Positions 1 through 64,000 of a stretch of DNA of 64,000 nt are shown here, piece after piece; position 1 is the stretch's first letter, and the number at the start of each line of letters is the position of its first letter. The notes under the pieces were generated by a model, which was given only the letters and a program-made list of their open reading frames with translations, did not search any database and was not told where the DNA came from. This DNA comes from an uncultured Gemmatimonadota bacterium (lineage in GTDB: Bacteria > JAAXHH01), in assembly GCA_951812955.1 (NCBI GenBank), contig OX638340.1, forward strand, positions 3,584,001-3,648,000. The letters run 5' to 3'. A program made the translations under genes and the position numbers.

Positions 1-180
1 TTCGAGGACATAGACTTCGCAGCGGTGGCGAAATCCATGGGGTGCTTAGGGATACGCGTGGAAGACCCGGCGGAAATCCGTCCCGCGTTGGAACGGGCCG
101 TCGCGGTGAACGGACCGGTCGTCGTCGACGTGGCCACCGATATCGATGCCATGGCGCCGACGGCCTACGTGCCGGAGTAA
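1..180 (+). CDS. Thiamine-pyrophosphate-dependent enzyme, C-terminal fragment (5' end outside window)
   Basis: Open in frame from the window edge to TAA 178-180. The tail ...AVNGPVVVDVATDIDAMAPTAYVPE resembles the C-terminal TPP-binding module of acetolactate-synthase-like enzymes. Confidence 0.45.
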   Translation, partial: FEDIDFAAVAKSMGCLGIRVEDPAEIRPALERAVAVNGPVVVDVATDIDAMAPTAYVPE

Positions 181-357
181 AGGCAGGCGATCGTCATTGA
201 TGATCCATGATCTATTCTATCACAGTCCGCGATGGTACCTTTGACGCCCGAACCTGATCAAGAATTGATTTTTTGTTAGATTAATGTTTCGTACGTTAAG
301 AAAAACCGCCTTATTTTCGCTCAGACCATCCAATTAGCTCCATACAGGAGGTCCGTG

Positions 358-1197
358 ATGCGGTACCTGGTATTGACGCTTGCCATGTTCTTCGTCGGAT
401 GTTCATCGCATAACCAACTCGGGTCGGGTGACTCGCGCGGTTCAAGTGCGCTGCCCGGACCGGAATCGACGATAGTTTGGCTGGACAGCCAGGGAGGGTT
501 TCATTCCGTCGGGTTCTTTGACGTGCAGACCATCTTTGACGAAACGGAACTAGAGAGCAGCTATTATGTCCGAGTCGCGGCGTTGCAGGCTACCGGGACG
601 TCGCAGAAGGCCCTTCTTAACGTGTTGCGGCAGCGTGCATCGTCGATAGGAGCGAACAGGCTGCTCATCGTCAAAGCGGAGGAAAAGAAAGAGGAACTCA
701 ATCTGTATTCCAGGCTTGAGAACTTGGCCGGTTTTTTCTCCGGTGAGAAAATGGCCGCGGATCGGAGAGATGAAACATATACGCTTCGGATCGAAGCGAT
801 CGCAATCAGGCTGACTGATGATCGGACAACCCTGGAGCCATCCCGTCAATGGGACGATCGGCCACCAGTGTACAGTCCCCGTCGACCCAATGATCGGCCA
901 ACCGTTTACCGGCCCCGACGACTGGATGACCGGCGAAACGCGAAGCCACTCGGTCGACTGGAGGATCGGCGTTCCGCCAAGCCACCCCGTCGACCGGATG
1001 ACCGGCGAAACCTGAAACCACCCCCACCGCAGGAGAAGCCGGCACCTGTGCAGCCGCCTCCGCCAAAGAATGACCCGCCAAAGGAGAAACCACCTCCTCC
1101 AAAGGACGATCAGCCAGCCAAGAAGCCGCCTCCGCCAAAGGATGACCGGCCAAACCTGAAGCCACCTGGTCTGAAGACAAAGACCCACCGACCGTGA
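358..1197 (+). CDS. Lipoprotein with Pro/Arg/Asp-rich tandem-repeat C-terminal half
   Basis: AGGAGG 345-350, ATG 358 (alternative GTG 355), AT-rich upstream region. Signal peptide plus lipobox (LAMFFVGCSS). Residues ~155-280 are low complexity (DDRPxVYxPRRP, KPPPPK repeats). Confidence 0.55.
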   Translation: MRYLVLTLAMFFVGCSSHNQLGSGDSRGSSALPGPESTIVWLDSQGGFHSVGFFDVQTIFDETELESSYYVRVAALQATGTSQKALLNVLRQRASSIGANRLLIVKAEEKKEELNLYSRLENLAGFFSGEKMAADRRDETYTLRIEAIAIRLTDDRTTLEPSRQWDDRPPVYSPRRPNDRPTVYRPRRLDDRRNAKPLGRLEDRRSAKPPRRPDDRRNLKPPPPQEKPAPVQPPPPKNDPPKEKPPPPKDDQPAKKPPPPKDDRPNLKPPGLKTKTHRP

Positions 1198-1279
1198 AGG
1201 GACACTCGTGTCCTGCAAGTAAAGGATGATGTGTTGGATGCAGGTTTGCCGGCTCAAAAACCATCGGAGACGTTCAGGG

Positions 1280-2122
1280 TCAGAATCTAGCGCTTTCGGC
1301 GTCTGGGAGGATCCCGTCCTCGTCCCGGGGCAGCACGGACAGGGGGAGCGCGATCGATGAACCCGCGTCGACGGGGAGCGTGACCCCCGTGATCCAGCGG
1401 GACTCCTCGCTGGCCAGGAAGACGGCTGCGTGGCCCACGTCCCAGGCCGTGCCCTCGGTGCCGAGTGGCGTGGAGCGCTTCCTGAGTTCCCGGTGAGCGT
1501 CGGAAAGCCCTGCCGTGAAGGACCCGTGCAAGTGGCCGGGCGCAATGCAGTTGACGCGGATCCCGTCCCGGCCGTGCTGAACCGCCATGTTGATGGTGAG
1601 GGCGATGACGCCACCCTTGGACGTCTCGTAGGCGACGTTGTAGGACCACCCGCTACGGAAGCCGTCGATGGACGCCACGTTGATGATGGAACCGCCCCCG
1701 GTCTTCATCATCGCCGGGATGGCATGCCGGCTCGCGAGCATCATGGACTTGATGTTCACTGACATGATCTCGTCCCAGTGTTCCTCGCGCACGTCCACCA
1801 CCGTGCCGGGATAGCTGAGACCCACGTTGTTGAAGAGGATGTGAAGTCCGCCGTAACGGGCAACCGCGGTTTCGGCCATGGACCTGCAGTCCGCCGACCG
1901 GGTCACGTCCCCGGTGAATATAGAGGCTGTTCCCCCTTCTTTCTCGATGGTTTCAAGCGTCCTGCCGGCGTTCTCCTCGCTTCGGTCCGCCAGCAGCACT
2001 TTCGCGCCTTCCCGGGCGAGGAGCACGGCGGTCGCCTGCCCGGTGCCCGCCACGTCGCCTTGCGTGCCCGCGCCCGTCACGATGGCCACCTTGCCGTCCA
2101 GCCTGGGTTTGCGAGTCGTCAT
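1280..2122 (-). CDS. SDR family NAD(P)-dependent oxidoreductase
   Basis: N-terminal GKVAIVTGAGTQGD Rossmann motif, NNVG, catalytic YETSK. 280 aa. Confidence 0.85.
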   Translation of the reverse strand: MTTRKPRLDGKVAIVTGAGTQGDVAGTGQATAVLLAREGAKVLLADRSEENAGRTLETIEKEGGTASIFTGDVTRSADCRSMAETAVARYGGLHILFNNVGLSYPGTVVDVREEHWDEIMSVNIKSMMLASRHAIPAMMKTGGGSIINVASIDGFRSGWSYNVAYETSKGGVIALTINMAVQHGRDGIRVNCIAPGHLHGSFTAGLSDAHRELRKRSTPLGTEGTAWDVGHAAVFLASEESRWITGVTLPVDAGSSIALPLSVLPRDEDGILPDAESARF

Positions 2123-2188
2123 TGAAACTCCCCGTTAATCAGAAAATCTCCGCGCCGCAATCGACAGCCGGGCGTAGCGGCCCGTCCA

Positions 2189-3040
2189 TCAAAAGATCTC
2201 CGCGCCGCCCGCAACGACCAGGTCCACGGCCGTGAGGTAGTCCGATTCGGGCGAGGCCAGGAAAGCGACCGTCTGGGCCACGTCGTCGCCCCGGGCTACC
2301 CTTCCAAGGGGTGAGATGTCGGTTTTTTCCTGGATGAATTCCTGGTGGGCATCGCTGTTTTTCCAGGATTTTCCGAGGATGGCGCCGTCGGATATGGCCT
2401 CGGCAATGAATCCCACGCGTTCGGTGTCGACCGCGGTGGGCGACACGGAATTGACGTTGATGCCGTGTGGACCGAGTTCCTGCGCCAGCGCCTGGGTGAA
2501 ACGGATGATGGCGGCCTTGGAGGCGCAGTAGGCGGAGAACCTCGGACGTCCGATCTTGCCCGACGTGGAGGCGATGTTGATGATCTTTCCGCCGCTTCCC
2601 CGTTCGATCATGTGGCGCGCCGCGGCCCGGCACATGAGGAACACGCCCCGGGCGTTGACGTTCATTTCCTTGTCCCAGGCCTCTTCTTCCATATCGACCA
2701 CGAGGACGCGGTCCTTACCCGGCAGGGAACCGGCGCCGTTCACCAGGATGTCTATGTGACCGAACCGTTCGACCCCCCGCGATACGAGGTCAGCCACGTG
2801 GTCGGACTTCGAGACGTCGGCCAGGATGGCCTCCGCTTCCCGCCCCGCCGCCTCGATCTCCCTGACCACCGAGGGCAAACCCTCCCATTCCGACGAATCT
2901 CCGGGATAGGGATTGGTGATCAGGTCGCTGACGATGACGTCGGCGCCTTCCCGGGCGAGGCGCGTGGCGACGGCCCTGCCGATGCCCCGTTCGCCGCCCG
3001 CACCGGTGACCAGGGCGGTTTTGCCGTGGAGGTTGTACAT
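2189..3040 (-). CDS. SDR family oxidoreductase (3-oxoacyl-ACP reductase-like)
   Basis: Conserved start MYNLHGKTALVTGAGGERGIGRA with AAGGAA RBS upstream, NGAG and YCASK motifs. The 429-aa ORF call is an upstream overprint, so the start is placed at ATG 3038-3040. Confidence 0.85.
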   Translation of the reverse strand: MYNLHGKTALVTGAGGERGIGRAVATRLAREGADVIVSDLITNPYPGDSSEWEGLPSVVREIEAAGREAEAILADVSKSDHVADLVSRGVERFGHIDILVNGAGSLPGKDRVLVVDMEEEAWDKEMNVNARGVFLMCRAAARHMIERGSGGKIINIASTSGKIGRPRFSAYCASKAAIIRFTQALAQELGPHGINVNSVSPTAVDTERVGFIAEAISDGAILGKSWKNSDAHQEFIQEKTDISPLGRVARGDDVAQTVAFLASPESDYLTAVDLVVAGGAEIF

Positions 3041-3066
3041 GGAACGTTCCTTTTTCTGGCTGTTTA

Positions 3067-3954
3067 TCACTCGCCCTCTCTCCGGGGCCGCACCACGGTC
3101 TCGCCATCGTCCTCCACGAGGGGATGGTGATAGATGTAGGGCGGTTCCAGCACGGCGCGCTGCGCCTCGGTCAGCTCCGAGGTCCATTCGGGCAGGTTGG
3201 CCTCGTAGATCCCGCCGGCGTAGTGGAGATACTTGGGCGTATACCGGTACAGGGCGACGCGCCGGTCGTTCCTGCCGCGCCAGGGCAGCGTGCCGTGGGC
3301 GGTAGCCTCGTTGAAGATCACCAGGTCGCCGGCTTTCTGGACGATGTGATGGACCAGGTCCTGGTTGGCCTCCCAGGTCAGGATATCCTCGGGACATGGC
3401 AAGTTGGCCTTGTGGCTGCCCGGTATGACGCAGAGACCGCCCGCGCCGGGATCCACGTCCGCCAGGGCGAACTGGCACACGATGAGGCCCGATCGCATGC
3501 GCCCGTTGTGGTAGTGGTAATAGCGGGAACCGTTGAAGGTCGCGTTTCCCGAGCCGTGGATCTTGAGCCCCTCACACCCCGCTTCGGCGACCAGCACGTC
3601 GACGCCGTGGTCGAGCTTCCAGCCACGCCCGAACAGGGTGTTTAGATAGGGAATGATCTTCGGATGGGCCAGGAGGTCGCGGAAGGGTTGGCACCACGGC
3701 TGCGGCCAGGTGAGCATGCCCTCGTAGTGGCGAAAGGGCGCATGCCGTCCTTCGAAGGGCCTTCCCCGCCAATCGCCGCTGAGTTCGTTGGGTCCGTCGT
3801 AGGACCCGAGCCGGTCCGGATTGGCGTCGAGGGCCTCGTTCAGCGCTTCGACTTCGTCACCGTTCAGGAAACCCCGCACGTGAAGAAAGCCCTGCAGGTC
3901 GTACAGGTACTGCTCCTCTTCACTCATGGTCGAAAAGGCCGGTGTATCGGCCAT
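3067..3954 (-). CDS. Phytanoyl-CoA dioxygenase (PhyH)-family Fe(II)/2-oxoglutarate oxygenase
   Basis: N-terminal YLYDLQGFLHVRGFL motif typical of the PhyH/ectoine-hydroxylase-like family. First gene of an apparent minus-strand operon with the two SDR genes (26- and 66-nt spacers). Confidence 0.75.
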   Translation of the reverse strand: MADTPAFSTMSEEEQYLYDLQGFLHVRGFLNGDEVEALNEALDANPDRLGSYDGPNELSGDWRGRPFEGRHAPFRHYEGMLTWPQPWCQPFRDLLAHPKIIPYLNTLFGRGWKLDHGVDVLVAEAGCEGLKIHGSGNATFNGSRYYHYHNGRMRSGLIVCQFALADVDPGAGGLCVIPGSHKANLPCPEDILTWEANQDLVHHIVQKAGDLVIFNEATAHGTLPWRGRNDRRVALYRYTPKYLHYAGGIYEANLPEWTSELTEAQRAVLEPPYIYHHPLVEDDGETVVRPRREGE

Positions 3955-4262
3955 GGAACGTCCTCCCTGGATGCTGTCCCAAACGATCTGGATGGCGCAT
4001 GCAGAAATTTCTGATGTTATGCACTGAAAGATAGCCTGCGCGGCACCGCGCGCAACGACAAAAAGCGCTTCGAGGACCTCACGTGGGACGAAAAAAAACG
4101 ACGATCTGAAACCCTTCGACGCGTATACAAAATGCCTTGACAGTCCTGCGGGGGCCGGTTAACGTCACGTAGTCCCCGCCATGGGGTGACCACGGGTCTG
4201 TGACCTAAAATGAACGTTGTGTTTTTCCTTAAGAAAACTACGCCCCGAAACTACGGGATGCC

Positions 4263-5225
4263 GTGTCCGAAGAAACCGAAGTACCCGAGCAGATCGAAGC
4301 GCAACATCTCGACCGTCCGACGGTTCCCGAACTGGATGAATTCCTTGGCGTTCCCTTCAAGGTGCTCGACGACGGGTTCGTCCGCGTCGTGGACTACATG
4401 GGCAGCGATCACTCCATCGTGCAGGCCGCCCGTGTTTCCTACGGCGCCGGTACCCGGCAGGTCCACCAGGACCGGGGGCTGATCCGCTATCTCATGCGGC
4501 ATCAGCACACCACTCCCTTCGAGATGTGCGACATCAAGTTTCACCTGCGGGTGCCCATGGACTGCTGGCGCCAGTGGATCCGTCACCGGACGGCCTCTGT
4601 CAATGAATACAGCACCCGTTACTCGCTGGCGATCGATGCGGCGCAGACCACGCCGCCCGATGCGTGGCGGTTCCAGGCGCAGGGCAATCGCCAGGGCAGT
4701 GGCGGTTTCGTCGACGAAGCACAGGGAGCGCGTTTTACTGAGAAGGAACAGGAGCTTCAGGAGGCCGCCCGGTCCCGCTACGAAGAGCGCATCGAAGCCG
4801 GCATCGCCCGGGAACAGGCCCGTAAGGATCTTCCCCTTTCCACGTACACGGAAGCCTACTGGAAAGTGAATCTCCTGAACCTGCTTCGGTTCCTGCTCCT
4901 GCGCATGGACGATCACGCCCAGTGGGAGATCCGGCAGTACGCCCATCTGATCGGACACCGCATCGTGTCCGCCTGGTGTCCCGTGGCGTGGCAGGCCTTT
5001 CTCGACTACAGCGTGAACGCCATGCAGCTGACCCACCTGGACTGGGAGATCATCCGGGCGATTCAGGCTGGAGACGACAAGGCGATTCAGGATCTGCTGC
5101 TGGAGTACCGGTTCGTTTCGAAATCCGGTACCCTGCGCCGCAACCGGGAGCGGGACGAGCTCGAAACCAAGCTTCAGAAGCTGAATATCCCGATTCCATG
5201 GCGATCCGGTGATGATCCCGACTAA
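4263..5225 (+). CDS. thyX: Flavin-dependent thymidylate synthase ThyX
   Basis: ThyX signature RHRTASVNEYSTRYS (RHR-x7-S). GTG start 4263. AT-rich divergent intergenic region upstream. Confidence 0.85.
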   Translation: MSEETEVPEQIEAQHLDRPTVPELDEFLGVPFKVLDDGFVRVVDYMGSDHSIVQAARVSYGAGTRQVHQDRGLIRYLMRHQHTTPFEMCDIKFHLRVPMDCWRQWIRHRTASVNEYSTRYSLAIDAAQTTPPDAWRFQAQGNRQGSGGFVDEAQGARFTEKEQELQEAARSRYEERIEAGIAREQARKDLPLSTYTEAYWKVNLLNLLRFLLLRMDDHAQWEIRQYAHLIGHRIVSAWCPVAWQAFLDYSVNAMQLTHLDWEIIRAIQAGDDKAIQDLLLEYRFVSKSGTLRRNRERDELETKLQKLNIPIPWRSGDDPD

Positions 5226-5291
5226 CGACACCGGGCACGTGGCCAACGCCGGTCGGCCCGCGACCGCGAACAACCCGATATGCGGTAACCG

Positions 5292-6275
5292 ATGAGTCGA
5301 GGCAAACCCGAATCGGTATCCCGGAGGTACGATGTCCCCGACGCCAGCGTCCGGTCCGGTATCCGCGATGCCCTGGAGCGCTTCGGTCCATCTGAGCACA
5401 GGACCGAAGCCTGGTGCGACTGGGTGCTGGTATTCGAAGATGAAAAGGAAAAGCTGGTCCTCAAGCAGTATCGGAAAGGTACCCTGATGATCCAGGGTAG
5501 GGGGGAACACCTGCTCCGGGTGATCCTGCACGTTCTTTCACCCTTTCTGCCAAATACGGGTGAATCGGAAGACTCCGGAGATGGCTCCGGCGGCGCAATG
5601 GCTCGCGGCGGTGAGAAGACCCGAAAGCTTCCTCTTCCGCACATCGGCACGGACGAGTCCGGTAAGGGCGACTATTTCGGCCCGCTGGTGGTGGGCGGCG
5701 TCCTGGTGGAGACGGGATCCCGGGAGAAACTGTCTGCCCTGGGTGTCCGGGACTCCAAGAAACTGGGCGACGGGAAGTGCCGCGAACTGGCGGCCGGGAT
5801 CCGGCGTATCTGTGTCGGAAAGTACCGCGAGATAATCATTCCACCGGAGCGATACAACACGCTGTACGAGGAGTTTCGCCGGGAAGGCAGGAACCTCAAC
5901 CATCTCCTGGCCTGGGCCCATGCCCGCGCCATCGAATCTTTGCTGGAGTGCGCCGCCTGCCGGCTGGCCGTGGCGGACAAGTTCGGCAACGAGCACTACA
6001 TCCGGTCCCGTCTCATGAACAAGGGCCGGGAGATCGAGCTGATCCAGGAACATCGGGGAGAGCGTTACCTGGCCGTCGCCGCGGCGTCGATTCTCGCCCG
6101 CGACCGATTCCTGGAGCACATGGAAAGACTGTCCGGAGAGGCCGGCCTGCCGCTGCCCAAGGGTGCCGGACCGCAGGTCGTAACTGCAGCCAGGAAATTC
6201 GTCGAACGAAATGGCGTGGATAAACTGCCCGCCGTGGCCAAGATGCACTACAAGACCACGGCCCAGGTTGTGTAA
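5292..6275 (+). CDS. rnhC: Ribonuclease HIII
   Basis: Catalytic motif GTDESGKGDYFGPLVVGGV (DESGKGD, RNase HIII type) preceded by a ~110-aa N-terminal substrate-binding domain. 327 aa. Confidence 0.7.
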   Translation: MSRGKPESVSRRYDVPDASVRSGIRDALERFGPSEHRTEAWCDWVLVFEDEKEKLVLKQYRKGTLMIQGRGEHLLRVILHVLSPFLPNTGESEDSGDGSGGAMARGGEKTRKLPLPHIGTDESGKGDYFGPLVVGGVLVETGSREKLSALGVRDSKKLGDGKCRELAAGIRRICVGKYREIIIPPERYNTLYEEFRREGRNLNHLLAWAHARAIESLLECAACRLAVADKFGNEHYIRSRLMNKGREIELIQEHRGERYLAVAAASILARDRFLEHMERLSGEAGLPLPKGAGPQVVTAARKFVERNGVDKLPAVAKMHYKTTAQVV

Positions 6276-6302
6276 ACCCGGTTATTTAGTTAAAATCAGA
6301 CA

Positions 6303-6338
6303 CAGATGTATCGTCGTTCGAAACAGATGTATCGTCGT
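6303..6338 (+). promoter_or_regulatory. Pair of 15-bp direct repeats (CAGATGTATCGTCGT) at 21-bp spacing upstream of abfA
   Basis: Exact repeats at 6303-6317 and 6324-6338 in the 110-bp intergenic region before the arabinofuranosidase gene. Candidate regulator binding site. Confidence 0.25.
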
Positions 6339-6384
6339 GTTTTGGAATGAACCGCTGGATATGTGAACCTGCTGTACAGGGAGC

Positions 6385-7893
6385 GTGCATCGGATGCGAC
6401 AGACGACGCTATACGCGCATACGAGGTTCCAGATCGCGCCGGTAGACCCGAGGATCTTCGGAGGATTCCTGGAGCATATCGGTCGGGCCGTCTACGAGGG
6501 CGTGTATGATCCGGACTGCGCGCATGCGGATGAGGACGGATTCCGGAAGGACGTCATGGAGGCCCTCGAACGCCAGTCCATGACCGTCATGCGGTATCCC
6601 GGCGGGAATTTCGTCTCCGGCTACCATTGGATGGACGGCGTGGGCCCCCAGACCCTGCGTCCCACCGTGCGTGAACTCGCCTGGCAGAGCGTGGAGCCGA
6701 ACGCCTTCGGAACGGACGAATTCATCCGGCTCTGCCGCAAGATGGACTGGCGGCCCACGCTCACGGTCAACCTTGGAACAGGCTCCCCCGAGGAAGCCAG
6801 GAACTGGGTCGAGTACTGCAACTGCCCCGCGGGTACGAGTTACGCGGACCTGCGGGTGAGCAATGGGGAGGAGATGCCCTACGGCATCGACCTGTGGTGC
6901 CTGGGCAACGAGATGGACGGACACTGGCAGCTCGGCCACGTGCCGGCGGACCAGTACGCGATCCGGGCCCAGCAGGCCGCGAAGATGATGAAGGACGCGG
7001 ACCGGCGGATCGAACTGGTCGCCTGCGGTTCCTGCTCCGTGGACATGTTCGACACCTACATGGAATGGGACCGTCAGGTCCTCGACTACCTGGGCGATTA
7101 CGCCGACTACATCAGTCTCCATCGTTACGTGGGCAATCCGGAGGACGACACCCCGGACTACCTGGCGGTCACGAACTCCATCGACCGGCAGATCGAGGAG
7201 ATGGACGCGGTATGCCGTTTCGTTCAGGCAAAGCGACGAAGCCCCAAACGCGCGTACCTGTGCTTCGACGAATGGAACGTCTGGTACAAGAACCACGAAA
7301 CGGACGGAGAGGGCAAATTTGCCCCGCACCTGGTGGAGGAGATCTACAATCTCGAAGACGCCCTCGTCGTGGCCGGTTTCCTGAACAGCTTCGTGCGCCA
7401 TGCCGACACGGTCCGCATCGCGAACATAGCGCAGATCGTCAACGTCATCGCCCCGCTGATGACGCGGGGAGACGACCTGCTCGTGCAGTCCATATTCCAT
7501 CCCTTCACGATGTACGCGGGGCGGCGCGAAGGCACGTCGCTGCGGATAAACGTGGATGGCGCTGGATACAGGAGCGAGCGCTATGGCCGGGTGAATTACA
7601 TTGACTCCGCCATGATACAGAACGACAGCATACTGAACGTCTTTGTGACGAATCGCAGCACGGACACCGCCGTACCCCTGCGCATCGTGCTCGAAGACCG
7701 GCCGATCGAATCGCTGGTCAGCGCCGAGATCCTCACTGGGGGCGAAGATCCCAAGGCCGCCAATTCGTTCGAGCAGCCGGACCGGGTCGGCAAACAGCCG
7801 TTCCGGGAGATAAAGGTCGCCGGTGGCAGGGTGCAGTGCTTTCTTCCCCCGCTGTCCTTCGCGGCCATGACCTTCGAACTCGAGAAATGGTAG
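6385..7893 (+). CDS. abfA: Alpha-L-arabinofuranosidase, glycoside hydrolase family 51
   Basis: N-terminal IFGGFLEHIGRAVYEGVYDP and GNEMDGHWQ blocks characteristic of GH51 AbfA. 502 aa. Confidence 0.8.
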   Translation: MHRMRQTTLYAHTRFQIAPVDPRIFGGFLEHIGRAVYEGVYDPDCAHADEDGFRKDVMEALERQSMTVMRYPGGNFVSGYHWMDGVGPQTLRPTVRELAWQSVEPNAFGTDEFIRLCRKMDWRPTLTVNLGTGSPEEARNWVEYCNCPAGTSYADLRVSNGEEMPYGIDLWCLGNEMDGHWQLGHVPADQYAIRAQQAAKMMKDADRRIELVACGSCSVDMFDTYMEWDRQVLDYLGDYADYISLHRYVGNPEDDTPDYLAVTNSIDRQIEEMDAVCRFVQAKRRSPKRAYLCFDEWNVWYKNHETDGEGKFAPHLVEEIYNLEDALVVAGFLNSFVRHADTVRIANIAQIVNVIAPLMTRGDDLLVQSIFHPFTMYAGRREGTSLRINVDGAGYRSERYGRVNYIDSAMIQNDSILNVFVTNRSTDTAVPLRIVLEDRPIESLVSAEILTGGEDPKAANSFEQPDRVGKQPFREIKVAGGRVQCFLPPLSFAAMTFELEKW

Positions 7894-7947
7894 TCCTTCG
7901 CGGCCATGACCTTCGCGGCCATGACCTTCGAACTCGAGAAATGGTAG
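7855..7947 (+). repeat. Tandem duplication of the abfA 3' terminus, including the stop codon
   Basis: tccttcgcggccatgaccttcgaactcgagaaatggtag occurs at 7855-7893 and again at 7894-7947. The second copy has an internal 15-bp gcggccatgaccttc duplication. Confidence 0.6.
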
Positions 7948-8019
7948 TCCGCAGGCCGCGCGTCGAAACATCCCGATAGATCTAAGGATCCAGTTCCGGC
8001 GTGACCTGCACGCTGCCGC

Positions 8020-9375
8020 ATGCTTCCCATGCCAGATACCCCAGAACGTGACACACTCTCCCGCCGCGCCGCCCTAAAGATCGGTGGCGGCGCCCTGCTC
8101 GGCGCGGCCCTGCTCGGCTGCGGAGGGAGCAGTGACGACCGGAAGGTCTTGCGATTCATGACGGCGCAGACCCTGGAAAAGCACCGGTCCCTCGAGCCGC
8201 TCATCGCCGAGTTCATGGAGATCCATCCCGGTATCCGGATCGAACACGTGAAGGTGCCCTGGGACCAGGCCCATTCGAAGTATCTCACGGCGATCCTCGG
8301 CGGCGCGCCACCCGACGTCATGACCATTCCGAGCTGGTGGGTGACCGAGTTCCGCGCCATGGGCGCCCTCGAGGACCTCGGCCCGTGGGTACGGGACTGG
8401 CCCCATCTGCAAGGGTATACGGAGCAGGTGAAACGGCTGACCCGGGCGACCATGGCCTTCGACGGGGACCGGGTCTTCGGCCTGCCCACGGAAGTAGCCG
8501 TTCGTTCCATGTTCTACCGCACCGAATGGCTCCAGGAACACGGTCTCGAGCCGGCGCAGACGCGCGAGGAGTGGCGCACACTGCTCGAGCAGATCACGGA
8601 TCCGGGCAGGCAGCGCTACGGGTACGCCCTCCGTGGCGCCCGGGGCGGTTTCTGGTCGTGGTGGCCCATTGCCCAGGAATACGCCGGGTCCAACGCGTGG
8701 TTCGACGATGACCACCGGTGCATTATCAATAGTCCGGAGCACGTGGCGGGACTGTCATACTGGAACGACCTCTACCAGGATGGGCTCGCACCCCCCGACT
8801 CACTGAACTGGGGTTTCAACGAGCTGGTCCAGGGATTCTGGTCCGGACTCTGCGGTACGATGGAACAGGATCCGGAGGTGGTCCGGACCTGCCTGGAGCA
8901 CGGCCTGGACGAAGATACGCTCACCATCACGGTCATGCCCACCGGCCCCAGGGCCCGCGTGGCCCTGTCCGACGGGGGGTATACGTCCATGTCTTCGGCT
9001 TCCCGGAACAAGGACGAAGCCTGGACCTTTCTCAGCTGGCTGATGGCGCCCGAGCAGCGGCTTCGGTACTGCAGGGACGTCAACATGATCCCGCCCTTTG
9101 CCGAGAACCTGAGGGATCCTGCGTTCGGGCAGGGCCTCTATCAGTCCTTCGTGGAAATGGTGAGCGATCCGGCAATCATCCAGAACTGGTATCCCAACTA
9201 CCTGCCGGAAATGGGCGAGTTTCTCGAGGTGCGGGTGACCGAGGAGCACCAGAAGATGCTGCTGAAGAGGCAGTCTCCTCGGGATGCCCTCGACCGCCTG
9301 GCCGATTTCCTGACCAGCGCACAGAAGAACTACGTGGACCGTCACGGCCCGGACACGCCCCGGCCGCCGGCATAA
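8020..9375 (+). CDS. ABC transporter substrate-binding lipoprotein (carbohydrate, family 1) with Tat signal
   Basis: SRRAALKIGGGALLGAALLGCGG (twin-Arg plus lipobox). Family-1 solute-binding-protein architecture. 451 aa. Confidence 0.8.
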   Translation: MLPMPDTPERDTLSRRAALKIGGGALLGAALLGCGGSSDDRKVLRFMTAQTLEKHRSLEPLIAEFMEIHPGIRIEHVKVPWDQAHSKYLTAILGGAPPDVMTIPSWWVTEFRAMGALEDLGPWVRDWPHLQGYTEQVKRLTRATMAFDGDRVFGLPTEVAVRSMFYRTEWLQEHGLEPAQTREEWRTLLEQITDPGRQRYGYALRGARGGFWSWWPIAQEYAGSNAWFDDDHRCIINSPEHVAGLSYWNDLYQDGLAPPDSLNWGFNELVQGFWSGLCGTMEQDPEVVRTCLEHGLDEDTLTITVMPTGPRARVALSDGGYTSMSSASRNKDEAWTFLSWLMAPEQRLRYCRDVNMIPPFAENLRDPAFGQGLYQSFVEMVSDPAIIQNWYPNYLPEMGEFLEVRVTEEHQKMLLKRQSPRDALDRLADFLTSAQKNYVDRHGPDTPRPPA

Positions 9376-9431
9376 AGCAGTGGTCCCGCGAGACAGGCCG
9401 CCACGACAGCACAAGGAACAGGATCGATTTG

Positions 9432-10829
9432 ATGCGCCATCACGCGAATCTCGGTTCGAAACCCCGTCGAATTACCCGTCGCGACATGTTGCGGCTCGGT
9501 AGCGCGGCCTTTGCGGGCGCGACGGTCCTCGGCTGCGGCGGTGGAGACGGCCGACGGACCGTCACGGTCTTCAGCCCAATGGGCGAAGTGAAGAATGTCG
9601 CCCTGGGCCGGCAGGTCGAACGCTTCATGGGGTTGCGGGACGACTTGCGCGTGGAGTTGATCCCCGCGCCGTGGGACCAGGGGCACGCCAAGCTGCTGAC
9701 CATGATCGCCGGCGGCAACCCGCCCGACGTGATCACGGCGACGGGCCAGTGGATGGCCGAATTCCGTGCCATGGGTGCCATAGAGGACCTGACACCCTGG
9801 TACGCGTCGTGGCCGCATCGCGATGCCTTCACGCGGACGGGCCTGCTCCGGTGCGAGAGCAGCATGGCCATCGAGGACGGCCGGGTATACGGGCTGCCGC
9901 TGGAACTGACGACGCGGGCCATGTTCTATCGCAGGCGGTGGCTGGACGAGCAGGGCCTGGAACCCGCGGCGACCCGGACCGGGTGGCGCGCGTTGCTCGA
10001 GCAGATTACGGACCGGGACAGGGACCGTTACGGCTACGCCCTGCGCGGGGCCCGGGGCGGATTCTGGACCTGGTGGCCCATACTGGAGGAGTTCTCCGGT
10101 ACGAACGAGTGGTTCGACGGGGATCACAATTGCATCATCAACAGTCCGGCGCACGTGGAAGGGCTGACCTACTGGAACGACATTTACCAGGACGGCCTGG
10201 CGCCGGTGGACTCGGTGAACTGGGGCTACAACGAACTGGTGCAGGGTTTCTGGTCCGGGGTCTGCGGTTGCATCGAACAGGACCCTGAAGTGGTGCGCAC
10301 CTGCCTGGAACACGGCATGGACGAATCGACCCTGATTACCGCCGCCATGCCGGCCGGTCCCCGGGCCCACGTGGCTTCCAACGACATCTGGATCCTCTCG
10401 ATCTCAAGCGGCGCGAAGAATCCGGACGACGCCCTGGCGTTTTACGAATGGATGATGTCGCCGGAACAGCTTATCGCATACAGCAAGGACGCGAGCGTAC
10501 TTCCTACGGTGAAGCAGGGCATGGACGACCCCTATTTCGGCCAGGGATTTCTGCGGCCGTTCATGGACATGGCCACCGACGCGAGGTTCCTGCAAAACTG
10601 GTACCCGAGCTACCTACCGGAAATGGGCGAATTCATCGAGGTGCTGGTCACCGAAGAACAGCAGAAGATGCTCCTGGGAAGGCAGTCTCCGCGGGAAACG
10701 CTCGACCGGCTGGCAGACTTCCTGGACAGGGCCCAGCGGCGTCACGTGGATCGGCACGGTCCCGATACGCCCAGGCCGCCCAGGCCGTCCGCACCAATCG
10801 AATCGTCCGCGCCGTCCGGCACCCTGTAA
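9432..10829 (+). CDS. ABC transporter substrate-binding lipoprotein, tandem paralog of the upstream gene
   Basis: RRDMLRLGSAAFAGATVLGCGG signal. Long collinear identity with the 8020 gene (e.g. WNDxYQDGLAPxDSxNWGxNELVQGFWSG, DPEVVRTCLEHG). Confidence 0.8.
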   Translation: MRHHANLGSKPRRITRRDMLRLGSAAFAGATVLGCGGGDGRRTVTVFSPMGEVKNVALGRQVERFMGLRDDLRVELIPAPWDQGHAKLLTMIAGGNPPDVITATGQWMAEFRAMGAIEDLTPWYASWPHRDAFTRTGLLRCESSMAIEDGRVYGLPLELTTRAMFYRRRWLDEQGLEPAATRTGWRALLEQITDRDRDRYGYALRGARGGFWTWWPILEEFSGTNEWFDGDHNCIINSPAHVEGLTYWNDIYQDGLAPVDSVNWGYNELVQGFWSGVCGCIEQDPEVVRTCLEHGMDESTLITAAMPAGPRAHVASNDIWILSISSGAKNPDDALAFYEWMMSPEQLIAYSKDASVLPTVKQGMDDPYFGQGFLRPFMDMATDARFLQNWYPSYLPEMGEFIEVLVTEEQQKMLLGRQSPRETLDRLADFLDRAQRRHVDRHGPDTPRPPRPSAPIESSAPSGTL

Positions 10830-10840
10830 TCTCCCACGCC

Positions 10841-11722
10841 ATGAAAAGAGCCGAACCCTACCTGCTCCTGACGCCGGCCTACCTGCTCATCGCGGGATTC
10901 CTGTTCTACCCTATGGCCACGGTGTTCCTGCTTTCGCTGCGGGAATACCAGCTCATGGATCCACTTAATACGCCCTTCGTCGGGCTGGACCAGTACGCCG
11001 CCATGGCGGGAGACGAGTACTTCTGGCGAAGTCTATGGAATTCCGTGGTCTGGGTGGTCGTATCGTTGTTCTTCCAGTTCCTGCTCGGATTCTGTCTGGC
11101 GCTGCTGCTTAACAGCACGCGGTTCTGGGGAAGGGGGATCTTCCAGGCTGTCGTTTTCGCCCCGTGGGCGGTATCGGGCTTCCTGATCGCCATCATCTGG
11201 GCATGGCTGCTGAACGGGGAATTCGGGCTGGTCAACGACCTGCTCATCCGGACCGGACTGGTGGATCAGAAAATCGGGTTTCTGTCTCGCGGGGAGACGG
11301 CACTCCTTTCCTGCGTGCTGGCTAATATCTGGTTCGGAGTCACCTTCTTCGCCGTCATGCTCTTCGCCGCCCTGCAAGCCATCCCGCCGAGTCTTTATGA
11401 AGCGGCCGACATGGACGGCGCCACGGCCTGGCAGTCCTTCTGGCGCGTCACCGCGCCCATGGTGAAACCGGCGATCGTCATCACGGTCCTTCTGCGGGCG
11501 ATCTGGATATTCAACTGGGCGGACCTCATCTGGGTCATGACCGGGGGCGGTCCGGCCGGCGCGTCCCGGACCCTGTCCCTCTATGTATTCCAGAAGGCCT
11601 TCCTGGGGTTGGACTTCGGGTATTCGGCCGCACTGGGCGTGGCGTTGACCGTAGTCTCCCTGGTCTTCACCGCCGTTTTCCTCCGGGCAACCAGGTTTTA
11701 CGGCGACGAGGCCGCCCTGTGA
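10841..11722 (+). CDS. Sugar ABC transporter permease (MalF/UgpA type)
   Basis: Six-TM binding-protein-dependent permease with EAA-like loop (EAADMDGATAWQSFWRVTAPM). Start set at ATG 10841 (MKRAEPYLLL). The longer 10448 ORF is overprint across the upstream gene. Confidence 0.8.
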   Translation: MKRAEPYLLLTPAYLLIAGFLFYPMATVFLLSLREYQLMDPLNTPFVGLDQYAAMAGDEYFWRSLWNSVVWVVVSLFFQFLLGFCLALLLNSTRFWGRGIFQAVVFAPWAVSGFLIAIIWAWLLNGEFGLVNDLLIRTGLVDQKIGFLSRGETALLSCVLANIWFGVTFFAVMLFAALQAIPPSLYEAADMDGATAWQSFWRVTAPMVKPAIVITVLLRAIWIFNWADLIWVMTGGGPAGASRTLSLYVFQKAFLGLDFGYSAALGVALTVVSLVFTAVFLRATRFYGDEAAL

Positions 11723-11732
11723 GGAAGGGAAG

Positions 11733-12566
11733 ATGATCCGTACGCATCCATTGCGCCGCCTGCTGCAGGTCACCGGACTGTGCGCGTTTTTTCTCTTCGC
11801 GGTCTTCCCCGTGTACTGGATGGTGGTCACTTCGATAACGCCGGAGAAGGACCTTTTCGTCTGGCCCCTGAAGTATTTCCCATCAGCGCCCACGCTGGAA
11901 CACTACGCCGCGGCCTTCCTCCGCACCGACATTCCACGGTTCTTCACCAACAGCATCATGGTCGCCAGCCTGGCCTCGGCCTGTACGTTGACCGTATCCG
12001 TGATGGGAGGCTACGCCCTCGCGCGCTACCGGTTCCGGGGCCGGAAGGTCACGCTCCTGATGTTCCTGGCGACCCAGATGATGCCCGTGGTGGTGCTGAT
12101 CGTCCCGCTCTTCATCATCTTCCGGATGCTCGGCCTGCTCAACACGCTCTACAGCCTGATGATCGTCTATACCGTGCTGAACATTCCCTTCTGCACGCTC
12201 ATGATGCAGGGCTTCTTCGCGGGCGTCCCGTCGGAACTCGAAGAGGCCGCCATGGTGGACGGGTGCAACCGGATGGGTGCGATCCTGCGCGTGGCCGTGC
12301 CGCTGACCCGGCCCGGCCTGATCGCGACCTTCCTGTTCGCTTTCATAGGCGCATGGAATGAACTGCTCTTCGCGGTGATGTTCCTGAACTCGGAATCCAC
12401 TTTCACCCTGCCCGTCGGCCTGTACAACTTCATCAGCAAGTACGACATACACTGGGGGCGCATGATGGCCGGCGCCACCCTGGCGCTGCTTCCGGCGCTG
12501 GCCGTGTTCGCCTTTGTCCAGCGATATATGGTGCGTGGGCTGGCCCTGGGGGCGGTGAAAGGATAG
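11733..12566 (+). CDS. Sugar ABC transporter permease (MalG/UgpE type)
   Basis: EAAMVDGCNRMGAILRVAVPLTRPGL EAA motif. 277 aa. 10-nt spacer from the upstream permease. Confidence 0.85.
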   Translation: MIRTHPLRRLLQVTGLCAFFLFAVFPVYWMVVTSITPEKDLFVWPLKYFPSAPTLEHYAAAFLRTDIPRFFTNSIMVASLASACTLTVSVMGGYALARYRFRGRKVTLLMFLATQMMPVVVLIVPLFIIFRMLGLLNTLYSLMIVYTVLNIPFCTLMMQGFFAGVPSELEEAAMVDGCNRMGAILRVAVPLTRPGLIATFLFAFIGAWNELLFAVMFLNSESTFTLPVGLYNFISKYDIHWGRMMAGATLALLPALAVFAFVQRYMVRGLALGAVKG

Positions 12567-12660
12567 CGGACCAGGGGGAGCAGGGTCAGGGCAGCAGGAT
12601 CGGGATAGCGGGATTGGAGGAGCAGGAGCAGGATCAGGGCAGCAGGATCGGGCGGACCCA
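12567..12660 (+). repeat. Imperfect low-complexity direct repeats (cagggcagcaggatcggg units) between convergent genes
   Basis: gcagggtcagggcagcaggatcgggatagcggg ... ggatcagggcagcaggatcgggcgg. Overlaps the last codons of the minus-strand 12634 gene. Confidence 0.5.
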
Positions 12661-13434
12661 CACGAGATATACCTGCCCGCCGGAACGGATCGTCTGGTGT
12701 TCGGTCAGCACACGGTATGCTTCGCGGGCCGGTGATCCGGAGAGCGTGCGGTATCCGCGCGGGCGATTCCCCTTCACCTCGGCCAGGTCAATCGAATCCA
12801 GCGGCCAGTCCACGGCTTCACCGGCCTGGTCCGCCATGTACCGGGGCAGCTTCTGCACGGCGATCTCGACGCGATCGGGAACGTAGGGTTCCGCCCTGGG
12901 ATGGGTGAATCCTGCGAGGAACAGGTTGAACTTGTACATGGATCTCCACGCCGGGGCGATCACGTCATTGCCGGAACGGGCCTCGAGCAACGCGGGCGAG
13001 TAGGTGTGCAGGCTTGGGGGAGCGTGCATTCCGATCCAGATGGTCACCTTGTCGTTGTCTTCCCGAAAAGGCTTCTGTATGCTCTGGGCGTAGGGTAATT
13101 CATTATTGAGCCATTCGTTGGTCAGGCTCGTAAGGCCGAAGCTGCTCTGCATGATCACGTACAGTCCGGCGACCTCATGTTCTTCCAGCTTGACCTGCCG
13201 GTGGAGCGCATCGGCATCGTCGTCCCGGAATACGACAATTCCATTTCCGTAGATTACGATCTGCGGTGTGCGCGAAAGAAAAACCTTGTGTACGGTGGTC
13301 GAAGCGCGGACTACTTTACGCCAGATCGCCGGGTCTACATTGGATCCGTGAACCTCACCGGCCATCAGGATCCCCGCCAGCAGGAGCAGTAGGCCGGGGA
13401 CCAGGTTTCTGAGTGTACGTTGGACGCTATTCAT
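12634..13434 (-). CDS. Hypothetical secreted protein
   Basis: N-terminal signal peptide (LVPGLLLLLAGILMAGEVHG). No recognisable catalytic motif. Ordinary amino-acid composition (not a GC-driven shadow ORF). Confidence 0.5.
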   Translation of the reverse strand: MNSVQRTLRNLVPGLLLLLAGILMAGEVHGSNVDPAIWRKVVRASTTVHKVFLSRTPQIVIYGNGIVVFRDDDADALHRQVKLEEHEVAGLYVIMQSSFGLTSLTNEWLNNELPYAQSIQKPFREDNDKVTIWIGMHAPPSLHTYSPALLEARSGNDVIAPAWRSMYKFNLFLAGFTHPRAEPYVPDRVEIAVQKLPRYMADQAGEAVDWPLDSIDLAEVKGNRPRGYRTLSGSPAREAYRVLTEHQTIRSGGQVYLVWVRPILLP

Positions 13435-13662
13435 TGACTGATTTCTCGATCTCAGACTGTTTCCTCGATTTCATACCTATGCGATGCAACCGCTGCAACC
13501 GATCCATGGACGAGGCAAAGCGCAGTTTTCACAAGCAGCGCAAGTGGCGGTGCCCTTCCTGCGGCCGCATCAGGTTCCAGCGTGCCAGGTCCACGGGCCG
13601 GACCGCCCGGTCCGAGAAACACCGCCGCGGAGATTGAATGTTCCGGACGATTTCCCGCCGCA

Positions 13663-14586
13663 TCATGGGTTTAACTGCTCCACACGCTTTTCATAGGTAG
13701 ACTTGTGCGCGGGATCGATCTCCATGAGCACTTCGTAGGCTTCCATGGAAGGTTCCGCATCGGGGACTTCCGTGGGTGATTCCGCACTGAATACGTCCGC
13801 CAGTTGCAGGTAATGGGCGTTCAGAAACTCCTTAAGACGCTCGTCCCTCGCGTTCTTTTTGTGAAGTTCGGCCATCAAATCCACGGCCTCGCGGCATAAC
13901 GTCCGGGCCTCCACAAGCTTGTTTGCCTTCTGTGCCGCCAGCCCGCGGTAATACCGGTTACGGATCAGGCGATAAGGCCTGTAGTCATCTGCCAGAATGC
14001 CGTCGATAAGGTCGAGCCGTTCGTCCCAGCCCCGCTGAAACTCGCGGCTGAACCGTCCGTCCACCGCAATGGCATTGGCGCGCTGGAAATGGCTGTCGCC
14101 GCCGAATTCCGTGTACTTGTCCAACTCGTGTCCGATCATGATGTGAACGTAGTAATCGATCAGCCACGTCAGGCCGTTGAACTGTTGATCGTCGTGCTGA
14201 AGCAGGTCCTCCCGTTCGTACTCGAATAGCCACCACCGGTCCAGGTATTTCAGGTCGGTACCGCTGTACACGGTCAGGCGCGAGCCGTACTGGGTCTTTA
14301 CCGCGCTGCCGAGAAATGCCAGGATGGCTTCGAATCCCACGTGAACCGGCTCGGGAAGGTCTTCTTCCAGCCAGTCCCATTCTTCGATATAGTCGGTCAT
14401 TGAACGGGAGAAGTCCGCCATGTGCTCGCGGTGCAGAACGGGCAGGGCCTCCAGGTGCACCATGATCTCGGCTTCCACCTGCTGCCCGCTGGCTTCGTGC
14501 CACGGAGACACCGCCAGACAGAGCGCCAGCGCGCAGGCCCGTATCCACGCGCGAAGTGGGGTTTTCCAATGTAGCGGCGAATCCAT
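13663..14586 (-). CDS. Hypothetical secreted protein
   Basis: Start placed at MDSPLHWKTPLRAWIRACALALCLAVSPWHEASG (signal peptide). The ORF call upstream of this is probably overprint. Confidence 0.45.
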   Translation of the reverse strand: MDSPLHWKTPLRAWIRACALALCLAVSPWHEASGQQVEAEIMVHLEALPVLHREHMADFSRSMTDYIEEWDWLEEDLPEPVHVGFEAILAFLGSAVKTQYGSRLTVYSGTDLKYLDRWWLFEYEREDLLQHDDQQFNGLTWLIDYYVHIMIGHELDKYTEFGGDSHFQRANAIAVDGRFSREFQRGWDERLDLIDGILADDYRPYRLIRNRYYRGLAAQKANKLVEARTLCREAVDLMAELHKKNARDERLKEFLNAHYLQLADVFSAESPTEVPDAEPSMEAYEVLMEIDPAHKSTYEKRVEQLNP

Positions 14587-14842
14587 ATGCGTGCTTCCGA
14601 TAGCCAGGGTTCCCATTCGGTCGTCTTTCGTCGGAAAGCTAACCGCGGGGACGCGGCATGTCAAGCCTATCCCGTGCGTACGGATCCCACGCGCTCCCAC
14701 AGGCGCGAGCCTTGACACCCGGGTCCCGGTGCTGTATTATGGCCGTCCGTAGCAGATACAGGCACGATTTAACGGCGCGGTGCGGTGGCGGCGGCCGGCC
14801 CGGCCTGAATACGCGGCCGATCAGCGCATTCTGGAAAGGTAC

Positions 14843-16768
14843 ATGATCGAACAAACTAAGGCGCAAACCCTCGCCCGCGAGCGTGGGACCATATACAAGA
14901 AATCGGACGGAAAGGCCGTTCGAATCGCCCTGGTGTATCCCAATACCTACTACCTGGGCATGTCGAATCTGGGTTTTCAGACCATCTACCGGCACCTGAA
15001 CGAACGGGACGACGTGGTCTGCGAACGGGCCTTTCTCCCGGAACCTTCCGACCTGGAAGTTCTGTCCAAATCCCGCAAGCCGCTGGTTACGCTGGAAACG
15101 GGGCTACCACTCGGTTCGTGCGACATCGTGGCCTTCTCCGTCTCCTTCGAGAACGACTACCCGAACCTGATCCGTATCCTGGAACTCGCCCGCATACCCG
15201 TACTCTCGGCTAACCGGACCCACTACGATCCGGTCGTGCTGATCGGCGGCGCGATTACCTACATCAACCCGGAGCCGCTGGCGGAATTCGCGGACGCGAT
15301 GATCATAGGAGACGGCGAAGAGGCGGCCTACGCCTATATCGACCGCTATATCGAGGACCGGGGCCTGGACCGGGAACGCCACCTCGCCGGCACCATGGCG
15401 CTGGCGGGCATGTATGTCCCGTCCCTGCAGCAGGCCTCAACGGGCGACCTGGAGGGGCCGCCGGCCTCCGGACCGGCCGTGGATTCCGGTTGCGAGGCCG
15501 AGGACGCCAGACCAGCTGCTGATGCCGGACCGGTCGTGGAATCCGGTTGCGAGACCGAGGACGCCAGACCAGCTGCTGATGCCGGACCGGTCGTGGAATC
15601 CGGATGCGAGACCGCTGCGTTCGACGCGGAACCTGCGCCCGCCAGCCGGATCGCCAATGCACCCGCCGGCCGGATCGCCAAGCAGCAGGTGCGCGATTTC
15701 GAGGATTACCCCGCCCATTCCGCCGTCCTCACGCCCGACACCGAGTTTGGCGACATGTTGCTGATCGAGATCTCCCGCGGGTGTCCCCGCCGATGCCGTT
15801 TTTGCGCCGTGAGTTATGTGTATCCCAAATTCCGCGCTTTGAAGCCGGAAACGATACTCGACGTCATCCGTGCAAAAAACGCGACGCTGGCGCGCGACGG
15901 CCAGGAGGGGCTGAAAGCGGTGGGCCTGGTCAGTTCGGCCATGTGCGACTATCCCCACCTGGACGAACTCTGTGCGGGCCTTGAGGAAACGGGGCTTCGC
16001 GTGGGGGTTTCGTCGGTCCGGGTCGACCTGGTCCCTGACAGCCTGCTTCGCCTGATGCTGAAGACAGGGCTGCGAACAATGACCATCGCTCCCGAGGCCG
16101 GTTCGGAACGGCTCCGTAAGGCGATCAACAAGCCCATATCCTCAGAAGAAATCCTGACTGGCGCCCGGAGGATTCTCGAGAAGGGCATCAAGCACCTCAA
16201 GGTGTACTACATGGTCGGCCTGCCGACGGAGACAGACGCCGACGTAGAGGAACTCATCGAAATGACGCGCCAGCTTGCCCGGCTACAGAGGGCGTGCGGG
16301 GAACCGGGCGGGCGGCTGAGGTTGAGCATAAATCCTTTCGTGCCGAAGGCGTTGACGCCCTTCCAGTGGAGTCCCATGGCGTCTCCGCGGGAGGTCAAGC
16401 GCAAGCTGAACCACATCAAGAAATCCCTGCGCGGCACGCCGGGAGTGGACGTCAAGCACGAGAGTCTGAAATCCGCGTATTTCGAGGCCATCCTGTCCCG
16501 CGGCGGCCGGGAACTGAGCGAATTTCTGATGGAAACGGTGCGGCAGGACGGCGACTGGAAACGCGCGGCGGCGGAAACGGAGACGGATATCTCGCGATAT
16601 CTCGGGGACATGGCGGACATGCAGTCGCTTCCCTGGGACTTCATATCCACGGAAAAGGAACATCACCGGCTCCAGTGGGAGTACCGGAAGACTCACAACC
16701 TGCCCCATCGCACCCGGCGGCCGGCAGCTCGCGTCAGCCGGACGGATGCGGGGCACCCCGCGGTCTGA
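14843..16768 (+). CDS. B12-binding-domain radical SAM protein (TIGR03960-like family)
   Basis: N-terminal B12-binding-like block IALVYPNTYYLGMSNLGFQTIY. CX3CX2C radical SAM cluster motif EISRGCPRRCRFCAVSY. Start at ATG 14843 (MIEQTKAQ). Confidence 0.75.
   Translation: MIEQTKAQTLARERGTIYKKSDGKAVRIALVYPNTYYLGMSNLGFQTIYRHLNERDDVVCERAFLPEPSDLEVLSKSRKPLVTLETGLPLGSCDIVAFSVSFENDYPNLIRILELARIPVLSANRTHYDPVVLIGGAITYINPEPLAEFADAMIIGDGEEAAYAYIDRYIEDRGLDRERHLAGTMALAGMYVPSLQQASTGDLEGPPASGPAVDSGCEAEDARPAADAGPVVESGCETEDARPAADAGPVVESGCETAAFDAEPAPASRIANAPAGRIAKQQVRDFEDYPAHSAVLTPDTEFGDMLLIEISRGCPRRCRFCAVSYVYPKFRALKPETILDVIRAKNATLARDGQEGLKAVGLVSSAMCDYPHLDELCAGLEETGLRVGVSSVRVDLVPDSLLRLMLKTGLRTMTIAPEAGSERLRKAINKPISSEEILTGARRILEKGIKHLKVYYMVGLPTETDADVEELIEMTRQLARLQRACGEPGGRLRLSINPFVPKALTPFQWSPMASPREVKRKLNHIKKSLRGTPGVDVKHESLKSAYFEAILSRGGRELSEFLMETVRQDGDWKRAAAETETDISRYLGDMADMQSLPWDFISTEKEHHRLQWEYRKTHNLPHRTRRPAARVSRTDAGHPAV
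15466..15613 (+). repeat. In-frame 57-bp tandem repeat (~2.6 copies) inside the radical SAM CDS
   Basis: Unit gccggaccggtcgtggaatccggttgcgagaccgaggacgccagaccagctgctgat. It encodes PVVESGCETEDARPAADAG x2 plus a degenerate first copy. Confidence 0.7.
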
Positions 16769-16823
16769 CCCCGGGATGGGAAGACGGGGCCAAACTATCA
16801 TTCCAAGTCAGTGGAGGCGAAAG

Positions 16824-17441
16824 ATGCAAAGAACGGGTCTATTCATGGCTGCCGTGTCGCTCGTGTTCTTCATGGTGTCCTGCGGCGAATCGTCCGACCA
16901 ACCTGAACCTAGCGGAGAACCCGCAAACATGTTGATTATCGAAACCACCCTGGGCACCATCAAATGCGAGTTGTATCCCGACAAAACGCCGATGACCGTG
17001 GACGTCATTTCCAGCCTGGCCGAAGGCACGCGGGAGTGGACCCATCCGGTAACCGGGCAGATCATGAACGGGGTTCCTTACTACGACGGCGTGATCTTCC
17101 ACCGGGTCATTCCCGATTTCATGATCCAGACCGGGGATCCGGCCGGAACGGGCATGGGCAGTCCCGGGTTCGTATTCGATGATGAGTTGAACGAGGAACT
17201 GCTCTTCGACCAGCCCGGCCGCCTGGCCATGGCGCACCGCGGTCCCAATACCAACGGCGGACAGATCTTCATCACGGTTGCGCCCACGCCCCATCTCAAC
17301 ATGGTTCATACCATCTTCGGCCAGGTCGTGGAGGGACAGGAAGTGGCCGACGCCATCTCAATGGTGCCCGCGGACCAATCCCGGCCGCGCGAGGAGGTCA
17401 GCATCACCAAAGTGATCGTGGTCAGAGGGGAGGGCGAGTAG
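16824..17441 (+). CDS. Peptidyl-prolyl cis-trans isomerase, cyclophilin type (lipoprotein)
   Basis: GGAGG 16812-16816. Signal plus lipobox FFMVSCGES. Cyclophilin blocks FHRVIPDFMIQTGDP and LAMAHRGPNTNGGQIFI. Confidence 0.8.
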   Translation: MQRTGLFMAAVSLVFFMVSCGESSDQPEPSGEPANMLIIETTLGTIKCELYPDKTPMTVDVISSLAEGTREWTHPVTGQIMNGVPYYDGVIFHRVIPDFMIQTGDPAGTGMGSPGFVFDDELNEELLFDQPGRLAMAHRGPNTNGGQIFITVAPTPHLNMVHTIFGQVVEGQEVADAISMVPADQSRPREEVSITKVIVVRGEGE

Positions 17442-17444
17442 AGG

Positions 17445-18104
17445 ATGAAACTGATTCGCAATGCGGCGACGGCCGCCACGCTGGCGATTCTCGTCGCCTG
17501 GTCCGCAAGCAGCCTGGCGCATCTACCCGTTCAGTCGAACGACGCAGCGCAGTCCGAATCCGGTGAGCTGGCCGCCCAGTCCCTGGGACCGGGCACCTAC
17601 GCCGTCTTCAAGACCAACATGGGCGTCATCATTTGCAAGCTGTTCGATAAGCTGGCGCCGGCCACCGTCGATAACTTCGTCGGGCTCGCCGAGGGCACCC
17701 GGAACTTCAAGGATCTAAAAACGGGCCAGGAAACCAGGCGTCCGTATTACGACGGGACCCTCTTTCACCGGGTCATTCCCAACTTCATGATCCAGGGCGG
17801 CGACCCGACGGGATCGGGTCAGGGCGGTCCGGGATACAATATCAAGGGCGAAATCCGGGGCTCGCTGCGCTTCGACCGGCCGGGACGGCTGGCCATGGCC
17901 AACGCGGGATCGCCGGATACCGCGGGCAGCCAGTTCTTCATCACCCACGGTCCGAAGTCCTACCTGGACGGAGGCTACACCATTTTCGGCCAGGTCATGA
18001 AAGGTCAGGAAGTGGTAAACGCCATCGGCCGGGTGCAGACGCGCGCCGACCGTCCCATTTTCGACATCGTGCTGGAGAAACTGACCATTGAACGGGTGGA
18101 GTAA
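17445..18104 (+). CDS. Peptidyl-prolyl cis-trans isomerase, cyclophilin type (secreted), tandem paralog
   Basis: Signal peptide. FHRVIPNFMIQGGDP and LAMANAGSPDTAGSQFFIT blocks. Starts 3 nt after the upstream PPIase stop. Confidence 0.85.
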   Translation: MKLIRNAATAATLAILVAWSASSLAHLPVQSNDAAQSESGELAAQSLGPGTYAVFKTNMGVIICKLFDKLAPATVDNFVGLAEGTRNFKDLKTGQETRRPYYDGTLFHRVIPNFMIQGGDPTGSGQGGPGYNIKGEIRGSLRFDRPGRLAMANAGSPDTAGSQFFITHGPKSYLDGGYTIFGQVMKGQEVVNAIGRVQTRADRPIFDIVLEKLTIERVE

Positions 18105-18223
18105 GCCCGCGCCGGGGACCGCCGGCAGACTGCTACACGGAGCAGTACGCCACCGTCCATGCTCCCATCCTTTTAAGTAAGGTGACCGGAGCGGGTCCCA
18201 TCTTGGATCACGAAGTGAACGGC

Positions 18224-19039
18224 ATGAAGCGCGCATACCACGGGTACGCAGGTTCCATTAGAGCGCTGGCGTCGGCGTGTTCGATCGCCTTCGCGCTCGT
18301 CCTCCTGCCGTCCGAACTGCGGGCCTTTGAACCGCCCGCACCCCATTTGAAAGCCTTTCTTGCCGGGCTGGACCAGCGCATGCCGCAGCCGGTTCCCGAG
18401 GGTCTGAGGACCTTCGCGGGCGACTCCACGGCTCTTCAACTGAGCACCGCTGACTTGGTGGGCATGTTCACCGCCTCGGAGCGGGATTCGCTCGCACTGT
18501 TGCGGGTCAACGTGTTCCTGGCTCGGTGGATCGCCGAAAGGAACGTGCCTGTCTACGCTTCCGGCGAGGCGGTCGACGAAGCCCTGGCGGCGGGTTTTTC
18601 CCTGGGCCTGACCTTTCCGCTCAATCACGTCGCGTATCTTTTCTTCCTCCCTGACACCGCTCAATCAGGCGATTTCCTGATCCACATCCGCGCACTCTAC
18701 GACATGAACTACACGTTCCGATTCGACCGGGATATCCTTGACGCCGACGTGATCGTCCACGGCGCGGAGACCTCGTACGCAGATGACGGCGGTCCCCGTA
18801 CCGGTTACCTCGTGACGATGGAGCTTTACGACGACCTGGCGTGGGCAAGATATACGAACATCGAGGGCATATCGGGAAGGAAGCGGGGCGTAGCGGGGTT
18901 CCTGCAGCGGGTTTTCTTCTTCTTACCGAAGACCCTGGACGGCCTGGAACTGCGGGACGGCCACCTCAAGATCAAGGCCTTCGTGGACCAGAACATCGAA
19001 GACTTCGAGCGTCTGGAACGCTACCGGGTCAGCCGTTAG
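18224..19039 (+). CDS. Hypothetical exported protein
   Basis: Start at MKRAYHGYAGSIRALASACSIAFALVLLPS (signal-like). No identifiable domain. Confidence 0.4.
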   Translation: MKRAYHGYAGSIRALASACSIAFALVLLPSELRAFEPPAPHLKAFLAGLDQRMPQPVPEGLRTFAGDSTALQLSTADLVGMFTASERDSLALLRVNVFLARWIAERNVPVYASGEAVDEALAAGFSLGLTFPLNHVAYLFFLPDTAQSGDFLIHIRALYDMNYTFRFDRDILDADVIVHGAETSYADDGGPRTGYLVTMELYDDLAWARYTNIEGISGRKRGVAGFLQRVFFFLPKTLDGLELRDGHLKIKAFVDQNIEDFERLERYRVSR

Positions 19040-20289
19040 CGATCCTGCTCGCCATGTTGCCCGACAAGCGGGATGCGCCGGGCTAACACGTACCAGGCAA
19101 CCACGATCACAATGCCTGCCGCGCCGGCCAGGAAGGCCACGAGGCGCGCCGCCACCGCGTCCAGCAACAGGCCCGTCGCCAGGGTCGAAATGGAGAAGGC
19201 CAGGGTGAAGAGCCCATGGTCCGCGGCGAATACCCGGCCGCGGTAGTCTTCGTTCACTACGAGTTGTAACCCTAGCGAAGAATACACCCACATCACCATG
19301 CTGCCCGCGGCGGCGAGGCTGATACATGCCGCGGCCAGCCAGATGGACGGGGCCTGCGAAAACAGGATGAAAAAGGCACCGTAACTGATCAGCCCGATCA
19401 GGATGCCGGTCCTCAAACGGCCGAGTCGCATGGTGTCGAAGAATTTGATGAAGACGGCGCCCAGGAGCGTCCCCAGGCCCCTGGCCGTGTACAGGATGGC
19501 AATGCCCGTATCGCCCGCACGATAGACCTGCCCGCCGAACACGGCGTAGAGCAGCACCGCGCCCCCGCCGGCGAGTCCCCACGTCGCCTTGCCCGGCAGG
19601 TAGACCCGCGTGGGCCGGTCGCGTCCGATATACTTCAGCCCCTCGATGAAATCCGACAGGAACCGTACCGGCTGTCCCGCCCCCGACGCGGCGGGTATGG
19701 CAATCCGGGCTACGAAAACCGCCGATACCAGGAAACTGAGGGCGTTCAACTGGAAGGCGGCGGACCGGCCCAGGTGATCGGCCACGAGTCCGCCGAGGGC
19801 GGAGCCGATGGTCAGCATGGCCGCCCAGGTCGTACTGGACAGCGCGTTGGCCGCGAGCAGCGCCTTGCCCTGGGCGATACTTGGCAGCGAAGCCGTGCGC
19901 GTGACGTCGAAGAAGGGCTGGAGACCTGAAAGCAGGGCCATGAAGAGGTACAGCATCCAGACGTCGTCCGCCGTTTCCACCAGCAGGAATCCGAGGGCCA
20001 CCACGGCCCGTAGGATGTCGGCGACGATCATCACCCGCTTGCGGTCGTATCGCTCGGCGACGACGCCGGCCAGCGGGGTCATCAGGAAGGGGGGCAGCAT
20101 CTGGCAGATCGTGACGATACCGAGGGCGAGCCCTGAGCCGGTCAGGGCGAGCGTAAGGCCCAGTACCGCGATCGTGTTGAACCAGTCTCCGGCGTTGGAA
20201 ACAACCTGCGACAGCCATACGAACCGGTAGGTCCGATTCTCCCGGAGCAGCCGGGTGTACGAAAGCGCCGAACCTGTTCTTGTCGCCAA
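19036..20289 (-). CDS. MFS transporter (EntS/DHA3-like exporter)
   Basis: 12 predicted TM segments and typical MFS loop motifs (ERYDRKRVMIVADI). 417 aa. Confidence 0.75.
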   Translation of the reverse strand: MATRTGSALSYTRLLRENRTYRFVWLSQVVSNAGDWFNTIAVLGLTLALTGSGLALGIVTICQMLPPFLMTPLAGVVAERYDRKRVMIVADILRAVVALGFLLVETADDVWMLYLFMALLSGLQPFFDVTRTASLPSIAQGKALLAANALSSTTWAAMLTIGSALGGLVADHLGRSAAFQLNALSFLVSAVFVARIAIPAASGAGQPVRFLSDFIEGLKYIGRDRPTRVYLPGKATWGLAGGGAVLLYAVFGGQVYRAGDTGIAILYTARGLGTLLGAVFIKFFDTMRLGRLRTGILIGLISYGAFFILFSQAPSIWLAAACISLAAAGSMVMWVYSSLGLQLVVNEDYRGRVFAADHGLFTLAFSISTLATGLLLDAVAARLVAFLAGAAGIVIVVAWYVLARRIPLVGQHGEQDR

Positions 20290-20519
20290 GGGCCAGACCT
20301 GGAGGTTGGGGGACGCGGGATCGGATGACGGCTTTCTAATTACAGGCGGGAAGGCAGGATGTCAAGCGGGATGGCCGGGGAAGGACCACCAGGATGCACA
20401 GGGGCGCGCGGAGCGGTGGAAGCCACGCTGTTGCCGTACCCATCCTTGACAGGTAAAGGCCGTGGAGTTACCCTGGTAATATAACCTGCCGATGGCTTGC
20501 GGTCAGAAGCGACGGGGAG

Positions 20520-20804
20520 ATGCTGATGAGCAAACTGAAGTCGATCATGCACAACCGGACACACGGTCACCTGGGGGAAACGCGGCGCACCTGCTCCGAC
20601 TGCGTCCACGTCATGCCCGGCATGAGGGGGGACGAAGTGACCTGCGAGATCTACACGTTCAAACACCAGGCATACAATGTGCCCAGGAGGAGTTCCCTCT
20701 CTCCCGACTTCGCGAACGACTGCGGATTCTACCAGGCCATGACCCCGGTGCAGAAGGCGGAATCCGAGCGGAAGTTCAAGGAGTTCTTCAAGCGGCTCAA
20801 GTGA
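20520..20804 (+). CDS. Small Cys/His-containing hypothetical protein
   Basis: 94-aa ORF with non-shadow composition (K/F-rich C-terminus, CxxC...C...C). No homology recognised. Confidence 0.3.
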   Translation: MLMSKLKSIMHNRTHGHLGETRRTCSDCVHVMPGMRGDEVTCEIYTFKHQAYNVPRRSSLSPDFANDCGFYQAMTPVQKAESERKFKEFFKRLK

Positions 20805-20948
20805 ATCGCGGGTTGAGTCGGATGTGGCCGACGCGAGACATGCTGTCTGCACTTAACCCTGTGACCGGTGCGAGAAAGCCGCTGGCGTCGCCGCGGGGAT
20901 GCCACGACGGGTTGCTGTCCGCGCTGACCATCCGGGCCGCATGCGCCG

Positions 20949-22199
20949 CTACTCGTTCATCGACTTGAGGAAATCCTTGTTCGTGGTGGTCCGTGACAGG
21001 CGCTCGGTCATCAGTTCCATGGCTTCGACCGGTCCGAGGCCGTCCAGGAATTTCCGCAGGATCTTCACCTTGCCCAGGATATCCGGTTCCAGCAGCAGCT
21101 CCGCCTTCCGGGTGGAGGACGCGCTCAGGTCGATCGCCGGGAAAATCCACCGGTTCGCCAGTTTGCGGCTGAGTTCCAGTTCCATGTTGCCCGTGCCCTT
21201 GAACTCCTCGAAGATGCCCTCGTCCATGCGGCTACCCGTCTCGATCAGCGCCGTGGCCACGATGGTAAGGCTTCCGCCTTCCTCGATGTTTCGGGCCGCT
21301 CCGAAGAAGCGCCGCGGTTTCTGCAGCGCGTTGGCGTCGATACCGCCGGACAGGATCTTGCCGCTGTGGGGCGTTACCGCGTTGTGGGCCCTTGCCAGGC
21401 GCGTGATGCTGTCGAGCAGGATGACCACGTCTTTGCCGTGTTCCACCAGCCGTTTGGCCTTCTCCAGGACCATGTCCGAGACCGCCACATGGCGCTCCGG
21501 CGGTTCGTCGAAGGTCGAACTGATCACTTCGCCCTTAACCGACCGTTCCATGTCGGTCACCTCTTCAGGCCGTTCGTCGATGAGCAGGACCATGAGCACC
21601 ACCTCGGGGTGATTGTCCGTGATGGCGTTGGCGATCTCCTGCAACAGCATGGTCTTGCCGGCCTTCGGCGGCGATACGATCAGCCCGCGCTGCCCCTTGC
21701 CGATGGGGGTCAGCAGGTCCATGACCCGCGTGGGCAGTTTATCTTTCTGGTATTCGAGAATGAACCGATCCAACGGATAGATCGGCGTCAGGTTGTCGAA
21801 GAGCGTCCGTTCCTTGGATGCCTCCGGATTGTCGAAATTGACCGTGTCCACCCGCAGGAGGGCGAAGAATCGTTCCCCGTCCTTGGGCGGTCGGATCTGG
21901 CCCGATATGGTGTCTCCGGTCCGCAGGTCGAATCGTTTGACCTGGGACGGCGCCACGTAGATGTCGTCGGGACCGTGCAGGTAGCTGTAGTCCGGCGAGC
22001 GGAGAAAGCCGCAGCGGTTGTCCGGCAGCACCTCGAGCACGCCTTCCCCGAAGATGACGCCTTCTTTCTCCGTCTGCGCCTGTAGAATGCTGAAGATCAG
22101 TTCCTGTTTCCGCAGGCCCGTGTAGCTCTGCAGATCGAGCTCCTGGGCTATGGAATACAGGTCGGGCAGTGTCTTGGTTTTCAATTCCAGAATGTGCAT
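20949..22199 (-). CDS. rho: Transcription termination factor Rho
   Basis: Full-length Rho: N-terminal RNA-binding domain, Walker [18 protein letters not shown]- and R-loops. 416 aa. ~470-nt untranslated leader upstream. Confidence 0.9.
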
Positions 22200-22668
22200 G
22201 CTTCCTTCCCTTTTATAAGGTAAGATTGGCTCCCGCCTGCCGGTCGTTCCTACAATGAAGATTCCCGGGGCGCGGCGAAGGGAGTGTGTTTTCTAACGGA
22301 CTGGGTTGTGAACATTGTGAGCGGCGAAAACGACGGAATGCGGACGGGTCGTTCCCGGTAGTCGGGCCTGGCGAGCCGCGTCTGGAGACGCGCGGTTTTT
22401 CTGCTCTGGTTATGCCATCGGGAATAGGGGCAAACGCAACTTACCTTTGTGATGGAGCAATCCCGTAGAATGCGGTACCGGCCGTCATGAATCTGATCTT
22501 AAGGAAGAATCGGCTTTCCAATGAGGAATCAATCAGGGGAACGTGCAAGGCATCGGGCTGCCGCCGTGACGGCGACACGAGTAATATACGGTTTTAATTC
22601 GCCGTGTCAAGTCCCAGGACCACTTTTTTTCGTAAACCTCTACGCCTCAGGGCCCGACCCGGGTCGGT

Positions 22669-23955
22669 TCACTCGTTCATCTTGGGGTCGAGGGCGTCGC
22701 GAAGCCCGTCGCCCATCAACTGGAATCCGAGCATGGTGAGGGCGATCATGATGGCGGGAAAGGTGGCCAGGTGCCAGTAAGAACGGATATAGTTGGCGTT
22801 CTCCCCGACCATCTGTCCCCAGCTCGGCGTCGGCGGGCTGATGCCGATGCCGATGAAACTCAGCCCGGCCTCCGCGAATATGGCGGAAGGGATCCCCAGG
22901 GCGAGTGCTACGATCAGCGGCGTCATGCTGTTTGGCAGGATGTGGGTCACGACGATACGGAAATGGCTGCCGCCCATGGCCTTGGCGGCCCGGACGAATT
23001 CTTTTTCCTTCAAAGACAGAATCTGCCCCCTCAGAAGACGGCATACCCCTACCCATCCGGTCACCCCGATGGCCACGAAGATGTTGAATAACCCGGCCCC
23101 CAGCCACGACATGATCAGGATGATGAAAAGCAGGCCCGGAAAGGCCGACATGATGTCTACGCCCCGCATGATGACGCTGTCCACGCGGCCTCCGGCGTAT
23201 CCGGCTAGGGCGCCCAGGGGTACTCCGATGGCGAAGATGATGGCCTGCACGAGGACGCCTACCGTCATGGAAATCTCCGCGCCGTAGATGACCCGGCTGA
23301 AGAGATCGCGGCCCAGTCCGTCCGTGCCGAAGGGAAACATCCAGGACGGTTCCTGCCAGGCGACCAGGAAGTTCTGTTTGGTATAATGCAGTGGCGCGAT
23401 CCAGGGCGCGAGCAGCGCCGTGTTGCTCAGCAGCAGGACCAGGAAGAGCCCCACCAGGGAGAGCTTATTGCGGGAAAACCGCCGGGTGGCGTCCGCCCAG
23501 AGCCCGCTGTCGTGTTTCTTGAAATACCGGTAGGCTCGCGGCCAGAGCAGAGTGAACTCCGTGGCCAGCGTGACGCGGAAGATCAGTCCCGCCCAGGAGA
23601 AGAAGGGTTCGAGACCCTCCCAGCTCATGGACTCCGACAGGCTTTCGGGTATGTCTTCCGTGCCGTAAGGGTACAGGTCCATCCAGGGTCCGAGCAGCCA
23701 CCACGCCGCGAGCAAGGCGCCGGCGCCCAGGGCGGCGAAGAGCGGCTTACTCTGGTACGCCCGGTGACAGAAGGACGCCCAACGCCCGGTTTCGTTCTTT
23801 CTTCCCAGGCGGTACATTCGGGGCAGGCTGAGCACCAGCTGGATCGCCAGCGCGATCCGCCCCACCTCGAGGATCATGGTGTCCCAGCTCCATCCCAGGA
23901 TGGCGCCCAGGACCCAGACGAGACTCGCGTCGCCCGGTGTGCCGATCGATTCCAT
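22669..23955 (-). CDS. ABC transporter permease, DppC/OppC family, with ~150-aa N-terminal TM extension
   Basis: Core starts at RRFSRNKLSLVGLFLVLLL. ATG 23955 lies 1 nt after the upstream permease stop (translational coupling), which supports the long form. Confidence 0.7.
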   Translation of the reverse strand: MESIGTPGDASLVWVLGAILGWSWDTMILEVGRIALAIQLVLSLPRMYRLGRKNETGRWASFCHRAYQSKPLFAALGAGALLAAWWLLGPWMDLYPYGTEDIPESLSESMSWEGLEPFFSWAGLIFRVTLATEFTLLWPRAYRYFKKHDSGLWADATRRFSRNKLSLVGLFLVLLLSNTALLAPWIAPLHYTKQNFLVAWQEPSWMFPFGTDGLGRDLFSRVIYGAEISMTVGVLVQAIIFAIGVPLGALAGYAGGRVDSVIMRGVDIMSAFPGLLFIILIMSWLGAGLFNIFVAIGVTGWVGVCRLLRGQILSLKEKEFVRAAKAMGGSHFRIVVTHILPNSMTPLIVALALGIPSAIFAEAGLSFIGIGISPPTPSWGQMVGENANYIRSYWHLATFPAIMIALTMLGFQLMGDGLRDALDPKMNE

Positions 23956-23956
23956 G

Positions 23957-25267
23957 CTAGTCCTTCCGATACCGAATGCGGGGGTCTACCAGGGCGTACA
24001 TGAGATCCGTAATCACGTAGATGACGACGATGAGCGACGACCAGAGCAGGGCCGTGGACATGATCATGGGGTAGTCCCGGGCGAATACGCTCGTGGTGAA
24101 ATACCGCCCCAGGCCGGGAATGCGGAAGATCGTCTCAATAAAAAACGACCCGGTGATTAGGTTGGCCATCATCGGTCCCGCGATGGTCAGCAGGGGGATC
24201 AGGGCGTTCTTGAACACGTGCACCACCACGACCGAGAACTCGGTCAGTCCCTTGGCCCGGGCGGTGCGCACATAGTCGGCCCGGATGGCTTCGATCATGT
24301 TCGACCGGGTGTATCTTGCCACGACGGCCATATCGCCAAGCGACAGGGCGATTACGGGCATAACCCAGTCTTTGGGCGAATTCCAGCCCCCCGTTTCAAA
24401 TAAGTGCAGCCAGAGCGAGAACACGACGGTCAGGCCCACTGCGACGACGAAACTGGGCGTTACGATACTGAACACCGCCGTGAGCGAGGCGACGTAGTCT
24501 ATCCACGAATTCTGGTACACCGCCGCGAGAATACCGAGTAGCAGCCCGCCGGTGAGGGCCACGATCAGGGCCATGCTGCCCAGGTGGACGGATACGGGCC
24601 AGGCCTGGGCAATGAGTTCCTGGCAGGTCTTGCTCTGGTGCTGGAAGGAGTAGCCGAAGTCGCCTCTTACGACGTTGCTCACCCAGGAGATGTACTGAAT
24701 GTGGAGCGGCTGATCGAGATTGTACTTACGCATCAGGTTCGCCCGCACCTCCGGCGTCAGCGGTATGCCGCCGGTCTCGCCGCCGGCGTCGAAAGGACCT
24801 CCGGGCACGGCGTGCATGATGGAAAAGGTGATGACGGATACTGCGAAGAGTACGGGGAAGATCCAGAGTATGCGGCGGACCAGGTACCGGAAGCCCAGGT
24901 TCAGACCGAACAGGAAAATGCTGGTAATCGCAAGCATGATCAGCGTGCGTACCAGCATGACGTTCAGGGAATCGGTTCCCCACAGCGCCAGGCCCACGGC
25001 CGCCAGGGCGATGGTCCGCGCGGCCAGGTTCGGCACGCGGAATCGGCGCAGCAAGGTGGAGGCGGCGACGAACAGGAGAAGCCAGAGCGCCGCGAGGGCG
25101 GTGCCGAACACGCCGAGTTGCGGAGTCGCGACGGCCAGGGCGACGATGGTGATCAACGTCTGGACGCCCTTGACGAAGGTTGCGTCAAGCTTGCGCCGGT
25201 CTCCCCAGTAACCCGCGGCCAGGACGAGCAACAGCCACAGGACGCCAATGATCCCTACTACGGGCAT
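23957..25267 (-). CDS. ABC transporter permease, DppB/OppB family, with ~110-aa N-terminal TM extension
   Basis: Core starts at RYLVRRILWIFPVLFAVSVITF. The true start may be an internal Met. Confidence 0.7.
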   Translation of the reverse strand: MPVVGIIGVLWLLLVLAAGYWGDRRKLDATFVKGVQTLITIVALAVATPQLGVFGTALAALWLLLFVAASTLLRRFRVPNLAARTIALAAVGLALWGTDSLNVMLVRTLIMLAITSIFLFGLNLGFRYLVRRILWIFPVLFAVSVITFSIMHAVPGGPFDAGGETGGIPLTPEVRANLMRKYNLDQPLHIQYISWVSNVVRGDFGYSFQHQSKTCQELIAQAWPVSVHLGSMALIVALTGGLLLGILAAVYQNSWIDYVASLTAVFSIVTPSFVVAVGLTVVFSLWLHLFETGGWNSPKDWVMPVIALSLGDMAVVARYTRSNMIEAIRADYVRTARAKGLTEFSVVVVHVFKNALIPLLTIAGPMMANLITGSFFIETIFRIPGLGRYFTTSVFARDYPMIMSTALLWSSLIVVIYVITDLMYALVDPRIRYRKD

Positions 25268-25505
25268 CCGATCGTCTAATCCTTTGCTTGGATGGGATGA
25301 TTACATGCGATACCGCGGTTCGTAGGATGAGGAAACCGCCTGCATGGGCGAGCCCTTCCGCAAAACGCGGAGCAAACGGAGCCAAGGCCCCGCCGACCGC
25401 CAGACAACGTATAGGCCCCGGATGATTCTGTCAACGTAATTCGGTCGCTTCGCCAGGGCAAAAACCTGTTGATTCGGCGGGCCGTTTTGTTGTTTCATAG
25501 GGGTT

Positions 25506-26198
25506 ATGGACTACCTGCTCAGTGGATTCCTGGAAGCGGTCCGTCTGCTTATGTCCGGTGAATCCGGCGTGTACACCATCGTCGGCGTTTCCGTTTTCGT
25601 CGCGGTGTCCGCGATCCTGCTGGCCTCCGTGATGGGATTGCCCGCTGGCTACTTCCTCGCGACGCACCGGTTTCGGGGCCAGCGGCTGGTAACGACGGTG
25701 CTCAATACGTTGCTGGCCATGCCGACCGTGGTGATCGGCCTCTTCGTGTATTCCCTGATCTCCCGGCGCGGTCCACTGGGCTTTCTGGAACTGTTGTATA
25801 CGCCTCAGGCCATGATTATCGGCGAGACGATCCTCGCCCTGCCCATCGTGGCCGCGTTTACGTTGTCGGCTATCCGCGCTGTTGATTCACGGATCACGGA
25901 GACGGCCCTGACACTGGGCGCGACGACGGCTCAGACGGCCCGCACGCTCATATCCGAGGCCCGGTACGGAATCATGGCCGCGGTGGTCGCCGCCTTCGGC
26001 CGGGTGATCGCCGAGGTGGGCGCGGCCATGATGCTGGGCGGCAATATCAAGGGGAGTACGCGGACCATGACGACGGCGATCGCCCTGGAGAGCAGCAAGG
26101 GGGAGTTCGGACTGGCCATCGCCCTGGGTATCATCCTGCTGCTGACGGCATTCGGCGCGAACATTCTCTTTCACTGGCTGCAGGGATTCGACGACTGA
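25506..26198 (+). CDS. ABC transporter permease, tungstate/molybdate (TupB/WtpB-like) type
   Basis: 5-TM permease with GGNIKGSTRTMTTAIALESSKGEFGLA block typical of TupB-like permeases. Confidence 0.65.
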   Translation: MDYLLSGFLEAVRLLMSGESGVYTIVGVSVFVAVSAILLASVMGLPAGYFLATHRFRGQRLVTTVLNTLLAMPTVVIGLFVYSLISRRGPLGFLELLYTPQAMIIGETILALPIVAAFTLSAIRAVDSRITETALTLGATTAQTARTLISEARYGIMAAVVAAFGRVIAEVGAAMMLGGNIKGSTRTMTTAIALESSKGEFGLAIALGIILLLTAFGANILFHWLQGFDD

Positions 26199-27214
26199 TG
26201 GCCGATCCGATCATCGTGGGCGAGCACATTTCGCACCGTTACGGCGCCGGGTTTCATTTGCATGTCGACCGCCTTGCCCTGTCCGCCGCGAGAACCTATG
26301 CGGTTTACGGGGCGAACGGATCGGGCAAGACGACGCTCTTGAACATACTCGCCCTGCTGACCCATCCGCAGGAGGGCCGGATCCTCCTCGATGGCCGGCC
26401 CGTGAACGATTCGGATCCCGCCCGAAGCCGCGGGTACCGCCGCCGCGTCACGCTGCTCATGCAGCATGTCTACCTGTTCCGGTCCACCGTCTTCGATAAC
26501 GTGGCGTCGGGCCTGCGGTTCCGCGGCGTGGCGAAGGAGGCGCTGGAAGAACGGGTGACGCGCATGCTAAGCAAGGTGGGCCTGGAAAAACTCGCCCACC
26601 GTTCTGCCCACAGCCTTTCGGGCGGCGAAGCCCAGCGCGCCGGCCTGGCCAGGGCACTGGTAACGGAACCCGACGTGCTGCTGCTCGACGAACCCACGGC
26701 CAGCGTCGATGCGGCGCACGGCCGGCAGATCGAAGAGATACTCCGGGAAACCTGTAGACAACGGCGGATGACCGTGGTACTCTCGACACACCAGTACGAC
26801 CAGGCCCATCGCGTCGCCGACGAAGTTCTGATCATGCGCGACGGACGCTTGATCGAGGCGGGACCGGAGAACGTTTTCAAGGGACGTATTGACGAATCGG
26901 TGGACGGACCGGTTGCCAGGCTGGACTGCGGCGTAACGCTACGCACGAACACGGCCGTGCGCGGAGATGCTCTTGTAGCCATTTCACCACGGGAAATTCA
27001 GTTGTCCCGTTCGCCCCACCCTTCGGAAGCCGCGAACAGGCTCGAAGGCGTCCTGAGCGCCGCGGCGGTGGACGGAGACCGCATTCGCCTGGACGTGGAC
27101 GCCGGCCTGCGGTTGACCGTACACGTGGCGCGGGCATCCTTCGCCGGTATGGGGCTTAACGTAGGGGACTCGGTGTACGCCGCCATAGGGGCATCGGCCG
27201 TTCGGACGCAGTAA
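26198..27214 (+). CDS. ABC transporter ATP-binding protein with C-terminal TOBE-like domain (TupC/ModC-like)
   Basis: Walker A GANGSGKTT, signature LSGGEAQR, Walker B LLLDEPT. ATGA overlap with the upstream permease. No cognate binding-protein gene adjacent. Confidence 0.8.
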   Translation: MADPIIVGEHISHRYGAGFHLHVDRLALSAARTYAVYGANGSGKTTLLNILALLTHPQEGRILLDGRPVNDSDPARSRGYRRRVTLLMQHVYLFRSTVFDNVASGLRFRGVAKEALEERVTRMLSKVGLEKLAHRSAHSLSGGEAQRAGLARALVTEPDVLLLDEPTASVDAAHGRQIEEILRETCRQRRMTVVLSTHQYDQAHRVADEVLIMRDGRLIEAGPENVFKGRIDESVDGPVARLDCGVTLRTNTAVRGDALVAISPREIQLSRSPHPSEAANRLEGVLSAAAVDGDRIRLDVDAGLRLTVHVARASFAGMGLNVGDSVYAAIGASAVRTQ

Positions 27215-27365
27215 CGGGACGGGGGTTCCCCGGTGCGGTTCCGGTGTGCGGTTCCCGGGTGCGATTCCCCAGCGCGGTTCATGGGTGCGGTTTCGGGACG
27301 GGGGTTCCCCGGCGCGGTTCCGGTGTGCGGTTCCCCGGTGCGGATCGCAAACGGTTCCGCTCTTG
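27215..27365 (+). repeat. Intergenic degenerate tandem-repeat tract (two ~80-bp units built from ggtgcggttcc-like 11-13-mers)
   Basis: gggacgggggttccccggtgcggttccggtgtgcggttcccgggtgcgattcc... is repeated from 27297. It follows the ATPase stop directly and precedes the PhyH gene at 27427. Confidence 0.6.
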
Positions 27366-27426
27366 CCGTTTTGATTCCTCAAGGATTGCTTTCCTGACTA
27401 CGGAATGACAAACAACGGAGGGAACA

Positions 27427-28332
27427 ATGACCACCCGGGATTCCAGAAGTCTGATCATGGGCAAGGACGAGCTGCTGATGGACGGCAGTTACCTGTCCAC
27501 GCTCCGGGAAGCCAACGAATTGCTGGACGACACGGACGGGCTGCGCGAGCGTATGGCCGAAGACGGCTACCTGCTCATCCGGGGACTCCATGACCCGGAT
27601 AAGGTCCAGGAAGCCCGCAGGGCCGTCCTGGAGAATCTCGACGCCAACGGCCAGATCGACCGGGACTACCCCCTCGATCTGGGTGTAGCGGCGCCGGGAA
27701 AGCGGGGAGCCTTCTTCGGCGGCGCCAAGCAGGTGACCCATACGGACGAATTCCTCGCGGTGGTCAACTCCCCCGAAATCATGGGGTTCTTCGAAGGGTT
27801 CCTGGGGGGTCCCGTCCTTACCTTCGACTACAAGTGGCTGCGGGCAGTGGGCCCGGGAACCAACACCGGGGCGCACTACGACATGGTCTACATGGGACGG
27901 GGCACGCCGAACCTGTATACCGTGTGGACGCCCCTGGACGATGTCACCTACGACATGGGTCCCCTGGTCATTCTGGCTGGATCCCACCAGTTCGAGGCCG
28001 TCAAGGAGACCTACGGCAAGATGGACGTGGACCGCGACCACGTGACGGGCCACTTCACCAACGAGCCCATCGAGATGGTCGACCAGTACGGGGGCCAGTG
28101 GCAGACGAGCGAATTCCGGATGGGCGACGTGATCGTCCTCGGCATGTACACCATGCACGGGTCCATCAACAACGCGTCGAACCGCTACCGCATCAGCACC
28201 GACACCCGCTACCAGTTGGCCACCGAACCCGTCGACCACCGTTGGGTCGGCGAGAACCCCGTCGCCCATTACGCGTGGACCGAGGGCAAGACCGTGTCCA
28301 TGGATGAGATGCGTAAGAAATGGAAGGTCTAG
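27427..28332 (+). CDS. Phytanoyl-CoA dioxygenase (PhyH)-family oxygenase
   Basis: HYDMVYM (HxD) and distal MHGS His. 301 aa. Confidence 0.75.
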   Translation: MTTRDSRSLIMGKDELLMDGSYLSTLREANELLDDTDGLRERMAEDGYLLIRGLHDPDKVQEARRAVLENLDANGQIDRDYPLDLGVAAPGKRGAFFGGAKQVTHTDEFLAVVNSPEIMGFFEGFLGGPVLTFDYKWLRAVGPGTNTGAHYDMVYMGRGTPNLYTVWTPLDDVTYDMGPLVILAGSHQFEAVKETYGKMDVDRDHVTGHFTNEPIEMVDQYGGQWQTSEFRMGDVIVLGMYTMHGSINNASNRYRISTDTRYQLATEPVDHRWVGENPVAHYAWTEGKTVSMDEMRKKWKV

Positions 28333-28473
28333 CGCGTTAATGTCGATCGCGGAATGCCCGGCCGTCCATACCGCCGGGTCGGCGGACCGCCGCACGGTTC
28401 ACTCAATCCTCAAATCGGTCCGGCATAGATCGAATATCCCTGACCACTCACCCGATTACCACGGGAACGCGAA

Positions 28474-31400
28474 GTGCGTCATATGAGAACCATACCCGTC
28501 CTCCTGGCCGGCCTCATCGTGCTGTGTATCATATCCGCCTGTCAGACGACAGGGGTCCGCGAGCGCGTGGCGTTCCAGGCCGAACCAGTCGGCGAAGGTC
28601 AGGTGACCGCCGTGGTCGATTCCACGCGGATCCGGCAGACCATCACAGACCTGGTGTCCTTCGGTTCCCGCGTGGCCGGCTACCCAGGCGCCACCGAAGC
28701 GGCCCACTACCTGGCGGGCCGCATGGACGAGATCGGACTGGAGGACGTGGAGATGGAAGAGTTCGTCGCTTCCGTCCCGCTGGACGAGGGCGGCGAACTG
28801 GTCATCCTGGACGCCACGACCTTCGCAACCCCGTCGATTCCCCTCCACGCCGTGTGGCCCAACCTGGTACGCACTTCCACGACGCCACCGGCCGGGATCA
28901 CGGGCATGCTGCACTACGTGGGCGCCGGCGAATGGACGGACTTCAACGGCATCGATCCCACCGGCGCCGTCTTCCTGATGGACTTCAATTCCGGCGTGAA
29001 CTGGCAACGCGCCGCCATGCTCGGTGCGGGCGCCGTGATCTTCGCGGAACCCGACCACACCACGCGGGTGGACGGCGAGGAGAAATACCTCCAGGTCCCG
29101 GTCAATTTCCCTCGATTCTGGATGGAGAAGGAATGGGCCGGCCCACTCGTGGAGTATCTTGAAGTCAACGGTCCCTTCACCGTCAGGACAAAGGGGCGCA
29201 TGACGTGGAAACGCCTCCCGGCCTACAATGTTATGGGAAAGATCACGGGAACGCACCCTGTGCTGAAGGAAGAAGCCATCGTGCTGGAATCCTACTACGA
29301 TTCCATCTCTCCCGTGCCTGCCGTATCCCCCGGAGCGAACCAGGCATCGGGCGTGGCCGCGCTCCTGGAGATGGCCCGGTACTTCGCAGCCCATCCCCCG
29401 GCGCGCACCGTGTACTTTCTCGCGACCTCAGGGCACTTCCTGTCCCTCAGCGGCGTGAACGACTTCACGAACCGGCATACGCGCAAGACCCCCTATTTCG
29501 CGGAGCAGATCGAAGAACCGATCAACATGAAGCTCTTCGCCGGGATCGACCTCTCGAGCGCCCGGGACCAGATCGGTGTTTATTATGCCGGCATCCTCTT
29601 CGCCGGGAACTCCTTCGAAAAACAACGGTTTTTCACACCTTTCGGCCGGACCTTCATGGGTTACGCGCAGGAGGTGATCCGTCGCGGGGTTTTCCCTTCG
29701 GACGCGCTGATGAACGTGATTACGCCCTCCCAGGGCATACAGAGTACGGAGTTCTTTCCGGCGGGCAACATCGCGCTGGACGCGGAACTGGTCTTCTGGA
29801 CGGGTTTCCCCGCGCTCTCCTTTGCCACGGTTTTCGACGTCCGCGAGTACGTAGACACTCCCCTGGACGATATGGAACGGGTGAATATCCGCAACGTGTA
29901 TACGCAGGCCGTGCTGTTGACGGAACTATTCGGGCGGGCCGTCAACGACCCCATGCTGTTTCCGGACTTCAAGATGCAGCTCGACGATCGTTTCGTGCGC
30001 GGACGAATCCGGGTGGTCGAGTTCGATCCCCGGGAAGACTATATCCCCAGCAAGCCCAAGCCCGGAGCCGTGGTCCGGTTCCGCCGTTACAACAAGAGCA
30101 TCAGCGGGGTCAAGAACGAGATCTTCGTGGTGGCGGACAGCATGGGCGTAGCCGAAAGCACGGAGCTGGAGGCGGGACGCACCTATCCTACCGAGGGATA
30201 CGTCATGGATCCCGATACGGGGGACATCATCTACGCGCCGGACCGGGGTCCCTACGGGGAAGGAGCCTATCCCCTCGAGATTACGATGGACTGGGTGGAC
30301 AAGGAAAAGCCCACGGTAGTCTTCCGTTCCGATGCGACCAACCTGTATGACCTCGTGGATCCGAGGTTCCTTACCCGGCTCAACGAGGCCGTGCTGCTGG
30401 ATGAGTCGGGCAATCCGCCGCTCGAGTGGGGCATGACCTTTCAGGAGGGCGGCTGGACCACGGGTTTCTCCTACGAGGAAGACACGGCCGTCCTTTTCAC
30501 GCCGCCGGAAAGCCGGTTCAAGGTCACCATGTCGAGCGGACTGTTCGGCCGCCGCCTGATCCTTACCAACGCCGGTGAAGACCATCCGGAAGGCATCGGT
30601 TTCGAGTCGGGGATCGGCGCGATTCCCCTGACTTCCTACCAGGTCGCGCGGGACATGTGGCACCTCGACGAAGCGCGGATCGCCGCACTCAAATCCGTGG
30701 GGGTAAGCAACGTCCGGCTGGACGAGTTCCACCAGGAAGCCGGACGCCTGCTGGACCTGGCCGAATCGGCCCGTCAGGACCTGCAGTGGGACCGCTTCAT
30801 AAAGTACGCCCGGGCCGCCTGGGGTTACGAGTCCAGGGCCTACCCCGACGCGACGGGAACGGCCAACGACGTGGTGAGGGGCGTCCTGTTCTACATGGTA
30901 CTGGTGATTCCCTTCGCCTACGCGCTCGAGCGGCTGGTCTTCGGTTTCGCAAATGTCTACAAGCGGATCGCCATGTCCTTTGCCATCTTTCTCGCGGCCT
31001 ACGGCGTGCTTCGATTCACCCACCCGGCGTTCCAGATTACCACGGCGCCCGATATCGTCCTCCTCGCCTTTATAACTTTCGTCCTGGCCGCCGTGGTCAT
31101 CTGGCTCATCTCCCAGCGGTTCAGCCAGACCATGCGGGAGTTCCGGCAGCACACCCACAGCGTGCAGGCCACCGACGTGCGCCGTTCGAGCGCGCTGGCT
31201 ACGGCCTTCGCTCTCGGTATCGGGAACATGCGCAAGCGCAAGGCCCGGACGCTGCTGACCTGCGCCACGCTCGTACTCCTGGTATTCACCGTGCTGTCCT
31301 TTACTTCCGTACAGACCTACCTGCGGATCCAGAAAGTGAGCACGGACGCGGAATCCGTCTACACGGGTTTCCTGGTCAGGAACCCAAACTGGGCGCCGCT

Positions 31401-33069
31401 ACAGAAGCAGACGCACCAGTACGTGCTGTCGGAATTCGGGTCGACAGAGGCCGAAGACGAGGACATCACCATCGTGCCCAGGTCGTGGTACGCCGGCACC
31501 GCGCCGGGGGTGAATACCTACATCAAGGTCGAGCATGACGCCGCGGACAGTTCCGCCCGGTCCACCTACGCGTCGGCCATCCTGGGCCTGCTACCGGACG
31601 AGCGGACGGTCAGCGGCCTGGACCGTATCCTGACGGCGGGAAGGTGGTTCGAGGGGGATGAAAGGGACGTGTGCATCCTTCCCGTTGAGATGGCGCAGCT
31701 GCTCGGGATGTCGGAAGAGGACGCAGGTCAAAAGGAGATCAGGATCTTCGGCAAACCCTTTAAGGTCATTGGCCTATTCGACTCGGCCGCAATGGACAGG
31801 ATCACCGACCTGGACGACGAGCCGCTCACCCCCGTGGATTACACGGCGACGGGGCGCGACCTGATCACAGAACTTGCCATGATGGATTACGATGAGGAAC
31901 CGGTGCAAATGGCCCGATTCGAACACCTCCCGGCCGCGAATCTGATCCTTGCGCCCCATGCCTACGTAAACGACGTCGGGGGAACGCTCCGGTCCGTCGC
32001 GGTCCGTTTCCCCTCGGATGATACCGCCCTCGACCGGATCGAACGCTTCATGCAGCGGCTGGGGATACCCGTGGTGGCCTCCGTGGGCGGAGAGGTCGCC
32101 GTGTACAGCGCCATGGCGCTGAGTTCACTTTCGGGCCTGGGCAACCTGTTCATCCCCATGGTCGTGGCCGCGCTGATCATCCTGAACACCATGATGAACG
32201 CCGTCTATGAACGCTTCAGCGAAATCGGCGTATACAGCGCCGTGGGCCTGGCGCCGGCGCACATTGGCGCGTTGTTCATGGCCGAAGCCGCCATGTACGC
32301 CGTGATCGGCGGCATGTCCGGCTACCTCATCGGGCAGACCGTTGCCCGCGGCATCACGGAATACGAGATGCTTGCGGGGTTGACGCTGAACTATTCCTCC
32401 CTGTCCGCGGTGGCCTCGACGGCCATGGTCATGGTGGTGGTCATGCTCTCGACGATTTATCCAGCGCGCAAGGCCTCCCAGATGGCCGTTCCGGACGTCA
32501 ACAGGCAGTGGTCCTTCCCCGATCCCGAAGGCGACGACTGGCGTTTCGAGTTTCCCTTTACCATCAGCCGCACGGAGACGCTCGGCCTGTGTGCTTATCT
32601 GACCCGGTTCTTCGAGTCCTACGGCGAGAGTACGCTGGGGAGTTTCATGACGGACGAGGTGGGCCTGACGGGCAGGAATGGCGGCGCGACCGGCGCAGAC
32701 GCGGACTCCGCATCGGGCGCGGCTACTGATTCCGCAGCCGGCGGGAACTTCGAATCGGCAGACGCCGCGGCCACGTACGAAATCACCATGAAGACTTGGC
32801 TGGCCCCTTACGACACGGGAGTCAGCCAGCAGGTGACCCTTCACGCGTCGCCCGCCGAGGACGAACACGACCTGTACGCCGTGTGGGTGCACATCTATCG
32901 CCTGAGCGGCGACGTGGATTCATGGCAACGACTCAACCGCCGCTTCCTGAACGTGCTACGCAAGCAGTTCCTGGTCTGGCGCACCGTGGACCAGGAGGTC
33001 AAAACGGTCTACGCGGGTGAGGGGCGGGAGATGATTGCATCCGTAGCGGGAGACGCGGTCGAAGCTTGA
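28474..33069 (+). CDS. Giant lipoprotein fusing a degenerate M28-peptidase/PA-like domain to a MacB/FtsX-type permease
   Basis: Lipobox LIVLCIISAC. M28-like block ESYYDSIS...GANQASGVAALLEMAR...ATSGHF in which Zn-ligand positions are substituted. MacB-type TM1 (NMRKRKARTLLTCATLVLLVFTVL). C-terminal FtsX domain (...MMNAVYERFSEIGVYSAVGLA...STIYPARKASQMAVPDVNR). Asp/Ala/Gly-rich C-terminal tail. Confidence 0.65.
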   Translation: MRHMRTIPVLLAGLIVLCIISACQTTGVRERVAFQAEPVGEGQVTAVVDSTRIRQTITDLVSFGSRVAGYPGATEAAHYLAGRMDEIGLEDVEMEEFVASVPLDEGGELVILDATTFATPSIPLHAVWPNLVRTSTTPPAGITGMLHYVGAGEWTDFNGIDPTGAVFLMDFNSGVNWQRAAMLGAGAVIFAEPDHTTRVDGEEKYLQVPVNFPRFWMEKEWAGPLVEYLEVNGPFTVRTKGRMTWKRLPAYNVMGKITGTHPVLKEEAIVLESYYDSISPVPAVSPGANQASGVAALLEMARYFAAHPPARTVYFLATSGHFLSLSGVNDFTNRHTRKTPYFAEQIEEPINMKLFAGIDLSSARDQIGVYYAGILFAGNSFEKQRFFTPFGRTFMGYAQEVIRRGVFPSDALMNVITPSQGIQSTEFFPAGNIALDAELVFWTGFPALSFATVFDVREYVDTPLDDMERVNIRNVYTQAVLLTELFGRAVNDPMLFPDFKMQLDDRFVRGRIRVVEFDPREDYIPSKPKPGAVVRFRRYNKSISGVKNEIFVVADSMGVAESTELEAGRTYPTEGYVMDPDTGDIIYAPDRGPYGEGAYPLEITMDWVDKEKPTVVFRSDATNLYDLVDPRFLTRLNEAVLLDESGNPPLEWGMTFQEGGWTTGFSYEEDTAVLFTPPESRFKVTMSSGLFGRRLILTNAGEDHPEGIGFESGIGAIPLTSYQVARDMWHLDEARIAALKSVGVSNVRLDEFHQEAGRLLDLAESARQDLQWDRFIKYARAAWGYESRAYPDATGTANDVVRGVLFYMVLVIPFAYALERLVFGFANVYKRIAMSFAIFLAAYGVLRFTHPAFQITTAPDIVLLAFITFVLAAVVIWLISQRFSQTMREFRQHTHSVQATDVRRSSALATAFALGIGNMRKRKARTLLTCATLVLLVFTVLSFTSVQTYLRIQKVSTDAESVYTGFLVRNPNWAPLQKQTHQYVLSEFGSTEAEDEDITIVPRSWYAGTAPGVNTYIKVEHDAADSSARSTYASAILGLLPDERTVSGLDRILTAGRWFEGDERDVCILPVEMAQLLGMSEEDAGQKEIRIFGKPFKVIGLFDSAAMDRITDLDDEPLTPVDYTATGRDLITELAMMDYDEEPVQMARFEHLPAANLILAPHAYVNDVGGTLRSVAVRFPSDDTALDRIERFMQRLGIPVVASVGGEVAVYSAMALSSLSGLGNLFIPMVVAALIILNTMMNAVYERFSEIGVYSAVGLAPAHIGALFMAEAAMYAVIGGMSGYLIGQTVARGITEYEMLAGLTLNYSSLSAVASTAMVMVVVMLSTIYPARKASQMAVPDVNRQWSFPDPEGDDWRFEFPFTISRTETLGLCAYLTRFFESYGESTLGSFMTDEVGLTGRNGGATGADADSASGAATDSAAGGNFESADAAATYEITMKTWLAPYDTGVSQQVTLHASPAEDEHDLYAVWVHIYRLSGDVDSWQRLNRRFLNVLRKQFLVWRTVDQEVKTVYAGEGREMIASVAGDAVEA

Positions 33070-33182
33070 GCGTTCCCCGGTCCCGCCGGGCTCGCAAACG
33101 CGCCAGAGCGCTCCCCGTGGCTGCGGCGGTAGAGATATTGGTTTGAGCGCGGTCCTGATTGTCAGGCTGAAGGAGGAATTCC

Positions 33183-33653
33183 ATGGAAGGCGGCGGCAGC
33201 GAAGGCTCCTGGCTCAACACGCTCATGGGACAGAACGTTCGGGTTATGACGCCGGGATCCGCCACGGAGGATCGCGTGACGGTCATCGAGGCCGTCGAGC
33301 CGCCCCACAGCTCGCCGCCCGTCTTCACCCGCCACGCCTTCATCGAGATGTTCCTGGTCGTCAGAGGTGCCCTGACGTTTCAGTTTCTACACGAAAGCGC
33401 CTTTGTGATCGAAGCTGGCCAGATGGTGACCGTACCCGGCTACCGGCCCCATTCCTTCTGGAACGAGGGGGACGACCCGGCGGCGGTCATGCTGATCTGC
33501 ACGCCCGCGGGGTTGGACCGGTTCTTCGAGGCTTCCGATCGGCTGCTTCGGCGCATGCCGCCGGACACGACCGATCCCGATGAGTTGAAAGCGGAGATGG
33601 CACGCCTTCGGAAGGAGTTCGGGCTGGAACACGTGGCGCCGGCGCCGCGGTGA
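33183..33653 (+). CDS. Cupin domain protein
   Basis: Small beta-barrel cupin-like core (FIEMFLVVRGALTFQF...GQMVTVPGYRPHSFWN). 156 aa. Confidence 0.5.
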   Translation: MEGGGSEGSWLNTLMGQNVRVMTPGSATEDRVTVIEAVEPPHSSPPVFTRHAFIEMFLVVRGALTFQFLHESAFVIEAGQMVTVPGYRPHSFWNEGDDPAAVMLICTPAGLDRFFEASDRLLRRMPPDTTDPDELKAEMARLRKEFGLEHVAPAPR

Positions 33654-33968
33654 GGCTTGATTGTCTTAAGGAGGTAACGCTGTCGTTCAGATATACGTAA
33701 CTTCCCGAAAAGAACGTTACGGTGTCGACGAAACACCGTGGAATAGCACACGATTGAAGGATTTGATGTATCCTATAAACTGAGTTGACCCCGTTTAGTA
33801 CGTATGAATTTTTGTACAACGAGGAGTGTTCGACACAACTCCAAGAAATGTGAATCTGTCTACAAACTGGTAATCTTGGTTTTATGTGCACCGGGTAAAG
33901 TCAGTCCGCGTGGGTATGACAGCGTTTATCGGAAAGCTCGGTCGTATGAGGATCAAGGAGTTGGCGTG

Positions 33969-34394
33969 ATGGCGAGAGTCCGAAAGTCAACTGCAATTGA
34001 ACGATTGCAGAGGTTGGTTGATGAGGCTTCAGAGCTGGATATGGAGGATGATAGCTCTCAGGAAGTTCAAAAATGGATACAGGACGTTTATACCGCTTTT
34101 ATCAACATATTCGGTGAGGATAGTTCTCAGTTTTCACGACTTCCGCAAAGTCACAAAACAACCCCAAGTGGGGTTCGTGAATACCTGAGATCAATGGTTT
34201 CCTGCGTCGCGTCTAGTCTCGATGAGATCAAGTACTTTCGGGAGGATGAAACAGAAACTGTGAAACAACCCTCAGAACAGGGTGACTTAAAAGCACCAGA
34301 TAAGGATTGTTACGACCAGGGATCGGCGACAAAAAAGTCTTTGTCGTTCATGGTCACGACGAGGCCGTCCTGCAGGCGGTTGCGAGATTTCTAG
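33969..34394 (+). CDS. Hypothetical acidic protein (possibly the N-terminal part of a frameshifted TIR-like gene)
   Basis: AAGGAG 33955-33960, ATG 33969. Lower-GC island. Its 3' end overlaps the next ORF by 88 nt, and an A6 run at 34323-34328 separates the two frames. Confidence 0.35.
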   Translation: MARVRKSTAIERLQRLVDEASELDMEDDSSQEVQKWIQDVYTAFINIFGEDSSQFSRLPQSHKTTPSGVREYLRSMVSCVASSLDEIKYFREDETETVKQPSEQGDLKAPDKDCYDQGSATKKSLSFMVTTRPSCRRLRDF

Positions 34395-34768
34395 AAAAGC
34401 TGAAACTCGAACCAGTAATCCTGCACGAACAGGCGAATCAAGGCCGCACGATCATAGAGAAATTTGAGGATCATTCGGATGCGAGTTTTGCCGTGGTTCT
34501 GCTGACACCTGACGACATAGGCGCGGCCGTTACGGATAAGGCCGATCTACGGCACCGAGCTCGTCAGAACGTAATTCTCGAACTCGGATTCTTCATTGGG
34601 AAGTTGGGTCGCAACAGGGTCTGTGCTCTGAAATCGCGTTGTGTCGAAAATCCGTCGGACGTCGATGGGATGGTCTATATCAACCTCGACGAGCCAGATG
34701 CATGGAAGACCGGACTCGTGCGGGAGTTAATGGCAGCTGGTTTCGCCATCGACGCTAACTGGGTTTAG
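34307..34768 (+). CDS. TIR-like (COG4271/CAP12-type) nucleotide-binding domain protein
   Basis: KKVFVVHGHDEAVLQAVARFLEKLKLEPVIL...FAVVLLTPDDIG...RARQNVILELGFFIGKLGRNRV matches the TIR-like COG4271 pattern. Only TTG 34307 is available as a start in this frame. Confidence 0.5.
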   Translation: MLRPGIGDKKVFVVHGHDEAVLQAVARFLEKLKLEPVILHEQANQGRTIIEKFEDHSDASFAVVLLTPDDIGAAVTDKADLRHRARQNVILELGFFIGKLGRNRVCALKSRCVENPSDVDGMVYINLDEPDAWKTGLVRELMAAGFAIDANWV

Positions 34769-34773
34769 CAGCC

Positions 34774-35079
34774 ATGAACGCACAGTTGTCGATTTCCAAA
34801 ACCGAATTGTCAGCCTATTGTAAAAATCATGGCATCCGACGATTAGCAATTTTCGGATCGGTGCTCCGGCCAGATTTTGGCCCGGAGAGCGATATCGACG
34901 TACTGGTCGAGTTCGCACCGAGTCACACTCCCGGTCTGCTGGGCATGGCCGGATTGGAGATTGAACTATCCGAATTGTTTGGCGGTCGGAAGGTGGACCT
35001 GCGGACTCCTGAGGAATTGAGTCGTTATTTTCGACAGAAGGTCATTGACACGGCAGAAGTTCTATATGTGCAGGGATGA
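34774..35079 (+). CDS. mntA: MntA-type nucleotidyltransferase (antitoxin of HepT/MNT toxin-antitoxin pairs)
   Basis: Minimal nucleotidyltransferase motif FGSVLRPDFGPESDIDVLVEF. 101 aa. Confidence 0.7.
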   Translation: MNAQLSISKTELSAYCKNHGIRRLAIFGSVLRPDFGPESDIDVLVEFAPSHTPGLLGMAGLEIELSELFGGRKVDLRTPEELSRYFRQKVIDTAEVLYVQG

Positions 35080-35182
35080 CGAAATCCCATTACAGCACAT
35101 GTTGGACGCCGAGCGGGAGGCAGTGTGTTTTTCACGAGGACACAGTTGGTTGCAGCCGCTAAGTCAAGCCTACCATATCGCG
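35066..35182 (+). pseudogene. hepT: HepT (DUF86) toxin remnant, truncated after 38 codons
   Basis: MCRDDEIPLQHMLDAEREAVCFSRGHSW... matches the HepT N-terminal block, then TAG at 35180-35182. Overlaps the mntA 3' end by 14 nt, as in intact MNT-HepT pairs. Confidence 0.45.
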
Positions 35183-35550
35183 CGTGAATAGTAATCCAGG
35201 ATGGTGGTGTCCGAAGTCACGAGCAGGCATTTGTTCAATTTGGCCGTGGCCACGATCGTGCGGTCGACAGGATCCCGGTGATCCCAGTCCAGTTCGAGAT
35301 TCCCAATCCATGTCCGCACGTCCACTGGACGTACTTCAATCCGTTCGGTCCGTTCCAGATTTTATGCGAAGTCCTGAATGGACAGGGGCAACACAAGATC
35401 GGCCTTTTTCACCCTAACGCCGATCTCCCAGATCGAGATCGAACTGATGCACACGCGGTCGGCTTGTGTAATCGTCTGGTCGTCGATTTTGGACAGGCGT
35501 TCGGGATCCAGTGTCCAGAAAACAAGCGCGGACGTATCCAGTACGACCAT
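35161..35550 (-). pseudogene. VapC-like PIN-domain toxin interrupted by an in-frame TAA
   Basis: MVVLDTSALV...SIWEIGVRVKK...DFA, then TAA (35362-35364), then the same frame continues ...DHRDPVDRTIVATAKLNKCLLVTSDTTILDYYSRAIW* carrying the remaining PIN acidic residues. Confidence 0.6.
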
Positions 35551-35780
35551 TACGTTTCATCCCATTCGTCGATTGTCGGTGTGTCGATGTCTCCATGATA
35601 GACGATCTTTCCCCGCAGTCCATCGAAGATCCTGTCAACCGATTGCTTTGGCTTTATGGGTTTTACACTGAGAACTGGACTCCGGTTATGCGTTACGATC
35701 AGATCCTCGCCCGATTCCTCGATTTCTCGAAATACCCGAAGCATATTGGCCTTCAGCTTGCTCTTCGATTTGAACAGCAT
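35550..35780 (-). CDS. Phd/YefM-family antitoxin
   Basis: KLKANMLRVFREIEESGEDLIVTHNRSPVLSVKP matches the Phd/YefM N-terminal fold pattern. The stop shares a nucleotide with the vapC start (TGATG). Confidence 0.55.
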   Translation of the reverse strand: MLFKSKSKLKANMLRVFREIEESGEDLIVTHNRSPVLSVKPIKPKQSVDRIFDGLRGKIVYHGDIDTPTIDEWDET

Positions 35781-35950
35781 ATGGACTCCAGTCTGTTTAG
35801 TAAAAGACTATGGGCATGACCCTGGTTATATTCGAAGGATTTCCTATGAACCGTCAAGGATTTATCTCATTCTCGGCAACTTAGAAGTCGGATTCCGTGC
35901 GACTATTCCGACTGTATAGGTATGATGTTCAATTCAATGTGTAAGACAGG

Positions 35951-35979
35951 TTGACAATCGACGTCCCGACGTCTAATAT
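35951..35979 (+). promoter_or_regulatory. Near-consensus sigma70-type promoter (TTGACA-N17-TAATAT) with tandem GACGTC palindromes in the spacer; predicted leaderless start for the MTase gene
   Basis: TTGACA 35951-35956, spacer atcGACGTCccGACGTC, TAATAT 35974-35979, ATG 35986. No RBS. Confidence 0.4.
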
Positions 35980-35985
35980 TAAAAT

Positions 35986-37122
35986 ATGGCCACTAACACC
36001 GAAAGATACGCTCCTGGTCGAGTACGAGATGCGATAATCCGGGTGATGAGACTAACGACAGAAGGTTTGTCTGCTAAACAGATCGCAGCGAGAGTTGCAA
36101 AGATAGAGGGCCACATGCCTGAGTCCTCGATCAGGTCTTATCTTCGTCTGAACACTCCAGAGACATTTGTTCGTGAAAGGAGGGGGGTATACCGCCTTAA
36201 GGTAGATCATGACAGCAGTCTGCAACGAACGATGTTCAGGAGTCCACCTTGGCAGGAACCCTTCAAGTTTGGATCGGCTACATTGTTTCATAGTGAATGT
36301 TTGGATTGGCTGGACGCAAGAGATGACCAATCAATCCACGCGATAGTTACCGATCCACCTTACGGTCTGCAGGAATACACAGCGAAAGAGCAGACGAAAC
36401 TCCGAAATAGGAAGGGGGGGATCTGGAGGATTCCTCCTGCATTTGATGGCCACGTTCGTTCGCCGTTACCAAGATTCACTACTTTAACCGATGAACAAAA
36501 ACTTTATCTTCGGGAGTTTTTCTATATCTGGTCTCGTCTACTGATCCCCAAGTTGGTACCTGGCGCCAACGTGGTCGTTGCCTCCAATCCACTACTCTCC
36601 CACATTGTCGCCGGCGCTATAGCGGATTCGGGGCTTGAAAGACGCGGCGACATCGTCAGGCTTGTTATGACTATGCGTGGCGGTGATCGGCCAAAAGCGG
36701 CACATGATGAATTCAAGGACGTCAGTGTGCTCCCCAGATCAATGTGGGAGCCATGGCTGATATTCCGTAGGCCTGTGGAGGGAAGAGTACAGGACAACCT
36801 CAGAAAATGGAAAACGGGAGGGTTTCGACGGCCGACTGGACTCAAGCCATTCGGAGATGTTATTCAATCTTCCCCGACCAGAAAAAATGAGAAGGCGATA
36901 GCACCTCACCCCAGCCTTAAGCCACAATCCTTCTTACGACGCCTCGTGAGGGGTGTTCTTCCACTAGGTGAGGGTATAGTTGTCGATCCCTTTGCCGGCG
37001 CTGGCTCTACTCTCGCGGCCGCTGAAGCAGTTGGGTACGAGTCAATCGGAATAGAAAAGGATTCTCTGTACTTCAATATGGCCAAGGAAGCACTACAGCC
37101 ACTAGCCGAGCTCGAAGTGTAG
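35986..37122 (+). CDS. Beta-class DNA methyltransferase (N6A/N4C type) with N-terminal HTH domain
   Basis: Motif IV TDPPYG upstream of motif I VVDPFAGAGST (beta-class order). N-terminal ~80 aa HTH-like (LSAKQIAARVAKIEGHMPESSIRSYL). Lower-GC island. Confidence 0.8.
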   Translation: MATNTERYAPGRVRDAIIRVMRLTTEGLSAKQIAARVAKIEGHMPESSIRSYLRLNTPETFVRERRGVYRLKVDHDSSLQRTMFRSPPWQEPFKFGSATLFHSECLDWLDARDDQSIHAIVTDPPYGLQEYTAKEQTKLRNRKGGIWRIPPAFDGHVRSPLPRFTTLTDEQKLYLREFFYIWSRLLIPKLVPGANVVVASNPLLSHIVAGAIADSGLERRGDIVRLVMTMRGGDRPKAAHDEFKDVSVLPRSMWEPWLIFRRPVEGRVQDNLRKWKTGGFRRPTGLKPFGDVIQSSPTRKNEKAIAPHPSLKPQSFLRRLVRGVLPLGEGIVVDPFAGAGSTLAAAEAVGYESIGIEKDSLYFNMAKEALQPLAELEV

Positions 37123-37141
37123 GGACTGAAGGAATCCTCAA

Positions 37142-37672
37142 TTACCTGTCTAGGTAAATCCAGTTCTCGCGAAGTTTACTCACGCCAAAGCGGTCAAGTG
37201 TGGCAGTTCGTGTGCCGAGTTCCCCTCTCGGATTGCGTCTAAAGTCTTCGATGGTTACCCTAGATAGGTAGACTTCCCTAAACGTCATTGGAAGTCTTGA
37301 TGAAGAGGGTTCGGTTTTGTTATCGACCTCGTATACAAATACACACATCCACTGGTCGCGCGCGCCATGTGTATCGACCGCACCGCCTTTTTTCTTCGTG
37401 GTTTTGATTTCAAGACCCTGATCTCCCGACTTAACGGAGTTTTCTGCGTAAACTCCCTGAACGAGAAGGTCAGGATGGCCATTGAAGTAGTTGTTTTCAG
37501 TAAGCACCCTTGAATGTTTAGCCAGACTGGCCGTCAGCATGTCCGATAGCACACCAGACATGATAGCGGGTCTCAACATATCGTCAAGCCGTTCCAGTCC
37601 GCGGTCTACCAGATGAGAATTGACATCGTGGAAGAAATCATAAACGTCCTGCATTGCCGACTCGAAATCCAT
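37142..37672 (-). CDS. Putative type II restriction endonuclease (PD-(D/E)xK)
   Basis: Convergent with the MTase, 19 bp tail-to-tail. GHPDLLVQGVYAENSVKSGDQGLEIKT gives PD...EIK spacing. Low GC with a very AT-rich upstream region. Confidence 0.45.
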   Translation of the reverse strand: MDFESAMQDVYDFFHDVNSHLVDRGLERLDDMLRPAIMSGVLSDMLTASLAKHSRVLTENNYFNGHPDLLVQGVYAENSVKSGDQGLEIKTTKKKGGAVDTHGARDQWMCVFVYEVDNKTEPSSSRLPMTFREVYLSRVTIEDFRRNPRGELGTRTATLDRFGVSKLRENWIYLDR

Positions 37673-37864
37673 AATGCGGAGCTGATATGGTAAAGTCGAG
37701 TCAGGATTGAATGATTCTCTTACTACGACATTTCTGGATTGTTTGATCCGTTCGTCTCCTTCATGTTATCTGAATGCATGTTTCAACAAAATGTGATTTA
37801 CTGTGAATTTGTAAACCACTACCTACAATATCATGACCTAGAATCTCATGAAAGTAAAATCAAT

Positions 37865-39019
37865 CTATTCCTCCACGGCCCGCAGATCCAGCGCCAGGTC
37901 GCGGAAGCTCCGCACGCGGTGTAGGGTGACCAGGTTGGTGTCGTGCTGGTTCTTGCCGCCGCGCGCGGTGCGGGCGACGACGAGTAGATCGTCTCCGGAG
38001 ATGACCTGCGAGGCGTAGCTGAAGGACTCCATAATGCTCCTGCTCATGGCCACGCATCCGGCCTGGAACCAGTTGAGGGCGTCCATGCTGTACATAAGCA
38101 TTAGGATACGCCGCTCGTTTCCCGGCGGTCCGCTGAAACCGATTCGCCGAAGGGGTTCCCGGTCCTGCCACGGGTTCGTGGACAGGGTCACCGTGGTCCA
38201 GTAGAGACCGCCTTTATCGTCGTGGACGATCTGAAACTTGCACTGGGCGCCCGGCATGGGGTGGAACTGGAGGAAACGGTAGTCGAGGTTCCGACCGTCG
38301 TCCTCGACCCGTCCGATTGATGCCAGGCTCGACGTCGTGTGGCCATCGACGATCGTGCGCATGACCATCCGGATCTCGCCGTCCACCAGCACGATGTTGC
38401 CCTCCAGGAAGCTGTCGGCCGGCACCTTGTCCTTCAGGCTTTCGGGATATTTCCGCTGCGAGAGCACATCGGGGATACCAGGAAACCGGACGTGATTGGA
38501 CATGCGCCAGGCCGCCGGATCCAGGAGGTCTCGCGCCAGGTCGCCGGCCACCACCAGCGACTTCCAGTCGAAACGGCTGGGCGCGTCGCAGGTCTCGAAG
38601 GCGCGGTAGGCATGCCCGTTGTGGATCAATACCGGCGTCGGTGCGCAGTGGTGCTTCCCTTCGAAGAGCGTGACCGGCCCTTCCCAGGTGAAGCCGCCGT
38701 CCCGGGAGCGGCCGATGACGATGTCCCGGCTTTTGCGCTTGTTTCCGATGAGATAGGCGTCGTCCCCGTAGGCCCAGACGGTCGCCCAGATGAAATCCTG
38801 GCACGACGCGAGGGTCCACGTTGCGCCGTCGTCGTCACTGACCAGTACCTCGGTCTGATCCGGCACGGATTCCTTGAGCGGACTGGGACGGAACCATTCG
38901 TAACTGGCCAGCAGGCGTCCCGAGCGCATCCGCGCGATCGACGGTGAACCGGCGTATACGTTCTCCGGGTCGGGTGACGAGGCCAGTACCTGGTAGTCTT
39001 TGGCGAGCATTCGATTCAT
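37865..39019 (-). CDS. BNR/Asp-box repeat glycoside hydrolase (sialidase-like)
   Basis: Asp-box motifs SDDDGATW and SRDGGFTW. 384 aa. Confidence 0.7.
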   Translation of the reverse strand: MNRMLAKDYQVLASSPDPENVYAGSPSIARMRSGRLLASYEWFRPSPLKESVPDQTEVLVSDDDGATWTLASCQDFIWATVWAYGDDAYLIGNKRKSRDIVIGRSRDGGFTWEGPVTLFEGKHHCAPTPVLIHNGHAYRAFETCDAPSRFDWKSLVVAGDLARDLLDPAAWRMSNHVRFPGIPDVLSQRKYPESLKDKVPADSFLEGNIVLVDGEIRMVMRTIVDGHTTSSLASIGRVEDDGRNLDYRFLQFHPMPGAQCKFQIVHDDKGGLYWTTVTLSTNPWQDREPLRRIGFSGPPGNERRILMLMYSMDALNWFQAGCVAMSRSIMESFSYASQVISGDDLLVVARTARGGKNQHDTNLVTLHRVRSFRDLALDLRAVEE

Positions 39020-39286
39020 GTCTAACGACCTCCTGGTGATTGGGATGTAAAAACGATTCTACCCGGGTGCAACGCGCTTGTCAACGGGAAGGTACCCGCT
39101 GGATCCGCTCGAAATCGCGCTACCCGAATACGAGAGCGCGAGACCTTCCCATAGTTCTTTACACGCGGCGCCATATTGCCCTTGATCTGAATCGCCCCCG
39201 ACCTGTATCATAGAACCGATCACCAGGACAACCATTCCAGATACGAACATAGCGCATCGAACCGGGTCCGCCGGGAGGATACACTT

Positions 39287-40468
39287 ATGGCCGGAAAAAC
39301 CAACCTGTCCCGCAGAGACTTGCTGATCAAGGGAGGGCTCGCGACGGCCGGCATGGCGCTGCTGCCATCCCACGTACTGGCCCAGTTGGCCCAACTGGCG
39401 CGGGACGAGACGCCCGTGGACTGGATCGATGAATTCGGGCCGCCGCAAAGCCCCGATTTCGTCCTGCTGGACTGGAACGGACTCGAATCTTGGATTACGC
39501 CCGTAGACCAGTTCTTCTCGGCGAGCCACTATCCCGAGCCCACCGTGGCCGGAGAGGGCTACAGCCTGGAGGTTTCCGGCGCGGTAAGACAGAAGCTCAA
39601 TCTGAGCCTCGACGAAATCAAGTCCATGCCGAGCAAAGACGTTATCTTCACCCTCGAGTGCTCGGGTAACCGGGGCGTCCCCGTTTTCAGGGGCGGCGTG
39701 TACAACGCCCGGTGGACCGGCACGCCGCTGGCGCCGATCCTGGAACGGGCAGGGATGTGGGGGAACGGTATCGAGGTGGTTTTCTTCGGACACGATGAAG
39801 GGGTCGAGAACATCACGCCAATTCGAAGCGAACCGCTGGCGATGAAACAGAATTTCGCCCGGTCGCTGACCACGAAACAGGCGATGGATCCGGACATCCT
39901 GCTGGCCTATGAGGTTAACGGACAGACGCTGCCGCCGAAGCACGGATATCCCCTGCGGCTCATCGTACCCGGCTGGTACGGCATCACCCAGGTGAAGTGG
40001 CTGAAACGCATCGAGGTGCGCACTACCCGGTACATGGGCAGGTTCATTTCGCGGGATTACGTCACGGTCCGCGAGGAGACCCACAACGGGGAGACCGTAT
40101 GGCGCCAGGAATCTGTTGGAAAAGGCAGGATCAATTCCGTCACGGCACGGGTCACGCGGGTCGGTCCCCTGCACCGGATCTACGGCGCGGTATGGGGCGA
40201 ACCGCTCAGGGAGGTCCAGGTGCGCATCGATGACGGAGCATGGCAGACGGCCGAAATCATCGAGGGGCTGGACGCCGAACACGCCTGGAAGTTCTGGCGG
40301 TTGGACTGGGACAGGCCTTCAGCGGGCGAGCATACGATCACTTCACGGGGCGTAACGACGGGCGGCACGATACAGCCCGCGCCGGACGATCCCTACCTGG
40401 CCGGCAAGAAGACTTACTGGGAAAGTAACGGCCAGGTGACCCGGACTATTCAGATCTTCGAAAGCTAG
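39287..40468 (+). CDS. Sulfite-oxidase-family molybdopterin oxidoreductase with Tat signal
   Basis: SRRDLLIKGGLATAGMA twin-Arg signal. Mo-co binding core (ECSGNRG..., GYPLRLIVPGWYG) plus a C-terminal dimerisation-like domain. Confidence 0.75.
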   Translation: MAGKTNLSRRDLLIKGGLATAGMALLPSHVLAQLAQLARDETPVDWIDEFGPPQSPDFVLLDWNGLESWITPVDQFFSASHYPEPTVAGEGYSLEVSGAVRQKLNLSLDEIKSMPSKDVIFTLECSGNRGVPVFRGGVYNARWTGTPLAPILERAGMWGNGIEVVFFGHDEGVENITPIRSEPLAMKQNFARSLTTKQAMDPDILLAYEVNGQTLPPKHGYPLRLIVPGWYGITQVKWLKRIEVRTTRYMGRFISRDYVTVREETHNGETVWRQESVGKGRINSVTARVTRVGPLHRIYGAVWGEPLREVQVRIDDGAWQTAEIIEGLDAEHAWKFWRLDWDRPSAGEHTITSRGVTTGGTIQPAPDDPYLAGKKTYWESNGQVTRTIQIFES

Positions 40469-40485
40469 GGAACGAATCCCGATCC

Positions 40486-41598
40486 ATGGTCATCGATTCC
40501 CACGCTTACTGTTTTCCTCCGGGAGACGCGAAGGCCGGGTACGCGGACGCAGGTGAACACCTCCGTTGGATACAGGCCGAGCACGCGGTCCACCACCAGC
40601 CGGCCTGGCGGGTCCGTGACCGGGCCGCCGCGTCGTCAGATGCGATCGCTCCCGCTTCGCCCGGGGACTGGTCCACGCTTCCCGACGTGGATTTCCGCGT
40701 CGATCGGACCCATGGCCGGGTGGTGTGGACGATCGACGGCGAAGACTGCACCAAGCAGTTCTACCCGCCCCACCTGCGCAACCTGGAATACACCCCCGAC
40801 GGCCTGATCGCCGAGATGGACTATGCGGGCGTGGACGCCGCCCTGCTCCATACCAATCCCATGCTGAACCGGGACAGCGCGTTTCAGGCCGAATGTATCG
40901 CCGCATTTCCCGACCGGCTGTACTCCATGGCGCCCGTGGAAGAGTGGCGCATCGCGGCGGAACCGGACCGGGTGATCAATGAGATTGAACGGGCCGTGCG
41001 CGTTCGCGGGCTGCACGCCGTCAAGTTCAACGCCACGCTGGCATATCGCGAAAGTGACGAACGCTGGTGCGGTGGCGCCTACCGCCCCTTCTGGGATGCC
41101 GTGGCCACGCTGAAGGTCCCGGTTTTCTTTACCCTGGGCGCCGGACCCGTACTCGGCTACCACAGCGATCTGACGCAGGGCTACTTCAACGAACTCCGCG
41201 TGCTCATGGAATGGATGGACCGGTACCCGGATTCGGTCTGCAGTATCACCCACGGTTTCCCCTGGCGCATGTTTCTCGAAGGCGACCGTCTCGTCTTGCC
41301 TGAGGATCTGTGGAAACCCTACGAGAACCGCAATCTCAGCATGGAAGTCTGCTTTCCCGTGCGCATCGGCGACCTCTTCGACTTTCCCTACAGCGAGGCC
41401 CTACCGGCCCTGGAGGAGTTGGTTGGCCGGATCGGTAGCGACAGGCTGCTGTGGGGCACGGACATGCCCTTCCAGAACAGGTTCTGCACGTATCGGCAGT
41501 CCCGGGACTGGATCGAGAAGTACGCGGGTTTTCTCAGCGAAGCGGACCGTGCCGCGATTATGGGCGGCACCGCCGCGCGAATATTGGGTATTGCGTAG
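40486..41598 (+). CDS. Amidohydrolase-2 (PF04909-type TIM-barrel metal-dependent hydrolase)
   Basis: N-terminal IDSHAY and C-terminal LLWGTDMPF metal-ligand blocks. Confidence 0.65.
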   Translation: MVIDSHAYCFPPGDAKAGYADAGEHLRWIQAEHAVHHQPAWRVRDRAAASSDAIAPASPGDWSTLPDVDFRVDRTHGRVVWTIDGEDCTKQFYPPHLRNLEYTPDGLIAEMDYAGVDAALLHTNPMLNRDSAFQAECIAAFPDRLYSMAPVEEWRIAAEPDRVINEIERAVRVRGLHAVKFNATLAYRESDERWCGGAYRPFWDAVATLKVPVFFTLGAGPVLGYHSDLTQGYFNELRVLMEWMDRYPDSVCSITHGFPWRMFLEGDRLVLPEDLWKPYENRNLSMEVCFPVRIGDLFDFPYSEALPALEELVGRIGSDRLLWGTDMPFQNRFCTYRQSRDWIEKYAGFLSEADRAAIMGGTAARILGIA

Positions 41599-41673
41599 CG
41601 AGCAGCTGACGCAGTGGGAATGTGACGTTCTCGAAAACTGTTAAAAGAATAGATAACTTTGTGATACTTTAAG

Positions 41674-41725
41674 TACCCGGACCTGCACCCGCACCCGGCC
41701 CCGCACCCGGCCCCGAGCCCGCAGG
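41674..41725 (+). repeat. Hexamer/dodecamer repeat tract (gcacccggcccc units) just upstream of the UxuA-like gene
   Basis: cccggacctgcacccgcacccggccccgcacccggccccgagcccgc. Confidence 0.5.
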
Positions 41726-41747
41726 TTTACATAACCCGGAGGATTCC

Positions 41748-42734
41748 ATGCACGTCGGTACCCAGCAGTTTAGCACGGCGGACGAAGACCTGGAGTATCT
41801 CGCCCGCCACGGCGTCTTCAACAAGAACGAGAATAACATTACCTTCCACAGGGAATATGGATGGGACGTGGAGGAACTGGCGGCCAAGAAGGAGAAGTGC
41901 GCCCGGTTCGGCATCAACATGGAGATGGTGGCCCTGCCTATCGCCCAGTTCAACGTCGACGGCGGCCAGGTGCCCAATTACATGCTGGGGAAATACGAGG
42001 AAGGCGACAAGGAAATCGAACTGGTGTGCAACATGGTGCGCCAGGCCTCGGAAGCGGGCATCCCCGCGATCAAATACTACCTTTGCGAGATGGAGAACCA
42101 GCGCACCGAGAGCGATCCGCCCGGACGCGGAGGTTCGATCTACAGCACCTGGGACCTGGAGAAGGCGAAGGACCGGCCGCCGCGGTACGACGAACCCGTA
42201 ACGGCCGAGATGAATTGGGCCCGCATAACCTACTTCCTTGAACGGGTGATCCCCGTGGCGACCGAGTGCAAAGTCCGCATGGCCTGCCATCCCTGCGATC
42301 CGTGGCTGCCGCCCGGCTATCGCTGCGTGGACCGCGTGCTCGGCGGCTTCGACGGGTTCAAGCAATTCATTGAGATCTGTCCCAGTCCGTACCACGGCAT
42401 GAATCTATGCCTGGGTTGCATGGCTGAGAGTTCGCTCGACCCGCGCAACGAGGTGCCTGACATTATTCGATACCTGGGATCGCGGAACAAGATCTTCCTC
42501 TGCCATTTCCGAAACATCGTGGGCGGGAGGAACAAGTTCCAGGAAGTCTGGCCCGACGAGGGCGTCATGAACATGCACCGCAACATGCAAGCGCTCAAAG
42601 AAGTCGGCTACGATCACATGTGCGTGCCCGATCACGCGCCTGGGCACAAGGATCCGGACAGCTACCGGCAGGCCTTCGCCTACGAGTTCGGCTATATTCA
42701 GGCGATGATCCAGGCGGTGATGGACGAGGGGTAG
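41748..42734 (+). CDS. Mannonate dehydratase (UxuA)-like xylose-isomerase-fold enzyme
   Basis: Blocks CHPCDPWLP (compare UxuA VHPDDPP), HFRN and VPDHAPGH resemble UxuA metal-binding regions. Confidence 0.55.
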   Translation: MHVGTQQFSTADEDLEYLARHGVFNKNENNITFHREYGWDVEELAAKKEKCARFGINMEMVALPIAQFNVDGGQVPNYMLGKYEEGDKEIELVCNMVRQASEAGIPAIKYYLCEMENQRTESDPPGRGGSIYSTWDLEKAKDRPPRYDEPVTAEMNWARITYFLERVIPVATECKVRMACHPCDPWLPPGYRCVDRVLGGFDGFKQFIEICPSPYHGMNLCLGCMAESSLDPRNEVPDIIRYLGSRNKIFLCHFRNIVGGRNKFQEVWPDEGVMNMHRNMQALKEVGYDHMCVPDHAPGHKDPDSYRQAFAYEFGYIQAMIQAVMDEG

Positions 42735-42813
42735 GGTGCTGTTTGGCCTGGCGCGGGCAATCGACATGAAGTGAGCCAAATTGCATGGCGGTCCTGTCTT
42801 CGACACGCCACGT

Positions 42814-44592
42814 TCAAATCTGCCACTCGATCAGTTGCTGGTCCTGTTTAAGGCGTGCACGCTGATGCTGGGCGGCAATGAAGATGTCTTCCAACCCGGG
42901 CGTATCGACTTCGAGCCCCGGCAGGGAGTACCGCGCTTCCATGAGAAACCGGTCCTCCTGCGGCGATTGGATCCATGCGTGCCGCCACCACTCCAACATG
43001 CGGCCTCTCGCGTCAGCCATGGCGATGGAGGAGGGCAGCCGGTCGCTCTTTCTGAGGTTGATGTTGCCGCGGGCCGGCAGCAGGTTCCAGAGATCGTTGT
43101 TGCGCCAGCGCGCCCACGGAAAACAGTGGTCGATGTGCGGAGCGGTTCGAATGCGCGACGCAGACCATACGCAGGTAAGCGCGAATCCGTCATCGCGCAA
43201 CTGCTTCGCCCGTTCCAGGGCAACGCTGGTGTCGTAGCGGCTCTCGGTCCATTCGAACGGGTCGTTTGATACCGTTTCAGCCCCGCGATCCCGAACCACA
43301 GCGGCAGATTGATCGGTGGGGGTCGTCCACCGCGCGGTGTTGCGCAGGCTTGCCGAGTCATCCCAATTTGTAGTCAGTTGCCGCCATTCCCTTACGATGA
43401 CCGGCTCCAGCCAGCAGGCGAACTGACCGAGTGACTGCCATAGCAATGCGGGAATCCTGAGGCGACCGAACTGCGTCAGATATTCGCGGGAGAGAACGAT
43501 GGGCCGGGCGGTCGCCTGCGCCCTGGTATATCCTGATTCGAACAACTGCCGGTTGCCGGAAGCTGGATAGGTGATGTAGCGTACAGGCATCCGCTCGATG
43601 TTTACGCAGGCGTCGTTTATAGCATGGGTAAGGATGACGGCCCGGTCCGAATCAAACCTGGCACCCAGCCGAAGGTCGGAAGGCGAGACGTTCCCGAGAC
43701 GGTAGAACGCATCCTTTGCCCAGCCGTATCCGCCCGGTCCCGATGGGCGTTGCGGCAGACGATGATGCAGGACCAGGGGAAGGTATTGCTTCAACCAGTA
43801 CAGACCGACAGCGCCGAAGGGGATTTCTACGTAGTCGTCCGTACGATTGATGACTAACCCCGGCGCCGTTTCAGCGAGTCGTACCAGGATCCGAAGCAGC
43901 CCCAGCTTGTAGGTCGAGGACTTGTTGTCATTCACGATCACGTGGCGCAGCAGCGGCAGGCTGCCGGTGCCATCGTCCGGCATAGAGAAAACCAGCGTTT
44001 CCCAATGTATGCCGGGTCGCGTCAGGTCCGGCTGCGTCGAGTGGTTGCGCAGCGCGATGGCTCGGCGGTTGGCAAAACCGATAAGTTCCTCTGCCGAAGT
44101 GTCATGAAATCCCCGGGCGACATTTTCCGCGGCATCTCCGCCGCGTCGCAGCGTGAATACCAGCAGTCCGGATGGATTGAGCAGCTCGGAAAGGATGCGG
44201 AAGGCCCGTTCCCGGACATTCTGCGCCACGTGCATCCACACAGCGCTCAGTAGAATCAGGTCGAACCGCCGACCGAGCGCACGCAGAACCCTTAGATCCG
44301 GTAGGGCATCATCCATCCAAACCACGCCTGGGTGGGAGCGTTCCGCAGCGAGGTTCCGCAACGCGCTCGGTTCCACTGCCACGACTTCCCATCCTCTGGC
44401 CGCGAGCCAGTTGGCATCGCGTCCCGAACCGGCGCCGATGTCGCAGGCGAATCCAGGTTCTTCACGCAGGTGGGTCGGAGCCCAGTCTTCATGGACGTCT
44501 GCAGCATCGACTCCGTCATACTGGGCGAAGAGAGCATCTGAATTGAGGTCGTAGTATCTGGTGCTGTTCATGCGGATAGGCAAGACTGGCAC
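42814..44592 (-). CDS. Fusion protein: class-I SAM-methyltransferase fold plus C-terminal DUF1524/HNH-like His-Me nuclease
   Basis: Motif I FACDIGAGSGRDANWLAARGWEVVAVEPS. C-terminal HIDHCFPWARWRNNDLWNLLPARGNINLRKSDR matches the GmrSD C-terminal (DUF1524) His-Me finger pattern. 592 aa. Confidence 0.6.
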   Translation of the reverse strand: MPVLPIRMNSTRYYDLNSDALFAQYDGVDAADVHEDWAPTHLREEPGFACDIGAGSGRDANWLAARGWEVVAVEPSALRNLAAERSHPGVVWMDDALPDLRVLRALGRRFDLILLSAVWMHVAQNVRERAFRILSELLNPSGLLVFTLRRGGDAAENVARGFHDTSAEELIGFANRRAIALRNHSTQPDLTRPGIHWETLVFSMPDDGTGSLPLLRHVIVNDNKSSTYKLGLLRILVRLAETAPGLVINRTDDYVEIPFGAVGLYWLKQYLPLVLHHRLPQRPSGPGGYGWAKDAFYRLGNVSPSDLRLGARFDSDRAVILTHAINDACVNIERMPVRYITYPASGNRQLFESGYTRAQATARPIVLSREYLTQFGRLRIPALLWQSLGQFACWLEPVIVREWRQLTTNWDDSASLRNTARWTTPTDQSAAVVRDRGAETVSNDPFEWTESRYDTSVALERAKQLRDDGFALTCVWSASRIRTAPHIDHCFPWARWRNNDLWNLLPARGNINLRKSDRLPSSIAMADARGRMLEWWRHAWIQSPQEDRFLMEARYSLPGLEVDTPGLEDIFIAAQHQRARLKQDQQLIEWQI

Positions 44593-44866
44593 GGGTAGCC
44601 AGAATAGGCGTGCTTAGACAGATAAGCGTTTTCCCGCTTCATGCGGGCGGGCATTGATTCTTGCGGGTATCCTGCGCACGTACATGATAAAGGCGGGAAA
44701 ACGGTTGAATATCCCATGTCGAAGTCATTATCTATGATCATGCCATATTAGTCGGAAAACGGTAGATGTCAAGCAATCCAATGCGTCTGCTAACCGCGAC
44801 TGTCGCTTGTGTTTGCCTGCAGCGATGGCCTGACGTGTTCTGTGTACGCGCCAATCCCGACAGGAG

Positions 44867-45670
44867 ATGACTGTGATCTCAAAACGCATACTGCCCGGCG
44901 AGCGTCTCGACGACGCCTGGATGGAAGAAATACTCACGGACTTTTACAGGGACGGTTTCGCCCTTATACCGGGTGTGTTGACCCGGGATGAAATCGATGC
45001 CCTCCGCGAGGTGACGGACCGCTGCTTCAACGATCCCGTGCTGGCCGGCACTGATTACCTGAGCGGGCAGGGGGACGGATTCGTGCTCCGCAATACATTG
45101 GAACTGGACGCCGTATTCGTGGACATGCTGATTCGGGAGCCGATCCTGAGTCTGGCTGAAGCCGTCGTGGGAGAGGACTGTAAGTTCTGCGGGCAGAACG
45201 TGATCCGGAACGCGCCGGGCCAGGCCATTTCGCTGTGGCACGTGGACGACCGGGTGGAGTTCCCGTTGCCGGAAGACGTGCACCGCCACGACCCCCGCAT
45301 CCGCATGCCGGTGCAGTGGTTCACCATCCAGATGGCCCTGACAGATATCGATTCGGTGGAGGATGGTCCTACGCAGTTCGTGCCGGGCAGCCAGTATTCC
45401 GGCAGAGATCCCAACAGCCAGGAAAATCCGGAGTTCGAAGGCAGAGGACCGGTCTCTGCGTTATGCAAGGCGGGCGACGTCTACCTGCAGAACAACCAGT
45501 GCTGGCACCGGGGAGCGCCCGTCACATCGGATCAGATGCGCTATGTCTTCCAGTCCCAGTACGCCGCCCGTTGGGCCCACAGGCGGTTCAACGAGTATAA
45601 CCACGTACCTGTGCCGCCCACGGTTCTAAGCCGGGCCTCGGACAGGCTGCGTGGGGTGCTGGGTGCGTGA
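44867..45670 (+). CDS. PhyH-family Fe(II)/2OG oxygenase
   Basis: WHVDD HxD motif, distal WHRG. 267 aa. Confidence 0.7.
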   Translation: MTVISKRILPGERLDDAWMEEILTDFYRDGFALIPGVLTRDEIDALREVTDRCFNDPVLAGTDYLSGQGDGFVLRNTLELDAVFVDMLIREPILSLAEAVVGEDCKFCGQNVIRNAPGQAISLWHVDDRVEFPLPEDVHRHDPRIRMPVQWFTIQMALTDIDSVEDGPTQFVPGSQYSGRDPNSQENPEFEGRGPVSALCKAGDVYLQNNQCWHRGAPVTSDQMRYVFQSQYAARWAHRRFNEYNHVPVPPTVLSRASDRLRGVLGA

Positions 45671-45760
45671 CGACATGTGCTCAGGTCGGCTTGGCTATTT
45701 AACGGGGCATCCGGCCGATTGCGCAGGCCGGTACCTGGCATGGCCTGATGTACGTCTTGA

Positions 45761-46966
45761 TTAGTGCACGATAGTATCGAACCGCGCGGGCAGCGCCACC
45801 TCGAGCAGCTCGAGGTCGTCGGAGCGGTCCGTGAGGGACGTTTTCGTGTGCGGCGGAATCACGTAGGCGTCTCCCGCCTCCAGCCGGTGTGCGCCCTGGT
45901 CATCCCCGTTCAGGGTCACCTCGCCTTCCATGACGAAGGTGAAGAGGATATCGCCAGTGTGGCTCGTGACCTGTTCCGCGCCTGACGGGCTTCCCTGTTC
46001 GCCTCCTCCGCCGGGGCCTGCGTATTCGCCGCTGATCGTGCCTCCTTGCGCGGAGCCATTCGAGCCGCTGTTCGCACGTGCGACCTGCACCGATGCTACG
46101 CCGCCCGTCGCCTCGCCGATCCCTGTTTCCCGGGCTTCGAATCCCGCTAGTCTCCAGGGTTTCCAGACCGCGTCTTTGAGCTGATGGCGGCAGAATGTCT
46201 GACCGCCGAAGACACGATCGGGGTTCAGCACTCCTGTCGGCAACTCGACCTCGTGGTCGATGGTGGTCACGTGGTCCGCGGGCACGCCGATTTCGATCAC
46301 CTGCAGGTTGTCGGAAGATTCGAGCACGCGATGCCGGATTTCCGGGGGTTGGATCACGCAGTCCCCCGCCTTGAGCATGAAAGGTGGCCCCTGGTCCTCG
46401 TAGACGAGCTTCACCTCGCCACGGTAACAGAAGATCAACTGGAATCCCACCGTATGATAGTGTACAACGTCGGGAACGGGACCGGCGTCGGGGATCCGGA
46501 TGTGGGAAGCAATGATGCTCCCACCCAGGCGGCCGGGCACCAGGTCGCGGTAGTGCATGCCGGCACGGCCGATTACCCAGGGCGTGTTGTCCTTCAGCCT
46601 CCGCACGAGGAAGGCGTGCTCCGTCGGCGGGATTTCCAGCGGCGGATCGGCCCGCACGATCTCGACCCGTGTGCCGTTCGGCGCGGTGAGTTCGGTCCGG
46701 CCGCCGGCCAGAACCGCCGGATCTCGACACAGGATTCGTATTGTGCCCGGCGGTTCGGACGCGCCCTGCTCCAGCCGGATGGTGAGCCCGTGGCCGGAAA
46801 GTACGGAAACTGACGGGTAGTCGGCGGGGTAGATCTTGTCCATACGGAAACCCAGGGTCTTCATGAAGAAGGCCAGGTCCGCGGACAAGTCCGAGGTCGG
46901 CAGCCGGATCTCGGCGCCCTGGATATTGTCCTCGCGGTTGGTCTGCTTGTCGTCATGCAATTGCAT
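45761..46966 (-). CDS. Bicupin protein
   Basis: Two cupin barrels. Start at MQLHDD with GGGAG RBS; the 47005 call would overlap the upstream gene. Confidence 0.55.
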   Translation of the reverse strand: MQLHDDKQTNREDNIQGAEIRLPTSDLSADLAFFMKTLGFRMDKIYPADYPSVSVLSGHGLTIRLEQGASEPPGTIRILCRDPAVLAGGRTELTAPNGTRVEIVRADPPLEIPPTEHAFLVRRLKDNTPWVIGRAGMHYRDLVPGRLGGSIIASHIRIPDAGPVPDVVHYHTVGFQLIFCYRGEVKLVYEDQGPPFMLKAGDCVIQPPEIRHRVLESSDNLQVIEIGVPADHVTTIDHEVELPTGVLNPDRVFGGQTFCRHQLKDAVWKPWRLAGFEARETGIGEATGGVASVQVARANSGSNGSAQGGTISGEYAGPGGGGEQGSPSGAEQVTSHTGDILFTFVMEGEVTLNGDDQGAHRLEAGDAYVIPPHTKTSLTDRSDDLELLEVALPARFDTIVH

Positions 46967-46979
46967 ATCGCCAGCTCCC

Positions 46980-48101
46980 TTATCCTTCGAAACGATACTT
47001 CTCAACGACGTCCATGTTCAGCTCCGTACCCAGTCCGGGTTTCACGGGGAGCCGGAAATAGCCGCTTTCCACGACCGGCGGATCGGTCAGCAGGTCGTCG
47101 CGCCAGGGCGCGTCCCATTTTTCGTCCACGAACTCCAGCACCAGTGCGTTTGGGATATTGGCCATGACGTGAAGGCTCGCCGTCGTGGACACGGCGCTGT
47201 TCGGATTATGGGGCGAGACCTGCATGTAGTAGCTTTCCGCCATGGCGGCGATCTTCTTGGTCTCCATGATGCCGCCCGTGCGCACAACGTCGGGCATGAT
47301 CATGTCCACCGCCTGGGCGGCGATCAGGTCCCGGAAGCCGAAGCGCGTATACCGTCGTTCGCCCACGCAAACGGGCACGTTGACGGACGCGGTCACCCGG
47401 GCCAGGGCGTCGATGTTCTCCGGGTGGACCGGCTCCTCGTAGAACAGCAGGCCGATTTCCTCGAGCCGGTTGCCGATGCGGATCGCGGCGCTCGTGGTGT
47501 ACCGGCATCCCACGTCGGTACAGAGGTCCACCCCGTCGCCCACGGCCTCGCGGCACCGGCGCATGTGTTCCAGGGCCATCTTCTCTTCCTTCAGCGTGAC
47601 AGAGCGAGGCGAGTCAATGCGTTCCCCTTTGACCAGCGGATCCGAGGGGAAGTACGCCTTGATGGCGGTAACGCCCTTGGCGGCCAGTTCTGCGCACTCC
47701 TCCGGGTCGGAGGCATGGCTGTAGAACCGAATGCGGTTGCGGCACGGTCCGCCGATGAGATTGTAGATGGGCTGACCGGTGACCTTGCCCACGATGTCCC
47801 AGAGGGCGATCTCGATGCCGCTGATCGCCGCGATGACCGTACCAGTCTGCCCGATCTGCTCCAGGGCGTAGTACATACGGTGGTACAGGTACTCTATGTG
47901 GAACGGATCCTCGCCGATGATGAGCTTGCTCAGTTCGTCCACGGACTGTGCGATGATGGTGCCGCCCGGCCAGTTCGTCGCGTCCCCCAGGCCCACGACC
48001 CCCTCGTCCGTGTAGACCTGCACGAAGACCCACGGCGAGCCGATGTCCGTCGATTTGCGCCAGGACTCCACCAGGTGCACTTTCACATCGGTGATTTTCA
48101 T
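46980..48101 (-). CDS. Enolase-superfamily dehydratase (mandelate racemase/muconate lactonizing enzyme family; mannonate/galactonate dehydratase-like)
   Basis: N-terminal capping domain MKITDVKVHLV..., metal-ligand blocks in the barrel (DVGCRY...EEP...). 373 aa. Confidence 0.8.
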   Translation of the reverse strand: MKITDVKVHLVESWRKSTDIGSPWVFVQVYTDEGVVGLGDATNWPGGTIIAQSVDELSKLIIGEDPFHIEYLYHRMYYALEQIGQTGTVIAAISGIEIALWDIVGKVTGQPIYNLIGGPCRNRIRFYSHASDPEECAELAAKGVTAIKAYFPSDPLVKGERIDSPRSVTLKEEKMALEHMRRCREAVGDGVDLCTDVGCRYTTSAAIRIGNRLEEIGLLFYEEPVHPENIDALARVTASVNVPVCVGERRYTRFGFRDLIAAQAVDMIMPDVVRTGGIMETKKIAAMAESYYMQVSPHNPNSAVSTTASLHVMANIPNALVLEFVDEKWDAPWRDDLLTDPPVVESGYFRLPVKPGLGTELNMDVVEKYRFEG

Positions 48102-48215
48102 GAGATGCCTTTGGACTCTTTCATACAGATTCCGGCCGATTTCGTCGCTGGGCGCGCCAGATCATCTCTCCTGACAGACCGCATCGTGCCCGAATTCGAT
48201 GTCAGCCTGCTGGCT

Positions 48216-49019
48216 TCAGTCCCGTCGCAGGTTGCTGAACTCCGGTTTCGGACCGCCCTCTTCACGGTCCCACTGCCACAGTTCCGTGTAGGGCGACTGG
48301 GCGTGGAAACCGAAGATGACCGGTCCGTCTTCGCCCGCCCGTTCGAGCACGTCCGGATTGACCACGCGGGGCATCTCGTACTCGCAACGGGTCCAACGCC
48401 TCCGCCAGGGGCTCAACACCGCATAGCGCGGCTGGTCGGTCTGGTTCTTCGTCGTACCATGCCAGGTATTCACGTCGAAGAGCACGAGCGATCCTTCCGG
48501 GGCGACGGCAGTCCGGGCGTTGCCATAGGCCGAATCGGGCACGTCGAGGTACTCGTACCGGTGGCTGCCCGGGACGAACTCCGTCGCGCCGTTGGTCTCG
48601 GTAAAGGGGCTCAGGCAGAAGATCGTGTTCAAGGCGATCGAGTGGCTCGTGATCCGCCGGCCCTCGTCGGCATCGGGCATGGATGCGTCCCGGTTGTGAC
48701 CGGTGATACCGCTGTCGGAATGCAGCCCGTGTCCGCCTTCACCGGGCATCACCACCGATCCGTACACGGCGCTCAAAAGCGCGTCGGGGCCCAGGAAGTG
48801 TCTCGTCAGCCTCAGATGGTCGGGAAGCTGGTAGAACCGTTCGAACACCCGCGCCTTGTTGAAGAGCCATTCGAAACTGCCCCGCTCGCGGTTGGGGTAA
48901 CGTGTTTCGAGTTCCCTTCGCGCTTCCGCGCATTCCTCTGCCGTCAACTGGTCCGTCAGGATGGTGTATCCCTCAACCTTCAGGTCCAGCACGTGGGCTT
49001 GAAAGGATTCGTCTGTCAT
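48216..49019 (-). CDS. PhyH-family oxygenase
   Basis: HSDSG HxD motif. Start at internal Met (MTDESFQAHVLDL). Confidence 0.6.
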   Translation of the reverse strand: MTDESFQAHVLDLKVEGYTILTDQLTAEECAEARRELETRYPNRERGSFEWLFNKARVFERFYQLPDHLRLTRHFLGPDALLSAVYGSVVMPGEGGHGLHSDSGITGHNRDASMPDADEGRRITSHSIALNTIFCLSPFTETNGATEFVPGSHRYEYLDVPDSAYGNARTAVAPEGSLVLFDVNTWHGTTKNQTDQPRYAVLSPWRRRWTRCEYEMPRVVNPDVLERAGEDGPVIFGFHAQSPYTELWQWDREEGGPKPEFSNLRRD

Positions 49020-49120
49020 AGGTTGATTCCGGCTCTCATGTGATGCTTGTTCGACCAGCGCAGGGTTTGGCGGATCAACGGCCGGTATGGCCATCGCCCG
49101 GTCCGCGGCGTCCGCTCGAA

Positions 49121-49936
49121 TCAGCGTCCGGCCAGGTCGTCTCCGAGGTCGGTTGCGTCCACTTTGCCTTTCTCCAGGCTCACGCCGACGACGAAGAGCT
49201 CGAGGTCATCGTCCGTATGGTTGTAGATTCCGTGAGCACTGCCCAGGTTATTCAGAATGGCGTCCCCGCGGACGACCTCCTCGGTCTCGCCGTCCACCGT
49301 GATCCGGCCCCGGCCGTTCATGATCATGTAGGCTTCGTCCACGATCTCGTGCCGGTGGTAGCCCACGGAAGTACCCGGCGGCAGTAGGATATGGCAGAGG
49401 TATTCGAAATTTGTCGTGAAATCCCGACTTCCCCATACCTCCCGGAAAAGCACTTCGCCCTTTCCACCGTGATGCCGCCGGGGCTTCAGTAAGGCGCGGT
49501 TGAACCGTCCCACGGGCAATCGATCAGCGGACTCCAGCTTGACCTCTATGCGCGGGTCGTCGAAATCCTCGCACATCGGGGTGCGGGTGGGGTCCACACA
49601 GTGGAAGTTGAAGAACCAGGTATCCTGGTCCGAGTGGTTGTAGATGCCGTGGGATTCACCCGAGCGGAGGGGCACCGCCGCGCCGCCGTCGACTTCGGTC
49701 GTGCGGCCGTTGTGGGTGAACTGCATGGCGTTGTCGATGGTGACGAAGATCTCTTCCGAGTGGATGTGCGTGTGTTGCCCGATGCCGCTGCCGGGCGGGA
49801 AGATGACAGAGTGGATGAACGACCAGGGAGACTTGAACGCCGTCGCATCGAACCCCGGGTTGAAATAGCTCGCCGCGGCGCCGCCGTGGCTGACGCCCAA
49901 TCTCATCTCTTCGCGCCTTGTATGGGTTATCCGCAT
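49121..49936 (-). CDS. Bicupin protein
   Basis: Two cupin motifs (GQHTHIHSEEIFV, YHRHEIVDEAYMI). Confidence 0.55.
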   Translation of the reverse strand: MRITHTRREEMRLGVSHGGAAASYFNPGFDATAFKSPWSFIHSVIFPPGSGIGQHTHIHSEEIFVTIDNAMQFTHNGRTTEVDGGAAVPLRSGESHGIYNHSDQDTWFFNFHCVDPTRTPMCEDFDDPRIEVKLESADRLPVGRFNRALLKPRRHHGGKGEVLFREVWGSRDFTTNFEYLCHILLPPGTSVGYHRHEIVDEAYMIMNGRGRITVDGETEEVVRGDAILNNLGSAHGIYNHTDDDLELFVVGVSLEKGKVDATDLGDDLAGR

Positions 49937-49993
49937 GCGGACCGCTCCGGACTCCCCGACGATGGCATCATCCGGGGTGTATCTGTACCAAAG

Positions 49994-50794
49994 CTAAAGG
50001 GCGACTTCCTCGACAGGCTGCGTGCCGGTCTCGTAGGCGGGCCGCCACCGGTCGTGGGCCATGGACTCCTCCTCGCTGAGCCCGCACAGCCAGTTCCAGG
50101 TGTGGATGCGGCGTCTCAGGTCCCGGTAGGATTCCACTCCACTCGTGTATGGCGCGGCCGGCCGGTCGCGGTACACGGGGATTTCTTCCGAATCGATGAG
50201 CCAGTCGCGCTGCGGCGGTGCATTGCGGAAGTAGGAGAATTTGATCATGCTGCGGGGCTTGTGATTGAGCTTCGGGCCCGCCCGGTGCCAGATGCCGTAC
50301 CGGGTGATGGCCACGGTGCCGGCCTTCACTACGAGCGAAAGCTGGCCCGTGAGATCGCCGTAGTGGGCGAGGGCGTCGCGGTTGACCGCCCGGCAGTGGG
50401 AACCGGGCAGGATCATGGTCGGCCCGTCTTCGATCCCCACGTCCTGCGGATAATAGTAGCACTGGAGTTCGTTGATCTCGTAACCCTGGCCGGAAATGCC
50501 GTCCGAATGCCAGTCCTGACCCGCGACGGGCTCGTTTATGAGGTGGTGATGGCCGCCCGTCGGCATCAGGAAGTTGGCACCGAGCAGCGAACGTATCACG
50601 CCTGCCAGCCGCGGATGGAGCAGGACTTCGCGGACGAAATCCGGTGAACCGACCAGTTCCTTCGCGCGGCCGACCTTGACGTTGCGGCACTGCGCGTTGA
50701 AACCGGGATCCACCATTTCTTCAAGCACCGCGTAACCCTTCGCCACGAAATCCATCACGTCGTCGTCGGTCATTGTCGGTCTGATCTCCGCCAT
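49994..50794 (-). CDS. PhyH-family oxygenase
   Basis: WHSDG HxD motif, distal WHRAG. Confidence 0.7.
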   Translation of the reverse strand: MAEIRPTMTDDDVMDFVAKGYAVLEEMVDPGFNAQCRNVKVGRAKELVGSPDFVREVLLHPRLAGVIRSLLGANFLMPTGGHHHLINEPVAGQDWHSDGISGQGYEINELQCYYYPQDVGIEDGPTMILPGSHCRAVNRDALAHYGDLTGQLSLVVKAGTVAITRYGIWHRAGPKLNHKPRSMIKFSYFRNAPPQRDWLIDSEEIPVYRDRPAAPYTSGVESYRDLRRRIHTWNWLCGLSEEESMAHDRWRPAYETGTQPVEEVAL

Positions 50795-50806
50795 CGCAGC
50801 GCCTCC

Positions 50807-51169
50807 TCAGTTCCACTTCTCGAGTATGAAATCGAAACCCACGTAGTCGTTTTCCAGGTCCTTGTACTCGTACAGCTTGGGGATGGGGTACTGCACCACG
50901 CGCCACCCGTCGGCAACGGCCTCCAGCACGGAGTCGTACGGCGGCTCGTCGCCCGGCAGTCTCAGCACGGGCTTCTCGCCGGGAACGAATACCACCCAGC
51001 CCACGATCCCGGACCGCATATTGGTCGACCGTGCGGTCAGGTACATGATCTTCGGCCGGGGCGGGTTTTCCAAGAACGATTCCAGCTTGTCCAGGTCCCG
51101 TTCTTCCAGTGCGCCGTTTTCGAGTTTCCCGCGGCTTTCAGCGATCCACTGCCTGATTTCCGATTGCAT
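50807..51169 (-). CDS. Hypothetical protein
   Basis: Start at MQSEIRQW. No domain recognised. Confidence 0.3.
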   Translation of the reverse strand: MQSEIRQWIAESRGKLENGALEERDLDKLESFLENPPRPKIMYLTARSTNMRSGIVGWVVFVPGEKPVLRLPGDEPPYDSVLEAVADGWRVVQYPIPKLYEYKDLENDYVGFDFILEKWN

Positions 51170-51533
51170 TTCGTGATGTCCCTTTGCCGAGTCTGACGTC
51201 GCGGACAATACAGATGCTAAAGGTGTAATGTACAAGGCGTTCTGATTATCGATGTCAGGAGTACGAATGCTCCTGCAATGGTACAGAGGCTACCGGTACC
51301 GTGTCAAGCAGGAATGAACCGTCTTTTTTGAAGGTGGTTTCGGCATGGAAGCCGCTGGTCTTGACAGCGTCCGGCACGCCGCTTAAGTTGCCTTCTGACG
51401 GTCATCGAAATGCGATCATCCAGGTCATTCAGTTCATTCCGACCAGCTGAACAGCGTGCGCAATTCGGGCAGAAACTTCCGGTCCGTCGATTTCCCGTTA
51501 CCAATTTCGATTCTCAGTTTAAAGGTATTCTAT

Positions 51534-52283
51534 ATGTCCCACGCGCAACCCCTGAATGCCCAGCAGATCGCCTACTTCAAGCTAAACGGCTACCTGGTCC
51601 TGAAGAACGTTTTCGACGAGGGAACCCTGGAGGCATGGCGGCGGCAGATCTGGCGGGCGCTCGATGGCTGCCTCGAAGATCCCGCGACCTGGCCCAGGGA
51701 AACGAGCGGTCTAGACGGGTACGATTACGATCCGCCCGAATCGGCCCTTGTGCACCATCCACAGATGATGGCGATCATCGACCAGCTCAGCGGGGGAACT
51801 TTCGTCGCTGGCGACGGCATTCCGATCATTCGGTGGCCCGATCCAGGAAAGTCCTGGGAAATGCCCCAAACGGGACATATCGATGCCTACGGGGGACGCT
51901 GGCTGCCCTTCATGATCGGCGCGACGACCTACCTGTACGACGTGGAACCCGGCGGCGGAGCCTTGATCTACTGGCCGGGAAGCCACCACGCCGCTCACCG
52001 GTACTTTCTCGAGCATCCCTCGCATGTCGACGGCAGCTTCCTGGAGATCGAGGGGTTTTCGTGGGACGTGTTCTGCGACAACCCGGCCACCGGCGGCCAG
52101 GAGTTTACCGCGAAGGCCGGCGACGTGGTGCTCTGGCATGCCTACCTGACCCACAACGGATCGGAAAATACCAGTCATTCGCCGCGCTTCGCCCTCTTCG
52201 CACGCTGGAACCATGAGAAACACCTGGAGCAGTCCTTCAGATACGAGATCCCCGAGGATCTGTGGAAGTATTGGGCGGTGTGA
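51534..52283 (+). CDS. PhyH-family oxygenase
   Basis: Start MSHAQPLNAQQIAYFKLNGYLVL. HIDAYG HxD motif, distal WHAYLTHNGS. Confidence 0.7.
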   Translation: MSHAQPLNAQQIAYFKLNGYLVLKNVFDEGTLEAWRRQIWRALDGCLEDPATWPRETSGLDGYDYDPPESALVHHPQMMAIIDQLSGGTFVAGDGIPIIRWPDPGKSWEMPQTGHIDAYGGRWLPFMIGATTYLYDVEPGGGALIYWPGSHHAAHRYFLEHPSHVDGSFLEIEGFSWDVFCDNPATGGQEFTAKAGDVVLWHAYLTHNGSENTSHSPRFALFARWNHEKHLEQSFRYEIPEDLWKYWAV

Positions 52284-52452
52284 GAGAGAACGCCTAAACT
52301 GCGGTTGTTTGATAGAAAACCGTCGTCTCGTGTAATGAGGCATACCTTAGAGCTGAAGATCCGTACAGAGATTCCCGGTTCAAGCCGGTTCGCTGTCTCG
52401 CCGTCGACAATATGATTTCGAGAACAGTCGCTGTTCCCCGACTATACTGTCA

Positions 52453-52863
52453 ATGAGCTCAGTACCGGAACCGGATCAAGAGGAAGATCTTATGGGGAAA
52501 ATCATGAATGATTCCGCGAGCGTATCCGTTTTCGAGGTCGTTGGCAACGCTCTTTGCGTTGCTTCCGACGACGGCCAGAGAGTACACGACCGACTTTCGA
52601 CTGCATTGAAGGATAGCCGCCATGTGAATCTTTCTTTTCGCAACGTGACATCGCTTACTTCGGCTTTTCTGAACACCGCGGTCGGCCAATTGTATGGAAC
52701 CTTCAGCGAAGATCATATACGTACGCAGTTGAACATCGAAGAAATGTCCCTGGATGATCTGGTGTTACTCGAGCGTGTGGTCGACACAGCGAAGCAATAC
52801 TTCAAAGACCCTCAAAGATTCGAACAAGCGCTTCGTGAGGAAATGGATGACTATGACGACTGA
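52453..52863 (+). CDS. STAS-like (DUF4325-like) small protein
   Basis: VNLSFRNVTSLTSAFLNTAVGQLYG resembles the STAS-like DUF4325 core. Low-GC islet. Its 3' end overlaps the next gene by 17 nt. Confidence 0.45.
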   Translation: MSSVPEPDQEEDLMGKIMNDSASVSVFEVVGNALCVASDDGQRVHDRLSTALKDSRHVNLSFRNVTSLTSAFLNTAVGQLYGTFSEDHIRTQLNIEEMSLDDLVLLERVVDTAKQYFKDPQRFEQALREEMDDYDD

Positions 52864-53395
52864 TTCCAAGGCGCTCGCGGTGAATGAACACGAATTCAGT
52901 CGTAGAGATAGGTTGTTTCTTGATACTAATATCTGGTTGTATCTATTCGGTCCGCATAAACCCAAGGCAAGAGCGATCGACACGTATTCAAGTGTGCTTA
53001 AGCGGATTCTGGATGCGGGTAGCAGAATCTATATCGACGTTCTGATCGTTTCAGAGTTCATCAACGCATGCGCCAGGTTGAATTGGCATCTTGCAACAAA
53101 CAGGAAAATTGGTTTCAAAGCATTTCGAAATTCGTCATCTTTCAAATCAGTCGCCAGGTCGGTGTCAAGCGACGCCGCGCGGGTTATGTCCCACTGCTTG
53201 CGTGTGGAAAGTGGATTCTCGGACATGGCCGCGACCGAATTGCTCAATGAATTTGTCACCGGAAAATGCGACTTCAACGATCAAGTTATCATAAGACTCT
53301 GTAAAAAAGAAGAACTAACCCTGATTACACACGACGCCGATTTCAAAGGCGCGGGGATTCCGATTTTGACAGCGAACCATCGTCTTCTGAACTAA
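52847..53395 (+). CDS. PIN-domain nuclease
   Basis: LFLDTNIWLY...SEF...FNDQ...ITHDADF gives the four PIN acidic positions. Intact, 182 aa. Confidence 0.6.
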   Translation: MTMTTDSKALAVNEHEFSRRDRLFLDTNIWLYLFGPHKPKARAIDTYSSVLKRILDAGSRIYIDVLIVSEFINACARLNWHLATNRKIGFKAFRNSSSFKSVARSVSSDAARVMSHCLRVESGFSDMAATELLNEFVTGKCDFNDQVIIRLCKKEELTLITHDADFKGAGIPILTANHRLLN

Positions 53396-53399
53396 TCCC

Positions 53400-54227
53400 A
53401 TGCCCGCCTACCCCCGCTACCTCACCAAAGCTCAATTGGAGCAGTTCTGGTCCGACGGCTACCTGGTTTTGAAAGGCACGCTGGATCAAGAAGTGGTAGA
53501 AAAAGCCCGCGAATTCCTGCTGGACCTGATCCCGCGGGACCTGGTCATCCCGGACCACTACCACGCGAACCACGGCCGGTTCAAGCCCCACCACCCCGAC
53601 GGGAATGGCAGCTTTTTTGAACCTGCGATGCTGCCCCTGATGCAGAACGAAGCACTTTACGGCGCTGCCGTGGATATACTGGAGACAGAATACATCCGGG
53701 TGTGGGACGGTTCGGCGGGGATAACGCTAAGAAACCGCGCCATGGAAGGACGGCTCCAGAACCTCCACCTCGACGCTGTACCGGGAGGGCCCGAAGACCT
53801 GAATGAGGGGTTCCTTCGCACGGGAATAGGTATCGGCGGATGTTATTACCTGAACAAGGTTGAAGGTGAGGGCGGCGGCATCCACGTGGTTCCCGGCGGG
53901 CCGAACCGGGTGAGGGATATCATGCTTAACGAACCGGACGGTCTGACGCGCAACAACGGCTGGGGTCATATCACCGATTTTTCGTCGTCCATGGAGGTAA
54001 CCGGTGATGCCGGCGATTTCGTGCTGATGCATCACCTGATGCCCCACTCGGCCAGCGCCAATCACAACGCCGCGCCACGGATCGCCCAGTTCACCCGTCT
54101 GCAGGCCCTGACGGACGATGACGCCCGCCTCGCTCCGGGTCCCGACCGACCCCTGGACCCCGCAGCGCTTGGCGCCCTGACACCCCTGGGACGCAAACTG
54201 TTCCGCCTGGCCCCGTGGATCGGGTAA
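53400..54227 (+). CDS. PhyH-family oxygenase
   Basis: N-terminal LTKAQLEQFWSDGYLVLKG motif, HLD HxD. Confidence 0.6.
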   Translation: MPAYPRYLTKAQLEQFWSDGYLVLKGTLDQEVVEKAREFLLDLIPRDLVIPDHYHANHGRFKPHHPDGNGSFFEPAMLPLMQNEALYGAAVDILETEYIRVWDGSAGITLRNRAMEGRLQNLHLDAVPGGPEDLNEGFLRTGIGIGGCYYLNKVEGEGGGIHVVPGGPNRVRDIMLNEPDGLTRNNGWGHITDFSSSMEVTGDAGDFVLMHHLMPHSASANHNAAPRIAQFTRLQALTDDDARLAPGPDRPLDPAALGALTPLGRKLFRLAPWIG

Positions 54228-54242
54228 TTTGTAGTTCCGCAA

Positions 54243-56216
54243 TTGGAACGGACGTACTCCATGTCCTCTGAACCTCCCCGGTCCCGTGGCCCTTCGGCCA
54301 TATCCCTGCGGGCCGGGATCATCGGGCTCGCGCTCTCCGCCGTGGTGGCTTTCTGGGGCCAGTTCGCCGCCGATCACGCCGGTTACAACTATACCACCTA
54401 CGCCCATATCCCCTCGGCGCTGCTGATCCCCTTCCTGATCCTGATCCTGGGTCCCCACGTCCTGCTCAAGAGGCTGGCGCCCGGGTACGCCCTGACGACT
54501 TCCGAGCTGATCGTGATTTTCGTCATGGGCCTGATCGGTTCGATGGTGCCCGACTGGGGCATGACGAGATACCTGGTCTCCCTCATCACGGGGCCCTTCT
54601 ACCATGCGAGTCCCGAGAACCGCTGGGCGGAGACTTTTTTCGAGACCTTGCCCGGGTGGCTCGTGATCAGCGGCAAGACGGACGCGGTACGGGTTTTCTA
54701 CGAAGGCGCCGCGCCGGGTTACCGGATCCCGTGGATGGCCTGGATCTCGCCCCTGCTGTGGTGGATGTCGTGTTTCGCCGCCCTGATGTGGACGGGCGCA
54801 TGCATCGTGGTCATCCTGCGAAAGCAATGGGTCAGCCACGAAAGGCTGCGCTTTCCCCTGGGGGAGGTATCGCTCAACCTGATGGGCGTGGCGAAGGACC
54901 CGAACGAGCCGCCCATGGTCCGCACGACTGCCTTTCGTATCGGCGCCGGCCTGTCGCTGGCCGTCGTGTGCTGGAACATCGCCTCCTACTGGGACATCGT
55001 TACCCCTATCCCCATCATGGGGCCGGACCTGCTGTATCTGAAGGTCCATCCGTCGATACCGGATCTTCCCATCCGGCTGAATGTCTTCGTACTGTGTTTC
55101 GCTTTCTTCATAAACGCCGAGATCCTGTTCAGCCTGTGTTTCTTCCTGCTCTTCACCACGCTGCAGCGGGGGCTGATGAACATGCTCGGGATCACGGCGG
55201 CCACGACCATGTCTCCTACCGGGCTCGTGGGCACCCAGTCCATCGGTGCCCTGATCGCCCTGGTGGTGTGGGGATTGTGGATGGCCCGTCGTCACCTGGC
55301 CGGTGTGGCCCGGCGGGCGTTTCGAAAGGATCCGTCGATCGATGACAGCAGTGAGTTCTTCTCGTACCGGGTGGCGGTTTTCGGATTGATCTTCGGCATG
55401 CTCTACCTGCTGGCATGGCTTTACAGCATCGGCATGTCGCTGCCCGTCAGCCTTGTCCTCCTGGCCGTACTCTTCATCGTCTACATCGGAATGGCCCGGA
55501 TCGTTGCGGAGGCGGGTCTGGTCGCCATGGACCTGCCGGTAACAGCCAACAACTTCACCGGGGGCATTATCGGCGCCGACAACCTGGACCCGTCCTCGAT
55601 CACCGCTATGGGCATGACGAACGCCTTCGCCCGGAACTGGCGGACCTTTACGATGATCGGGCTGTCTCACGCCGCCTACCTGCAGCGCTGGATGGGGCCG
55701 TCCACCCGGCACCTCTTCCTCTGGATCTGCCTGGCCTTCGCCGTCAGTGTCGTAACTTCCCTCTACTACTACATCAGCGCGGGTTATGCAGTCGGCGCCG
55801 ATAATCTGCTGTCCAAGCCCGGCGACCTCGTACCCTTCTTCTACAACACGATCATGACGTGGAACAGCAGCGCAAGCAGTGTCTCGGAACTGGAACTGAT
55901 CTTCTTCGGGAACGGTATCGTCCTGTACATGCTGATGATCCTCGGACGCTTCATGTTTCTCTGGTGGCCGCTGCATCCCATCGGCCTGGTCGCCGTGGCC
56001 GCGGACACCGTGCGGTTCATGTTCCTACCCTTCCTGCTGGCCTGGCTCGTCCAGGTAATCCTGCTGCGCCTGGGTGGAGGAGCCCTTTACCGCAGAGCGC
56101 AGCCCCTGTTTCTCGGCATCCTGGTTGGATATGTCCTTGGGATGGCCCTCTCATTCCTGGTGGACAGCCTGTGGTTTCCGGCCGCACCGCACCAGTTCGA
56201 ATCCTTTATCAACTGA
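54243..56216 (+). CDS. Large polytopic membrane protein of unknown family (paralog of the 60259 gene)
   Basis: ~14 TM segments. Conserved blocks shared with the paralog (RKQWVSHERLRFPLGE, EFFSYRVAVFG...MARIVAEAGLV, LHPIGLV). Confidence 0.6.
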   Translation: MERTYSMSSEPPRSRGPSAISLRAGIIGLALSAVVAFWGQFAADHAGYNYTTYAHIPSALLIPFLILILGPHVLLKRLAPGYALTTSELIVIFVMGLIGSMVPDWGMTRYLVSLITGPFYHASPENRWAETFFETLPGWLVISGKTDAVRVFYEGAAPGYRIPWMAWISPLLWWMSCFAALMWTGACIVVILRKQWVSHERLRFPLGEVSLNLMGVAKDPNEPPMVRTTAFRIGAGLSLAVVCWNIASYWDIVTPIPIMGPDLLYLKVHPSIPDLPIRLNVFVLCFAFFINAEILFSLCFFLLFTTLQRGLMNMLGITAATTMSPTGLVGTQSIGALIALVVWGLWMARRHLAGVARRAFRKDPSIDDSSEFFSYRVAVFGLIFGMLYLLAWLYSIGMSLPVSLVLLAVLFIVYIGMARIVAEAGLVAMDLPVTANNFTGGIIGADNLDPSSITAMGMTNAFARNWRTFTMIGLSHAAYLQRWMGPSTRHLFLWICLAFAVSVVTSLYYYISAGYAVGADNLLSKPGDLVPFFYNTIMTWNSSASSVSELELIFFGNGIVLYMLMILGRFMFLWWPLHPIGLVAVAADTVRFMFLPFLLAWLVQVILLRLGGGALYRRAQPLFLGILVGYVLGMALSFLVDSLWFPAAPHQFESFIN

Positions 56217-56310
56217 GTACTACCCTCATAAACTCACCAGAACACAGGATCGCGGAACCGTAAATGAAGCCCTGATATCGAAACCGTAAAAGAACGTCTG
56301 ACGAAAGTTC

Positions 56311-56362
56311 GCAATCATCCGAAACGGAAGCGAGACGCAATCATCCGAAACGGAAGCGAGAC
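56311..56362 (+). repeat. Perfect 26-bp tandem duplication (gcaatcatccgaaacggaagcgagac x2) spanning the sulfatase RBS region
   Basis: Copies at 56311-56336 and 56337-56362, 6 nt before ATG 56369. Confidence 0.8.
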
Positions 56363-56368
56363 GCAACC

Positions 56369-57733
56369 ATGGCCACGAAATCCGGACGCCCCAATCTCCT
56401 GTTTATCATGGACGACCAGCACCGGCACGACTACCTGTCCGCGGCGGGAGCGACCTTCGTGCGCACGCCGAACCTGGACTGTTTGGCGGAACGCGGGGTC
56501 CGATTCAGCCAGTGCATAACCAACGCCCCGGTCTGCGCGCCCGCGCGCATCGGCCTGGCCAGCGGCTACCAGCCCGCGCGGCTGGGGTGCCTGGACAACA
56601 ACTGCTACCTGCCCCGCCATATCACGCCCTATTACGTCCGGCTTCGGGACGCGGGATACCGGGTCGGGTGCGTGGGGAAACTCGACCTGGCCAAGCCGGA
56701 TCCCTACAACGGCCGCCACGGCGACCGAGCCCGGGTGTTCGGTTGGGGTTTCACCCATCCCGTGGAATGCGAAGGCAAGATGCACGCGGGCATGGCGGAC
56801 CAGCCGCGGGGACCTTATGGATTCTGGCTTCAGGAGCAGGGACTCTTCGAACGCTTCCGGACGGATTACGCGGCCCGGGGAGCGCGGGGCTGGATCGAGG
56901 GTGCTTCCCATGATTCTATATTGCCTGAGGACGCTTTCGAGGATGCCTACATTGGCCGCCGCGCCGTGGAATGGATGGACACCGTCCCCGACGATTACCC
57001 GTGGCATCTCTTCGTCAGCTTCGTGGGGCCGCACGATCCCTTCGATCCGCCTACGTCATACGCGGAACGATACCGGGGCGCTGCCGTGCCGCCGGCAATA
57101 CGAAGCAACGAAGAGGGGAAGCCGTCCTGGGTCAACGCCCGTCGGCGCGACCTGTCCGAAGATGAAGTGGCAGTTACGCGCCGGCAGTATTGCGCGGTCA
57201 TCGAACTGATCGACGACCAGGTAGGCCGGATCATCGAAGCCGTAGAACGGCGGGGCATGGCGGAGGATACCATCGTCGTGTTCGCCAGCGACCACGGCGA
57301 AATGCTGGGCGACCATGGCCTGTACACCAAATCCGTTCCCTACGAGGTGGCCCTGCGCGTGCCGCTCATTGCCGCTGGACCAGGCATAGCGGGAGGGCGT
57401 ACTTCCGACGCCCTCGTGGAACTGATCGACGTCAATCCGACCCTGTGCGGTCTGGCGGGTCTGCCCGCCCAGGAAGGGCTCGACGCCAGCGACTTCAGCG
57501 CCGTGCTCACCGGGGATCGTTCGACCCACCGCGAGGAAGCGGCCAGCGCGCTTCGCGAATTCCGGCTCGTACGCACGGCGGATCACAAGCTTGTGGTGCA
57601 CCACACGGGTGAAACGGAGCTATACGACCTGAAAAACGATCCTGAAGAGCTTGAAAACGTGGCGGCCGATCGGCCCGATGCGGTCAACGCGCTGCGAAGG
57701 CGTCTGCAGCGGCGATTTCACTTCCCGCCCTAA
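56369..57733 (+). CDS. Cys-type sulfatase (formylglycine-dependent)
   Basis: LLFIMDDQHRHD plus CAPAR (CxPxR) active-site motif. 454 aa. Confidence 0.85.
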   Translation: MATKSGRPNLLFIMDDQHRHDYLSAAGATFVRTPNLDCLAERGVRFSQCITNAPVCAPARIGLASGYQPARLGCLDNNCYLPRHITPYYVRLRDAGYRVGCVGKLDLAKPDPYNGRHGDRARVFGWGFTHPVECEGKMHAGMADQPRGPYGFWLQEQGLFERFRTDYAARGARGWIEGASHDSILPEDAFEDAYIGRRAVEWMDTVPDDYPWHLFVSFVGPHDPFDPPTSYAERYRGAAVPPAIRSNEEGKPSWVNARRRDLSEDEVAVTRRQYCAVIELIDDQVGRIIEAVERRGMAEDTIVVFASDHGEMLGDHGLYTKSVPYEVALRVPLIAAGPGIAGGRTSDALVELIDVNPTLCGLAGLPAQEGLDASDFSAVLTGDRSTHREEAASALREFRLVRTADHKLVVHHTGETELYDLKNDPEELENVAADRPDAVNALRRRLQRRFHFPP

Positions 57734-57787
57734 CGCCGGCGATTTCACTTCCCGCCGTGACCCTCCGTGACCATGCCGGACATGCCG

Positions 57788-58623
57788 TCAAGACCGGCCG
57801 TAAGGCGCGCCATCGGGCGAGGCATGTTGCGGTGAGACGATCTGGCGTCGTTCGGGCGTAAGACGGTCCAGCAGTTCGGGCGAGGGCTGGTACCCGTGGC
57901 GGAAATTGCCCCAGGAAGGTCCGTACCGGTAGACCACGATACGGCGCGTTCCCGCGTTTCGCCGGGTGGCCGAACCGTGGGAGATGCCATCCACGAACAA
58001 CAGGGCGTCGCCGGCCTCCATAAACAGTTCCGCGGAACCGGTAATGCCCTCCACGGAAGCGCCCTTGGGCTTCATGGCGTGCCGGGCGAATTCTGGGTGG
58101 ATGAAGTTGGATTTGTGACTGCCCGGGATGACCATGGTGGCGCCGTCCCCGGGACCGATGTCGGTCAGGGCCATGAGCACATTGACCTGCCCGCACATGA
58201 ACCGGCCGCCGTGGTAGCGGAAGCCGTTGCGCATGATGGGCGGGTATCCCCCGGAATGCAGCCCGATCGCCTCTCCCGGCTCCCGGAAATTTGCGAAGTT
58301 CTCGTCGATGAACAGCGGGCCGTGTGCGTAGTCGAAGGTACCCTCCCCGCCCACGAAATGCTTGACCCGGTCGAACCACGAAGGATGGTCGATCAGGGCT
58401 TCGAACGGGGCGCCCGCTTCGTAAATCTGCTGGAGGTTCAGGCCGTCCACGGTGCCGTAGGTATGGGCGTTGACGAATCCGTGCCATTCGCCCGGCGACA
58501 GGGCCGGGAATTCGTCCAGGGAGGCGTTCAGTTCCGCCACTTCCGCCCTCGACAGGGCCTGCTTCAGATGGAGGAATCCGTTCAGGTCGAAGAGATAGAC
58601 ATCCAGGTCGTCAAGATTGCTCA
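57788..58623 (-). CDS. PhyH-family oxygenase
   Basis: Start MSNLDDLDVYLFDLNGFLHLKQAL. HSGGYP...H motifs. Sits between the two sulfatase genes. Confidence 0.6.
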
Positions 58624-58808
58624 TGGGATTGTACCGTTTCTCCAGGGAAATCCTGTTGATTTGTCCCGCCCGATTCGTTACTCTCTTGATCGGCAATATA
58701 TCTCGCCAACCAGCGATACACAACCCAATTGCACTGGGAACCGCGCGAGACGCCGGCCGGATCCATTCCATCCCGAAATATCCGCGTAGACAGGACGAGG
58801 TAACCTGA

Positions 58809-60182
58809 ATGAAGGCCGTTTCACAGCCCAACGTGCTGATTGTGCTGAGTGATCAACTGCGGCGGCAGGCCCTGTCCACCTACGGCGATCCGAACATCGT
58901 CACGCCTCACGTCGACGACCTGGCCGGCCGGGGTGTTCGATTCGAGAACGCCAGTTCTACCTGTCCCATCTGCGTCCCTTTCCGTTTCACTTTCATGACG
59001 GGGCTGTACGCCCATGACCGGAAGGTACCTGGTATCGAGTACAGGATGTCTCCCGCGGAACGCACCCTGGCCGACGAGTTCAACGAGGCGGGGTACGAAA
59101 CGATCTATACGGGCAAATGGCATCTCGACGGAGGTCACGGCCGCATGGGGTCCGCCCGGCAGTGCGGGCGGATGCCCGTGAAGAAGGCCTACCGGGGCCG
59201 CTGGCAGAAGTGGATGGGTTTCGAACTCAGAAACGGCCCCTTCGATACCTTTTATTTCGAAGACGACGACCCGACGCCAAAACCGGTAGAAGGATACCAG
59301 ACCGACGGGCTTTTCGAGCTCGCCATGGACTACCTCGAGACCCGGGATCCGTCCCGTCCCTTCTGCATGGTGGTTTCCGTCGAGCCGCCCCACGATCCTT
59401 TCGAGGCCCCGGAGGCGATGCAGCGCACCTGGGAGGCGATGGACATCGTGCTTCCGCCCAACGTCGACGCGGCCGACGCCGAGGCCATGGAACGGATCAT
59501 GCTCAACCGGAAGCGGTATTACGCCATGGTGGAAAACCTGGACTGGAACATGGGGCGCCTCGGCGCATTTCTGCTGCGAACCGGCCTCCACGGCGAGACC
59601 GTGGTCGTGTTTCTTTCGGATCACGGAGAACTCGGCGGCGCCCATGGACTCCGGGGAAAGCAGTGGCCTTACGAGGAGTCGACGGGAATCCCCCTGATCG
59701 TGGCGGATCCACGGCACCCGGACCGGGCCGGTGCCTTGATCGAAGATCCGGTCTCCACCGAGGACCTGTTCCCCACCATACTCGGTCTGGCCGGGCTGCG
59801 ACCACGGGACGCCCTTCCCGGCGAAAACCTTGCACCGTTGATACACGGCAACACCGGACGGCTGGAGCGGGAAGGCGTGATGCTCGAGTTCGTGGCTGAA
59901 CTGCGTCAGGGCATGGCCTTCTACGACCAGGTCTGGCGTGGGTACCGATCCGCTCGGTACAAGTATACCGTGTGCGGGGACAACCTCGGCGGCGCCGGGC
60001 CGTGGCAGTTCTTCGATCTGGCGGAGGATCCCTGGGAACAGCGAAATCTCATTGACGATCCCGCTTTCCGGCCGGAGATCACGCGTCACCATGGCCTTCT
60101 CCTGGACAGGATGAAGGAGACCGACGACCACTTCGTACTCCTACCCGCCTTCGGAATGGAAGGATTGAATACCTGGGATTGA
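58809..60182 (+). CDS. Cys-type sulfatase (second, divergent subfamily)
   Basis: NVLIVLSDQLR plus CVPFR (CxPxR) motif. 457 aa. Confidence 0.85.
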   Translation: MKAVSQPNVLIVLSDQLRRQALSTYGDPNIVTPHVDDLAGRGVRFENASSTCPICVPFRFTFMTGLYAHDRKVPGIEYRMSPAERTLADEFNEAGYETIYTGKWHLDGGHGRMGSARQCGRMPVKKAYRGRWQKWMGFELRNGPFDTFYFEDDDPTPKPVEGYQTDGLFELAMDYLETRDPSRPFCMVVSVEPPHDPFEAPEAMQRTWEAMDIVLPPNVDAADAEAMERIMLNRKRYYAMVENLDWNMGRLGAFLLRTGLHGETVVVFLSDHGELGGAHGLRGKQWPYEESTGIPLIVADPRHPDRAGALIEDPVSTEDLFPTILGLAGLRPRDALPGENLAPLIHGNTGRLEREGVMLEFVAELRQGMAFYDQVWRGYRSARYKYTVCGDNLGGAGPWQFFDLAEDPWEQRNLIDDPAFRPEITRHHGLLLDRMKETDDHFVLLPAFGMEGLNTWD

Positions 60183-60258
60183 ACCCCGCGATCCTCGCTA
60201 AGCACCGCACAGGATCCGTCGGCGGCTGTGTCTGAATCCAGAGGAAATCGAAGCATAC

Positions 60259-62250
60259 ATGTCCCAAACCAGCGAGACGACGCCACAGACCGGCGAAACC
60301 GGAAGCGGTGGCGCGGCTAAAACACTGACGACCGGTCTCACCCGCAGGGCCCTGCTGATCGGCATCTTTCTGTCTGTCCTGCTGAACATCTGGACGATTC
60401 ACGCGGGCTACATCAGCCAGTCGTCGTTCATCAGCCTGACCCACCTGCCCGTTTCCGCCCTGTTCCCCTTCCTGCTGGTGCTGCTGGGGCTCAATCCGCT
60501 GTTGAAAGTCTTCTGGCCGTCCAGGGTACTGCACCGCAATGAACTGATAATCGTGTTCTTCCTGGTCTTTACCGCGTCGACCATTCCCGCGTGGCCCTTC
60601 AGTTCCTACTGGATCAGCGGTATCACGGGGCCGTACTATAACGCCACCACGGAGAACCAGTGGGCGGAGCTCTTCTTCCAGTATCTGCCCTCCTGGCTGA
60701 TCGTCCAGGACGAGCAGCGCGCCCTCTCGTGGTTTTTCGAAGGCATCCCTGACAGCCGCCCCCCGGTCTTCGGCATCATTCGCAATGCCTGGACCGTACC
60801 GATGTTCTGGTGGGTCACCTTCTTCCTCGCCATCTTCGTGGTCGGCGCGTCGGCCATGGTCATGCTTCGCAAACAGTGGGTGGAACACGAGCGGCTGTCC
60901 TTCCCGCTCGCCCAGATTCCGCTGATCCTGGTCGAAGAGGAGAAGGGCCGCGCGTTGCCCGCCGTGATGCAATCGAAGCTGTTCTGGTACGCTTTCGGCA
61001 TCACGTTGTTTATTTTCCTCTGGAACATCGTCGGTTTCTTCAACTGGGTCAGCGCCATCCCCATTGGGCCGCTGCACAACTTCCCCGTTGTGATCGCCCG
61101 GGCGTTTCCCGCTATTCCCGTCAAGTTCAATTTCCTGGTTGCGGGCGTTGGATACTTCACGAACCTGAACGTCCTTTTCAGCATATGGGTGTTCTTCGTC
61201 ATCATGACCATTCAGCAGGGCATCATGACCCGCCTCGGCGTGCCCAATGCCTTCGCGGTCGTCAAGTCGCAGCATTCCGGCGGGTTTCTCGTGTTTGCTC
61301 TGTACGCTTTGTGGGCGGCGCGGCGGCACCTGAAGGACGTCGTGATGAAAGCACTGGGCAAGGCGCCCCACGTGGATGATTCGAAGGAGTTCTTTTCCTA
61401 CCGGATGGCCGCGCTGGGCGTCCTGGGTGGCGTTACCTACATCGTGTGCTGGCTTTATGCCACGGGCATGTCCCTCGGAATCATCGCCTTCATGATGGGG
61501 TCGTTGCTGATCATGTTCGTGGGCGTGACGCGCATCGTGGCGGAAACGGGCATCGTGTTCCTTGACCTGCCCTTCGAGACCCACGACTTCACGGTGGCCG
61601 TCATCGGTTCGGGGAGTATCAGTACGCGGGATCTGACAAACCTCGCCATAGCCAATTCCTACGCCCGCAACTGGCGGACGCTCGGCATGTGTTCCATGGG
61701 GCATATCGCCAAGGTCGACGACGAGATGGGCGGTACGGGTAAAGGATCCTTCAAGACGATCACGGCCGTTCTCGCCCTGAGTATAGTCGTGTCGTTGATA
61801 TTCACGATTTACCTGGGATATAACCACGGAGGGGCTTCGCAGTTCTTCGAGCCTGCGTTCACCAACGGGACCAAGCTACCTTACGACAACCTGGTCAAAT
61901 GGATCAATAACAGGGAGGCGATCACCGGGACCGAGTTCTGGTTCATGGTCTTCGGAGGTGTGATTACCACACTGCTGATCCAGGCTCACCACCGGTTCAC
62001 CTGGTGGTCGCTGCACCCCATCGGATTCACCGTTGTGCTGACGCCGGGCATGGCCAGTTCGGCTTTCTCGCTGTTTGTGGTCTGGTGCGTGAAGGCCCTG
62101 CTCCTGAAGATCGGGGGCATCCAGCTGTACAGAAAGGCCGTACCCGCTGTCATGGGCATGCTCGTTGCGTTCGTACTTGGCGTGTTTCTTTCGTACGTGG
62201 CCGACGTCGCCTGGTTTCCCAGGGCAGGCCATCCCGTTCAGAACTGGTAA
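60259..62250 (+). CDS. Large polytopic membrane protein, paralog of the 54243 gene
   Basis: Collinear homology with the 54243 gene. 663 aa. Confidence 0.6.
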   Translation: MSQTSETTPQTGETGSGGAAKTLTTGLTRRALLIGIFLSVLLNIWTIHAGYISQSSFISLTHLPVSALFPFLLVLLGLNPLLKVFWPSRVLHRNELIIVFFLVFTASTIPAWPFSSYWISGITGPYYNATTENQWAELFFQYLPSWLIVQDEQRALSWFFEGIPDSRPPVFGIIRNAWTVPMFWWVTFFLAIFVVGASAMVMLRKQWVEHERLSFPLAQIPLILVEEEKGRALPAVMQSKLFWYAFGITLFIFLWNIVGFFNWVSAIPIGPLHNFPVVIARAFPAIPVKFNFLVAGVGYFTNLNVLFSIWVFFVIMTIQQGIMTRLGVPNAFAVVKSQHSGGFLVFALYALWAARRHLKDVVMKALGKAPHVDDSKEFFSYRMAALGVLGGVTYIVCWLYATGMSLGIIAFMMGSLLIMFVGVTRIVAETGIVFLDLPFETHDFTVAVIGSGSISTRDLTNLAIANSYARNWRTLGMCSMGHIAKVDDEMGGTGKGSFKTITAVLALSIVVSLIFTIYLGYNHGGASQFFEPAFTNGTKLPYDNLVKWINNREAITGTEFWFMVFGGVITTLLIQAHHRFTWWSLHPIGFTVVLTPGMASSAFSLFVVWCVKALLLKIGGIQLYRKAVPAVMGMLVAFVLGVFLSYVADVAWFPRAGHPVQNW

Positions 62251-62298
62251 TCTTGCTGCGTCCTGCTGATCTCCAGCAGGCGCGTGGGAGCGTTGAAA

Positions 62299-62688
62299 AT
62301 GTCGGAAGAACAGGATCCCCAGGAAATACTCGACCGCATCCTGGAAAACGACGGCCGATATCCCAGGAGGGCCTACCTCTTCGTCCTTGAGGCGGTTTCG
62401 TATACGGTGGAGAAACTGTCAGAACGCAGGCACATATCGGGGAAGGAACTTTCCATGGGCATCAGGGATCTCGCCCTCGAAAGGTTCGGCATCGCGGCGA
62501 AACTGGTGTTCGAAGAGTGGAACCTCACCAGAACCCGTCACTTCGGCGACATCGTCTTCAATCTGGTCAACGAGGGGTTACTGCGGAAAACCGAAGAGGA
62601 CGACATCGAGGATTTCGACGAGGTGTTCGACTTCACCACCGCGTTCGAAACCGAGTTCCGGATCACCGTGGAATCGAAGGACGGCTGA
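62299..62688 (+). CDS. Hypothetical acidic protein
   Basis: Start MSEEQDPQEILDRIL. No domain recognised. Confidence 0.35.
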   Translation: MSEEQDPQEILDRILENDGRYPRRAYLFVLEAVSYTVEKLSERRHISGKELSMGIRDLALERFGIAAKLVFEEWNLTRTRHFGDIVFNLVNEGLLRKTEEDDIEDFDEVFDFTTAFETEFRITVESKDG

Positions 62689-62797
62689 TCACCGTTCCCC
62701 ATGGTGTTGTTTCGGTCTGCTTCGGCATCATCCCCCGGGCCTGAATTAGATGGGGCCTTCAGGCCTCAGCGGAATCCCTGACGCCAGATCTTTGGCC

Positions 62798-64000
62798 TTA
62801 TGCCCTCCGGACCGTGCGCTGCCGTCTCCCGAAAGTAGGTTTCGGCGCCTGAGTTTGCGATTCGGACCCGCTTTGGGTATTCGAACCTTCGTCCCGGGAA
62901 TCCGAGCTTGTCTCCGATTGAATGGATGGTTCGTTCACGGCTTCGGGCTTGTCTCCGGCAGCCTTCGCGGTCCTGGATCCGGGCTTGTCTCCGGCAGCCT
63001 TCCTGGTCCTGGATCCGGGCTTGTTTCCGGCAGCCTTCCTGGTCCTGGATCTGGGCTTGTTTACGGTCGCCTTCACGTCCTTGGTCTCGGGTTCATCTCC
63101 GGCAGCCTTTGCGTCCTTAGCCTCGGGCTCGTTTTCGGCAATCTTCACGGCCTTGGTCTCGGGTTCATCTCCGGCAGCCTTTGCGTCCTTGGCCTCGGGC
63201 TCATTTCCGGCAGCCTTCGCGGTCTTGGTTTCGGACTCATTTCCGGCAGTCTTAGCGGTCTTGGTTTCAGACTCATTGGCCACCGCGGTCTCACCGCCGG
63301 ATTCCTCGGCGGTTTCAGCAATGACTGGTTGCGTTTCCACAGTTTCCGGCGAATCGTCCTTTTTCGGTGCAGCATCCTTGCCTCTTCGGGTTCTGCCGGT
63401 CCTGCTCCCTTGACCGTTACCTCTGGAGGCGCGGCTTTTCTTACCGTCGCCTTTTTCCCCGGCCGCGGATGTGTCGCGGTCGCTTCCATCATCGGGCGTG
63501 AGGGCTTTCTCTTCCTGCTGTACGGTTTCATCCTGCGTGTTCGTTTCGTCGGCCGCGGAGGAAGGTGCACCGTTCGTCTGCTGTCGCGTGCCGCGCCGGC
63601 CTCCTGACTGTCGGGGCTTGCCCGATGAGCGCTTTGAACGGCTCGTGCCGGATCTCGCGGATGAACGGGAAGCGGACGGTTTCGCTTCGGCCGCCACCGT
63701 CTCGTCGCCGGTGTCTCCGTTGGCCGCGGGGGGCAGGGAACGGAAGTTGAGCCGGCCGGAAGCGGTCGGCACGGATTTAAGCTTGTTGATCAGTCGCTTC
63801 GGAAAGACCATGCGGGCCGTGATCAGCGGATTCCCCCACTGGCTGACGCGGAGTCCGCCCCCCAGGCTGACCAGGGCGTAGGCCGTATCGTAATCCAGTC
63901 CCTTGTCCTGCGAGATCCATTTCACCATCTCGGTGATCGCCAGTCTGGCAGCCTGGTCGACCGAGGACGCGGAAGTAATGGTGACCCATTCGCCCTTCGA
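62798..64000 (-). CDS. Acetamidase/formamidase-like protein (N-terminus beyond window) with ~300-aa repetitive Lys/Ala/Glu/Thr-rich C-terminal tail
   Basis: The frame is open to the window edge. ...ITEMVKWISQDKGLDYDTAYALVSLGGGLRVSQ resembles the FmdA/AmdA C-terminal block. The tail is made of 12-aa repeats (EPEAKDAKAAGD). Confidence 0.4.
   Translation of the reverse strand, partial: SKGEWVTITSASSVDQAARLAITEMVKWISQDKGLDYDTAYALVSLGGGLRVSQWGNPLITARMVFPKRLINKLKSVPTASGRLNFRSLPPAANGDTGDETVAAEAKPSASRSSARSGTSRSKRSSGKPRQSGGRRGTRQQTNGAPSSAADETNTQDETVQQEEKALTPDDGSDRDTSAAGEKGDGKKSRASRGNGQGSRTGRTRRGKDAAPKKDDSPETVETQPVIAETAEESGGETAVANESETKTAKTAGNESETKTAKAAGNEPEAKDAKAAGDEPETKAVKIAENEPEAKDAKAAGDEPETKDVKATVNKPRSRTRKAAGNKPGSRTRKAAGDKPGSRTAKAAGDKPEAVNEPSIQSETSSDSRDEGSNTQSGSESQTQAPKPTFGRRQRTVRRA
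62930..63290 (+). repeat. 36-bp tandem repeats (about 10 copies) encoding the repetitive tail of the 62798 gene
   Basis: ggcttgtctccggcagccttcgcggtcctggatccg units and variants. Confidence 0.6.

Follow-up and report, generated by a model that had tools for sequence, protein, structure and literature searches.

A widespread gene pair of predicted Type II restriction-modification function with a putative operator of two GACGTC hexamers in the promoter of its winged-helix methylase

Gene organization of the locus

We analyzed a methyltransferase gene (M) and a convergent nuclease gene (R) in a window of 64 kb, the window being the whole stretch of DNA under study. The following features were located at the locus.

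35951..35956, plus strand: -35 hexamer TTGACA of the methylase promoter
35960..35973, no strand assigned: two palindromic hexamers in tandem, GACGTC-CC-GACGTC, repeated every 8 bp; a putative operator and probably a pair of cognate sites
35974..35979, plus strand: -10 hexamer TAATAT, with 6 nt between it and the ATG
35986..37122, plus strand: methyltransferase gene, 378 aa, coding for a beta-class N6/N4 amino-methyltransferase with a fused winged helix
36013..36198, plus strand: winged-helix domain at the methylase N-terminus, residues 10-71, H-H-H-beta-beta
37123..37141, no strand assigned: tail-to-tail spacer between M and R, 19 nt between the stop codons, no terminator
37142..37747, minus strand: predicted restriction endonuclease gene, ~201 codons, with a conserved N-terminal extension upstream of the ATG at 37672
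37403..37477, minus strand: catalytic motif PD-X19-EIK (P66, D67, E88 and K90 in the numbering of the 176-aa form)
37756..37761, minus strand: Shine-Dalgarno AAGGAG, 8 nt upstream of the ATC start; the same AAGGAG-N8-ATC is present in two related loci (L002, L003)

The earlier note, made from the letters of this DNA, had proposed a Type II restriction-modification pair, and this is supported by a beta-class M together with a nuclease fold and invariant PD...EIK residues in R. The methyltransferase carries AdoMet motif I and catalytic motif IV, and the adjacent, separate endonuclease is predicted to have both the fold and the catalytic residues of a nuclease. The pair is best explained as a Type IIP restriction-modification module that lies within a defence island of low GC. 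No tRNA was found at the island borders.

The methylase carries a predicted N-terminal winged helix

In the methylase, the DPPY motif (motif IV) is located at residue 123 and FAGAGS (motif I) at residue 336, and Pfam PF01555 covers residues 117-368. This is the circular permutation of the beta class, with motif IV (D/S-PP-Y/F) ahead of motif I (FxGxG), as had been read from the sequence before. The protein is probably an N6-adenine amino-methyltransferase. It matches PADLOC family PDLC03215.

An HTH-like domain of ~80 aa had also been proposed at the N-terminus. Structure prediction did return a DNA-binding fold there: the region models as a winged-helix domain with moderate confidence (mean pLDDT 63). 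We found that this domain is conserved to the same degree as the catalytic domain and is confined to the methylase family, since all 190 representative hits were members of the same family, fragments or the stand-alone form. No swap of the winged helix into other protein architectures was found among these 190 hits. A comparison of the winged-helix profile with PDB sequences gave no meaningful match, and the domain has no Pfam family. Sub-threshold matches to HARE-HTH (PF05066) were obtained for 8 of 29 domain homologues (best E 2.6e-4), and the winged helix of the window scored E 0.087 and 13.7 bits against a cut-off of 25.9.

The convergent partner is a predicted restriction endonuclease

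The partner models as an EcoRV/NaeI-like PD-(D/E)XK nuclease fold with moderate confidence (mean pLDDT 76), and residues P92, D93, E113 and K115 are invariant in 32 homologues. Both results support its prediction as a restriction endonuclease. By sequence, nothing was found for the family in Pfam, NCBIfam, PADLOC or PDB sequences, and it was identified only by fold comparison. The protein is annotated as hypothetical everywhere and has no Pfam family.

The fold and the invariant residues uphold the identity that the earlier note had assigned to the partner, and three of its details had to be corrected. The size of 176 aa is true only from the ATG at 37672; the conserved frame runs 25 codons further upstream, giving ~201. 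The catalytic spacing is PD-X19-EIK instead of 23 aa. The 5' region of the reading frame, described as very AT-rich, has 51% GC in the first 150 nt after the ATG, and the AT-rich part (33-39% GC) lies only upstream of it, at 37673-37864. The gene probably starts at the ATC at 37747-37745, which has a perfect Shine-Dalgarno ahead of it; many relatives have a GTG or TTG start. We found no second operator at the R promoter: the 300 nt ahead of R show no enrichment of GACGTC.

The methylase promoter is conserved across phyla

The window sequence bears out the promoter as described earlier, TTGACA-N17-TAATAT with the -10 element ending 6 nt before the methylase ATG and two tandem GACGTC palindromes as the 17-nt spacer. 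The spacer reads atcGACGTCccGACGTC and is filled by the hexamers at 35960-35965 and 35968-35973, and the six nucleotides taaaat separate TAATAT from the ATG at 35986. This is predicted to be a strong sigma-70-type promoter, and the position of the -10 element relative to the ATG predicts a leaderless methylase mRNA. The GACGTC hexamers abut the -10 element, and m6A would fall at about -14 and -17.

The 64 kb contain a single exact copy of the 14-mer GACGTCNNGACGTC, where ~0.01 copies are expected by chance from the 28 single GACGTC sites. Because of this, and because it holds the same promoter position in 74 related loci, the element is above chance. The -35 / GACGTC-NN-GACGTC / -10 / ATG layout was found in 74 of ~78 related loci with unrelated flanks, from more than 15 phyla (Gemmatimonadota, Chloroflexota, Nitrospirota, Proteobacteria, Verrucomicrobiota, Planctomycetota, Chlamydiota, Firmicutes and others). 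In the 74 loci, the hexamer positions carry ~2 bits each compared with ~0 bits in the flanks, and the NN between the hexamers is variable. TTGAC is located 3-4 nt before the hexamer pair at 0.8-1.3 bits, and the TA...T pattern of the -10 element is conserved. The start codon follows the 14-mer by 12-13 nt in most of these loci. Leaderlessness is not universal, because the enterobacterial plasmid copies have a leader of ~50 nt. This conservation across phyla supports the earlier proposal of a leaderless methylase promoter bearing an operator, the operator role being putative.

The 3' ends of M and R overlap by up to 38 nt or are separated by at most 22 nt in all 74 loci. A scan of viral contigs for triple-GACGTC tandems gave 6 unrelated loci, none with an M or R homologue.

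The tandem hexamers co-occur with linked DNA-binding modules

Among the relatives, the tandem hexamers accompany only those methylase genes that have a small DNA-binding module linked to them, be it a fused winged helix, a free-standing winged helix or a probable ribbon-helix-helix protein. Nearly all module-bearing relatives have the tandem, including those in which the module is a separate protein. In plasmids of Gordonia, M. avium and Iamia, the winged helix is a separate gene of ~80 aa upstream of M, again behind a leaderless GACGTC-NN-GACGTC promoter. In a sister clade, a different small protein of 61 aa is encoded ahead of M, and its start is preceded at 12-16 nt by the same GACGTC hexamers, two or three in a row. 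We provisionally regard this protein as a probable ribbon-helix-helix protein; its Pfam matches are sub-threshold (RHH_4, E 0.11; BrnA_antitoxin, E 0.059).

Nine relatives without an M-linked module are also without the tandem (L068, L080, L085, L086, L087, L089, L091, L093 and L094). One of them, the distant relative on Acidiphilium pACMV5 (L085), has a classical C-protein gene upstream of R instead. The exception is L090, which has a free-standing winged-helix remnant and no GACGTC at all.

Target of the system and regulation of the methylase

The earlier note had offered an HTH operator and the system's own recognition site as alternatives. Since the hexamers track the linked module and are shared by two unrelated kinds of module, both alternatives are probably partly right. 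The hexamers being common to unrelated DNA-binding modules points to GACGTC as the methylase's own target, and we regard GACGTC as the probable target of the system. In the literature on the specificity of this methylase family, only the product of M.AatII, G(m6A)CGTC, surfaced (PMC3287169), and searches with both methylase clades gave no AatII-type names. Avoidance of GACGTC was seen neither in the window (28 observed, 31.5 expected) nor in the sequences flanking 79 loci (ratio 0.84, 33rd of 64 palindromes) nor in the restriction-modification genes themselves. We take these counts, a check of a kind that had been suggested earlier for the contig, to be uninformative rather than negative.

Our preferred reading, to which we give a probability of roughly 0.65, is that the winged helix autorepresses the M promoter at an operator of two GACGTC copies, which are probably the system's own target. 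In this model, M would be transcribed as a leaderless mRNA from its strong sigma-70-type promoter, and the winged helix of M would bind the 14-bp element and block RNA polymerase. Therefore, a naive cell would see a burst of methylase, after which the M promoter would shut itself down to a low steady level. Repression alone is implied by the location of the module's site in the spacer of a promoter that is already consensus. The 8-bp spacing of the hexamers, tighter than usual for a winged-helix dimer, speaks against the autorepression. Both autorepression by HTH-methylases and control by cognate sites in promoters are known (PMC3874152). R would be expressed from its own unregulated upstream region with a weak start (ATC here). 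Since R is convergent with M and no terminator lies between them, full-strength early transcription of M may also damp R by collision or antisense RNA. GACGTC would probably also be methylated by M and cut by R, as in AatII/ZraI, in which case two cognate sites make up the operator.

A more specific form of control, which we put forward tentatively and as less likely than not, is that two cognate G(m6A)CGTC sites are bound in a methylation-dependent manner by a methylase-linked reader. The reader would be the winged helix here and the ribbon-helix-helix-like protein in the sister clade. The promoter would then report the methylation state of the cell, with full activity at unmethylated sites, as in a new host, or at hemimethylated sites, as directly after replication, and no activity once methylation of the sites is complete.

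Unlikely, though deserving of weight, is that the 14-bp element is a private winged-helix operator of the SsoII kind, with some other site as the target of the enzymes. In known HTH-methylases, the operator and the methylation site do differ (PMC3874152), host DNA shows no avoidance of GACGTC, and the specificity of M is putative. However, each operator half is by itself perfectly palindromic over its 6 bp, a symmetry not required of a dimeric HTH operator, and the same GACGTC tandem is paired in the sister clade with an unrelated protein, probably of the ribbon-helix-helix kind. The characterized GACGTC methylase, M.AatII, is likewise an amino-methyltransferase.

Methylation of the cognate sites could also alter the use of the promoter by RNA polymerase directly, as in CfrBI, with the winged helix serving otherwise, for example in finding or holding DNA for the methylase. 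Such control by cognate-site methylation in an M promoter is documented for CfrBI and LlaDII (PMC3874152), and it would suit hexamers that abut the -10 element and place m6A close to it. We consider it improbable, given that the tandem is missing from all nine relatives without a linked module, is found in nearly all relatives with one, separate-protein modules included, and that a stand-alone winged helix cannot be a methylase targeting domain. It is very improbable that the tandem is non-regulatory or is bound by the M catalytic domain, a host factor or the nuclease in place of the winged helix: methylases bind their own sites, and resemblance to the MetJ met box, whose consensus is the tandem AGACGTCT, indicates that 8-bp-phased GACGTC arrays can bind protein, but hosts from more than 15 phyla are involved, most of them lacking MetJ, and the tandem co-occurs with the DNA-binding module, precisely between the -35 and -10 elements of the gene encoding it.

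Distribution and significance

The gene pair is real, very widespread and unstudied. There are at least 8000 protein clusters for each gene, and clinical Klebsiella and Citrobacter carry copies on small mobilisable plasmids. Carriers of the system include Citrobacter freundii CAV1321 (pCAV1321-4938), Klebsiella plasmids of 4.9 kb, Thermomonas sp. LB-4 and Gordonia rubripertincta. The family is 75-94% identical across phyla, unusually high for a restriction enzyme, and would provide a new family of small nucleases of the GACGTC type. The homologous enzymes come with exchangeable means of control (fused or free winged helix, ribbon-helix-helix-like protein, C protein, none), which amounts to a natural experiment. 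If the hexamers are cognate, the system offers a compact example of a methylase that senses its product at the promoter of its own gene, which bears on safe establishment of restriction-modification in new hosts and on steady methylation levels. If the tentative methylation-dependent reading by the linked module is true, methylase homeostasis would rest on a direct epigenetic feedback loop that arose at least two times with different DNA-binding folds and spread over more than 15 phyla. The locus is also a warning that gene finders often mis-call the starts of leaderless methylases.

Comparison with known systems

The SsoII/Ecl18kI/EcoRII/MspI/ScrFI-type systems likewise have an N-terminal DNA-binding extension on the methylase and an operator overlapping its own promoter, implying autorepression (PMC3874152, PMC2760811). 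The likeness to SsoII, Ecl18kI and MspI drawn in the earlier note holds as a functional analogy, an N-terminal extension of ~70-100 aa being present, and does not hold as homology of the catalytic domains; those enzymes are C5-cytosine methyltransferases encoded in divergent gene pairs. In the SsoII type, binding also raises R expression, and the operators are unrelated to the methylation site, whereas the operator here consists of two probable cognate sites. The present system has a beta-class catalytic domain where those have a C5 domain, a winged helix, convergent genes without a shared regulatory region, no hexamer operator upstream of R and a predicted leaderless mRNA.

CfrBI and LlaDII also carry palindromic sites of the Type IIP kind inside the methylase promoter (PMC3874152). 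Here, in contrast, there are two putative cognate sites in a fixed 8-bp phase, which fill the spacer and always come with a dedicated DNA-binding module.

With AatII/ZraI, the system shares the hexamer GACGTC in its promoter, M.AatII being an amino-methyltransferase that makes G(m6A)CGTC (PMC3287169). The predicted EcoRV/NaeI-like fold of R places it in the branch of enzymes that cut blunt or leave 3' overhangs. R.AatII is a far larger protein than the R of 201 aa here.

DpnI offers the analogy of a prokaryotic winged helix that binds a short palindromic methylated site within a restriction system (PMC11037411). DpnI-type winged helices recognize 6mApT within GATC and form part of nucleases, whereas here the context would be 6mApC and it is the methylase that bears the domain.

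The C-protein systems (PvuII, AhdI, Esp1396I) likewise have a small DNA-binding autoregulator that is translated from a leaderless transcript (PMC2175313), and AhdI and Esp1396I are also convergent like the present pair. The window has no separate small Xre-type HTH gene upstream of R. C proteins are of the Xre-type HTH kind, are co-transcribed with R and activate first, whereas the winged-helix module here is either part of M or encoded on the same transcript as M.

Promoter of the methyltransferase gene

We found that the DNA directly before M, the beta-class amino-methyltransferase gene, carries the TTGACA-N17-TAATAT promoter described in the earlier note, including the tandem GACGTC hexamers in its spacer:

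35951-35956, + strand: -35 element, TTGACA
Between the -35 and -10 elements: 17-nt spacer, atcGACGTCccGACGTC
35974-35979, + strand: -10 element, TAATAT, followed by taaaat and the start codon
35986-37122, + strand: M, 378 aa, opened by the ATG at 35986

The exact 14-mer formed by the tandem, GACGTCNNGACGTC, occurs once in the window. Counted against expectation, single GACGTC sites are unremarkable there (28 observed vs 31.5 expected).

A genome scan with R, the restriction endonuclease partner, as query yielded 80 loci spread over more than 15 phyla. M is convergent and directly downstream of R in approximately 78 of the 80, and the alignment begins at M residue 1. The promoter element was detected in 74 of the loci in which the M N-terminus is intact and DNA upstream is available, with the common layout TTGAC(A/T)-N3-4-GACGTC-NN-GACGTC-TAnnnT. 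Information content across these 74 loci is 1.6-2.0 bits in the hexamers, 0.8-1.3 at the -35, 0.7-1.0 at the T/A/T of the -10 and approximately 0 in the flanks; since the loci were aligned by anchoring on the hexamers, the way the site was located accounts for part of the hexamer score. Hexamer variants (AACGTC, GACGTT, AACGTT) touch the outer positions only, and the ACGT core is never altered.

The M start codon usually lies 12-13 nt past the 14-mer in the 74 loci, leaving no space for a 5' UTR or Shine-Dalgarno sequence. This conserved geometry supports the leaderless M mRNA proposed earlier, but the proposal does not extend to the enterobacterial plasmid copies (L081, pCAV1321-4938, 840-930, and 13 other enterobacterial plasmids). 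These retain the tandem, with a third GACGTC 16 nt upstream, and their ATG is ~50 nt downstream of the tandem, so the mRNA would not be leaderless there. Carriers of the R-M pair include mobilisable ColE1-type plasmids of ~4.9 kb from clinical Klebsiella pneumoniae, Citrobacter freundii and Raoultella, as well as a 21-kb Pseudomonas aeruginosa plasmid. Public gene calls of the M family (P0121-P0240) often misplace the start, and the products then come out at 338 aa or 382-395 aa; the presumable cause is that gene finders have no ribosome-binding site to go by when a start is leaderless.

N-terminal domain of the methyltransferase

The Pfam N6_N4_Mtase match covers M residues 117-368. DPPY (residue 123) stands ahead of FAGAGS (residue 336), which is the beta-class order and bears out the earlier reading of motif IV before motif I. 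The PADLOC Type II methylase model PDLC03215 matches residues 104-377 (E 1.8e-100), leaving the first ~100 residues outside.

The AlphaFold2 model of M was built from 32 homologues; its pLDDT averages 63 overall and is 72-88 in the N-terminal domain. The modelled elements of this domain (H10-22, H30-41, H46-55, E61-65, E68-71) follow the order of a canonical winged helix, a predicted DNA-binding fold. Sequence-level matches were to HARE-HTH only, all sub-threshold, and no winged helix of this kind was found outside the methylase family. Complete short homologues of 68-75 aa are present in metagenomes.

Distribution of the hexamers among relatives

The module is not always fused to M. Plasmids of Gordonia, M. 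avium and Iamia carry a free winged-helix ORF of ~80 aa, which overlaps the beginning of a shorter M and itself stands behind a leaderless GACGTC-NN-GACGTC promoter. The main-family members L068 and L080 have no winged helix, and the tandem is missing in both.

We also examined a sister family with methylases of 313-333 aa and an R ~35% identical. L085 (Acidiphilium multivorum pACMV5), a distant relative of the pair, has neither winged helix nor tandem, and a 73-aa classical HTH controller (C) gene (4087-4308) overlaps its R start. No regulator was visible in L086, L087, L089, L091, L093 and L094, and no GACGTC was found near their promoters. Two further loci are intermediate. L090, in a phage-like context, keeps a remnant of the winged helix but lacks GACGTC. 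L088 (Microvirga yunnanensis) has a free winged-helix gene ahead of M, and its M-side and R-side promoters each have a single GACGTC adjoining a TTGAC -35 (2728 and 4676); among the loci seen, it alone has a possible GACGTC site at the R promoter.

In a sister clade of shorter methylases, L092 and L101-L107 (four distinct sequences), a ~61-aa ORF with the motif ..IV(I/V)SLRL......AFRTEAARRN.RL.. overlaps the start of M. GACGTC repeats with an 8-bp period, double or, in L092, triple, lie 12-16 nt ahead of its start:

L092, 2449-2470: GACGTC array
L101, 1012-1025: GACGTC array
L103, 547-560: GACGTC array
L106, 2286-2299: GACGTC array

This ORF has sub-threshold matches only, to two ribbon-helix-helix families, and probably encodes a protein of that fold. 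The sister-clade consensus AGACGTCT-AGACGTCT is identical to two met boxes of MetJ, which is likewise a ribbon-helix-helix protein.

In the surveyed loci, the hexamers occur essentially only where M has a DNA-binding module linked to it genetically. This argues that they are the putative binding site of the module, and against a switch operated by methylation only. Two apparently unrelated modules share the same palindrome and phase, and the simplest explanation would be that the hexamer is set by a feature common to both clades, the target of the methylase. The spacer of the M promoter would then be an operator built from two GACGTC sites that are probably cognate. The amino-methyltransferase M.AatII yields G(m6A)CGTC (PMC3287169). 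No depletion of GACGTC was found in host DNA (the window and the flanks of related loci). Methylation-dependent reading by the M winged helix is conceivable, because winged helices recognising methylated adenine are known in prokaryotes, in DpnI and relatives (PMC11037411); those of the DpnI type read 6mApT.

The restriction endonuclease and its start

37142-37672, - strand: R ORF from ATG, convergent with M
37745-37761, - strand: ATC start and AAGGAG of R, 8 nt apart, likewise in the two closest relatives (L002, L003)

R has no match in Pfam, NCBIfam, PADLOC or PDB sequences. More than 8000 homologues were found at 75-94% identity, none carrying a name. The model of R (mean pLDDT 76) shows a nuclease fold of the EcoRV-like branch, whose members leave blunt ends or 3' overhangs, and this is compatible with ZraI- or AatII-type cleavage. 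The models thus recover both folds expected in the earlier note, DNA-binding in M and nuclease in R. The catalytic residues pointed out earlier (P, D, E, K) are invariant among homologues, but the spacing is PD-X19-EIK rather than 23 residues, and the proposed length of 176 aa is probably too short. Most homologues are 200 aa, beginning MPITRNVVD..KFN...LPYELR. This extension is conserved in frame in the window upstream of the ATG at 37672 and contains no ATG, GTG or TTG there. The start position is ATG in 53 relatives, GTG in 12 and TTG in 2; it is ATC in the window, L002 and L003. Because of the conserved in-frame extension and an ATC 8 nt behind a perfect AAGGAG in these three loci, the R gene probably has 201 codons (37142-37747), its start being weak and non-canonical. 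At 37720-37730 the extension has Val vs Ala in L001 (contig JAPOOT010000289), from the sponge-associated Gemmatimonadetes MAG APA_bin_41, with at least one base differing, which points to a slightly different assembly or strain as the origin of the window.

The identity of 75-94% spans Gemmatimonadota, Chloroflexota, Nitrospirota, Proteobacteria, Planctomycetota, Verrucomicrobiota, Chlamydiota and Firmicutes. Such conservation is unusual for a restriction enzyme and above that of M (55-96% in the same loci).

The surrounding defence island

The pair and all defence and toxin-antitoxin genes are housed in a low-GC island of ~4 kb (33700-37860; 49% GC vs 62% in the flanks). Within 28-44 kb no tRNA gene turned up, and none of the listed ORFs was recognised as an integrase. 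Toxin-antitoxin module remnants occupy 34774-35780.

33804-34768, + strand: TIR-domain defence gene, PADLOC PDC-S35 / CAP12-Pycsar-TIR type, as two overlapping ORFs (33804-34394 and 34307-34768)
34774-35079: MNT-type nucleotidyltransferase, then a short ORF resembling a truncated HEPN partner
35362-35550 and 35170-35325, - strand: PIN-domain gene in two pieces
35550-35780, - strand: 76-aa upstream ORF

The two TIR-gene ORFs match the N- and C-terminal parts of one profile, which marks a frameshift or a pseudogene.

Convergent transcription

No hexamer element was found upstream of R, and a single GACGTC lies within 300 nt upstream in 7/77 loci vs ~13 expected from background density. In each of the 74 loci, M and R either share as many as 38 nt at their 3' ends or are separated by no more than 22 nt; the gap in the window is 19 nt. 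No terminator lies between them, so the convergent transcripts must collide. In a naive host, the unrepressed M promoter would be predicted to interfere with R expression, and later M autorepression would lift this interference. Together with weak R start codons, the collision suggests a route by which R could be delayed. A similar logic of interference between promoters has been described for Ecl18kI and EcoRI (PMC3874152).

Comparison with known systems

The observation of the earlier note is real and its main points are upheld. The pair belongs to a very widespread, uncharacterised R-M family, distinguished, as judged from sequence, by a winged-helix-bearing amino-methyltransferase, a leaderless promoter with an operator-like spacer, and a regulator modularly replaced among relatives. 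C-protein genes typically give leaderless transcripts (PMC2175313). For CfrBI and LlaDII, it is established that the methylation state of cognate sites within the M promoter exerts control (PMC3874152), and the present system perhaps shares this mode. Autorepression by a methylase N-terminal HTH is established for EcoRII, SsoII, Ecl18kI, ScrFI and MspI (PMC3874152), and the present system is predicted to work alike, through repression by its N-terminal module. The earlier likening to SsoII/Ecl18kI/MspI holds as a functional analogy, but not for group membership: with a beta-class amino-methyltransferase as catalytic domain, a convergent gene order and no operator shared with R, this system falls outside the SsoII group.

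Follow-up and report, generated by a model that had tools for sequence, protein, structure and literature searches.

VapKSC is a three-gene anti-phage toxin-antitoxin system from Escherichia sp. E4736 (PDB entry 9Z7O; EMBO J 2026, PMC13373217). VapK combines a STAS domain with a GHKL kinase domain, is related to anti-sigma-factor kinases and is thought to be activated by single-stranded DNA; it phosphorylates a conserved serine of VapS, whereupon the toxin VapC is released (PMC13373217). [quoted passage not shown] The phospho-acceptor of Escherichia VapS, S48, is buried in the interface with VapC, and the S48E substitution disrupts the binding. The D28A substitution in VapC abolishes both toxicity and defence, and the variants VapC D28A, VapS S48A and VapK F54A each lose the protection against phage Bas42 (PMC13373217). 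The accompanying census of vapKSC was seeded with VapK and listed complete triplets only (PMC13373217). The same type of gene pair had surfaced before in the classification of PIN domains, as the PIN.4 subgroup of PF01850, with 5-6 conserved active-site residues and transcriptional coupling to a DUF4325 gene, its function being given as unknown (Matelska et al. 2017, PMC5499597). The biology of the STAS antitoxin, the PIN toxin and the DNA-damage-activated kinase is therefore already published, as a bioinformatic description in 2017 and as experiments with a structure in 2026.

Here we analyse a two-gene islet in a 64-kb stretch of DNA (hereafter the window), which is predicted to encode a VapS-VapC pair homologous to both proteins of the 9Z7O complex. 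Sequence comparisons place this pair as a kinase-less variant of the known VapKSC system; the pairing of STAS and PIN proteins is not in itself new.

Gene content of the islet

The islet and the genes that delimit it are as follows:

51456-52283, upstream flanking gene, PhyH dioxygenase (Pfam)
52284-53399, no strand assigned, low-GC islet, from the stop of the upstream PhyH gene to the start of the downstream PhyH-like gene
52504-52863, plus strand, vapS, predicted STAS-like (DUF4325) antitoxin of 119 aa (Pfam, phmmer against the PDB, family alignment)
52847-53395, plus strand, vapC, predicted RNase toxin with a PIN domain, 182 aa long (180 aa if started at ATG 52853) (Pfam, family profile, AlphaFold)
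53400-54227, downstream flanking gene, PhyH dioxygenase (Pfam)

The GC content of the islet is 0.46-0.51 vs 0.60-0.65 in the flanks (vapS 0.49, vapC 0.46, flanking genes 0.61-0.65), and Pfam recognizes PhyH in both neighbors (E-values 5e-15 and 9e-7), which bears out the description in an earlier note on this DNA of an AT-richer two-gene segment between PhyH-family genes. The two open reading frames concerned, 52453-52863 (plus strand, 136 aa) and the PIN frame 52754-53395 (plus strand), are both present. The DUF4325 assignment of the 136-aa protein stands, but its length is over-extended, as the methionine at 52504 is invariant in the family alignment and provides the only family-wide conserved start (MNDSAS..., 119 aa), while other in-frame starts are found at 52492 (123 aa) and 52453 (136 aa). 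The homologs of VapS, 709 in number, are mostly 119-123 aa long, and ATG 52504 is the likely start of vapS. The reported 17-nt overlap of the two genes holds if vapC begins at ATG 52847 and shrinks to 11 nt if it begins at ATG 52853, which is orthologous to the vapC start called in the related locus L094.

Scanning 52150-53550 for consensus promoters and terminators gave no match, no palindromic operator is evident upstream of the pair, and a search for repeats around the islet found no insertion scars, only short two-copy matches. The 12-nt direct repeat CCGGTTCAAGCC at 52375 and 53576 was considered as a target-site duplication and rejected, since the copy at 53576 falls within the downstream gene. 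At the right edge of the islet the vapC stop is separated from the downstream PhyH-like start by only 4 nt (53396-53399), vs 572 nt for the same spacer in L094, and the downstream PhyH-like protein is the most diverged of the flanks (69% identity between the window and L094, vs 85-88%); because of both features the right edge also appears to have been trimmed or recombined. On the minus strand, 50807-51235 is an ORF of 142 aa, called as 120 aa in relatives, which is without a match in Pfam, NCBIfam and PADLOC; its position upstream of the PhyH gene is kept in all related genomes, and it is part of the flanking core, outside the islet. The wider neighborhood (window 48216-57733, and likewise L001 and L096) is a dense cluster of at least four PhyH-family dioxygenase paralogs with a bicupin, a DUF6785 membrane protein and sulfatases, adjoined in relatives by mandelate racemase-type enzymes, and looks like a locus for the catabolism of a sulfated substrate.

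Identification of VapS and VapC

The Pfam search of the 136-aa ORF identified the 'STAS-like' DUF4325 (E-value 3.6e-14, residues 40-102), and phmmer against the PDB retrieved a single significant chain, 9z7o_A, annotated as 'Escherichia VapS' (E-value 2.9e-14, residues 20-123), with an alignment that spans the STAS domain and the beginning of the C-terminal region. The family-invariant residues of the C-terminal part (V96, V97, A100, Y103, F104, D106, P107 and F110) belong to a protein family with a median identity of 65%, and the conserved C-terminal helix (..VVDTAKQYFKDPQRFEQA..) is intact in the window. The AlphaFold model of VapS, built from a shallow alignment of 27 sequences, reached a pLDDT of only 61, and the Foldseek hits obtained with this poor model are meaningless (best E-value 0.5); the STAS assignment is accordingly a prediction from sequence. 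Searches of NCBIfam and PADLOC (2023) with VapS gave no match, and PHROGs returned an unannotated family only. No DNA-binding domain was detected, DUF4325 alone passing the curated cut-off of Pfam, in agreement with the earlier remark that the upstream partner is not a classical DNA-binding antitoxin fold.

The vapC product matches the Pfam PIN domain with an E-value of 6.7e-10. The window PIN sequence as a single phmmer query found nothing relevant in the PDB; a profile of 45 PIN-family members identified 9z7o_C, 'Escherichia VapC', as the best match over nearly the full length (E-value 5.8e-10). All residues invariant among these 45 members are present in the window VapC (D26, N28, E70, D142, N144, D145, D163, D165, T175 and N177, in the 182-aa numbering). 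The nuclease had been described as intact with its acidic residues, and indeed every family-invariant residue of the active site is kept. One of these residues can be matched directly to the Escherichia toxin, as the profile alignment sets 'lfldaniW' against 'kflvdtnvW':

52922-52924, plus strand, codon GAT of VapC Asp26, aligned with the catalytic Asp28 of Escherichia VapC

The AlphaFold model of the window VapC (pLDDT 87.6) gave VapC/PIN toxins as all of its top Foldseek hits (7vwo, 3zvk, 5wzf and FitB); 9Z7O was not returned by Foldseek from the PDB up to April 2026. With the PIN protein as a query, PADLOC (2023) and NCBIfam yielded sub-threshold matches of the VapC family only. The reading of the islet as an unusual toxin-antitoxin or abortive-infection pair with a STAS-like antitoxin matches the experiments on the homologous Escherichia VapKSC (PMC13373217), and the pairing of DUF4325 and PIN genes is conserved elsewhere, with the S-then-C order in about 70 species-level loci.

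Loss of the kinase gene

The state of vapK was surveyed in 81 species-level loci (80 loci from species-representative genomes and the window): the gene is intact in 61, partial in 11 (truncated at the 5' end, missing an internal part, or interrupted by the end of a contig) and absent in 9. The genome loci found numbered at least 541 in all. Where intact in relatives, it encodes 290 aa and lies directly upstream, 9-25 nt 5' of vapS; the product can be aligned from end to end with Escherichia VapK (BLASTP E-value 3e-35, the query taken from Appendix Table S2 of PMC13373217), with a weak match to HATPase_c. No VapK was found in the 64-kb window, either by tblastn (E-values above 0.1) or by a VapK HMM run on the six-frame translation (best E-value 0.9), and the gene immediately upstream of the vapS islet is the PhyH gene. 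What is found in front of vapS is a remnant:

52441-52491, plus strand, 3'-end relic of vapK, reading in frame ..ILSMSSVPEPDQEEDL, left edge approximate

The relic comprises about 10-17 codons (about 50 nt), is fused in frame to vapS and forms the N-terminal extension of the 136-aa ORF (its first 13-17 codons), the former vapK stop TAG having become ATG 52492 in the window. Its peptide is similar to the tails of VapK proteins, which end with IYSLSSEVDPEDVF in L094 and follow the family consensus SY.L.SE....DIF. The motif EPD.EE[IL]L of the relic recurs in every member of the kinase-less clade (the window, L096, L001-3, L014 and L015); in L001 its reading frame is not that of vapS, which excludes it from the VapS protein. 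A further, weak blastn similarity between window 52404-52464 and the interior of the L094 vapK (E-value 0.047) is not claimed as a relic, as at the protein level the best tblastn E-value is 0.14 over 9 residues.

The loci L094 and L095, from a related genome, possess the same flanks as the window (PhyH, islet, PhyH-like gene, DUF6785, sulfatase), with flank proteins 85-88% identical at the amino acid level, and carry a complete vapK-vapS-vapC between them. At the DNA level the window and L094 are homologous up to where the upstream PhyH gene ends, and again from window 52466 onwards (L094 5963, a point 29 nt inside vapK). L094 is the nearest outgroup of the kinase-less clade, has vapK, and its VapS is 82% identical to that of the window. 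Because the 3' relic is accompanied by a full vapKSC at the same site in L094, the comparison shows that an ancestral vapK was deleted rather than never present, and that the window pair descends from a vapK-vapS-vapC operon at the same chromosomal site.

The two VapC proteins are only 56% identical, and the contrast with the 82% identity of VapS could mean that recombination has replaced part of the locus, and that its descent was not simply vertical. Faster evolution of VapC after the loss of the kinase was considered and rejected, as the 82%/56% pair falls within the scatter of the family, at its low end, and dN/dS is not raised.

In L094 the low-GC island at this site is larger than in the window: besides vapK-vapS-vapC it holds two small ORFs and an NsnB/AriA-like ABC ATPase, the GC content of all these genes being 0.40-0.47. 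The segment L094 2977-5122, at the site of window 52284-52465, holds the ATPase (464 aa, ABC-type) and the small ORFs of 153 and 83 aa; the ATPase matches NsnB of PADLOC (E-value 4e-46), PDC-M55A and AriA, while neither small ORF has a family match. Such gene content suggests that the site between the PhyH genes is a variable hotspot of defence genes.

Fate of the phospho-acceptor serine

In the alignment of the window VapS with 9z7o_A (NVTSLTSAFLN against NVKMFASPFFN) the phospho-acceptor Ser48 of the Escherichia protein has a serine counterpart:

52660-52662, plus strand, codon TCG, Ser53 of the 119-aa VapS (Ser70 of the 136-aa frame), aligned with Ser48 of Escherichia VapS

This position is a serine in all 61 loci with an intact vapK and in all 11 with a partial one. 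Among the nine loci from which vapK is absent, it is replaced by Pro, Gly or Ala in seven (Fisher's test of intact against absent vapK, p = 3e-8, phylogeny ignored), distributed as follows:

Ser: the window and L062
Pro: L014 and L015 (also L001-3)
Gly: L072
Ala: L038, L044, L068 and L079

As the kinase-less VapS proteins are mutually only 58-75% identical and come from different phyla, several independent losses of the kinase are implied by the sequences. Replacements occur also close to the window: the closest sister lineages (L001, L014 and L015) have Pro at the phospho-site, and Ser is retained in the window, L096 and P0002. Since the phospho-site is buried in the interface (PMC13373217), the replacing residues, which are small and unphosphorylatable, are compatible with continued VapC binding and incompatible with a phospho-switch.

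Several features of individual loci deserve a mention. In L017, L019, L035, L039, L046, L063, L071 and L088 vapK is 5'-truncated or internally deleted and the serine of VapS is kept; the loci with truncated vapK look like intermediate stages of the erosion that has run to completion in the window, with errors in the assembly of the metagenome-assembled genomes as another possible cause. In several Poribacteria (L038 1736-6399, L062 and L072) a VapS-like gene directly follows a large DNA methyltransferase gene, whose product has a conserved tail (..VVDIFGNDTMTIVEVSV for both L038 and L062, and diverged from this in L072); in L038 the VapS-like gene is preceded by the methyltransferase gene plus a 518-aa ATPase. 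These Poribacteria copies are without vapK, vapC is found only in L072, and the serine site is reported as Ala or Gly (L062 being tabulated with Ser); L062 keeps the VapK tail relic LASELNANDIF*. The vapS loci L061 and L071, both with only partial VapK matches, share a Caldilineaceae contig (CBDCLG010000008.1), with about 9 kb between them. Finally, L097 has a vapKSC operon beside mfd, in which a VapS of 228 aa (P0001; 6001-6687) has two DUF4325 matches and is apparently a tandem-duplicated STAS antitoxin.

Selection on vapS and vapC

At least five genomes of the kinase-less clade keep vapS and vapC as intact ORFs. The dN/dS values within this clade are 0.10-0.27 (vapS), 0.18-0.26 (vapC) and 0.13-0.17 (flanks), and complete vapKSC operons at comparable divergence show 0.09-0.22 for vapS and 0.14-0.22 for vapC. 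These values show that both genes are under purifying selection, with no clear relaxation after the loss of the kinase. The synonymous divergence (dS) amounts to 0.25-0.8 for vapS and 0.46-0.51 for vapC; its similar magnitude in the PhyH genes on either side (about 0.5) indicates that the pair has descended together with the chromosome.

Proposed mode of action and alternatives

The explanation that we consider probable for the whole set of observations is that the window carries a VapS-VapC pair from which the kinase was deleted, now a plain toxin-antitoxin module retained by selection. By analogy with Escherichia, VapS would bind VapC through its STAS domain and the conserved C-terminal helix of VapS would cover the PIN active site, keeping the RNase silent, while unbound VapC would act as a nuclease on RNA and stop growth. 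Ancestrally, VapK would have sensed single-stranded DNA and brought about the release of VapC. The least certain parts of the proposal concern the present state: with the ssDNA-sensing kinase gone, there would be no in-cis phosphorylation of Ser53 to release VapC, which would be freed only upon depletion of VapS, by its turnover or by a shut-off of its synthesis, the lability of VapS being an assumption. A kinase-independent state fits the purifying selection on both genes together with the freedom of the serine to become proline in the sister lineages. Judged by analogy, the kinase-less copy might be dead as a defence system, since VapK F54A and VapS S48A abolish the protection against phage in Escherichia.

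A bolder extension, which we put forward only tentatively and regard as possible rather than probable, is that VapS-VapC constitutes a self-sufficient module, for toxin-antitoxin action or for defence, whose trigger does not involve the kinase (candidates would be the turnover of the acidic-tailed VapS or the direct sensing of a phage factor), and that the joint loss of the kinase and the serine is a recurrent, selected rewiring, not decay.

Could a VapK paralog encoded elsewhere in the genome phosphorylate Ser53 in trans and free VapC upon DNA damage or phage infection? Such an arrangement would account for the serine kept in the window and its two serine-bearing relatives, genomes with more than one vapS locus do exist (L061 and L071 share a contig), and the high conservation of VapS makes cross-talk conceivable. 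However, the window contains no VapK over its 64 kb, and in the sister lineages with Pro both genes are kept under purifying selection, which argues that the serine is dispensable for the selected function; we consider this possibility unlikely. Somewhat less likely still is that the pair is a non-functional, decaying remnant of a disabled defence system. The deletion of vapK, the loss of the phospho-site in the sister lineages, the frequency of kinase erosion (11 truncated and 9 absent among the 81 loci) and the dependence of the Escherichia defence on VapK and Ser48 would all agree with decay, but a toxin gene free of selection is expected to gather inactivating changes, and here the ORFs are intact in at least five of the clade genomes at a dS of about 0.5, complete systems do not have a lower dN/dS than the 0.1-0.26 of this clade, and the PIN active-site residues and the C-terminal helix of VapS are all kept. 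That the two-gene DUF4325-PIN pair is ancestral or independent and never had a kinase at this locus, as might be read from the report of PIN.4-DUF4325 coupling alone (Matelska et al. 2017, PMC5499597), is very improbable in view of the vapK relic upstream of vapS, the full vapKSC in the syntenic relative, the nesting of kinase-less VapS proteins within the kinase-associated ones with the vapK-bearing L094 as the nearest outgroup, and the presence of all or part of vapK in 72 of the 81 loci.

Implications

The kinase-deleted toxin-antitoxin pair that we favor adds several elements to the published picture: natural knock-outs of the kinase, which arose several times independently; the loss of an 'absolutely conserved' phospho-acceptor serine in seven of the nine kinase-less loci; and a toxin and an antitoxin still under purifying selection in the clade of the window (dS about 0.5). 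Neither the recurrent erosion of vapK, nor the coupled loss of the serine, nor the continued selection on the toxin-antitoxin core is described in the literature searched. The published census seeded with VapK (PMC13373217) missed the loci in which the kinase gene is lost or eroded, about a quarter of our species-level sample. Because the kinase-less pair is retained even though mutants of the kinase or of the serine lose phage defence in the laboratory, a second, kinase-independent role or trigger of VapSC is suggested. The findings bear on the gain and loss of modular sensor and effector parts in bacterial immune systems, and if the more tentative reading of a self-sufficient module were true, the STAS proteins would represent a stand-alone class of type II antitoxins.

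Comparison with known systems

The closest relative, Escherichia VapKSC, shares with the window the S-then-C gene order with an overlap, the STAS domain followed by a conserved C-terminal helix, the equivalents of Ser48 and Asp28, and the location in a low-GC islet, at a site occupied by defence genes in a related genome. Unlike VapKSC, the window lacks vapK except for the 3' relic, so that the trigger leading from ssDNA through the kinase to phosphorylated VapS is absent in cis; the window proteins have low identity to the Escherichia ones, with the PIN protein detectable by a profile only; and proline occupies the phospho-site in the sister lineages. The PIN.4 subgroup, a VapC-like PIN coupled to a DUF4325 gene, corresponds exactly to the pairing seen in the window, to which it was matched by description; the 2017 account is bioinformatic and leaves the kinase unmentioned.

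With the partner-switching modules (SpoIIAA/SpoIIAB, RsbV/RsbW) and with CapK/CapS the pair has in common a STAS protein with a serine at the phospho-acceptor position and, in the ancestral operon, a GHKL kinase. It differs from them in that the locus is without a kinase and has no sigma factor or transcriptional output, and VapS is not, as CapS is, a DNA-binding repressor; no PP2C-type phosphatase is annotated among the neighboring genes of relatives. The suggestion of a partner-switch-like module acting on a PIN RNase, also made in the earlier note, fits Escherichia VapKSC and the ancestor of the locus, but not demonstrably the locus as it stands, the kinase being absent from it and from the 64-kb window.

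The type II VapBC systems differ from the window pair in several respects: the window antitoxin is a STAS protein without a detected DNA-binding domain of the AbrB, RHH, HTH or Phd type, the N-terminal domain by which the antitoxins of VapBC autoregulate their operons, VapS in 9Z7O leaves the catalytic Mg2+ in place while many VapB proteins displace it, and the window PIN protein has about 180 aa compared with about 130-140 aa in a typical VapC. In both, however, a small upstream antitoxin gene overlaps the gene of a PIN toxin, the predicted PIN fold of the window protein matches the VapC toxins, and without its kinase the window pair would be likely to behave, as VapBC does, as a two-component toxin-antitoxin system.
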